Shown: positions 1 to 37,138 of the stretch, piece by piece
Layout: the number at the start of each line of letters is the position of its first letter
Position numbering within the stretch: position 1 is the stretch's first letter
Assembly (NCBI GenBank): GCA_023334545.1
Contig: JAADVB010000191.1
Location: 1 to 37,138, forward strand
DNA from: Salisapilia sapeloensis CBS 127946
Lineage: Eukaryota > Protista > Oomycota
DNA: 37,138 nt
Direction: 5' to 3'
Notes under the pieces: model-generated
The model's input: the letters and a program-made list of their open reading frames with translations, nothing else
Told to the model about the DNA's origin: nothing
The model's database searches: none
Position numbers and translations under genes: made by a program

Positions 1-594
1 GTAATCCAGAACGTCGTTTGCAGGTCGAAGAAGGAATGACGCTTTGCGCAAGAAGGATTTCTTTCGAACAATTTGATGCTGTTGCTTAAAGATCGACTTT
101 GTCGCGCTTCGGAACACGAGCAAAACCAATGCTTTCGCATATAGTAAGGTGACCAGTATCAAACCGATTACACTCACTACCGTGAGTTCTAGATTTGGCT
201 TTCCGATCAGCCAAAACTCTCCATCGTCATAGTTTGAAGTACCCGTCAAAATGTTGGCGGTCTCGTTCGGATAAATGTTCAGTGCGATGAGCCAAACGAC
301 CCAAAGAATAGATGTCCCGGCAAGAGCTAGAAGTGGAGGCCCATACAGTCCAAAGATACCGAAGAAAGTAAAGTTGGCTTGGCGGGTGACGACGGTTTGA
401 CTCAGTGTTTGTTGAGCGATGTTCGCGTTTGGTCCGACATTCGCCGGTAATGGTGCCACGACAGACCTTTTAATAAATGACGAATCATCTTTCAAGTTTT
501 CCGTGCTCATATAAGCGTCGGAAGCAGTATCCCTATCTGAAAATTTTCTCACATCCTCTTCAGTGTTCGCTCCATCGCCATCGTAAGCACACAT
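1..594 (-). CDS. Oomycete-type multi-pass membrane protein, 5' part (runs off the window edge; absent from the ORF track)
   Basis: My translation gives 198 open codons from ATG 594 to base 1: MCAYDGDG...FTFFGIFGLYGPPLLALAGTSILWVVWLIALNIYPNETANILTGTSNYDDGEFWLIGKPNLELTVVSVIGLILVTLLYAKALVLLVFR. It has two hydrophobic helices flanking a PNxTAN..DDGxFWL loop, which I recall from an expanded oomycete TM-protein family. There is an in-frame stop upstream of the ATG. Confidence 0.75.
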   Translation of the reverse strand, partial: MCAYDGDGANTEEDVRKFSDRDTASDAYMSTENLKDDSSFIKRSVVAPLPANVGPNANIAQQTLSQTVVTRQANFTFFGIFGLYGPPLLALAGTSILWVVWLIALNIYPNETANILTGTSNYDDGEFWLIGKPNLELTVVSVIGLILVTLLYAKALVLLVFRSATKSIFKQQHQIVRKKSFLRKASFLLRPANDVLDY

Positions 595-1194
595 ATTGGA
601 ATGCGTACTACCGCTTCGTGAGGGTTGTACGTTACTAGTTATATGAAATCAAGGCTGCTGGAAGATAGAGAGCAAATGTATCGCAGCATCTAAAATAACT
701 TTGCTTGCTCGTTTTAGAGAAACTTGAAACGATCATGAAGACAAAAGTAGGAAGCTATGATCTTGTATTGAGCGTAGTCTGAGTTGATCAAGCGACATCT
801 AACAACCACTAGGCACCGGGCGAGTTCTAACGTCGATCGTAACCAAGTATAAAGATGTCTATCTTGAGTCATCACAGATCTTTGATCCTGTTTTGATTCC
901 CATCTCTCTATATGTAGCGCAGAGTGGTGAGAATGGGAGCGATGTGCTTCCATTTGTGCTGAACGGAAGTATGGTTTATTTAAGGACACAAGCTATTGGC
1001 GGTAATCAAACATAGGAGACTAAAATGCCACTTGAAACGCGCATAGTGATTATTCTCACTATGCGCGAAATGAAAGCATACTGACGAGGGATAAATTCAT
1101 CAAAGCCTTTTGCCAAGAAATGTCAAATTTTAAAGCCCAAATTCACCTTGAATCGAGCACCATGTTTCTCTTATTATTTCGATCGCAGAGTGGT

Positions 1195-2712
1195 CTAACC
1201 GTCTTGCCGGAGTCGCAGTTCAGTCATCTTCAGCCACGCCAGCTGCCGATCGCGCTCCTGATCTTTCAGCTCTAGTTCCGAGATGCTGCTCCTCCATATA
1301 TTTTCAACCAACGTATCCAGCTCGTCTTTATCATTGAGGCCACCCTGTGCAAAAACGCCTTCATCCGAGGACCTCCGTCTGGAGTCAATGATCTGAACGT
1401 CATCATTGGACGACGTGAACTGTGCAAAGGCGCTAAATGAATCTTCGGTTGAAGGAATAAGTTGATGTGAGTCGAACCCGTAGACCTCACCGGGGCAAGA
1501 TTCTTTGCCCAACAGATCACTCGACGCTTCCTTCAACCGACGAATCCTGGATGGTTTGACGACGGTAGTCCCATTACTATCTTTTTCATATCGTCCAGCT
1601 CGGATTTCTTGTCGGGCAACTTTATACGAACTAATTTGGCTAACCAATTCGTCGCAACTTGGGCAGAGCAGAACCTTGTTCGTCATTAGCTTCAAATGTG
1701 GAGCTACTTCGATTAGCCCGATGGAAAAAGAGCATTTCCCACAAATAGTTGCTTTACACAACTTGCATGGGTAAGCTTTACACAAGCGGCCAAATCGCCT
1801 TTCGCAGAACCGACATTTGGACTTGCTAACACGCTCGTTCTTGCCAATGAAAGCCATGAATTCTTTTCGGTTCACACTTTTCCGCTGAAGGAGCCACATG
1901 AGTTTCTTCACTTTGGCACATTGAGCGGATGTCCAGTTTACCATAAGTGCACTGGCCAAGGTAACAACACCGATGGAATCGAGTAAGTTGTTTCCAAATA
2001 CTTCATAGTATGATTTGGCGAACACTTCGACTGATTCATCTGAGGTGGGCTTGAAAAGCACGCAAGACGAACCACGAGATCGTATGATGCTTCGTCCTTG
2101 AAGTGGAGGCGTGAACGGCAAGTCGACTGAATGCAGGAGGTTGTATCCAATACGCTCGTCTTTACTGACTTGAAGAATTCCAGTCGCTCGAATATACACG
2201 GCATCTCGATCTTTGACGACGCCTCGGAGAGTTGGGCTCGGACTACCTGCATGCCATTGAAGAGTTGTACAACGATATGGATGTTCGAGCGTAGGCTTCT
2301 CAATGGTTTCTAGGATTTGAGCATCCGTCACTGGTTGGCCAGAGTAAGCCACGTTTTGCAAGATTGCTGCTTCATCACCGTTCACGAGACCATATAAGAG
2401 GTCATCGATACTATTCGAGATCGTACCATTCCCCACAAGAACACGGGGCATTTGCCATCCACCGCTCCCAGTGTATGAATCTTTAACCACGCGTCGAGAC
2501 GGGTTTCGCTCGCGATACATGGTTACATTTTTGGATGTCTTGATCGGTTTCCAACGTTTGCTGTCTAATGCTCGAGGTACCGATTGATCAAACAGTTGAT
2601 AATGTCGTAGAGCTTCGTGGACGAGTATCATTGCAATACGCTTGCAGTCGGCTTTCTTTGCTTCGGAGAGAGTAAAACCTTCGTACGCGTCAGCTGTCCA
2701 CTGCATCGTCAT
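1195..2712 (-). CDS. START-like domain + FYVE-like zinc finger protein, paralogue 1 (505 aa, intronless)
   Basis: N-terminal START-like region (WKPIKTSKNVTMYRER...DRDAVYIRATG...RIGYNLLHSVDLP) followed by an 8-Cys finger (CRFC..CKLC..CGKC..CPSC). This architecture is typical of oomycetes. Confidence 0.8.
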   Translation of the reverse strand: MTMQWTADAYEGFTLSEAKKADCKRIAMILVHEALRHYQLFDQSVPRALDSKRWKPIKTSKNVTMYRERNPSRRVVKDSYTGSGGWQMPRVLVGNGTISNSIDDLLYGLVNGDEAAILQNVAYSGQPVTDAQILETIEKPTLEHPYRCTTLQWHAGSPSPTLRGVVKDRDAVYIRATGILQVSKDERIGYNLLHSVDLPFTPPLQGRSIIRSRGSSCVLFKPTSDESVEVFAKSYYEVFGNNLLDSIGVVTLASALMVNWTSAQCAKVKKLMWLLQRKSVNRKEFMAFIGKNERVSKSKCRFCERRFGRLCKAYPCKLCKATICGKCSFSIGLIEVAPHLKLMTNKVLLCPSCDELVSQISSYKVARQEIRAGRYEKDSNGTTVVKPSRIRRLKEASSDLLGKESCPGEVYGFDSHQLIPSTEDSFSAFAQFTSSNDDVQIIDSRRRSSDEGVFAQGGLNDKDELDTLVENIWRSSISELELKDQERDRQLAWLKMTELRLRQDG

Positions 2713-4225
2713 TTTCAGAGGTAGTAGGAGCGTGCTAGTTTTAAAATGGCATGGAAGTGCAGTGTCAACAGTTTAGCTGGAGACGGTACGGCGGGAATAG
2801 TGTCTGGCGTGCTTTATATACTACCCTTTCTTGCGTGTGCTTCGGCTTATGCTAGAAGTGGTAACGTACCTCGAGGAGAAGACAAGGATGTACTTGAATA
2901 TTCAGATATTTGTAACTTTGCGATTAGTCTTATTTTGCACTCGTTTGGACAACGCCTAAGCGAATGGTCTCGATAAAGACAGGAAAGTTGGAGTTCAAAT
3001 TGCTGAAGGCGATGAATTTAGGAGACGAGCAAACGGAGCCACATTGCTTCAGCCGTTTGACATTCTCTTGCTCGTTAGTCTTAAAGAACTTCATAGTCTC
3101 CGAGGGAATTATATCATATCCCACTCTCGTCAAAACTACGGTAACGCAAGTAACTATACTGCCAGAATGTTTGAAACACCTCCATCGGTCAATTTGCTTG
3201 TCCTTTGTGTATCACGATCGCCGATATGGTGGGAAGATGACGAAGCAGGTGGGCGGAGAGAAATCAACAACCAAAGTTTATTTGTATTTCCAAGGTAAAG
3301 CACTTTTATAAAGAGGGGTTCCCCTAAGATTACGAAGGTTACTCATTTAATTGATTTATCGCTAGACTCCGGCAGCTGCAACTACTGCTACGTATTTCGC
3401 TACAGTCTGAGTTTATTGTGAAGTCTGAACGACGACTGAGTAGAAAGCTACCAGGATCTGTTGCAGCATCGAGTGAAAGTACACTCGTTCGTCTTTCTAC
3501 ACGCCTCATCTCAGTGTATCCATACTGTCAACATACTGAATTTTGTGCTATGTAGCTCGAGAGGCGTTGGTCCCCAGGCACCTTTTATCGTGCACTAGAC
3601 ACATCATCCCCGGTTAAGTTTTATGGCCATTGTTGATACATCTATGGCAGGTTTGGCTTACTCCAGCTCAATTGGAGTGCTGTGGACGCGCCAAATTTGG
3701 TCTTTCAGCGGTTTGGAAGAACTCTATTACCGGTAATATGAAAGGGAGTGATGTTAGTCCTCGCATATAGTCTCATGTTCAGTATGCATAGTTCCTATTT
3801 GCTTCATTCAAGACTATTTCCTGTTTTCATCTATGCTTGGATGAGCAAATACCTCTTTAAACTATATCCATACTCAAGGACATGTCGAAAATCTACCATT
3901 TACCTCCTAAACTGGAGATGAATGTTTTTATGGTAAGCTGATGCCCAAGCACATCGTGAACATCAAATATTAGACGGAGATCAAGTCATAGCAACGATCA
4001 TGGCTATAATGTTTAGCCCTCTTGTGAATGCATCAATTAATTATGACCAATATCGTCCATGATAATCAACTAAAAGAAGAGAAGACAGTGCGGCTTGTGG
4101 CTTATGCGAGTGACAATACTCACGAATGAGCATAAGTGAAGCATTGAAAGTAAAAATTTATGGTAACAAAGCCTATGGCACATGTATAAAAGTTTTCGTT
4201 AGCTTCTACCTCAATTCTTCTCACT

Positions 4226-5752
4226 TCATCCTTTAGAGATCACATCCTCATGCCGAAGTCGCTTCTCAGCCATCTCTAGCCACGTCAACTGCCGAGCACG
4301 CTCTTCATCTTTCAAATCGACTTCTGAAATGCTACCCCTCCATACATTTTCAACTACAATTTCTACTTCTCCATCGCCTCCACTTCTCTCGAGAGGGCCT
4401 TCTTCGGAAGGCTTTCGGTTAGATTGTGAGATATGGGTTTCATCACTGGACGATGTCAGTGGGGCAATGGCGGCTACTGAACCTTCACTCGAAGGGCCAA
4501 ACTGATCTAAGTGTAGCTCATACACCTCACCAGGACAGGATTCGATACCAGACCAAGCAATTGAGTCATCTCTTAGCTGATAGATTCTAGACGGTTCAAA
4601 GATTGTCGACCCACTGCCTTCTTTTTCATATCTTCCAGCAAAAATCTCTTGTCGCGCCACTTTGTACGAGTTGACTTGATTCGTGAATTGGTCGCAAGTT
4701 GGACAGAGACGAACTTTTTTGTCCACCAGCTTTAATTCGGGGACGACATCAAGTAGCTCAATCGGAAATACGCATTTTCCGCAGACAAATGAATCACACA
4801 AAGTGCAGGTATAAGCTTTACGCAAGGTACCTAACACCTTTTTGCAGGAGCTACATTCTGACATGTTTTCAAGTTGATTCTCCCAAATGGAGCCCATGAC
4901 ATCACTGCTGTTCGCATACTTTGTCTGAAGAAGCCAGGAAAGTTTCTTTCGTTTTGCACACTGGCCGGATGCCCAGGAATCTGTAACTATGCCAGCAACC
5001 GTCATCGCAGCGATGGAGTCCAGACGGTTGTTTCCGGGTACTTCGTAATACCCCTTAATGAACACTTCTACTAACTGCTCTTCAAGGGGCTTAAAGAGGA
5101 CGCAAGAAGAAAGACGGGCTCGTAGGATGCTTCGATCTTTTAAAAGAGACGTGGATGGTAAATCGATTGAATGCATCAGATTGTACCCGATGCGCTCGCC
5201 TTTACCAACTTGAAGAACTCCAGTCGCTCGAATGTATACAGCATCTCGGTCTTTAACAACTCCTCGGAGTACCGGGCTTAGACTAACAGAATTATACTGG
5301 AGAACCGTGCAACGATATGGGTGCTCCAGAGTTGGCTTCTCAATCGTGGAGAGAATCTGAGCATCATTCACCGGTAATCCAGAGTAGCTTACATTCTGCA
5401 GAATTGCTGCTTCGTCTCCATTTGCGAGACCGAATAAGAGGTCATCCATACTATCTGCTATCGTCCCATTGCCGACGATGACTCGAGGCATTTGCCAACC
5501 AGCACTGTCAGCATCAGAGTCTTTTACAACGCGTCGAGGCGAATTGCGTTCCCGGTAGACGGTCACATTATTGGATGTCTTGATCGGTTTCCAACGCTTG
5601 CTGTCCATCCCACGAGGGACTGAATCATCGAACTTTTGGTAGTGCCGTAGAGCTTCGTGAACGAGTATCATCGCGATGCGCTTGCAATCATTTTTCTTTG
5701 CTTCGGAAAGGCAGAATGCTTTATACGCATCTGCTTTCCACTGCGTGGTCAT
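4226..5752 (-). CDS. START-like domain + FYVE-like zinc finger protein, paralogue 2 (508 aa from ATG 5752)
   Basis: Colinear with 1195..2712 (58/70 identical residues at the N-terminus by hand count). Start set at MTTQWK, which aligns with paralogue 1's MTMQWT. The 44-codon upstream extension in the ORF track has no open counterpart in paralogue 1. Confidence 0.8.
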   Translation of the reverse strand: MTTQWKADAYKAFCLSEAKKNDCKRIAMILVHEALRHYQKFDDSVPRGMDSKRWKPIKTSNNVTVYRERNSPRRVVKDSDADSAGWQMPRVIVGNGTIADSMDDLLFGLANGDEAAILQNVSYSGLPVNDAQILSTIEKPTLEHPYRCTVLQYNSVSLSPVLRGVVKDRDAVYIRATGVLQVGKGERIGYNLMHSIDLPSTSLLKDRSILRARLSSCVLFKPLEEQLVEVFIKGYYEVPGNNRLDSIAAMTVAGIVTDSWASGQCAKRKKLSWLLQTKYANSSDVMGSIWENQLENMSECSSCKKVLGTLRKAYTCTLCDSFVCGKCVFPIELLDVVPELKLVDKKVRLCPTCDQFTNQVNSYKVARQEIFAGRYEKEGSGSTIFEPSRIYQLRDDSIAWSGIESCPGEVYELHLDQFGPSSEGSVAAIAPLTSSSDETHISQSNRKPSEEGPLERSGGDGEVEIVVENVWRGSISEVDLKDEERARQLTWLEMAEKRLRHEDVISKG

Positions 5753-7667
5753 GAGTTTAAAATTAAAGCTAGCTTGCTGATTCCGAAATGACATGAAGAC
5801 GCAATGCCACTTGTATGTGTGGAGACGATACGGCGGGAATTGCTGCTTGCGTGCTTCATCTACCGCCTTCTCTATCGCATTCAATTTCCCTTATGCTAGG
5901 TACGGTAACATACCTCGGACAGAAACAAGACCTATGCAGTCAAGCGTACGAATCCTTCCAGCATCTCGATCATTATCTTATTCTGCAGCTGCTTTGGATA
6001 CATGTGAGCGCATGATGCCGATAAAACGCAAGAAATCGTGGTACAAATTTCTGTAGATGATGGATTCGGATGACGAACAAACGATATCTTCGTAGATCAG
6101 CCACTTCGTGCCTTCATCATCTTAATTTCTAGGCGTCTTTGTAACCTCCGCGGGATGAAATCAAGGGTCACTATCCTTGAAACTCCTCATGACAATTATA
6201 CTGCCAGTATAATCAGACTGCTAACGTGGATCATCCAAGCATATCAGTTGCCTTCAAAAGATCATGACCATGTAAGCGATGGGACATGACACAGTATACA
6301 TACGCAGTAGTATCCATTATCAGATACGCCATAGGCTACCGCAGAGAACGTCCCTCATAATTTACCAGTCAAATAAATATGAGATGTATATTTTGAATAG
6401 CGAATGCGGAGTTGCTGGATGAGGGGATTGGCTCAGAGTAATTTAAGTTGCCGGTGTGATTTCCCTTGAGCTGAAGTATGTGGCTTGATTCAATAAATGA
6501 AAGCATCAAATATGCTAACATGGTTATTGTTGCATCGAGAAGCGATTAACGCCTACGTCCTTGACATGCAGTCCTCCCTTTCCGATCATGATGCCATCAA
6601 ATAAATATCACTCTTTGCGAGTTTAGTTTAGAGGACGTTAGCATCGTCTTCATGTGTGATGTTTTGCTTGACGTGTCGATTGTGCTGTATTCTCCACATC
6701 ATTTCCCTATGTTCGAGCAGAAGACCGTGATTCATTGCAACACATTCCAATTTTTGTGCTTGGACAGGCCTCAGTTTTATGCTCAAAGAGTAATAAGGCA
6801 TACTTGCACTTTGAAATCCTGATGGATCCTCCAATTAATGCAGATACCAAAGCGAGAAAGCGTAATAGTAGCAATTTCCAGATTACCGGTAATCCGAAAC
6901 TTTAGAAACGTGGAAAGAAGAAAAAAGTCATCCGTCTATAAGCAAATGCTTCATACGAATCAAAATCCACTGCCTGCACATAATGGGGCGACATAGAGAT
7001 GAAAGTGTTATCGATACGTCAAGTAGAAAATCATAAATACTAATGAAGATAACATCCAACCAGCCAGCACATCTTTTTGCCTCGAACGCTTACAATACAA
7101 GGACCAATATGAAACCGAGAATTCAGGGTTGAAGCGGCAGCCATTTATCTATGTATCACTAAAATTTGATGGTATTTGAGATATCCAGTCGATGGATTAG
7201 CCTACAAATTCACACTCTAGTGAGATAGCCCAACAAGTCAAGTTGCTTCAGCTCTACCCACTCGTCCAGTAATTTGACATTTTCTAACATAAAATTATAA
7301 CACATATCTATACGACTGCTATGCAGAGCCCATCCACTTGAGAAATTGGCATCGACTCTTGTCGTCGAGACTGACCCGTTGCGTTGTAGTGGACGAATTA
7401 CTCGTATGGACCCCATTATGCAATTTATGGCTAACAAACATAGAAGCAATAATACGAAGTGCTGACTTAGCTCGAGACGAAAACTTATTGAATCGCGCAC
7501 CTCTCTTTATTTGGCAGTCCTCGATAGTCGTAGGAGGATGAAGTGATACCCACTGCCCCGTAAATCAGCGTTATTTCTGCAGTTATAAATTCTAATAAGT
7601 ACTTTTTACTGCTATCAATACAACCGAATTTTCAACACCAATCGACACAAAAGCTTTATTTGAGCTA

Positions 7668-8299
7668 ATGGAGGACGAGAGCATGACTAACAAGAGTTTT
7701 GAAGGCGATCAGCAGCCACCACGCTTTCAAGCACCACCCAAGAGTGATTGTACGTCTTAACATGATTGACTTTATACGAATGCTATCAAATCCTGCAGTC
7801 GAGCGATGATGGAAACGGATGAGACTAACGAACGAAGATAGTATTTAACAAATTGGAATCGTTTTTGCCTCGCATGGCCGAAGAAAACGCAAAGCTAGAG
7901 AAAGATGTTGCGGAAGGACATGGTGATCGCCATAACATCGATCTTGTCGAAAAAGAGGAGGAAGATGGCAAGGAGGACGCTTCTGAAGAATCGGAAACCG
8001 AGGCTCAGGATGGTGCTCCAAAGCCACCGGTTATCGAAATGGTTGTTCTATTGCATACCATTTGTATACGACTTTCTAACAAACATTTGTAGAACTTTGC
8101 GCTGAGTACGATGGATGATGAGAAGCAGGGCGCGGATAGTTCAGATGAAGAGGAAACAACTACATCCAAAGTGATCGAAGCTTCCAAGATGAATGACGAT
8201 GCGTCTGGACCGGAACAGAACCGTAAGCTTCAATTGCCATCGGACAAATCATCGAGCAACGGATCAACCTCTAGACCAGCCATCCAAGAGCTTAACTAA
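7668..8299 (+). CDS. NOPCHAP1: NOP protein chaperone 1 / C12orf45 / DUF4598 family protein (3 exons: 7668-7749, 7842-8041, 8093-8299)
   Basis: Spliced product MEDES...PPKSDLFNKLESFLPRMAEENAKLEK...HNID...VIEMNFAL...RPAIQELN* matches the family pattern S.L..+..FLP.M...N..L, IEM..AL and C-terminal P.I.EL. Both introns are GT-AG with CTAAC branch sites. Confidence 0.7.
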
Positions 8300-8580
8300 G
8301 AATCTATTTACACTCGTGAATTTTCACTCCACACTTGAACGTCTAAACTTTTCTGTATCTGCAGGACCTGCCAAAGCGATCAAAACGGTGCTCGTCAGGT
8401 ATGGTTCACTAGCGGTACAGCTCGTTCCGCTGGTACGTTCTGTTCTGTAAAACGTTTCTAACATGCAATGTTGTGAATTTTTTGATACTTGGAATTTGTA
8501 TGCTCTGCAGCGTCTTTGTGGCGATAGAGACTTTCGAGCCTCCAACGCCACACACGAAAAAACCTCTAATCCCGTGAACG

Positions 8581-8866
8581 ATGATCTACGGCTTTGTGAA
8601 GAACATGTCGGCCAAGCAGGCTGTACCGCTTGCGCTCGCTGTGAACCTCTCCCTTACGTCTACGGTGTTCTTCTACCAGAGACACAGCGGTATAATAGCA
8701 TTATCAAATCCATACAAGAACCAAGTTTACTGAATACGCTATAGGTCCGGACAATGGCGGCAAGTGCGCTGGCGAGCCGCGCACGACGTCTGCTGAGTGG
8801 GAAGCTGCGAGCGTCGAATACGGAAAGGCTCAGCACGCGAACCCGATTCGTCACTTCCGTCAATAA
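8581..8866 (+). CDS. COX4: Cytochrome c oxidase subunit IV (COX4/fungal Cox5)-like mini-protein, 76 aa (exons 8581-8689, 8745-8866)
   Basis: Spliced product MIYGFVKNMSAKQAVPLALAVNLSLTSTVFFYQRHSGPDNGGKCAGEPRTTSAEWEAASVEYGKAQHANPIRHFRQ*. It has one TM helix followed by the PxT..EW..S.EY...ANP C-terminal signature of COX4/Cox5. The intron is a 55-nt GT-AG. Not in the ORF track. Confidence 0.65.
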
Positions 8867-8940
8867 GTACTCTCAAGCTCCAAGACGTTTGCTGAAATAA
8901 AGGAAAACCAAGGTATTTCAGATACAATTAAAAACGTTTC

Positions 8941-9705
8941 CTAGGCTGCTACGCTCTGCTTCTGCTCCCATTCTTTTAATAGTGCTTGTTGTCGTTCATT
9001 CTGAACTCTTTCCTCTTCTTGCAGCAGATCTTCATCATCTTCATCGAATCCATAGTACTCGGGCGTAATGTGCTTGGATAATTGTTTCCTATCATGACAG
9101 TTACAAAGACATAATAGCAGGAAGATATGATAATATTCATACTTGGTTCGCTTCTTGGGTGGAGGTGCAGGCGTCTCGAATAGTTCACGCACGCCTGGGA
9201 GGTTTTTAGCAGCACCAAAGTACTTGTAACCGCGAGTGCCTTGTACGGCTACGCCATCGTCATCAAACATTTGACCACCGCTCTTGGTATAATCCGGTCC
9301 ACCGAGCTCATGCACTCGCTTTTCCCATGCGAATTTCTCTTTCATACGCTTATTGATGTCGTCGTTCAAGTCTCGAATCACATGCTCTCCAAGTCCAGCT
9401 AGAGTTCATGTCGTGTCAATTTATGCCTCTTGTATCCTTTTTAGTTTCATGTACCATTCTGGATGTCGGTGACTTTCTTGGAAATCTCTCGGATAATCTG
9501 TCGACGCCAACGCTCTGCTGCAGCAAGGTTGTCACACATGGAGGTATGGTACGGGCGTCGACTGCCATTAATTTCATTAGCAGTCTGCAACGTACGCTAC
9601 TATGATACAGACGAGAATGTACTTTTGGAAGGTGTCGGCAAAATCCTGCTTCATGGACGTCCATCGGTTCAATAAGGACTGCGCCTTCTCTTCATTTCGA
9701 GCCAT
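8941..9705 (-). CDS. ISY1: Pre-mRNA splicing factor ISY1 (4 exons)
   Basis: MARNEEKAQSLLNRW...RRPY...AERWRRQIIREISKKVTDIQN..GLGEHVIRDLNDDINK...WEKRVHELGGPDY...GYKYFGAAKNLPGVRELFE, reconstructed across three GT-AG introns. Confidence 0.95.
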
Positions 9706-9875
9706 CTTGTCTGCCTCCTACGTCGATCGATTTATGCTTTGTGTTTTGTCTTTCTTTTTCTTTTCTTTGGTCCAGGAGATCTTGAAGAGTCGCATAATGT
9801 AAAATGGCATAAATGATCAAATTAGCTTTCCACTACCTGCCGAGATGGACTTCAAAGCCTTTTAAACAATGTATT

Positions 9876-10394
9876 TTAATTTCGATTAACGTTCATGACA
9901 GCATCTACAAGTCTTGGAAATGCGGCTTCGTCCGGTTGAGGATATAGCTGTAGAGAGCTCAAGTCCATCTTTTGTAGCATGTCTGGTAGCCCCTTGCAGT
10001 CGGTTTGTAGGCAATACTGCATTTCAGCCATTGCTTCTGCTAATTCTACTTGATGGTTGTCCATGAGTGCGGTGTTGACGACTACGAGAAGACTTTTCTG
10101 CATCGATAGCGCATCCATGATCGACCCAGCGCCAGCATGACTGATCACAAGGTCTGCTTTTGCCATATCGTCTTTGTATTGCGGATTGTAGCGGTAAAAA
10201 TCGATCTTTAATCCAGGCACAGTGTCAACGCTGCTTTGTGGCTCATGCTCACCGTGACCGATTTGCATCAGTATGCGAGTGAAGCCTTTGTCTCTTAGAG
10301 CACGGAGGCATACTTGACTGTCGAGCGTTTCAATGAGCGCGTCGAATCGCGTCGTGCCGACCGTCACGAAGACACTCTTGGCCTCTCCTTCCAT
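9876..10394 (-). CDS. ALG13: UDP-N-acetylglucosamine transferase subunit ALG13 (glycosyltransferase 28 C-terminal domain)
   Basis: VFVTVGTTRFDALI, QIGHG, DLVISHAGAGS and VVVNTALMDNHQVELA motifs. 172 aa, intronless. Confidence 0.95.
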   Translation of the reverse strand: MEGEAKSVFVTVGTTRFDALIETLDSQVCLRALRDKGFTRILMQIGHGEHEPQSSVDTVPGLKIDFYRYNPQYKDDMAKADLVISHAGAGSIMDALSMQKSLLVVVNTALMDNHQVELAEAMAEMQYCLQTDCKGLPDMLQKMDLSSLQLYPQPDEAAFPRLVDAVMNVNRN

Positions 10395-10541
10395 TGTTCG
10401 GAATGCAGTTCGAAATCTATTTTAGAGGGGTAAATTACACGTAAATTAAATTCCGGTGGTGCTTTCGCGGTGGACGGAACGAATGCCGCTTGATCGTTTG
10501 ATGCAAATGGGATTCCATCGTAGATTTTATATTGCTCCAAT

Positions 10542-10971
10542 TTAGTTTTCACCCGTCTCCTGACTACCTGCGGGGGCTGGAATGGACTTTTGCATCTTTT
10601 GCTCGTACTGCTGGCGGGTCCAAGTCTTCATCTGTAGAGCGTGAATACGCGTCATTTCTTCCTTGAGGCAATCGTTCACTCGACGCTGTCGTTCAAGCAG
10701 TCCTTGACCTACGGCATGCTCATCAGGAAGTAACTTTAGAGTATACTGCCAAAAGCTTAGTACCTTCAAAGCCATCGTGCACGACGATGAGGCTAAATTT
10801 ACTACCGCATCCGTCAGAAAGGTCTTCGGCTTCGACATGCAGAGCACCCATTTGCTACATGAAGATCATTGACGTCAGCATCTATACAGAACAACTTGCC
10901 GAGTTGAATAAGAAGGGAAGACAAACCTCTTTCAGCTTGGACTCGAGCTGCGCTGGCGTGATGATACTCAT
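10542..10971 (-). CDS. BOLA2: BolA-like protein, BOLA2 type (3 exons)
   Basis: Spliced product MSIITPAQLESKLKEQMGALHVEAEDLSDGCGSKFSLIVVHDGFEGQGLLERQRRVNDCLKEEMTRIHALQMKTWT. The DLSDGCG motif, F.G..LL.R.R.VN and IHAL.+KT are BOLA2 signatures. Confidence 0.9.
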
Positions 10972-11080
10972 CCTTTTTCTTCGGCTTTGCGAATGGTGTG
11001 TGTCTCGTTTTCTAAGCCGTTGCGAACGAACATTTGCAACATCTTGTTCAAAACATTGGACTACATTTTAGTATGCTACT

Positions 11081-11092
11081 TTTGGCGCCAAA
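11081..11092. promoter_or_regulatory. Palindromic E2F-type site TTTGGCGCCAAA in the BOLA2/UNG divergent promoter
   Basis: Perfect 12-bp palindrome containing TTTGGCGC on both strands, 33 nt upstream of the first UNG ATG. Confidence 0.5.
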
Positions 11093-11125
11093 GCTCTGAT
11101 CAAAATCAAATTCGATTGCTATTGC

Positions 11126-12130
11126 ATGCATCGACCGCTCTTCACTCGTCCTCTGTCTTCCTCGTCTCTTTACTACAGCTCTAGCCTTCCGAATTTGCCT
11201 CAAGCCATGAAAAAGTCCCGAGATATTCGATCCTTTTTTACCGGAGACACGTCACAGCGAGACTCCAAGCGTCAGAAGACAGCGACAGTGACTGAAAATG
11301 ACAATAAGCAGAACACTACAGCCTCTCCACCTAATGCTATTGTCTCTCCCGATACAACCAAGATCGATGATGCAAAGGAAGCAGATCCTGAGCCATCTAA
11401 ACCACCATCGCCGTCAGAACTCAATTCGTATGAGAATGTGGCCGTGAATGCCAAGTACCTCATGGGCGAGTCATGGTTTCACGTATTGGAGAAGGAGACG
11501 AAGAAGCAGTCATTTAAGAGTATCACTTCTCTACTCCAGAAAGAATGCTTGAAGGAAAAGATATATCCCCCAGCGAAAGACGTTTTCGCTGCTTTGCGCG
11601 ATTGTCCTTTCGAAAACGTCAAAGCCGTGATCCTCGGCCAGGACCCATATCACGGTCCGAATCAGGCCCATGGTCTCAGTTTCTCTGTTAGACAAGGCAT
11701 CCCGCCTCCACCGTCTCTCAGAAACATCTATAAAGAAGCCATCAGTGACGTTCAGATCGATCGTCCAACGCACGGTTGCTTGTCTTCTTGGAGCGAACAG
11801 GGTGTGCTGTTATTAAACACTGTGCTGACAGTGAAGGATGGAAAGCCGAACGTGTATAAGAAGAAAGGATGGGAACCGTTCACCGACGCAGTGATTCGAG
11901 CCATTAGCTTGCAGCGTGACCATGTCGTCTTCTTCTTATGGGGGAAACCTGCGCAAGAGAAACTAGCACTCATCGACTCGAGCAAGCATCTCGTCATTAA
12001 GAGTAGCCATCCGTCGCCATTGGGCGCAACGAAGACGAACATGCCTTTTATCGGAAGCAAATGCTTCTCCAGAGCGAACACGTACTTGACGGAACACGGC
12101 AAAGATGCTATCGATTGGAATGTAAAGTGA
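11126..12130 (+). CDS. UNG: Uracil-DNA glycosylase family 1 (334 aa, intronless)
   Basis: GQDPYHG, AHGLSFSV, GVLLLNTVLTV and HPSPL motifs. N-terminal PIP-box-like DIRSFF follows a second ATG at 11207. Confidence 0.97.
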   Translation: MHRPLFTRPLSSSSLYYSSSLPNLPQAMKKSRDIRSFFTGDTSQRDSKRQKTATVTENDNKQNTTASPPNAIVSPDTTKIDDAKEADPEPSKPPSPSELNSYENVAVNAKYLMGESWFHVLEKETKKQSFKSITSLLQKECLKEKIYPPAKDVFAALRDCPFENVKAVILGQDPYHGPNQAHGLSFSVRQGIPPPPSLRNIYKEAISDVQIDRPTHGCLSSWSEQGVLLLNTVLTVKDGKPNVYKKKGWEPFTDAVIRAISLQRDHVVFFLWGKPAQEKLALIDSSKHLVIKSSHPSPLGATKTNMPFIGSKCFSRANTYLTEHGKDAIDWNVK

Positions 12131-12158
12131 TTCATATACTGTCTTCAGAGGTGCAAAG

Positions 12159-14299
12159 TTAATCTATCAGTGTCATGACGTTGGCGCCACCGACGACGTC
12201 AAAGTGGGCAGAAGCCAATTCCGGACGATCGTTCTTCCCTTCGAATCCACCAAACTCGTTCCCACCATTGTTCATCTCCTTTGCACACTTGTTCTTAAGC
12301 TCTAGCAACGAAAGCAATTGTTCAAACTTTCGACGTTGCTGACCTAGCTCCGACGCATTTTCCTTTAAATGCTTTTGCTGCTTCCGCAATTCTTTCGTCA
12401 ATACTTCTTGCTGTGCGACTTTATGCTTGTACAAGTCCTGAAACGTTTTCATATCTCGAAGTAGATGCCCTTCACCGACTTCAAAAGCTTTCTCCTGCTG
12501 AACCTTTTCAGCCTTGCCTTTGACGATCTCCATTTCGCAATTTAACGTATGATACTGCCGCTCCTCTCGAAGACAATCGTCCTGGAAAGCTTGGCATTCC
12601 TGTTCCAGTTTCAATCGTTCCGTTTCTAATCCAACGGCTGTGTGTTCATACTGAGCTTTACGCTCCAAGTAGATCTGTTCCATATCTTGGTACTTTGCAC
12701 GAACAGCACGAAGTTCTTTGATTTGTGGAGCTAATGCGTTCTTTCGCTCTTTTAAAGTATGGTTTAAGTCCGTCACGGTTTTGGAAACCTCTTCAAGTGT
12801 CTGCTCTTTGACCTCTTCCATCACGTCTGACACTGCCGACGCATTCTTCTCAGATGACTCGGTCTGCTTATTAGCCTCCATTTCCTTCTCAAAGACATCC
12901 AAGTTCGGTAGTTTGCTTTTGAGCAATTGTTCCGTCCGATGCAGCACGACGGATTCGGCAGTTAGCTCAGCTAGCTCATTCTTACTGCGCTTGTACTGGT
13001 TCGTTTTGTTTCTAAGAGTCGTAGCGTACTGCTTGAACTGCTCTCGACTCATGAATTTACCATTGCTCATACTTCCTTCGTGCAGTTTTGCTTCCGTTTC
13101 GTCAATCTGTTGCTGCAATTGGTTATTAGACGCTTGCTTTGCTTTAACTTGCTCTTCTTTATCCATCCGTTTCTTCGTTTGAGCTACTGCGTGCTGACGA
13201 AAGATGGCGAGTTTATCATCACCTGCTTTCTCTTGGGCCTCTGCTATCTTTCGCTGGAGCGATGAGATAGCTTGCTGTAGTCCAGAGATTTCATCCTCCA
13301 AGTCTACTAGATCAGCCTCCGTCTTTGCAGGCTCCGATAAAGTCTTCTCCAGACGCTCCAAAGTCGCGTGTTGGGCTTTAAATTCATCCGGAAACCTTGT
13401 CGTCAGCATTTCCCGCTGTCTAGCAATTTGAGACTGCAATTGCTCTACGAGAGCTTCCGGTGAAGCATCCTGTTTCAACGTCGCCCGAAGTTCGCTCAAT
13501 TTTAGCTCAGCGTCCGATACCTTCTTCTCCGCCATGGACAGAGCAGTCATTTGGTCACGCTTGCGGTCAGCCAGTCCAGCTTGCTTTTCCTGTTCCTTAC
13601 GAAGAGAGCTCGTAGCTTCTAGCAGCTCCGAAAACCCTTTTTCAGTCGAAGTCTTCTTACGCAAGTGCGCTATCTTCTCTTCGAGCTGACCGCCTTCATC
13701 TTCCAGTTGCGAAATTTCTCGTCGAAGTTCCGCAGGCCGTGACTTGGACGTTCGTAGTCTATCCACTTGCTTATGAACTTGCTTGAACTCATTCTGGAGC
13801 TCTTGTAGTTGCTCCTGCATCCGCTGAAGTTCTAGTACGATTTGAATTAAATAAATATGAACTATCTAGTGGAATTGCGTTGCAGTAGTCTACCAGGATC
13901 GGCGAAAAACTCTTGTGGAATGGGAAGTGGACCGAGGAAGCGACCTAGATACGCCCTCTTCTTGTGACTTCCAAGGCTCTTGAGTAACCAGTGGAGGATT
14001 GGATATACGGCTCGCTTGTCACCTTGATCCAAAGCATCTCGAAAGCTTTCTAGCTCTTCACCGGAAGCTGGAAGTGGAAACTTAAGCAATTGTAGAAATT
14101 CGAGAATCCGCTGCGTCCTTACTTCATCCGGTTCCTTTCGTACGTCGATGTCATGCTTGTTACCGTCAAGTTCGACAAGTACGAGGTTGACGACACGTAG
14201 TAGATCGAATCCGACTTTTTCATCAAACTCGACGAGCGTCAATCCTAAACGAAAGGGAGGTCTGTTCAAGTGTTCAACAATGGCTTGTAGCTCGCTCAT
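12159..14299 (-). CDS. IFT81: Intraflagellar transport protein 81 (exons 14299-13894, 13831-12159; 692 aa)
   Basis: N-terminal CH-like MSELQAIVEHLNRPPF..LTLVEFD...LQLLKF...GDKRAVYPILHWLL....KKRAYLGRFL, then long coiled coils with FKQYATTLRNKTNQYK and KERKNALAPQIKELR. The 62-nt GT-AG intron joins the two ORF-track ORFs in frame. Confidence 0.93.
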
Positions 14300-14589
14300 A
14301 GTCGTAAAGTAGAATGAAGGGACGGGAGGTTTCCACCACCTCTTGACCAAATCTAAAACCGACAAACACATAAGCTCCACACATCATACGCTGAGTTGTA
14401 TTTCAGCTTTCGACAACGCTGCGTGTTCTATCTACCTTCCAACAGAAATGAAAAGAACTTAACAAAGTAGGAAAATCTCATGCCTAAACATGTGCTACAG
14501 GACACTGCTCTAGGACGCGCTCACTCCATCCCTAGTACATACCTCACATTAATATACATATACAAGATACATCAATATACAAGCCAAAC

Positions 14590-17500
14590 TTACATTCGGA
14601 AGGCTTCCGCTAGCTTGTACGAATCAAAGGTCGAGTGGATGCTGACGATCGCACCGTTTGAGATCGTCAGAATGTCACAACTCTCTTCCGTCACGATCTG
14701 GCTGTTCCTCAGAATGCGGAACGTCTGGGATGTCATCACGACCGCTGTCTCCTCGTCTTCGTCAATCACGATCCGCAGCACGCGTCCGCCACTACGCTCT
14801 GCCGTCTCGTCTCGAAGCTTCCAGTACTCACACAAGCGCTTGTACCCATGGAACTCTCCCCAGTACGGCACGCAGTCCGGCAGATTGGAGCTCAAGACAC
14901 ATTCGCTCGAGACAGCATCGATCTTGCCTTCACTCCAGAACGGAGGAGGCGCATCCACTGGCGTCGTGAACTTTAACGACGGGCCGAAAAGGTACTTGTA
15001 GAACTCGACGACGAGCGACTTCATCTCGCCCTTGTTCATGATAATCGAGTTGCTCAGTCCGCTCGAGTCACTGCCGCTACCAGAGCTCAGGCGACCGCTC
15101 AGCGGCGGGTGGGTGCTCTTCAGGTCTTCACCCACGAGAGACGTCCGCTTGGGAGCAGGCGCCCCAACGGCCGCCACGATCTCCGTCAGCCACACTAGTC
15201 GCGTGTCGATCGAGTCCACAAGCACCATGAACGCACCATGTCCTTGCGTATTGATCTGGAAGCCGTAGACGTCTTCCTGTCCAGTAGCCACGAGCGGCAG
15301 TCCTTCCGTAACGTTCACCGGTCGCGCCGTGCCTCGGACAAATGTCCTGTCCTTGGCATGCGTGTCCGTGAGATAGTACGACAAGGATCCTTGCTCCTTA
15401 TCCAGGACAAAGTAGAATCGCTCCCACAACTGCCGCTGCCCAGTCTCGGGGTACTTGCTCTTGTACATGTATCCGGACGTAATAACATTCATCTTATCCT
15501 CGTTCTCCCCATACGACAGCGGCACGTCGTGGACATGCACGCCGCCATCATGCGCTACGAATGCTGCAATGTCATCTCCTTGAGACGTGTCCACCGTCAC
15601 TACTTCGCTATGCTGGCTGCTGCGTCCAGGCGACGCCATGTACGGCTCGTTGGATAGTGCCAGGAGCTTGCTATCAGGCTTAGTACCGCCAGGCGTCGTC
15701 ACGAGACTCTTCCGCAGTCGCTTGAACATCGAGTTCCAGCTACCAAAGGACGATCGGTTCGTTGTCTCTCCGTCCTTCTTATCTGTCGTCGAGCCAGTGG
15801 AGCTCGATCGCTGCGGGAAGCTCGGACGCTCCGGCATCTTGATGACTGAACCGAGACGCATGGGGGTCTTGAAGACAGGAGACTGGAGGACGGTCTTAAA
15901 GTACCCAGACGAGCTGCGTCCACGGTCAGAAGAGCTCTCCTTGGGTTCTTCTTCCTCGTCTTCTACTGGCTGCTCCTCTACCGGTTCGTCCTCTGGGATG
16001 GCAGGTGGCGTCGGGCCTGGATCCGACATGGTGCCTGTCATCTGACGCCAACTGGCGTTGCGTCGACACAAGGACCGGACCTGTGCATTGTTCTGGGATG
16101 GCGTATCGTGCGATAACACTTCATCTAGCGCATCTTTGAGGATGGCAGCGTAGGGACGCAAGGCCGGGACGTCGCTCTTGGCGCGGATGATAATGTCGAC
16201 GACGGACAGGGCAGTGGAGTTCGGCTGCTTCTCCGCTTGGGCCACGACTTGCTCTAGATCTCCGTCATCTCCTTCTTCCGATTCACCAAAGAGGTCTTTC
16301 GTCAACGGACAGTTTCTCGCTCGATTCTCCTCTGCATCTCGAAGGACGTAGGCAACGGCCGGGACGACGTGGATCATCATCATATCAAATGACGGTCGGA
16401 ATAAAAGGACTTGTAGGTACTTTTGCATCAACTTGGCGTCATGCAACGCTTTGTTCACATGTTCGTCGTTGATATAGATGAGAGCGTAGAGGTACTTGGA
16501 TAGAGCAATGCAAACGGAAGGAGGAAGCACTTTACTGTCGACATCCAACTGATCGACGTACGCACTGCTCGTTCCACATGCACACTCGATCACTTTACTC
16601 CACAGCGACCGACCTTTCGAGAGAGAAGCGAGGTTGTACATGGCATTCTCCGCCGTCGAGTCTCGAGGAGACGACGCATAATTGTCTGCATGGGATCCAC
16701 TGAAGCGACTGTATCCAAATGCTGCATCTGCTCGTTCCTCATCACTGTCCGAGTCAGAGGACAGCGTGCGTCCTCGGTCTTTCTTGACTTCCATCTCTTC
16801 CTCGATATCCGAATCACAGTCGGCATAGTGTTTCGACGACAAGACTAAGAGCTCTGTGACGACGTGAATGACTAGTGAATATGAAGCTTCCTTGTCCTTA
16901 TCACTTCGAATGGCCTGTAGTTCCTCGACAGCATTCTCAAACAACAATTCTAGCGAATCCGGGTGCTTACTCAATTCGTCCAAAAGCATGTACTGGAGAA
17001 AGTTGTGATATCCGTGTGTCATGCTTTCAAACCCTCGGATCGTCCCGAATTGATCCCTGACAAAGTACTTGGATAGATAGACACCTCCTTCTCGCCTGCA
17101 AAAGGAACCGAGACGATCTGCTTGATTCGCCTGGAGCATGTCGACGAGTAGACTTGCGCAGTTCTCCACGAGTTCGCTGTTCAGTGGTTTCTTCACATCA
17201 ACTCGTGTGGCCTGGATAAGCAAAGGAGCAACGATCTGCATGGCGTCGTTTCGACCAGTGATCGGATGCACGCTCTCATACGACTGGAGGATGAGCGTTA
17301 GCATGTACTTGACGGTATTCGAGTAGAGGTGAGGAACGACGAGAGGCAAGAGTGGACGCAGGACATTGTCCACGTATCCGTCTTCGAGACAAAAGCCGTC
17401 GTGGAGACGTACGAGCGCTTTACTAAAGAAGAGTAGCTGCATCTCATCTAACGGCGCTTTGGCTTCAAACAACGAGTAGAGCAACTTCCACTTGCCAATG

Positions 17501-18222
17501 TCTGCTGGTTCGAGACAACCAAAGACGGCCGAGGTGGTCGAGTGGGAACCGGCCGAGCTGTCGGAGGAAAAGGACTCGTACAGATCGTCATCTCCGGTAT
17601 AGAGTTTCATGATAATTTCAGAGCAAATAAAGTGGCGTTTGTAGTACCCATACTCTTCATGCGGTTCTCCTTCAAAGACAGGAGGCGCGATGAACGCACG
17701 CAGGACGTCTTCCACGACTTCTGGCATTAATAACCACAGACGAATGTCCGAGTCGGAATCTTCCAAGACCTCGAGGATCGGATCTATGCCCATCTGTAGG
17801 AAATAGTCGAGCGATAGTTTCTCCTGTTGGCCAGAAGAAGATAGGAACGCATCGTCGCCATAGGCGGGAAGAGACCGTCGTCGGAAGGTGTCGGCATCAT
17901 CGACGAACTTGGACAAGCTGCCAGAACGTCCAGATCGACTGGCAAGCACTTCCATCTCGTTCACTGAAAATGTCAGCGTCGGGGGAACGGATGGACCTTG
18001 CGACGGCGATCGAGAGGGAGAGTGCTCTGCTTCCGTCACGTCCGCCGCCGGATCCGTCTCAGACGAGCTAGTCTGCGCATGATCCTCGTGGATCGAGGTG
18101 AGCTGGTCCGTGTCGACGGGGGGAGGTCGCGCTGCATCCTGTGTCGCGTCACTGTCTCCATTTGCATTAGATATCTCGGCCACAGGGTCTGTCTGCGGCG
18201 GCACTGGCGGTGGGTCTTCCAT
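14590..18222 (-). CDS. Multidomain protein: SAPS (PP6/Sit4 regulatory subunit)-like domain + PH domain + C-terminal SnoaL/NTF2-like domain (~1210 aa)
   Basis: SAPS-like LLMPEVVEDVL..PP...YK..ICSEI and LDEMQLLFFSKAL. PH GYMYK..QLWERFYFVL...YGFQI...TRLVWLTEI. SnoaL-like VPYWGEFHG...ISNGAIVSIHSTFDSYKLAEAF. The ORF is open from ATG 18456, but a likely 61-nt intron (18236-18296) favours the start at 18222. Confidence 0.7.
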   Translation of the reverse strand: MEDPPPVPPQTDPVAEISNANGDSDATQDAARPPPVDTDQLTSIHEDHAQTSSSETDPAADVTEAEHSPSRSPSQGPSVPPTLTFSVNEMEVLASRSGRSGSLSKFVDDADTFRRRSLPAYGDDAFLSSSGQQEKLSLDYFLQMGIDPILEVLEDSDSDIRLWLLMPEVVEDVLRAFIAPPVFEGEPHEEYGYYKRHFICSEIIMKLYTGDDDLYESFSSDSSAGSHSTTSAVFGCLEPADIGKWKLLYSLFEAKAPLDEMQLLFFSKALVRLHDGFCLEDGYVDNVLRPLLPLVVPHLYSNTVKYMLTLILQSYESVHPITGRNDAMQIVAPLLIQATRVDVKKPLNSELVENCASLLVDMLQANQADRLGSFCRREGGVYLSKYFVRDQFGTIRGFESMTHGYHNFLQYMLLDELSKHPDSLELLFENAVEELQAIRSDKDKEASYSLVIHVVTELLVLSSKHYADCDSDIEEEMEVKKDRGRTLSSDSDSDEERADAAFGYSRFSGSHADNYASSPRDSTAENAMYNLASLSKGRSLWSKVIECACGTSSAYVDQLDVDSKVLPPSVCIALSKYLYALIYINDEHVNKALHDAKLMQKYLQVLLFRPSFDMMMIHVVPAVAYVLRDAEENRARNCPLTKDLFGESEEGDDGDLEQVVAQAEKQPNSTALSVVDIIIRAKSDVPALRPYAAILKDALDEVLSHDTPSQNNAQVRSLCRRNASWRQMTGTMSDPGPTPPAIPEDEPVEEQPVEDEEEEPKESSSDRGRSSSGYFKTVLQSPVFKTPMRLGSVIKMPERPSFPQRSSSTGSTTDKKDGETTNRSSFGSWNSMFKRLRKSLVTTPGGTKPDSKLLALSNEPYMASPGRSSQHSEVVTVDTSQGDDIAAFVAHDGGVHVHDVPLSYGENEDKMNVITSGYMYKSKYPETGQRQLWERFYFVLDKEQGSLSYYLTDTHAKDRTFVRGTARPVNVTEGLPLVATGQEDVYGFQINTQGHGAFMVLVDSIDTRLVWLTEIVAAVGAPAPKRTSLVGEDLKSTHPPLSGRLSSGSGSDSSGLSNSIIMNKGEMKSLVVEFYKYLFGPSLKFTTPVDAPPPFWSEGKIDAVSSECVLSSNLPDCVPYWGEFHGYKRLCEYWKLRDETAERSGGRVLRIVIDEDEETAVVMTSQTFRILRNSQIVTEESCDILTISNGAIVSIHSTFDSYKLAEAFRM

Positions 18223-19050
18223 GATACTGTAAAACCTATAAACATTTTCGTAGGTATGCAATGCATCGTTTGGATAGGAAGATGCTTGCAATGTACCTGT
18301 GATTTGTGGCGGGAGAAAAGGAGGATTGCGTCTTGTGTCCTTCGTGCCACCTTTGCCAAGTCCCGTTCTCTGCCCCCCTTCGCTCTTACCGTAGGTGGCT
18401 CTAAATGACGTGGTTTTTGTATGTAGACCAATGACGACAGAAGGGGAAGGGGCCATCGAGGATTATGGCCAATGGCGACATTGCTGTGCCATTGCCCTGG
18501 TTTCCCGAGCTGAACGCCACGCTTGACTGTAGCTCTCGGCGACATGGAAGCAATTCAAGTTAGTGGAGACTTTACTTAGCATGAGCAGTAAGAGACAGAG
18601 TTATTGGTTGGCTTGATTGCATGTCTCCAGATGAGATAGAGCATGCATGGTTGATCCTAGTATCGATGGCTCTAGCTCCTTTTCCGATGTCCATCATGAT
18701 CTTTACGCTTCCATAGTCATTTGTATCTACAATCACTCGGGTTCTACCACCCTCCATGCCTTATCACTTTACTATCCTGGCTTCTTGTGCACCCATTCTG
18801 TGCCAACTGGGATATACAACGCAGCTTTATGAGTAATACGATAGACATGACCATCTTCTTGGAGCAACCCAACGTTATGTGCACAATGGCTTCTCCATTT
18901 GACGTCCCCATGAAGCTCTACGCCATGACAACGTTTCTTCCATCGTGTCCACGACAACTTCAACTGGACTACAACCCGACAAACGCGCGTATCGCGGTGA
19001 CTTATGTGGGACGAGCCCTTTACCCAAAACAAGATGTCCTACAGACGACG

Positions 19051-19060
19051 CTGATTGGCT
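19051..19060 (+). promoter_or_regulatory. CCAAT box (CTGATTGGCT) upstream of the ELMO-domain gene
   Basis: Lies about 83 nt upstream of ATG 19143. The same sense-strand TGATTGGCT lies 53 nt upstream of RPA3 (29082-29090). CCAAT is a known oomycete core-promoter element. Confidence 0.45.
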
Positions 19061-19142
19061 CAATGTCATGAGTCAGGTACACATCCGGTACAGTAGCTGC
19101 TAAATTTTATCTCGGGTGAGAGTCATTACTATACCGCTCTGC

Positions 19143-20430
19143 ATGGACGCTTCTCGTCCGCTACTCGGTTCCAGAGGATCCGAAGCACGCGCACATCGGT
19201 ACAATGGACTCACTTGCTTCGACAAAGTATGTCTAGTCTGCTGTGGCTGCTTTGGCGATGAAGAAAGCTTCTTTAACGTCGCGTGTGGAAGTCGATATAA
19301 CATCGTGTCGATTGACAGTACGTCGAGTACGAGTGCGAGCGAGTTCTTCGGGACGGAAGAGTACTCGCCTCTATCAGGTAGTGCTCGAGTGACGACGAGT
19401 CGTTCGCTAAGCTGCTGGCACTGGGTGTTTCCAGACCGCATGCACGACTATGAAGACTTTGCATCCACGGCCCAAGTACATCGTCTATCGCTCTTTATTC
19501 CTATTGCTGTACTCAGATATGCCCGATGTAGATGGAAGAGATTTATTATATCCGTCAGAAAGCTAGACAAGTGTTCGACACTCAATCCAATGGTTCTTTG
19601 TATGATTGTCTACTAGAGTCCTATAGCCTACTGACAGCTTCACAGAGGATGGTGAGATGCTGAAAAGACTATGGCGAGGTTTCTTTCCTATGCTACCGTA
19701 CGAACGTCGGTTGGACACGAGATGGAAAGAGGTTGGGTTCCAGGTACATCCCATCTAGCTACTAAACGCAAGAAAGGAATTAAAACTTGCACATAGAATG
19801 AAGATCCGGCATCCGACCTGCGTTCATCAGGACGACTTGCACTCTCCCTCCTGGTCTACTTTGCAGACCACATGAACGACGAGCTACAAGTAGTATTTCT
19901 ATCACTAAAGACATACGTATACAGTGTATTGACAAAAACTGCATCAGAGGATGGTAGAGGAGAACCATTTCCCATTCTGCCTCTGTGCGCTCAATCTCAT
20001 TGAGACGCTGCTGGTTCATTTGAATCTAAAGATGCCACCACCACTTCTGTGTCCGTGCTGCGGGACACAATTTAATGAGCTCGAGGCGTCTTATCCAAGT
20101 CGCTCTCGTCCAGAGTTGAAAGGGTTCTTGTCCCTCGTCTCAGACTCTGCTTGCCTAGGAAGTACGCATCGACTCGTATCGACACAGTGGCCGGTGGATG
20201 TCGCTTTAGCACAAGTGTTTGCGCACTCGATGCTCGTGATGGACGCGCAGTGGCGTCAATTGACGAGAAAGAACCCAAAGATGACGTTGATGGATTTCCG
20301 ACAGGCATTGGAAGGCACATGCAAGAGTTTGATCAAGTTCTTGGCGAGAGACGACGTGGACATGTCGATTGATAAACTGAGAAAGTGGAGTTGGGACGAA
20401 TGTCAAGGCCAGCGATTGGAATATTGTTAA
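19143..20430 (+). CDS. ELMO/CED-12 domain protein (ELMOD-like ARL/ARF GAP; 4 exons)
   Basis: Spliced core MLKRLW...RWKEVGFQ|NEDPASDLRSSGRLALSLLVYFA...FPFCLCALNL matches the ELMO W..+GFQ..DP..D.R..G.L.L..L.YF motif. The intron-1 boundaries near 19571-19637 are ambiguous. Confidence 0.85.
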
Positions 20431-20459
20431 TTTGAAATGCGATGTAGGGTGCAAAGTTA

Positions 20460-22168
20460 TCATACATGAAGGTCCATTTGATGCATCTGCCTCTCGATCG
20501 CTGCTCGTTTCTTGGCGTAACTACTCTTGAGCTCTGCTTTATCTTGTTTATATTGCCTTTCGAGTGCCTTTAGTTCTTCTTGGAGAGCACGTTGAGTTGT
20601 ATCGGCACGGTCTGCGACTCGAATGGTCGAAAACTTGGGTCCGTCATCCATTTCGCCATTGTCCTTTGCTTTCATGTACTTCATAAAGGAAGGCTCAGAG
20701 GACGTCGAGTCTTTCGTGTCTTTCGTGTCTTTCGTAGGATGGACTTGGACGACGGGATCAGTCGTCGGGATCATTGTGCCGTACAAGGCGCTCGAGTCTT
20801 TCAACCAAAAGTCGAACTCGCCATCGTCATTTACAGTGGCTGCATCCTCCGACGGGTGTGACCGGACGTCCGATACGACCATTGTGCCAAAGTTTCCACC
20901 CCAGTCTCCCGTTCCGTATCCATACTTGGAGCCTACAAGGTCTTCCTCTTTCTCTCGAGATGACGCAGGTCCTAGTGGCTCGGCAATATACTTCATCGTG
21001 GGCGTGTCGGAAACGATCATGCTCTTCATACTACGCTTGTGCATGGAATTATGTTTCTTCATACCCTTTTCAATTTCACTACTGTTCCGTCGGATCATCG
21101 TGTCGTCTCCAAATCCTTCTAAAGACAAACTGTTCATGTAGGATTCGTCCACGTGATTCTCAGCAACCGTTGGCTCTTGCCTTGCTTCCGCCACGAGCTC
21201 CAGGCTATGGTCGACCAACTCCTGTAACACTGGTAATCCAACTTCTTTTACTGATTCTCGACCGTTCATCCTCAAGTACATGCTGTCAATGTCTTTCCGA
21301 ACGAATGGATGGTTAGCTAGCTCCTGTGCACTCGACCTCTTGGCTACATCCTTCTCGAGGCATTGGGAAATGAAGCTGTCAAACTCTTTCGAGAACCTCC
21401 CCTTCTCTTTCAACGAAGGAGGTGGACGATTGGGAATCATAAAGATTGCTCGCATCGGATGAATGTTGGAGAGAGGTGGCTCGCCTTCTGCCATCTCAAT
21501 AGCAGTGATACCAAGCGACCAAATGTCTGCTTTTCCATCATATTGCGCCTCCTGAATCACTTCGGGTGCCATCCAGAACGGAGTTCCAATGACAGTCTTG
21601 CGTTTATTAATCGTATTCGTTAGTTGAGCAGAGACGCCAAAGTCTGCTAGCTTGGCCACTCCAGACGAGGACAGAAGGATGTTTCCAGCCTTGATATCAC
21701 GATGAATGTGACGATTCGAGTGCAAGTAGATGAGACCTTGTACGACATTCGCACAAATCGCAGCGATCTGAGTTTCAGATAGCGTCCGTTGTCGAAGTCC
21801 CATGATGTCTGCAATTGATCCAGCCGCACAATACTCCATGCTAATCCACAATTGCGACGGAGACAAGAAGCTTCCATAGTACTGGACAATATATGGCGAC
21901 CGACATTGCTCCAAGACACGTATCTCTTTCGTAAGTTCCTGCAGCTCTTTATCATTCGCCAACGAGCTCCCGTTCTCCACTGGTACAATCTTTAACGCCA
22001 CGACTTTGGCTGTTGGGCCATGCACTGCTTTATACACCTTTCCATAAGACCTACGAGATCATCTTAGTTACAAGTCTACTTTGGTGTATGTCGATCCTAC
22101 CCTTCGCCAAGTCGGTCCAAGAGCTCAAACGTCAGGTCCGGGTTCTCATCACGTGTAATACTCGTCAT
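20460..22168 (-). CDS. STK3: STE20-family Hippo/MST1/2-like Ser/Thr kinase with SARAH-like C-terminus (exons 22168-22101, 22050-20460)
   Basis: NPDLTFELLDRLGEGSYGKVYKA, HRDIKAGNILL, KLADFGVSAQL, RKTVIGTPFWMAPEVIQE, HPMRAIFMIPNRPPP. C-terminal helix LKALERQYKQDKAELKSSYAKKRAAIERQM. Confidence 0.85.
20709..20735. repeat. In-frame 9-bp tandem repeat (GTCTTTCGT x3) encoding TKD x3 in the kinase linker
   Basis: Read directly from the sequence. Confidence 0.9.
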
Positions 22169-22309
22169 CTTCTCTTTTCAAGAAACGGGATAACTACCCA
22201 CGTGATGAATGCCAAATATAAAGAAGATGAAACAAGAAACCGATTGATATCATTCGAATCAAGAAAAGCGTTTCAACTTGTTTCCAAAAGCATGTCGGCA
22301 TTTCGTTGC

Positions 22310-23704
22310 TTACATGGTTAAAAGCTCAGGAGATTCCATGTATGTCTTGAACGTCTGGAGGAATTGGCCAGCAACGACATCGTCTAGTACACGACGGTCG
22401 CAGCTGAGCGTCGAGCTCATCATGGTCACGACCTTGGGTTCGCCGACGATCTCCTCAACGTCTCCGTTCATCACGACTTCATAGTCATCCGGCGCCACGA
22501 GCTCCTTTCTACCACTACCAATAGCCAAAATGCAGCTATGCGGAGGGTTGACGACTGCCGTGAACTCGTCGATGCCCATGCCTCCGAGGTTGGAGATGGC
22601 AAAGACACCGCCCTGGTACTCTTCCGGCTTGAGCTTGTTCGATCGAGCTTTCTTCACCAGCTCACGGAACTTGGAGTTGATGCCAGACAGACCAAGGACG
22701 TCGACGCTAGGGACGATTGGCGTGATGAGGCCATTGTCCGTCGCGACAGCTACGGCAATGTCCATGGATTCGTTCGATTTAATCACCTGCTCTTTCAAGT
22801 CAAAGTGAGCGTGCGCTTCAGGAACGTCACGCAGCGCCAACGCCACTGCCTTTAGGATAAAGTCGTTGAGCGACACCTTAATACCATGCTTTTCCTTGAG
22901 CTGCTTTCGGAACGACATGATGCTGTCAATCTCACACTCGACGTTAAAGTAGTGATGCGGAACGTCCGTCTTGGACGCTGTCAGTCGCTTCGCGATCGTC
23001 TTGCGCATGTTCGAAAGCTTAATGTCTTCATACTCTTCCGTCGAGCTCATTTCTGGTGAGCTAGACTTGGATTCCGTGCTTGGCGCTGGCTTGGAGGTCG
23101 ATTCCGCCTTCGGTTCCGACTTGTTCGAGCCGTAGATGGCGCTGAAGAAGCCATTGGCAGGCGGATGGTCGAGCTGTTCCTTGGGGAGAAGACTGCGCTT
23201 GCCGAGGAAGTGGATCAAGGGCTTTCCATTCTCCTTGGAAGCCGTCGAGGCTGTCGATTGCGATGAAGCATCCGATTCCGATGCAGAGGTAGTGCTTTCA
23301 GAGTCACTGGAAGCAGAGGATTCACCAGTGAGATTAGCTAAAGCGCCACTTTCCTGAAGCTGTTTAAACGTGTCGAGATCGGCGACAGTGTACGCAAGCG
23401 TTTCGCCCACAGGAATGTCCGACGTGCCATCCGGCTTGAGGATCTTGGCCAAAACAATGTCGTCCTGCACTTCATAGTCCACGACAGCCTTGTCAGTTTC
23501 AACTTGGCAAAGGACATCGCCTGCATTGGCCTCTTCGCCCTCCTTCTTTAGCCATTGCGAAATCGTGCCGCTGTCCATCGTAGGTGACAGCGCAGGCATC
23601 GCCAGAGGTTCCACACCTTCCGGGAGGGATGCAAACGTGCGTGCCACCCGTGGACAGCGTTGTGAGAGCAGGAGGATGCGTCGAGATGCTCGGCTCAGCA
23701 ACAT
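22310..23704 (-). CDS. PDHX: Pyruvate dehydrogenase E3-binding protein / protein X-like (inactive E2 paralogue), mitochondrial
   Basis: Arg-rich presequence (MLLSRASRRILL...) and one lipoyl domain (MPALSPTM...VETDKA). The acyltransferase domain has SCDRRVLDD where active E2 has SCDHRVxDG. The ORF-track start 23731 is TTG; the first ATG is 23704. Confidence 0.75.
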   Translation of the reverse strand: MLLSRASRRILLLSQRCPRVARTFASLPEGVEPLAMPALSPTMDSGTISQWLKKEGEEANAGDVLCQVETDKAVVDYEVQDDIVLAKILKPDGTSDIPVGETLAYTVADLDTFKQLQESGALANLTGESSASSDSESTTSASESDASSQSTASTASKENGKPLIHFLGKRSLLPKEQLDHPPANGFFSAIYGSNKSEPKAESTSKPAPSTESKSSSPEMSSTEEYEDIKLSNMRKTIAKRLTASKTDVPHHYFNVECEIDSIMSFRKQLKEKHGIKVSLNDFILKAVALALRDVPEAHAHFDLKEQVIKSNESMDIAVAVATDNGLITPIVPSVDVLGLSGINSKFRELVKKARSNKLKPEEYQGGVFAISNLGGMGIDEFTAVVNPPHSCILAIGSGRKELVAPDDYEVVMNGDVEEIVGEPKVVTMMSSTLSCDRRVLDDVVAGQFLQTFKTYMESPELLTM

Positions 23705-23914
23705 GATTAGAGAGGAATTGAGCGGCCCCAAGCAGAAGCAGTTGGTGGATGTCTTCTGTGGCCGTCAAGAGTCTCACTATTTCATGTGTTCTTCTCTTTA
23801 TAAATGTATTTCTGGAAGTGTGTTTTATAAGGGACAAAGACTAATTCTACGATATTCGTAAAATAGACGCGTTTCCGGATGAGTTGGAGCAACGTTTCGA
23901 TGATAGAATGCATT

Positions 23915-25654
23915 TTATTCGTCTTCTTCCTCGTCTTCCGTCTCTACGATGTGGATCTTGGCGCTATGCCATGCGTTATTCAGAATGCCGCGCATGTTCC
24001 AGATCGGTGCGATTGTATCCGGCTGGACGTTATAGCTTGCATCCACCGCTTTGCATCGGATATCCAAATCACGAATGTTTCGGTCAACGCTGATGACAGC
24101 AGTCCATGGTGTCCATGCCCATGCACGATGATACCTCTGCTGCTTACCCTGCTCACTTAACTCTGCACACGTCCATGTCTGTCCACCGTCGACACTCACA
24201 TCGACACGGATGATATTTCTACCCCCTCCGCTCCACGCGTAGCCTTCGACCTCGACGTCGTACGTTTCCTCCTCGTTGCTCAACTTGTCAATATGCACCA
24301 CAGATCCATTCTTGGGTGTCGTAATAGCACTTTGGACTGGCAATTCTTGGATCGAGTCGCCAGCAAACTTCCAATAGTCCTCTCGACTGTAGTCGACATT
24401 CGGTGGGAAGCCTCGATAATCTTTCTGCTGCCAAAAGCTCTGACTCTCTTCCTTTGCCAAGATAATCTTGTCCAAGAATTTGACATTCCGAGCGCCTACA
24501 GTGCCTGGCACAATCACTCGTAAGGGATATCCATGGTCTCTGGGGATGGGTTCCCCATTCATGCTAAAAGCCAAGAGCACTTCTTTCCGAGGATCCAACG
24601 CCGTCTCGAGTGGGATGGAAGCTCCATACGGATTACCTTCGGCATCTCTATCCAGACCTTCGAACTGGACATGCTTTGGTTCAGACATAAGAGACTCGTT
24701 TTCATCATCAGACACGCCGAGGTATCTTAGCACATCGGACAAGTAGACTCCCTTCCACTCTGCGGTGGATAAAGCTGTTGTATCCCAGCTGAGACCATTC
24801 ACTTGCTTGACACCAGCCATCTCGGCACGCCGGTTACCGGCACATTGAATAGTCGTGGTCACTGTCCTGTGTTTAAATTTCGTCTTAAGGTCTGCAATAG
24901 AGAGAGTTGTTGTGGTGTTCGCATCGATTTCTACCACCACTTCACATGCGTCGTGCTCTGTCTCGACTTTTGGCACCGGTAGATGGTTACGAACGAAAAA
25001 GAGATCGTTTGGCGTCACAAACGTCTGCATCAGTAGCTCTGGAGGAGGTTCAGCGTTGAAAGGCGCGTCGGAATTTACTTTGAGAGCGGGATGGCGGTCG
25101 CTCGGGTCGTTCGAGTAAGGTCCGTCGCCGTATCGCTGACGCTTTAGGCATTCTAACATGGCAACGTCTTCTTCTCTCAAGTTACCAATACGCAAGGATT
25201 CGAGGATCTGATAGACGTCAGCGTGGTGATGCGCCGCGTAGAGCTGCCAAAATGGTTCGATGGACTTGCCCGCGGCCAAGAGGATTTTCGTGCCGCCAGG
25301 GTGCGCTTTAATGAAATCAGTGATGTCGTACACGCCGTTCTTGTAGACGACCCACGTAGACGTGTTGTACGCACCAGTATGCTTCTCGACGGTGGCAAAA
25401 TCATAGGTCGGGAGATCTGTTCGAAATGCACCTGGAGAAACCTCTTCTTCGTCCTGCACTGCTTCATTCAGTGCAGGCAAAAGAGGCAAAGAAAGTAGAG
25501 CACTGGCTAGTAGCGGGATGCGCCAGTTGAAAGTAGAACCGTTGGCATGATCGCCGTTGTATGCAGTCGTGAATGCTACAGACAGAGACGGCAGATGCCG
25601 ATGCGTGGCACGAGCCAAGAAACGACGCGATTGACAGGTGATTACTCTCCGCAT
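23915..25654 (-). CDS. SUOX: Sulfite oxidase, mitochondrial (cytochrome b5 + Moco + dimerisation domains; intronless)
   Basis: b5 domain (WVVYKNGVYDITDFIKAHPGG), FFVRNHLPVP, TIQCAGNRR (Moco Cys), DHGYPLRVIVPGTVGARNVK and GYAWSGGGRNIIRVDVS. ORF-track start 25666 is TTG; first ATG 25654 gives the presequence MRRVITCQSRRFLAR. Confidence 0.95.
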   Translation of the reverse strand: MRRVITCQSRRFLARATHRHLPSLSVAFTTAYNGDHANGSTFNWRIPLLASALLSLPLLPALNEAVQDEEEVSPGAFRTDLPTYDFATVEKHTGAYNTSTWVVYKNGVYDITDFIKAHPGGTKILLAAGKSIEPFWQLYAAHHHADVYQILESLRIGNLREEDVAMLECLKRQRYGDGPYSNDPSDRHPALKVNSDAPFNAEPPPELLMQTFVTPNDLFFVRNHLPVPKVETEHDACEVVVEIDANTTTTLSIADLKTKFKHRTVTTTIQCAGNRRAEMAGVKQVNGLSWDTTALSTAEWKGVYLSDVLRYLGVSDDENESLMSEPKHVQFEGLDRDAEGNPYGASIPLETALDPRKEVLLAFSMNGEPIPRDHGYPLRVIVPGTVGARNVKFLDKIILAKEESQSFWQQKDYRGFPPNVDYSREDYWKFAGDSIQELPVQSAITTPKNGSVVHIDKLSNEEETYDVEVEGYAWSGGGRNIIRVDVSVDGGQTWTCAELSEQGKQQRYHRAWAWTPWTAVISVDRNIRDLDIRCKAVDASYNVQPDTIAPIWNMRGILNNAWHSAKIHIVETEDEEEDE

Positions 25655-25980
25655 CAATTCTTCCAATCACGTGTGGAAAGATGGCTGACGTGGTAGGATG
25701 TATAAACACAGCACAGAGCAGTTGAAGACAATCAAGGTGCGCTAAGCTTTGAGGATGGTACTGATGCCCTCTTTCTCTAGCTCTGTCACGGCCTTATCTG
25801 TCTTCCTGTCAGAATCTCTTTTTATTGCCTACGCTACATACAACATCTAAGCCATGAATTGATAGCGCTAATAAAGTTGATCAACCTGCTAAGCACACAT
25901 CCTTCTGTTACTGCTATTCATTTGGCTAGACTTGGTTGCATAGGGTAATTGATAAATGCACATCTAGCTTTGAAACCAAT

Positions 25981-25988
25981 TTTGGCGG
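25981..25988 (+). promoter_or_regulatory. E2F-type site TTTGGCGG upstream of MCM3
   Basis: Matches TTTSSCGS, 37 nt before ATG 26026. Confidence 0.45.
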
Positions 25989-26025
25989 GATCGACAGGAA
26001 ATTCAAAACAAGTCGAAAGGAGAGG

Positions 26026-28545
<2,520 letters not shown>

Positions 28546-28589
28546 GACATGCATTGGATCTAGAAAGAAAAGAGATTGGTTTTTGGTTT

Positions 28590-29029
28590 TTAATCGAAAA
28601 GAGGCTTGAACTTGGTGTGCGCGAGATGCACGAGCTGGTTGTAATTGTCCATGTCAAAGTTGTCGCTAAAGTGCGTCACCTTCATCTGCTCCAGCGTTTG
28701 GCCATCCACAGCTCGGCCAATCACTTCCACTATTTTGCTGTTTATATGCCATTAGACGGGATTTGAGGGATTTTCTAGCTTAGGAATTTGCCTGCTGTAG
28801 TCGCTGCCGGCAATGGGCTTTACATGCACGACGCCACCGTCCTAGGATGCTTCGATGTCAACTTTACTGACGAAATGGATGACAAGAATGGACGTACCGA
28901 TGCGCGGAGCACGACTGCAGTCGGCATTTGACTCTCAACCGTGCCTACGAGAGACACGGTACGACCGATGTAGTTTGCGAGCGACGCGCCATTCACACGG
29001 GGCGCGGTTCCAGCGTCTCCCAAGTCCAT
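28590..29029 (-). CDS. RPA3: Replication protein A 14 kDa subunit (3 exons; second intron GC-AG)
   Basis: Spliced product MDLGDAGTAPRVNGASLANYIGRTVSLVGTV...DGGVVHV...SKIVEVIGRAVDGQTLEQMKVTHFSDNFDMDNYNQLVHLAHTKFKPLFD*. Confidence 0.92.
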
Positions 29030-29048
29030 TCTTATTGAGATGAAAAGC

Positions 29049-29090
29049 CCGCGAAAATGGAAAATTTGTTGCGGGGATTATAGCCAATCA
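29049..29090 (-). promoter_or_regulatory. RPA3 proximal promoter: E2F-type TTTCGCGG (29049-29056) and CCAAT box TGATTGGCT (29082-29090)
   Basis: Both motifs read on the RPA3 sense strand within 61 nt of the ATG. Confidence 0.45.
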
Positions 29091-29136
29091 TTAGAGTTAA
29101 AAGCAAAATTGGAATGATTCGATTCGATTTCAAAGG

Positions 29137-31076
29137 CTACTTCTTGCAACATGGACAAATGGGAAATTTGCCGTTTTTCCCTGGTAGGCCAGACATCTTC
29201 GCCATCTCCTCTTGCGTTGAAGAGAGCGTACGGTCAAAAGTACACTTGCCACCAACGTACACTTGCTTTACGATGTCGTGGTCCAGCATTCGCACATGGG
29301 TATCCAGAATGTCTCGCTGCAACACAATGAAATCCGCCAGGAAACCTTCGTGCAACCTACCCAAGCTGTCTTCGCGTTTCACGGCGTAGGCACCGCTCTG
29401 CGTGTAGATTTCCAGTGCTTCATCGAGAGTGAGCTTTTCTTCAGGGTGCAAGACCTCTGTCTCGTTATCAAATGGAGCTGTACGGTAGATGGCATCATAA
29501 ATGCCTTGGAACGGATTACACGTTTCCACTGGGGCATCACTACCGCCAGCACAGACAATGCCGAATTGATCCTTCATAGTTTTCCATCGATAGGAGCTCT
29601 TGAGCAGCTTCGGGTTCAAACGTTTCCGAGCAAACGAAGTATCGGTTACCACAAAAGAGGGTTGGATATTGGCAATGACGCTTCGTGCATGCATTTGCTG
29701 CAGCTGGTCATCCCCCAGAATTTGGCAATGAGTCAAGATTGGACGGTCTGAGGCTGGTATCTCTGCTTTGTCAAGTGCATTCAACACTTGTGCAGCAGCT
29801 CGATCACCTACAGTCGAATGAGTGGTACGATAGCGGTACCCTACAGAAACCTCGTACCGATGGCGTGAATTTCCAGTCGGTAGCCCAGAGTCTTGACTTT
29901 CTGAACTCTGGAAAACATCTCTTCATCTGAGTACATGAGAATGCCCTTGTTATCACTGTCCTTGTATGGCTCTCCAAGTGCAGCCGTTTCCTACAACTGG
30001 ATCAGCGTTGGTACATTACCGCATGCAAAGGACTTACAGCTCCGAGACTTCCGTCCGAGAAAATTTTAATACGGTCACAAGATATAAGGTTGTCCACAGT
30101 ATTGGCCGCTGGAGTCTCAGGATGGTCCAACTCGTCATATGGGACTGTTAAAAACACACGTAGAGGTAGTTGATCTGCTTTTTGGAGCTGCTGGTACAAC
30201 TTCCACGCATGCTCATCATTCGTCTGGATCGCTACAAAATATGTGAGGAGAGACCATGAGTATATAATGTGTAGTTCTTACTCGTAAGTCCAGACGATAC
30301 GCAGCGATAAAGCGATTCTCGTAAATAGCCAAGTCGGACATCTATACAAGTTATATTGGTCACTTCATATCATGTGCGAGCATGTTGACACTTGTACGAA
30401 CCTTGTGGCTCATTCTCATTTCGAGCGAGGAGGTTGACGGCCTGGATGCGGTCCATTAAATACACTATTTTACTACAGTGTGAAGAAGATAGATTACCGC
30501 TTCTCGAAGGATACCAGTGGGTTTTCCGTCCGTACCAAAGTCGATGTTTCCACCTTCCATCTTCCTCGCACTGGTTTCGTCAATGCCTGATACTTCCAAT
30601 GCCTTGCTATTGACCACAGCAATGTGCCAGCAAACTCGATGCAAGATAACAGGTACGTCTGAGATAACTTCATCGAGCATCCAGCGATCAGGATATGCTC
30701 CTTGGGTGCTCATTTTGTCCTGTTCCCATCCAAAACCGATGATTTGCTTCGGATGATGTCCATTCTCCTCTTTCTTCTTTTTGATATGATTCTGCAATCG
30801 GTCTTGGAGCTCTTTAAATGAGCTGCATCCAGTCAAATCGACGTAGTGAGCTGTTTCTCCTTGATAGTAAGCGTGTATGTGAGAGTCCATAAGACCAGGA
30901 ATCACCACTTTCGACTCCAAATCCACTGTCTCCTTAGCTTCCTTTAGCACATCCTTCGGAACTGGGTTTGTTCCAATCTGGATAATACTTCCAGAAGATT
31001 TAGATACAGCCATCCAATGTTGGATTGGACAGTTAGGCTGGTAGATACGAGCATTGATAAAGAGCTTCATGGTCAT
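29137..31076 (-). CDS. Amidohydrolase 3 family metal-dependent hydrolase (YtcJ/LAF3-like; 6 exons)
   Basis: VIPGLMDSHIH, LHRVCWHIAVVNSKAL, GKPTGILRE, IKIFSDGSLGA, LEIHAIGDRA, THCQIL and GGSDAPVE motifs, joined in frame through five GT-AG introns. Confidence 0.9.
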
Positions 31077-31190
31077 CAAATTCTATTTGACGTAGGTTTG
31101 CTTAGAATTAATAGCAACATACCTATTATATGCATTTTTACAAAGGAAGAGGGTTTTAAATAGAGACGGACACGAAACGCGCAACGAATA

Positions 31191-32839
31191 ATGCAAATGG
31201 GATCAGAGCGTCCTACCGGATCGTCTAGACACGGTGGCACATACAAGAGACTTCGATGTGTACTTCTCGATAGCGGAAGGACTATACTTTCCTTTCGGAA
31301 ACATGAGTATGATATGTACACGTTGATTCTTGAGCCAAATGCGCAGTCATATGCATATTTGACACCCAATGGGGCGATGACTCGCCACTTGACGCTTACT
31401 GCACTATCGTCCCACCTTGATGCACTGAAAGACGCTCTTTACGTCCGCAATCGATTTTCCTTTTGTGCTAGCATCTTACCGTATATCCACAAGTCGCTGC
31501 ATGGTAGCGACAAGCCTGTTCGAACGCAATCTAAGCGCCGTATGGAGCTCCACACGCGTTGGCCACGCCCCATCGGCGGCGGTTTTCAAACACAATCTTT
31601 TGTACTTGACGAAAGTAGTGGTATATTACAAATAGAGTCTTGTGATGGGAAGGCGTGGGTAAAGATGTATCACCATGGTCGACTCGTAGAAGTGGCTTAT
31701 CGTATCCCAGTGTGTTCGTCTTCAAACGAACATTCTACCTACACAACCATAACTCAAGTCTTCTCAACAAAATCTTACCCTCCATGCTTTCATTATCCAG
31801 TCATGCTACTCCAAGCATGCTTACAAGCGTATCAAGCAGAAATCGCTACAGTAGACCTACCAGAAGACCTGCGGAACGTATCTCGCGTTACTGAGCTACC
31901 GTCCAACGCAGCCATGAAACCAACTAACCACACATTTATCCATTTACAAGAGTCCAGTGGCAACGGATTGAATAAAGCAGACGCCCTGCGTGTTGGCCAA
32001 TTACCATCCAAACGCTTCTACCAGAACGTCCTTGTCGAAGTTACAGACAAGGTGGAGATTTTAAAACTACATAACGGCACGTCTGCTCTCATATACATCC
32101 GACCGATTCAGAAGGAAGGTGCTTTACTAGAGTACAGGCCTCCCTACTTTAAGCTATTTCAAACGCATGCGCAGCCATGCCAACAGTTCACAAAGGAGAC
32201 GATCCCTGCCACTCATTACCTCGAGTCCTCCACAAACAGGTATGACATTAATAAAGATAGCAAGGAGTATAATGCTAATTGGATACATGTAGTCTACATG
32301 CTCTATGCCAGCATGCGATCTATATGTCCCACTCTTACGAACAAAAGGAGGAAATGGAAATGGAAGAGTACAAATCTCCTTCACAAATCGTCCAAGTGAT
32401 GGAGACATCGGACAGTACCTTTCGCCTCTTTGCAGACGACTCTGTACGAGTCCTTTTTAAAGATCGAACGATCGTGTATCTCGATCCGAAACTCCACGTC
32501 TGCTCCCTGACATTACCCAGTGGCGAAAAGAAAGAGACGACTGTTACGTCTTGTACGAACGCAGAGTACGATCACTACATTCGCCCAAGTGTCGAGTTTG
32601 GCGAATGGGCAAAGATGACAGAAGAGGAACGAGTGAACAAGTATGAAGAGACGGAACGCCGGAGGGATCAAGTGGAACGAGAACTCCTTCGACTACGAGT
32701 GAGCGAGGGCCTACATCGTCATCCACCAGAGACAAGTCCGAGCGTCGTATCAGACGACAGTGAGCTCAGTATGGATCGCGTATATGAATTACAGCAAGAG
32801 ACGACGAGGCATCTGGAACAGGTCCAGACGCTGCTCTAG
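31191..32839 (+). CDS. C5orf34-like protein (DUF4524 N-terminal / DUF4520 C-terminal polo-box-like folds; intron 32240-32292)
   Basis: N-terminus LRCVLLDSGRTIL...LILEPNAQSY...ALYVRNRF resembles DUF4524. C-terminus FRLFADDSVRVLFKDRTIVYL...CSLTLPSG...YDHYI...EW resembles DUF4520. A GT-AG intron joins the two overlapping track ORFs. Confidence 0.6.
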
Positions 32840-32897
32840 GGTCTAACAAGTGGTACATTCGAGGTACGCTTTAGAAAAACAAAGGTTTCTGCTCGAT

Positions 32898-33571
32898 TTA
32901 CTTTCTCTTGCGCAAAGCCTCCTCGCTTTCTGCCGGTGGTGCAGCAGCCGACTGAGGAGCATCTTCTGATGCATTTGGATTCTGGCGGCTCTGCATCTGC
33001 TGTTGCGCTGCTTTTCTCTGTGCCTGCATCTGTTGCTCTGCCATTCGGCTCATGAACTGAACAGCTTGTGGGAAAATCTTGTCCGGCCAGCCTTCACCAG
33101 GTTTTAGCTCCTCTGCTTCTCTACGGACGTCTGCCACTTCTTTATTAATCATTTCCTACATTATTGTATGGTCTTGTTAGCATCATTTATACTATTTTCG
33201 TTCAAAAAGAAATGTACCTCTGCCATCTTGAAGCTCATGAACGATCCGTCTTTCAGAATGTCATTGCGCTTGAGACGCTGGATGCCTTGGCTTTCGCTCT
33301 GGATTTTACGAATGAGTGGAATATCCGCGACGGCACGGCGGAAGAGCATGTTAAAGCACTTTTCCGTGTCCTCTGGGCTCTCCTCTTTGATCTTGCGATA
33401 CGCCGCGACTTCGTCGGGCAGGCGGAAGTCGAAGCCGTTGATCATGGCGTCGAGAGACGCGTCGGAGGCGTCTCTGCCCTTCGGGTACCATACACGGACG
33501 GCCATTCCTAGCAGCAATAAGCTGAGGAGCGTGATAATGCCTGTAACGACCTGTAGCTCGGACATTGCCAT
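32898..33571 (-). CDS. SEC66: Sec66/Sec71-like preprotein translocase subunit (2 exons)
   Basis: N-terminal TM anchor, then MLFRRAVADIPLIRKIQ...FKMAE|EMINKEVADVRREAEELKPGEGWPDKIFPQA, matching the Sec66 pattern L..RA..DI..+...AE.....E..+V..EA..+.PG.W...IF..A. Confidence 0.75.
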
Positions 33572-33970
33572 CGTGAGGACCGTAGGAGTCAAGAGCTATA
33601 GGCTACGTGTTCGTGTTGTGCCGAAATCGTTGTCTTCGTAAACGAACACAAATTAGTCATGATATGTTTCATTTATAATCCACTTAAATCGAGTTTAATG
33701 TGAATTAATGAAATCAACTAATCAAAACCCGTATATGATGAAATTTGTCTCGAAGTTGCAAGTGGCGCGCACGATTCAGTTGACCGTGATGGGTATAAGG
33801 ATTCGAGACGACGATCTGTGCGGATAAAGCGGATCGGACGAGCTCATTCAATTACTTTGTGTACCAAAATAATGCCTTATACGCTTCCAATACATTTTGA
33901 ATGCTATGTTCTGATCGACATAATATAAGAAGACGATTTTTACCGCGTGATTGGGAATCAAACCGGGAAA

Positions 33971-35799
33971 ATGGAGACAAGTACTACAACTTTGCCGCTT
34001 CCTCAGCTGCTAGTGCGTGCACGAGAGAACTGTTTACTTGGTTACTATGAAGAAGGCCTGGCCGATTTTTCCAAAGCTCTAAGTGATGTGCAAGCACGCT
34101 CAAAAAGTTGTTCGAATGAAGCGCTCCAACGTGAGCTCGATCAGTTCTATCACGAGCTCCAATACGAATATACAGAAGCATTAGAGTACGATCGTGCGTT
34201 GGGAGAGTTAAAACGTATTGGAGACACACTCAAAGCAACAAGAGAAAAGGATAAAAGACGCCGATTGGAGCAGGAGCAGGTCGAAGAGGATGAAATCCGA
34301 CAGAAAGAGGTACTGATAAGCATCCATAACCATGCTGTGTCCTCTATCGCTAATAGATACATCTTTAAATGCCTAGTGGGAACGAGCAAAGAGTATGCGC
34401 CCTACACACATGCACAAGGAGCCAATCTCTAGCAGATACGACAAGCAAGAGCCATTCGCACGTCCTCCTCCCGCTCCTAACTCCTTGTAAGTCATTCTAC
34501 ACTACATAACTCTACTTCCACCTCTTTCACGCATTCCATGTACTAACTTTCACATAGTTGTCGCCGACCAAACCGCTCTAGCAATACACGCAAAGCCCCT
34601 TCCTCCTCTCGTCGACCTCAACAAAAGTCCAAATCGACATCTAGATCTTCCAAAAGTCGCAAGAGTCTATTGGACTACGTCAGATCTCCTCCTAAAACCA
34701 CATCCGGCGAGTTGGTACGTGGGAGAACCAAGTATTCTGACATTGCTCGGGAAGAAGATTGGGCAGACCAAGAGCTCATCGACTCGATTGAGCGTGAAAT
34801 CGTCGACATATCCGCCGACACTAGTTTCGAAGACATTGCAGGTCTGGCTAGTAGTAAACATTTATTACAGGAGACGGTCATGCTTCCTCAGATCGCTCCT
34901 CATTTATTCTCTGACGGACTCTTGAAGCCATGCAGTGGCATCCTCATGTTCGGCCCACCTGGGACAGGAAAGACGCTCCTTGCCAAGGCTGTTGCAAAGG
35001 AATGTGACGCCACTTTCTTCAACGTATCTGCTTCCACACTGTCGTCAAAGTATCATGGTGATTCAGAGAAACTCGTTCGCATTCTATTTGAAATGGCAAG
35101 ATACTACGCTCCGTCCATCGTCTTTATGGATGAAATCGATGCTATCGCAGGTGCGCGAGGGACGTCGAAAGAACATGAAGCGAGTCGGAGAGTCAAAACC
35201 GAGTTGCTTGTACAGCTGAGTGGGATGGGGAGTGGAGAGAGTGGGCGAGTCATGTTGCTAGCGGCGACGAATATGCCGTGGGACTTGGATGAAGCTATGC
35301 GGAGGCGTTTAACGAAGAGAGTGTACATCCCTCTACCAGATGCCGAAGCAAGAAAAGCATTGTTCGAATTGAATTTGAAAAAGGTCGAGCTCGGAGAAGT
35401 CGATATCGATTCGCTCGTGGAACAGACGGAAGGGTACAGTGGTGATGACATCGCAAGTGTCTGTGAAACAGGTATGTCGACCCGGATGAAGACGTAGACA
35501 CCATACTTATCATGTACATAGCAAAACGGATGCCAGTGAAGCGAGTGTATACACCTGATTTACTCAGTGAGTTCCTTCAGAAACGAGGAAACGAGTCGGA
35601 AGCTCCGGATCTACAGCAATTGGAGAAGAAGCAGCTTATCGTAACGCACGTACGTGTTTATTCTGTTTATAGGTTCGAATCGTGGCTCACTGTTGGATAG
35701 AATGACTTTCAAGAAGCCTTGTCGAACGTGAACAAGTCCGTCTCACATCGTCACATGGAGCGTTTCGACAAGTGGGAGCAAGAGTTTGGGTCTAAATGA
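33971..35799 (+). CDS. KATNA1: Katanin p60 ATPase-containing subunit A (5 exons)
   Basis: N-terminal MIT-like [14 protein letters not shown] domain [65 protein letters not shown]-terminus [13 protein letters not shown]. Confidence 0.9.
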
Positions 35800-35810
35800 A
35801 GGATTGTAGA

Positions 35811-36494
35811 TTACTCCATCCACTGTATCTTGTTTGTCAATGGCTTCCGCTCGCCTTTAGGCCATTGGAAGTCGTCACGAACGTTGCCGACGTACATCAT
35901 ACCAATGCACCGATCTTTTCCTTGTAGGCCTAAAAACTCCTTCATCTCGTTCGACACAGTTGGTCCGCCTGACGTCCAGTATGCACCGACGTTGTGGGCA
36001 CTCGCGACGATGTGCATGTTCTCGACAGCCATGGCGACACTAGCGATTTCTTCCCATTCCGGTAGCTGCTCACTCTCCTGGCGATGCATGCCAATCGTAA
36101 TGATGGCAGAAGCCTTTTGACTGGCTTCGAGAATAGCTTGATGCTTTTTCTTGAGGAACTTGTCGGCGGGAACCATGTTCTTGTACAACTCTGCCTGGAA
36201 CTCGCCTAGACGTTTACGCGCTTCAGCAGAGTAGAAGACAACAAAGCGCCATGGCTCCGTCCGTTTATGCGTGGGAGCCCAGTCGGCTGCTCGTAGCATG
36301 GACTGGATGATCGACTTGGATACAGGCTTGGACTGGTCATAGTCGATTGGGAAGATAGACCGACGGTGAGCAATGAGCTGTTCTGCGGTCCAATTTTTCT
36401 CTTCAGATTTTTTGTTAGATTGCAACCACAGAAGAGTAAGTGAGCATGCTGTGAAAGCTCCAGCAGCAAAGGCAGTGACGAGAGAGACGTTCAT
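35811..36494 (-). CDS. Nitroreductase-family FMN oxidoreductase (YdjA/YfhC-like) with N-terminal hydrophobic anchor; intronless
   Basis: RRSIFP, AADWAPTHKRTEPWRFVVF, EEIASVAMAVENMHIVASAHNVGAYWTSG and C-terminal IGMMYVG. Confidence 0.9.
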   Translation of the reverse strand: MNVSLVTAFAAGAFTACSLTLLWLQSNKKSEEKNWTAEQLIAHRRSIFPIDYDQSKPVSKSIIQSMLRAADWAPTHKRTEPWRFVVFYSAEARKRLGEFQAELYKNMVPADKFLKKKHQAILEASQKASAIITIGMHRQESEQLPEWEEIASVAMAVENMHIVASAHNVGAYWTSGGPTVSNEMKEFLGLQGKDRCIGMMYVGNVRDDFQWPKGERKPLTNKIQWME

Positions 36495-36891
36495 ACCGCT
36501 TCGGATAGTGCCAAAAGATTGATGAATGACCTTTATGTCACTTGGGGTATGTGGATCGTCTCAGGACGCGCGCGCCCCACCAATCGCATGCGATGATGAT
36601 GCATACCGGTAGCTTTCAGCATGCGGTAATATTTTACGTGGTAACTTCGGCATGAACTTTGGAAAACTACGGGTCTTCGCGCTCTAACGATCTTGGGCAC
36701 TGCCGGCTGTAAGAATGCTACACTGTCTACACCGCATTAAAACCTACCTAGTTTCCATTGCACGATGCTTCGGCTCCAGCACTTGCTATCGCCTCGTCAT
36801 GAGATCGAACGATACCGCCGTCACAACTATAGACGATTAACCACTACCTTGTGGCTAAGCAGACTCAAGCTGACTGGGCTATGAATGAATG

Positions 36892-37138
36892 CTAAATTAT
36901 ATAATATTTGCAAAGCACAGATCGCCTACGCGACTCTTCATCCTGCGTGTAGGAGATCGTGGTCACTTCCAAATACTCTTGCATGCTCTCAAAGTTCTGA
37001 AAGTGCTTCATCCCGACCAACGGCTCCGGCACCTCAGGATCCTGGCCTCCCTTCCGCCACGCTCGAAGCACACGAACGCTCCGCTTCATGCTTCGGACCT
37101 CGAGTGATTGCGCGTACCCTTCGTCCGGACAGTTATGA
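36892..37138 (-). CDS. Probable 3' part of a gene entering from beyond the window; product unknown
   Basis: The frame of ORF 36892..37089 stays open to the window end (HNCPDEGYAQSLEVRSMKRSVRVLRAWRK...). No motif recognised, and the exon structure is uncertain. Confidence 0.35.
   Translation of the reverse strand, partial: HNCPDEGYAQSLEVRSMKRSVRVLRAWRKGGQDPEVPEPLVGMKHFQNFESMQEYLEVTTISYTQDEESRRRSVLCKYYII

What the first reader, a model, noticed from the sequence alone, without database searches (positions are those of the whole stretch)
14590..18222. Novel-looking fusion: PP6/Sit4 regulatory SAPS domain + PH domain + bacterial-type SnoaL/NTF2 domain
The SAPS-like motifs (LL..E..ED....PP....YK...I.E and L.....FFSK.L) are clear but diverged. 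Canonical SAPS/PPP6R proteins end in an acidic disordered tail, whereas this one continues into a PH domain (~15190-15480). It ends in a ~140-aa domain (14590-~15020) resembling bacterial ketosteroid-isomerase-related SnoaL proteins (VP.xG.F.G ... +T+.NG.I......D+..L..AF). Inference: a phosphatase scaffold targeted to membranes by PH and gated by a small hydrophobic ligand in the NTF2 pocket. The 3.6-kb CDS is intronless and looks GC-richer than its neighbours. I know of no description of this architecture.
Basis: partly seen in the sequence, partly recalled or inferred. Interest (0 to 1): 0.72.

Follow-up and report, generated by a model that had tools for sequence, protein, structure and literature searches.

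The report
Oomycete SAPS-like, PH, NTF2 scaffold protein
This is a real, expressed gene found in every oomycete order sampled here (water moulds and the Phytophthora group): its protein joins a very diverged copy of the helical domain that normally steers protein phosphatase 6 to a PH domain and a ketosteroid-isomerase-like NTF2 domain, an unstudied combination whose function is inferred, not shown.

Summary
The gene (minus strand) is transcribed and spliced. It is not intronless: there is a 61-nt intron in the 5' UTR (18236-18296) and a 62-nt intron in the CDS (14532-14593). A 22-nt last exon gives a 1216-aa protein ending MDGVSAS, like its orthologs.

- **Orthologs:** found in Peronosporales, Pythiales, Albuginales and Saprolegniales at 35-61% identity.
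- **C-terminal domain:** a firm NTF2/SnoaL_2/KSI-like fold (Z 16.9, rmsd 2.0 Å to KSI 7epn).
- **PH domain:** supported by Pfam in 18 of 18 orthologs.
- **N-terminal solenoid:** gives no direct Pfam SAPS hit, but four lines tie it to SAPS:
  - an exhaustive profile search finds only an oomycete ankyrin-SAPS paralog family, several members of which pass Pfam's SAPS cut-off;
  - hhalign between the two families gives 98.7%, E 2e-16, over 491 columns;
  - the first-listed Atlas fold match is PPP6R3;
  - 26 of 30 language-model neighbours are SAPS clusters.

'Bacterial-type' origin, PH-driven membrane targeting and ligand gating are unsupported. Databases already list orthologs as PH (one as PH + NTF2-like) proteins; the SAPS link is unannotated and no paper was found. 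This scan had already found the ankyrin-SAPS paralog on other DNA of this genome. Verdict: new variant of a known kind, moderate interest.

The parts
18297..18409 (-). 5' UTR exon 1. The 5' end is approximate: the contigs end at 18355, 18392 and 18409.
   Evidence: Transcript contigs of runs X1, X2 and X5.
18236..18296 (-). Intron 1, 61 nt, GT..AG, in the 5' UTR.
   Evidence: Joint 18233/18295 (cut +2) in contigs of X1, X2 and X5. Sequence GTACAT...TTATAG.
14594..18235 (-). Exon 2. The start codon ATG is at 18220-18222. It encodes residues 1-1209 and two bases of codon 1210.
   Evidence: ORF list and translation. In-frame stop upstream in the spliced mRNA. Contigs cover it fully with no differences in X1 and X2.
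17869..17931 (-). Invariant basophilic Ser motifs (R.GSLS ... RR.S) in the disordered N-terminal region, residues 98-118. These are candidate phosphorylation sites (inference).
   Evidence: Invariant columns R99 G101 S102 L103 S104 R114 R115 S117. pLDDT below 50.
16033..17811 (-). SAPS-like all-alpha helical-repeat domain, residues about 138-730.
   Evidence: AF2 model with pTM 0.72. The first-listed Atlas fold match is PPP6R3/SAPS, TM 0.54 over 455 residues. Profile hits to SAPS-bearing proteins. hhalign 98.7%, E 2e-16. 26 of 30 pLM neighbours are SAPS.
16981..17136 (-). The most conserved block of the family, residues 363-414 (LQANQADRLG ... YFVRDQFGTIRGFE ... GYHNFLQ). Most of it (residues 368-405) is modelled only at low confidence, as a beta-hairpin insert in the solenoid. 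It is a likely partner-binding element (inference).
   Evidence: Run of invariant columns 363-414. Low pLDDT at model residues 293-330, with strands 308-314 and 320-326.
15493..16032 (-). Disordered acidic and Ser-rich linker, residues 731-910, with short conserved basic motifs (SPVFK.PMRLGSVIK; FG.WNS.FKRLRKSLV).
   Evidence: Alignment. No Pfam family apart from one chance-level hit (DUF5986, E 1.1).
15166..15492 (-). PH domain, residues 911-1019.
   Evidence: Pfam PH at E 5.4e-4 on the domain alone. 18 of 18 orthologs match, best 1.3e-6. The AF2 model shows a strand array plus a C-terminal helix carrying invariant W1011.
14594..15045 (-). NTF2-like (SnoaL_2 / ketosteroid-isomerase-like) domain, residues 1060-1209.
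   Evidence: Pfam SnoaL_2 at E 0.043 here, and in 9 of 18 orthologs, best 6e-6. Foldseek PDB E 5e-6. VIA Z 16.9, rmsd 2.0 Å, 129 of 133 residues of KSI 7epn_A.
14532..14593 (-). Intron 2, 62 nt, GT..AG, inside the CDS.
   Evidence: Joint 14530/14593 (cut +1) in contigs of X1, X2, X5 and X6. Sequence.
14510..14531 (-). Last coding exon: the last base of codon 1210, then DGVSAS and stop TAG (14510-14512). The 3' UTR continues to at least 14400.
   Evidence: Sequence. Orthologs end in EGISAS, GLDAS or GLDGS. Spliced contigs. Frame check gives 3651 nt = 1216 codons plus stop.

Best explanation
The gene encodes a 1216-residue cytosolic scaffold found only in oomycetes in these searches and present in every oomycete order sampled here. 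Its domain order is:
1. a disordered N-terminus with invariant RxGSLS / RRxS motifs;
2. a roughly 600-residue, very diverged SAPS-family helical-repeat domain;
3. a disordered acidic/Ser-rich linker;
4. a PH domain;
5. an NTF2-like (SnoaL_2/KSI-like) domain;
6. a conserved short tail encoded by a mini-exon.

**Shown:** the gene model, expression and splicing, conservation, purifying selection, the three folds, and homology of the N-domain to a second oomycete family (PA + ankyrin + SAPS) that passes Pfam's SAPS threshold.

**Inferred:** as in Sit4/PP6 holoenzymes, the solenoid recruits a PP6-type catalytic subunit. The PH-NTF2 module then supplies localisation, partner binding or oligomerisation that decides which substrates are dephosphorylated. 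The N-terminal basophilic Ser sites and the invariant hairpin block are the likely regulatory and partner-binding elements.
For: - **Gene and expression:** 3.85-3.9 kb contigs in four runs carry one or both GT..AG splices. Contigs of X1 and X2 are identical to the window. A roughly 95%-identical relative (X5, X6) keeps the splicing and the frame; its only indel is 3 nt, and by my count 32 of the 36 listed CDS substitutions fall on third codon positions.
- **Conservation:** 39 homologs across Peronosporales, Pythiales, Albuginales and Saprolegniales, with many invariant columns.
- **SAPS link:**
  - An exhaustive HMM search of 1.84 billion representatives gave only 24 hits. The six distant ones (E 2e-8 to 1.6e-4) all carry Pfam SAPS on the same stretch.
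  - Several family members exceed the gathering score of 25.6: 31.7, 40.7, 34.7 and 32.6 bits.
  - The hits are collinear two-part matches.
  - hhalign gives 98.7%, E 2.1e-16, over 491 columns.
  - The first-listed Atlas fold match is PPP6R3 (SAPS in 100% of members), TM 0.54 over 455 residues.
  - 26 of 30 named pLM neighbours are SAPS clusters at 0.95.
  - There are weak direct SAPS hits in 3 of 18 orthologs, one on SAPS model positions 24-89, which is collinear.
- **Rosetta-stone argument:** the paralog fuses ankyrin repeats to the same domain, mirroring the SAPS-Ankrd-PP6c heterotrimer (PMC5473023).
- **PH and NTF2:**
Against: - The protein itself gives no Pfam SAPS hit even at E 10.
- No solved SAPS structure was available for comparison. 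PDB matches are generic ARM/HEAT solenoids, among which B56 and many others score alike.
- I could not align the N-domain to canonical PPP6R/Sap sequences. The acidic loop residues that matter for PP6c binding in PP6R3 (E204/205, E259/262; PMC2765987) are therefore untested.
- The family-specific invariant hairpin block has no counterpart in the paralog alignment, so partner specificity may have changed.
- The PH domain lacks the canonical phosphoinositide signature.
- Nothing here shows binding to any phosphatase.
Confidence: 0.55

Rival explanations
1. The solenoid descends from SAPS but no longer binds a phosphatase. The protein would then be a general ARM/HEAT-type adaptor (for example in trafficking or the cytoskeleton), with specificity residing in the invariant hairpin block and the PH-NTF2 module.
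For: Extreme divergence from Pfam SAPS. The most conserved block is family-specific and is not matched in the paralog. Structural neighbours include many unrelated solenoid adaptors with similar scores.
Against: The whole domain stays collinear with the SAPS-positive paralog family over 491 columns. PPP6R3 is the first-listed fold match in the Atlas and SAPS dominates the pLM neighbours.
Confidence: 0.27
2. The NTF2-like domain is an enzyme or a small-molecule sensor (KSI/SnoaL/limonene-epoxide-hydrolase type) and is the business end of the protein. The rest localises or regulates it, much as the reader's 'ligand-gated' idea proposed.
For: The best structural matches are enzymes and ligand binders of this fold: KSI at Z 16.9, TerC, LEH and polyketide cyclases. 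The domain is the most conserved part (76% mean column identity), with invariant polar residues Y, W, H, D, E, R, N and C.
Against: NTF2-like domains fused to eukaryotic signalling proteins often serve as protein-binding or oligomerisation modules (general knowledge). No catalytic constellation was tested. Identity to any enzyme is at most 19%.
Confidence: 0.13
3. The C-terminal SnoaL-like domain was acquired by horizontal transfer from bacteria and fused to a host SAPS-PH gene.
For: Pfam SnoaL_2 and nearly all solved structural neighbours are bacterial. GC3 of this segment is the highest in the gene, at 0.74.
Against: A profile search with the domain found only oomycete sequences and no bacterial relative at E up to 1. 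The domain is present in all oomycete orders sampled. The PDB is biased towards bacteria. Two native neighbouring genes have a GC3 as high as this gene's overall value.
Confidence: 0.05

Closest known systems
SAPS-domain PP6/Sit4 regulatory subunits (human PPP6R1-3, yeast Sap4/155/185/190; Pfam PF04499)
   Same: A long all-alpha helical-repeat domain followed by an acidic disordered stretch. PPP6R3 is the first-listed fold match in the Atlas and SAPS dominates the pLM neighbours. Homology is traced through a SAPS-positive intermediate family.
   Different: There is no direct Pfam match. A family-specific invariant hairpin block is inserted in the solenoid. The disordered tail is followed by PH and NTF2-like domains. 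PP6c binding is untested.
Oomycete PA-ankyrin-SAPS proteins (for example Phytophthora infestans 'SIT4 phosphatase-associated domain-containing protein'; Aphanomyces astaci H257_17791)
   Same: The closest relative of the N-domain: E 2e-16 over 491 columns. Both families were found only in oomycetes and unattributed metagenome or run assemblies. My own profile comparison for that point was weak (E 0.006, probability 6%).
   Different: The paralog has PA and ankyrin domains at the N-terminus and a disordered C-terminal tail with no NTF2-like domain. It passes the Pfam SAPS threshold; this protein does not.
SnoaL_2 / ketosteroid-isomerase-like NTF2 proteins (for example KSI 7epn, Bxe_B1094 3fgy, Bal32a 1tuh)
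   Same: The same alpha+beta cone fold across the whole domain: Z 15-17, rmsd about 2 Å, about 130 residues.
   Different: Those are stand-alone bacterial proteins of about 130 aa. Here the domain is the C-terminal module of a 1216-aa eukaryotic scaffold, identity is 10-19%, and no close sequence relative exists outside oomycetes.

Membership tests
SAPS (PF04499, PP6/Sit4 regulatory subunits) | Match to the Pfam SAPS profile at or above the gathering score (25.6 bits) | tested here: not met
   There is no hit for the window protein or its N-domain even at E 10. Only 3 of 18 orthologs hit, with best E 0.027.
SAPS (PF04499, PP6/Sit4 regulatory subunits) | Homology to bona fide SAPS-positive proteins over the domain (intermediate-sequence / profile-profile test) | tested here: met
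   The A2 profile hits six proteins that all carry Pfam SAPS on the same stretch, several above the cut-off. hhalign gives 98.7%, E 2.1e-16, over 491 columns. The intermediates match only SAPS model positions about 314-451.
SAPS (PF04499, PP6/Sit4 regulatory subunits) | Helical-repeat fold like PPP6R | tested here: met
   The first row of the Atlas shape search is PPP6R3 (SAPS in 100% of members), TM 0.54 by query over 455 aligned residues. One unnamed ciliate cluster has a higher TM (0.59). No solved SAPS structure turned up for a direct test.
SAPS (PF04499, PP6/Sit4 regulatory subunits) | Binds the PP6/Sit4 catalytic subunit, with acidic loop residues contributing (PMC2765987) | not testable with these tools
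   This needs co-precipitation or complex modelling. I had no canonical SAPS sequence from a tool to map E204/205 and E259/262.
PH domain (PF00169) | Pfam PH profile match | tested here: inconclusive
   The window scores 20.9 bits on the domain alone and 16.5 on the whole protein, against a cut-off of 25.1. All 18 orthologs match, best E 1.3e-6, and four carry a precomputed PF00169 hit.
PH domain (PF00169) | Beta-sandwich capped by a C-terminal helix with a conserved Trp | tested here: met
   The AF2 model has strands at 33-43, 56-63, 68-72, 86-95, 106-115 and 119-124 and a helix at 127-141, with pLDDT 70-84. W1011 is invariant. The fold-search lists were filled by the NTF2 domain, so there is no PDB match for this part.
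PH domain (PF00169) | Phosphoinositide-binding signature K-Xn-[KR]-X-R across strands 1 and 2 | tested here: not met
   By my inspection, strand 2 reads W-E-R-[FY]-Y-F in all orthologs, so the two pocket positions are Glu and Phe/Tyr. Basic residues remain in the strand 1-2 loop, so non-canonical binding is not excluded.
NTF2-like superfamily, SnoaL_2 (PF12680) / KSI-like | Alpha+beta cone fold over the whole domain | tested here: met
   VIA gives Z 16.9, rmsd 2.0 Å, 129 of 133 residues (7epn_A), and 50 rows at Z 12 or above are all of this fold. Foldseek gives E 5e-6 and TM by target 0.66-0.72. pLDDT is 88-95.
NTF2-like superfamily, SnoaL_2 (PF12680) / KSI-like | Pfam SnoaL_2 profile match (cut-off 27 bits) | tested here: inconclusive
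   The window scores 14.9 bits, E 0.043. 9 of 18 orthologs match, best 6e-6, and two Aphanomyces orthologs carry a precomputed PF12680 hit.
NTF2-like superfamily, SnoaL_2 (PF12680) / KSI-like | Catalytic residues of KSI, SnoaL or LEH in the pocket | not tested

The most novel reading that the evidence does not exclude
Oomycetes have built their own set of phosphatase-6 regulators by fusing a diverged SAPS domain to PH-type and other modules. In this member the KSI-like NTF2 pocket would bind a hydrophobic small molecule (a sterol or lipid is the obvious candidate in organisms many of which depend on external sterols), so that ligand occupancy controls where or when the phosphatase acts.
Probability: 0.07. 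Interest if true: 0.8.

Novelty: new variant of a known kind. Interest (0 to 1): 0.45.

Why it matters
PP6/Sit4 regulators are known as SAPS proteins with unstructured tails, plus separate ankyrin subunits in vertebrates. Oomycetes, which include major crop and fish pathogens, appear to have at least two lineage-specific SAPS-derived scaffolds with extra domains. One is fused to ankyrin repeats. This one is fused to PH and NTF2-like domains.

If they do bind PP6c, they would show a different way of giving a PPP phosphatase its specificity. Because no relatives were found outside oomycetes, they would also be lineage-specific handles for studying oomycete signalling. The finding also flags that current annotations ('PH domain-containing protein', 'hypothetical protein') miss the SAPS relationship.

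Tried and rejected
- **Direct Pfam scans** of the whole protein and of four pieces found no SAPS.
- **PDB sequence searches** found no SAPS relative or structure: the protein, the N-domain profile and the paralog profile gave nothing.
- **Thioredoxin hits:** the C-terminal profile gave only weak thioredoxin hits (E 0.005). I reject these as a chance W.E..G motif match, because the fold is clearly NTF2-like.
- **Foldseek and VIA against PDB** for the N-domain gave only generic ARM/HEAT repeats.
- **The whole-protein Atlas feature search** gave no usable hit.
- **Fetching canonical SAPS sequences** with the paralog profile failed; only the oomycete family came back. No direct hhalign against PPP6R/Sap proteins could therefore be run.
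- **A shared PH domain between the two oomycete families** was not settled: hhalign was weak (E 0.001-0.006, probability 6-22%).
- **Bacterial origin of the NTF2 domain:** no bacterial relatives were found.
- **The N-extended protein from ATG 18456** is rejected. The main contigs do not reach it, and splicing puts it out of frame, making it a 119-codon overlapping uORF at most.
- **Literature searches** found nothing on this protein.
Full report
**Gene model.** The window holds a minus-strand ORF at 14590-18456.

I laid public run contigs on 14400-18600. Contigs of 3853, 3909 and 3889 nt from three runs cover the gene, and a fourth run (X6) covers it in pieces. There are two joints: one skips 62 nt (14532-14593) in all four runs, and one skips 61 nt (18236-18296) in three. 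Both are GT..AG on the minus strand. The runs are only guessed to be RNA in their records. Gene-sized contigs that lack canonical introns show they are transcript assemblies.

The contigs end at 18355-18409, so the ATG at 18456 lies outside the main transcript. A separate low-depth 196-nt contig does cover 18414-18600. In the spliced mRNA the frame of ATG 18222 has a stop 35 codons upstream and no earlier in-frame ATG.

The 3' intron lies inside the CDS. A 22-nt last exon (14510-14531) completes the protein as ...AFRMDGVSAS, matching the EGISAS, GLDAS and GLDGS ends of orthologs. The CDS is 3651 nt, giving 1216 aa.

All database and fold searches used exon 2 by reference (window:14593-18222:- or parts of it). 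The joined product was never sent to a search tool. I joined the exons only in local scripts, to check frame, length and GC. The seven residues of the last exon were compared with orthologs by eye.

**Reality and conservation.** Runs X1 and X2 match the window exactly. Runs X5 and X6 come from a second organism and differ at about 4.5% of positions. They keep both splice joints where covered, and their only indel is an in-frame 3-nt deletion. By my count, 32 of the 36 listed substitutions inside the CDS fall on third codon positions. That is purifying selection.

The word-based protein search returned 39 homologs at 35-61% identity from Phytophthora, Peronospora, Plasmopara, Bremia, Hyaloperonospora, Pythium, Globisporangium, Lagenidium, Albugo, Aphanomyces, Saprolegnia, Achlya and Thraustotheca. 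Most are named 'PH domain-containing protein' or 'hypothetical protein'. The Plasmopara entry is named 'pleckstrin domain, PH-like domain superfamily, NTF2-like domain superfamily'. An 18-sequence alignment shows long runs of invariant columns in three regions separated by variable, gap-rich linkers.

**C-terminal domains.** Pfam gives PH at E 5.4e-4 and SnoaL_2 at E 0.043 on the isolated pieces, both below the gathering scores. Across orthologs, PH matches 18 of 18 (best 1.3e-6) and SnoaL_2 matches 9 of 18 (best 6e-6).

The AF2 model of residues 879-1210 (mean pLDDT 75) shows three parts:
- a beta-strand array with a C-terminal helix (the PH domain);
- a disordered 36-residue linker;
- an alpha+beta cone with pLDDT 88-95.

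The cone matches KSI/SnoaL/LEH-type NTF2 proteins over its whole length. Foldseek gives E 5e-6 and TM by target 0.66-0.72. VIA gives Z 16.9, rmsd 2.0 Å, 129 of 133 residues of 7epn_A, and fifty rows at Z 12 or above all have this fold. A weak thioredoxin hit by sequence is therefore chance.

A profile search with the NTF2 domain, restricted to proteins of similar length, found only five oomycete-type fragments and no bacterial protein. 'Bacterial-type' therefore describes only where the superfamily is best sampled.

Strand 2 of the PH domain reads W-E-R-F/Y-Y-F in every ortholog. The two positions that carry [KR]-x-R in phosphoinositide-binding PH domains are thus Glu and an aromatic residue. 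This comes from my inspection and general knowledge, not from a tool test. Membrane targeting by this domain is therefore unproven.

**N-terminal domain.** Pfam finds no SAPS in this protein, and PDB sequence searches find nothing. The AF2 model of residues 76-730 (pTM 0.72) is an all-alpha solenoid with three disordered inserts. Four independent lines nevertheless tie it to SAPS.

1. *Exhaustive profile search.* An HMM search of 1.84 billion representatives with the N-domain profile returned only 24 proteins. Eighteen are orthologs or fragments. Six distant hits (E 2e-8 to 1.6e-4) all carry Pfam SAPS on the very stretch matched. Among the family members scanned, four exceed the 25.6-bit cut-off (31.7, 40.7, 34.7 and 32.6 bits).
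2. *Profile-profile comparison.* hhalign of the ortholog alignment against the SAPS region of these proteins gives probability 98.7%, E 2.1e-16, over 491 aligned columns.
3. *Shape search.* The first row of the Atlas shape search is the PPP6R3 cluster (SAPS in 100% of members), TM 0.54 by query over 455 residues. It is listed ahead of AP-5 zeta, condensin, integrator and other solenoids, although one unnamed ciliate cluster has a higher TM (0.59).
4. *Language-model features.* 26 of 30 named neighbours by language-model features are SAPS clusters at 0.95.

One Saprolegnia ortholog also gives a weak direct hit to SAPS model positions 24-89, collinear with the rest. PDB fold searches give only generic ARM/HEAT repeats, and no solved SAPS domain turned up. 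I conclude that the domain is a highly diverged member of the SAPS superfamily (about 85%).

**The paralog family.** The named intermediates come from Phytophthora and Aphanomyces. The rest are unattributed metagenome or run-assembly sequences. They have PA + ankyrin repeats + SAPS-like domain + a further conserved region + a disordered tail. Some are named 'SIT4 phosphatase-associated domain-containing protein', and one is named 'PH domain-containing protein'.

PP6 works with SAPS subunits and, in vertebrates, with ankyrin-repeat subunits (PMC5473023). An ankyrin-SAPS fusion in the same organisms is therefore a Rosetta-stone hint that these diverged SAPS domains still operate in a PP6 context.

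This scan had already reported that paralog in another piece of this genome (s1-296286). I reached it independently through the profile search. An unchecked note (s1-307830) mentions a third SAPS-plus-PH gene. My attempt to show that the PH domains of the two families are homologous was inconclusive. The paralog has no NTF2-like domain.

**Mechanism.** Shown: the architecture, expression and conservation. Inferred: the solenoid recruits a PP6-type catalytic subunit, and the PH-NTF2 module sets location, partners or oligomeric state.

In PP6R3, residues 1-513 are needed for PP6c binding and acidic loop residues contribute (PMC2765987). I could not map these residues because no canonical SAPS sequence was obtainable from the tools.

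Two features deserve attention:
- **Invariant block, residues 363-414** (16981-17136). Most of it is modelled only at low confidence, as a hairpin insert, and it is not matched in the paralog. It is probably a partner-binding element.
- **Invariant RxGSLS and RRxS motifs** in the disordered N-terminus (17869-17931). These look like basophilic-kinase sites (inference).

**Composition.** The CDS has GC 0.545 and GC3 0.636. Ten neighbouring ORFs span GC 0.46-0.545 and GC3 0.45-0.65. The gene sits at the top of the local range but is not an outlier. Given its presence in all oomycete orders sampled, there is no case for recent transfer.

**Novelty.** The protein family and its PH/NTF2 annotation are already in public databases. 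The SAPS relationship of its N-terminal domain is not annotated there, and full-text searches found no paper on it. I rate it a new variant of a known kind: a SAPS-family scaffold with a lineage-specific PH + NTF2 extension. Interest is moderate because every functional statement is still inference.

Noticed in passing
window 18236-18456: The 61-nt intron in the 5' UTR is spliced out in contigs of three runs. The ATG at 18456 lies beyond the ends of the main contigs (18355-18409). If a longer transcript existed, splicing would make that ATG start a 119-codon out-of-frame uORF that overlaps the main start and stops near 18038. A separate 196-nt low-depth contig does cover 18414-18600.
   Followed up: partly
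P0055, P0059, P0084, P0088-P0100 (Phytophthora, Aphanomyces and unattributed metagenome proteins): A second oomycete family carries PA + ankyrin repeats + a diverged SAPS domain + a conserved PH-like region + a disordered tail. It is a single-chain counterpart of the SAPS-plus-ankyrin subunits of PP6. Pfam SAPS covers only model positions 314-451 in these proteins.
   Followed up: partly
orthologs P0002, P0006, P0020, P0025, P0026 (C-terminal ends, alignment A1 columns 1795-1857): Several deposited ortholog models end differently (for example KKYA, RKYVLLSN, or long odd tails) instead of the conserved ...EGISAS. They probably read through the small 3' intron that this window shows to be spliced. 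P0003 and P0028 (1898 aa, carrying unrelated Pfam domains) look like fusions with a neighbouring gene. P0012 is named 'cmgc mapk protein kinase' although it belongs to this family and carries no precomputed Pfam domain.
   Followed up: no
window 15493-16032 (residues 731-910): Within the disordered linker, two short basic motifs are conserved outside Saprolegniales: YFK.VLQSPVFK.PMRLGSVIK and FG.WNS.FKRLRKSLV. They might be amphipathic or basic membrane- or partner-binding elements. Their role is unexplained.
   Followed up: no
window 16268: The roughly 95%-identical relative seen in runs X5 and X6 has a 3-nt in-frame deletion here, in the variable region after the solenoid. The change is allelic or species-level and keeps the frame.
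   Followed up: no
Saprolegniales orthologs P0033-P0038, alignment A1 columns about 390-500: Saprolegniales carry an insert of roughly 100 residues, Pro/Ser/Thr-rich, just before the invariant EEYGYYK motif. It is absent from the Peronosporales, Pythiales and Albugo sequences and from this window.
   Followed up: no
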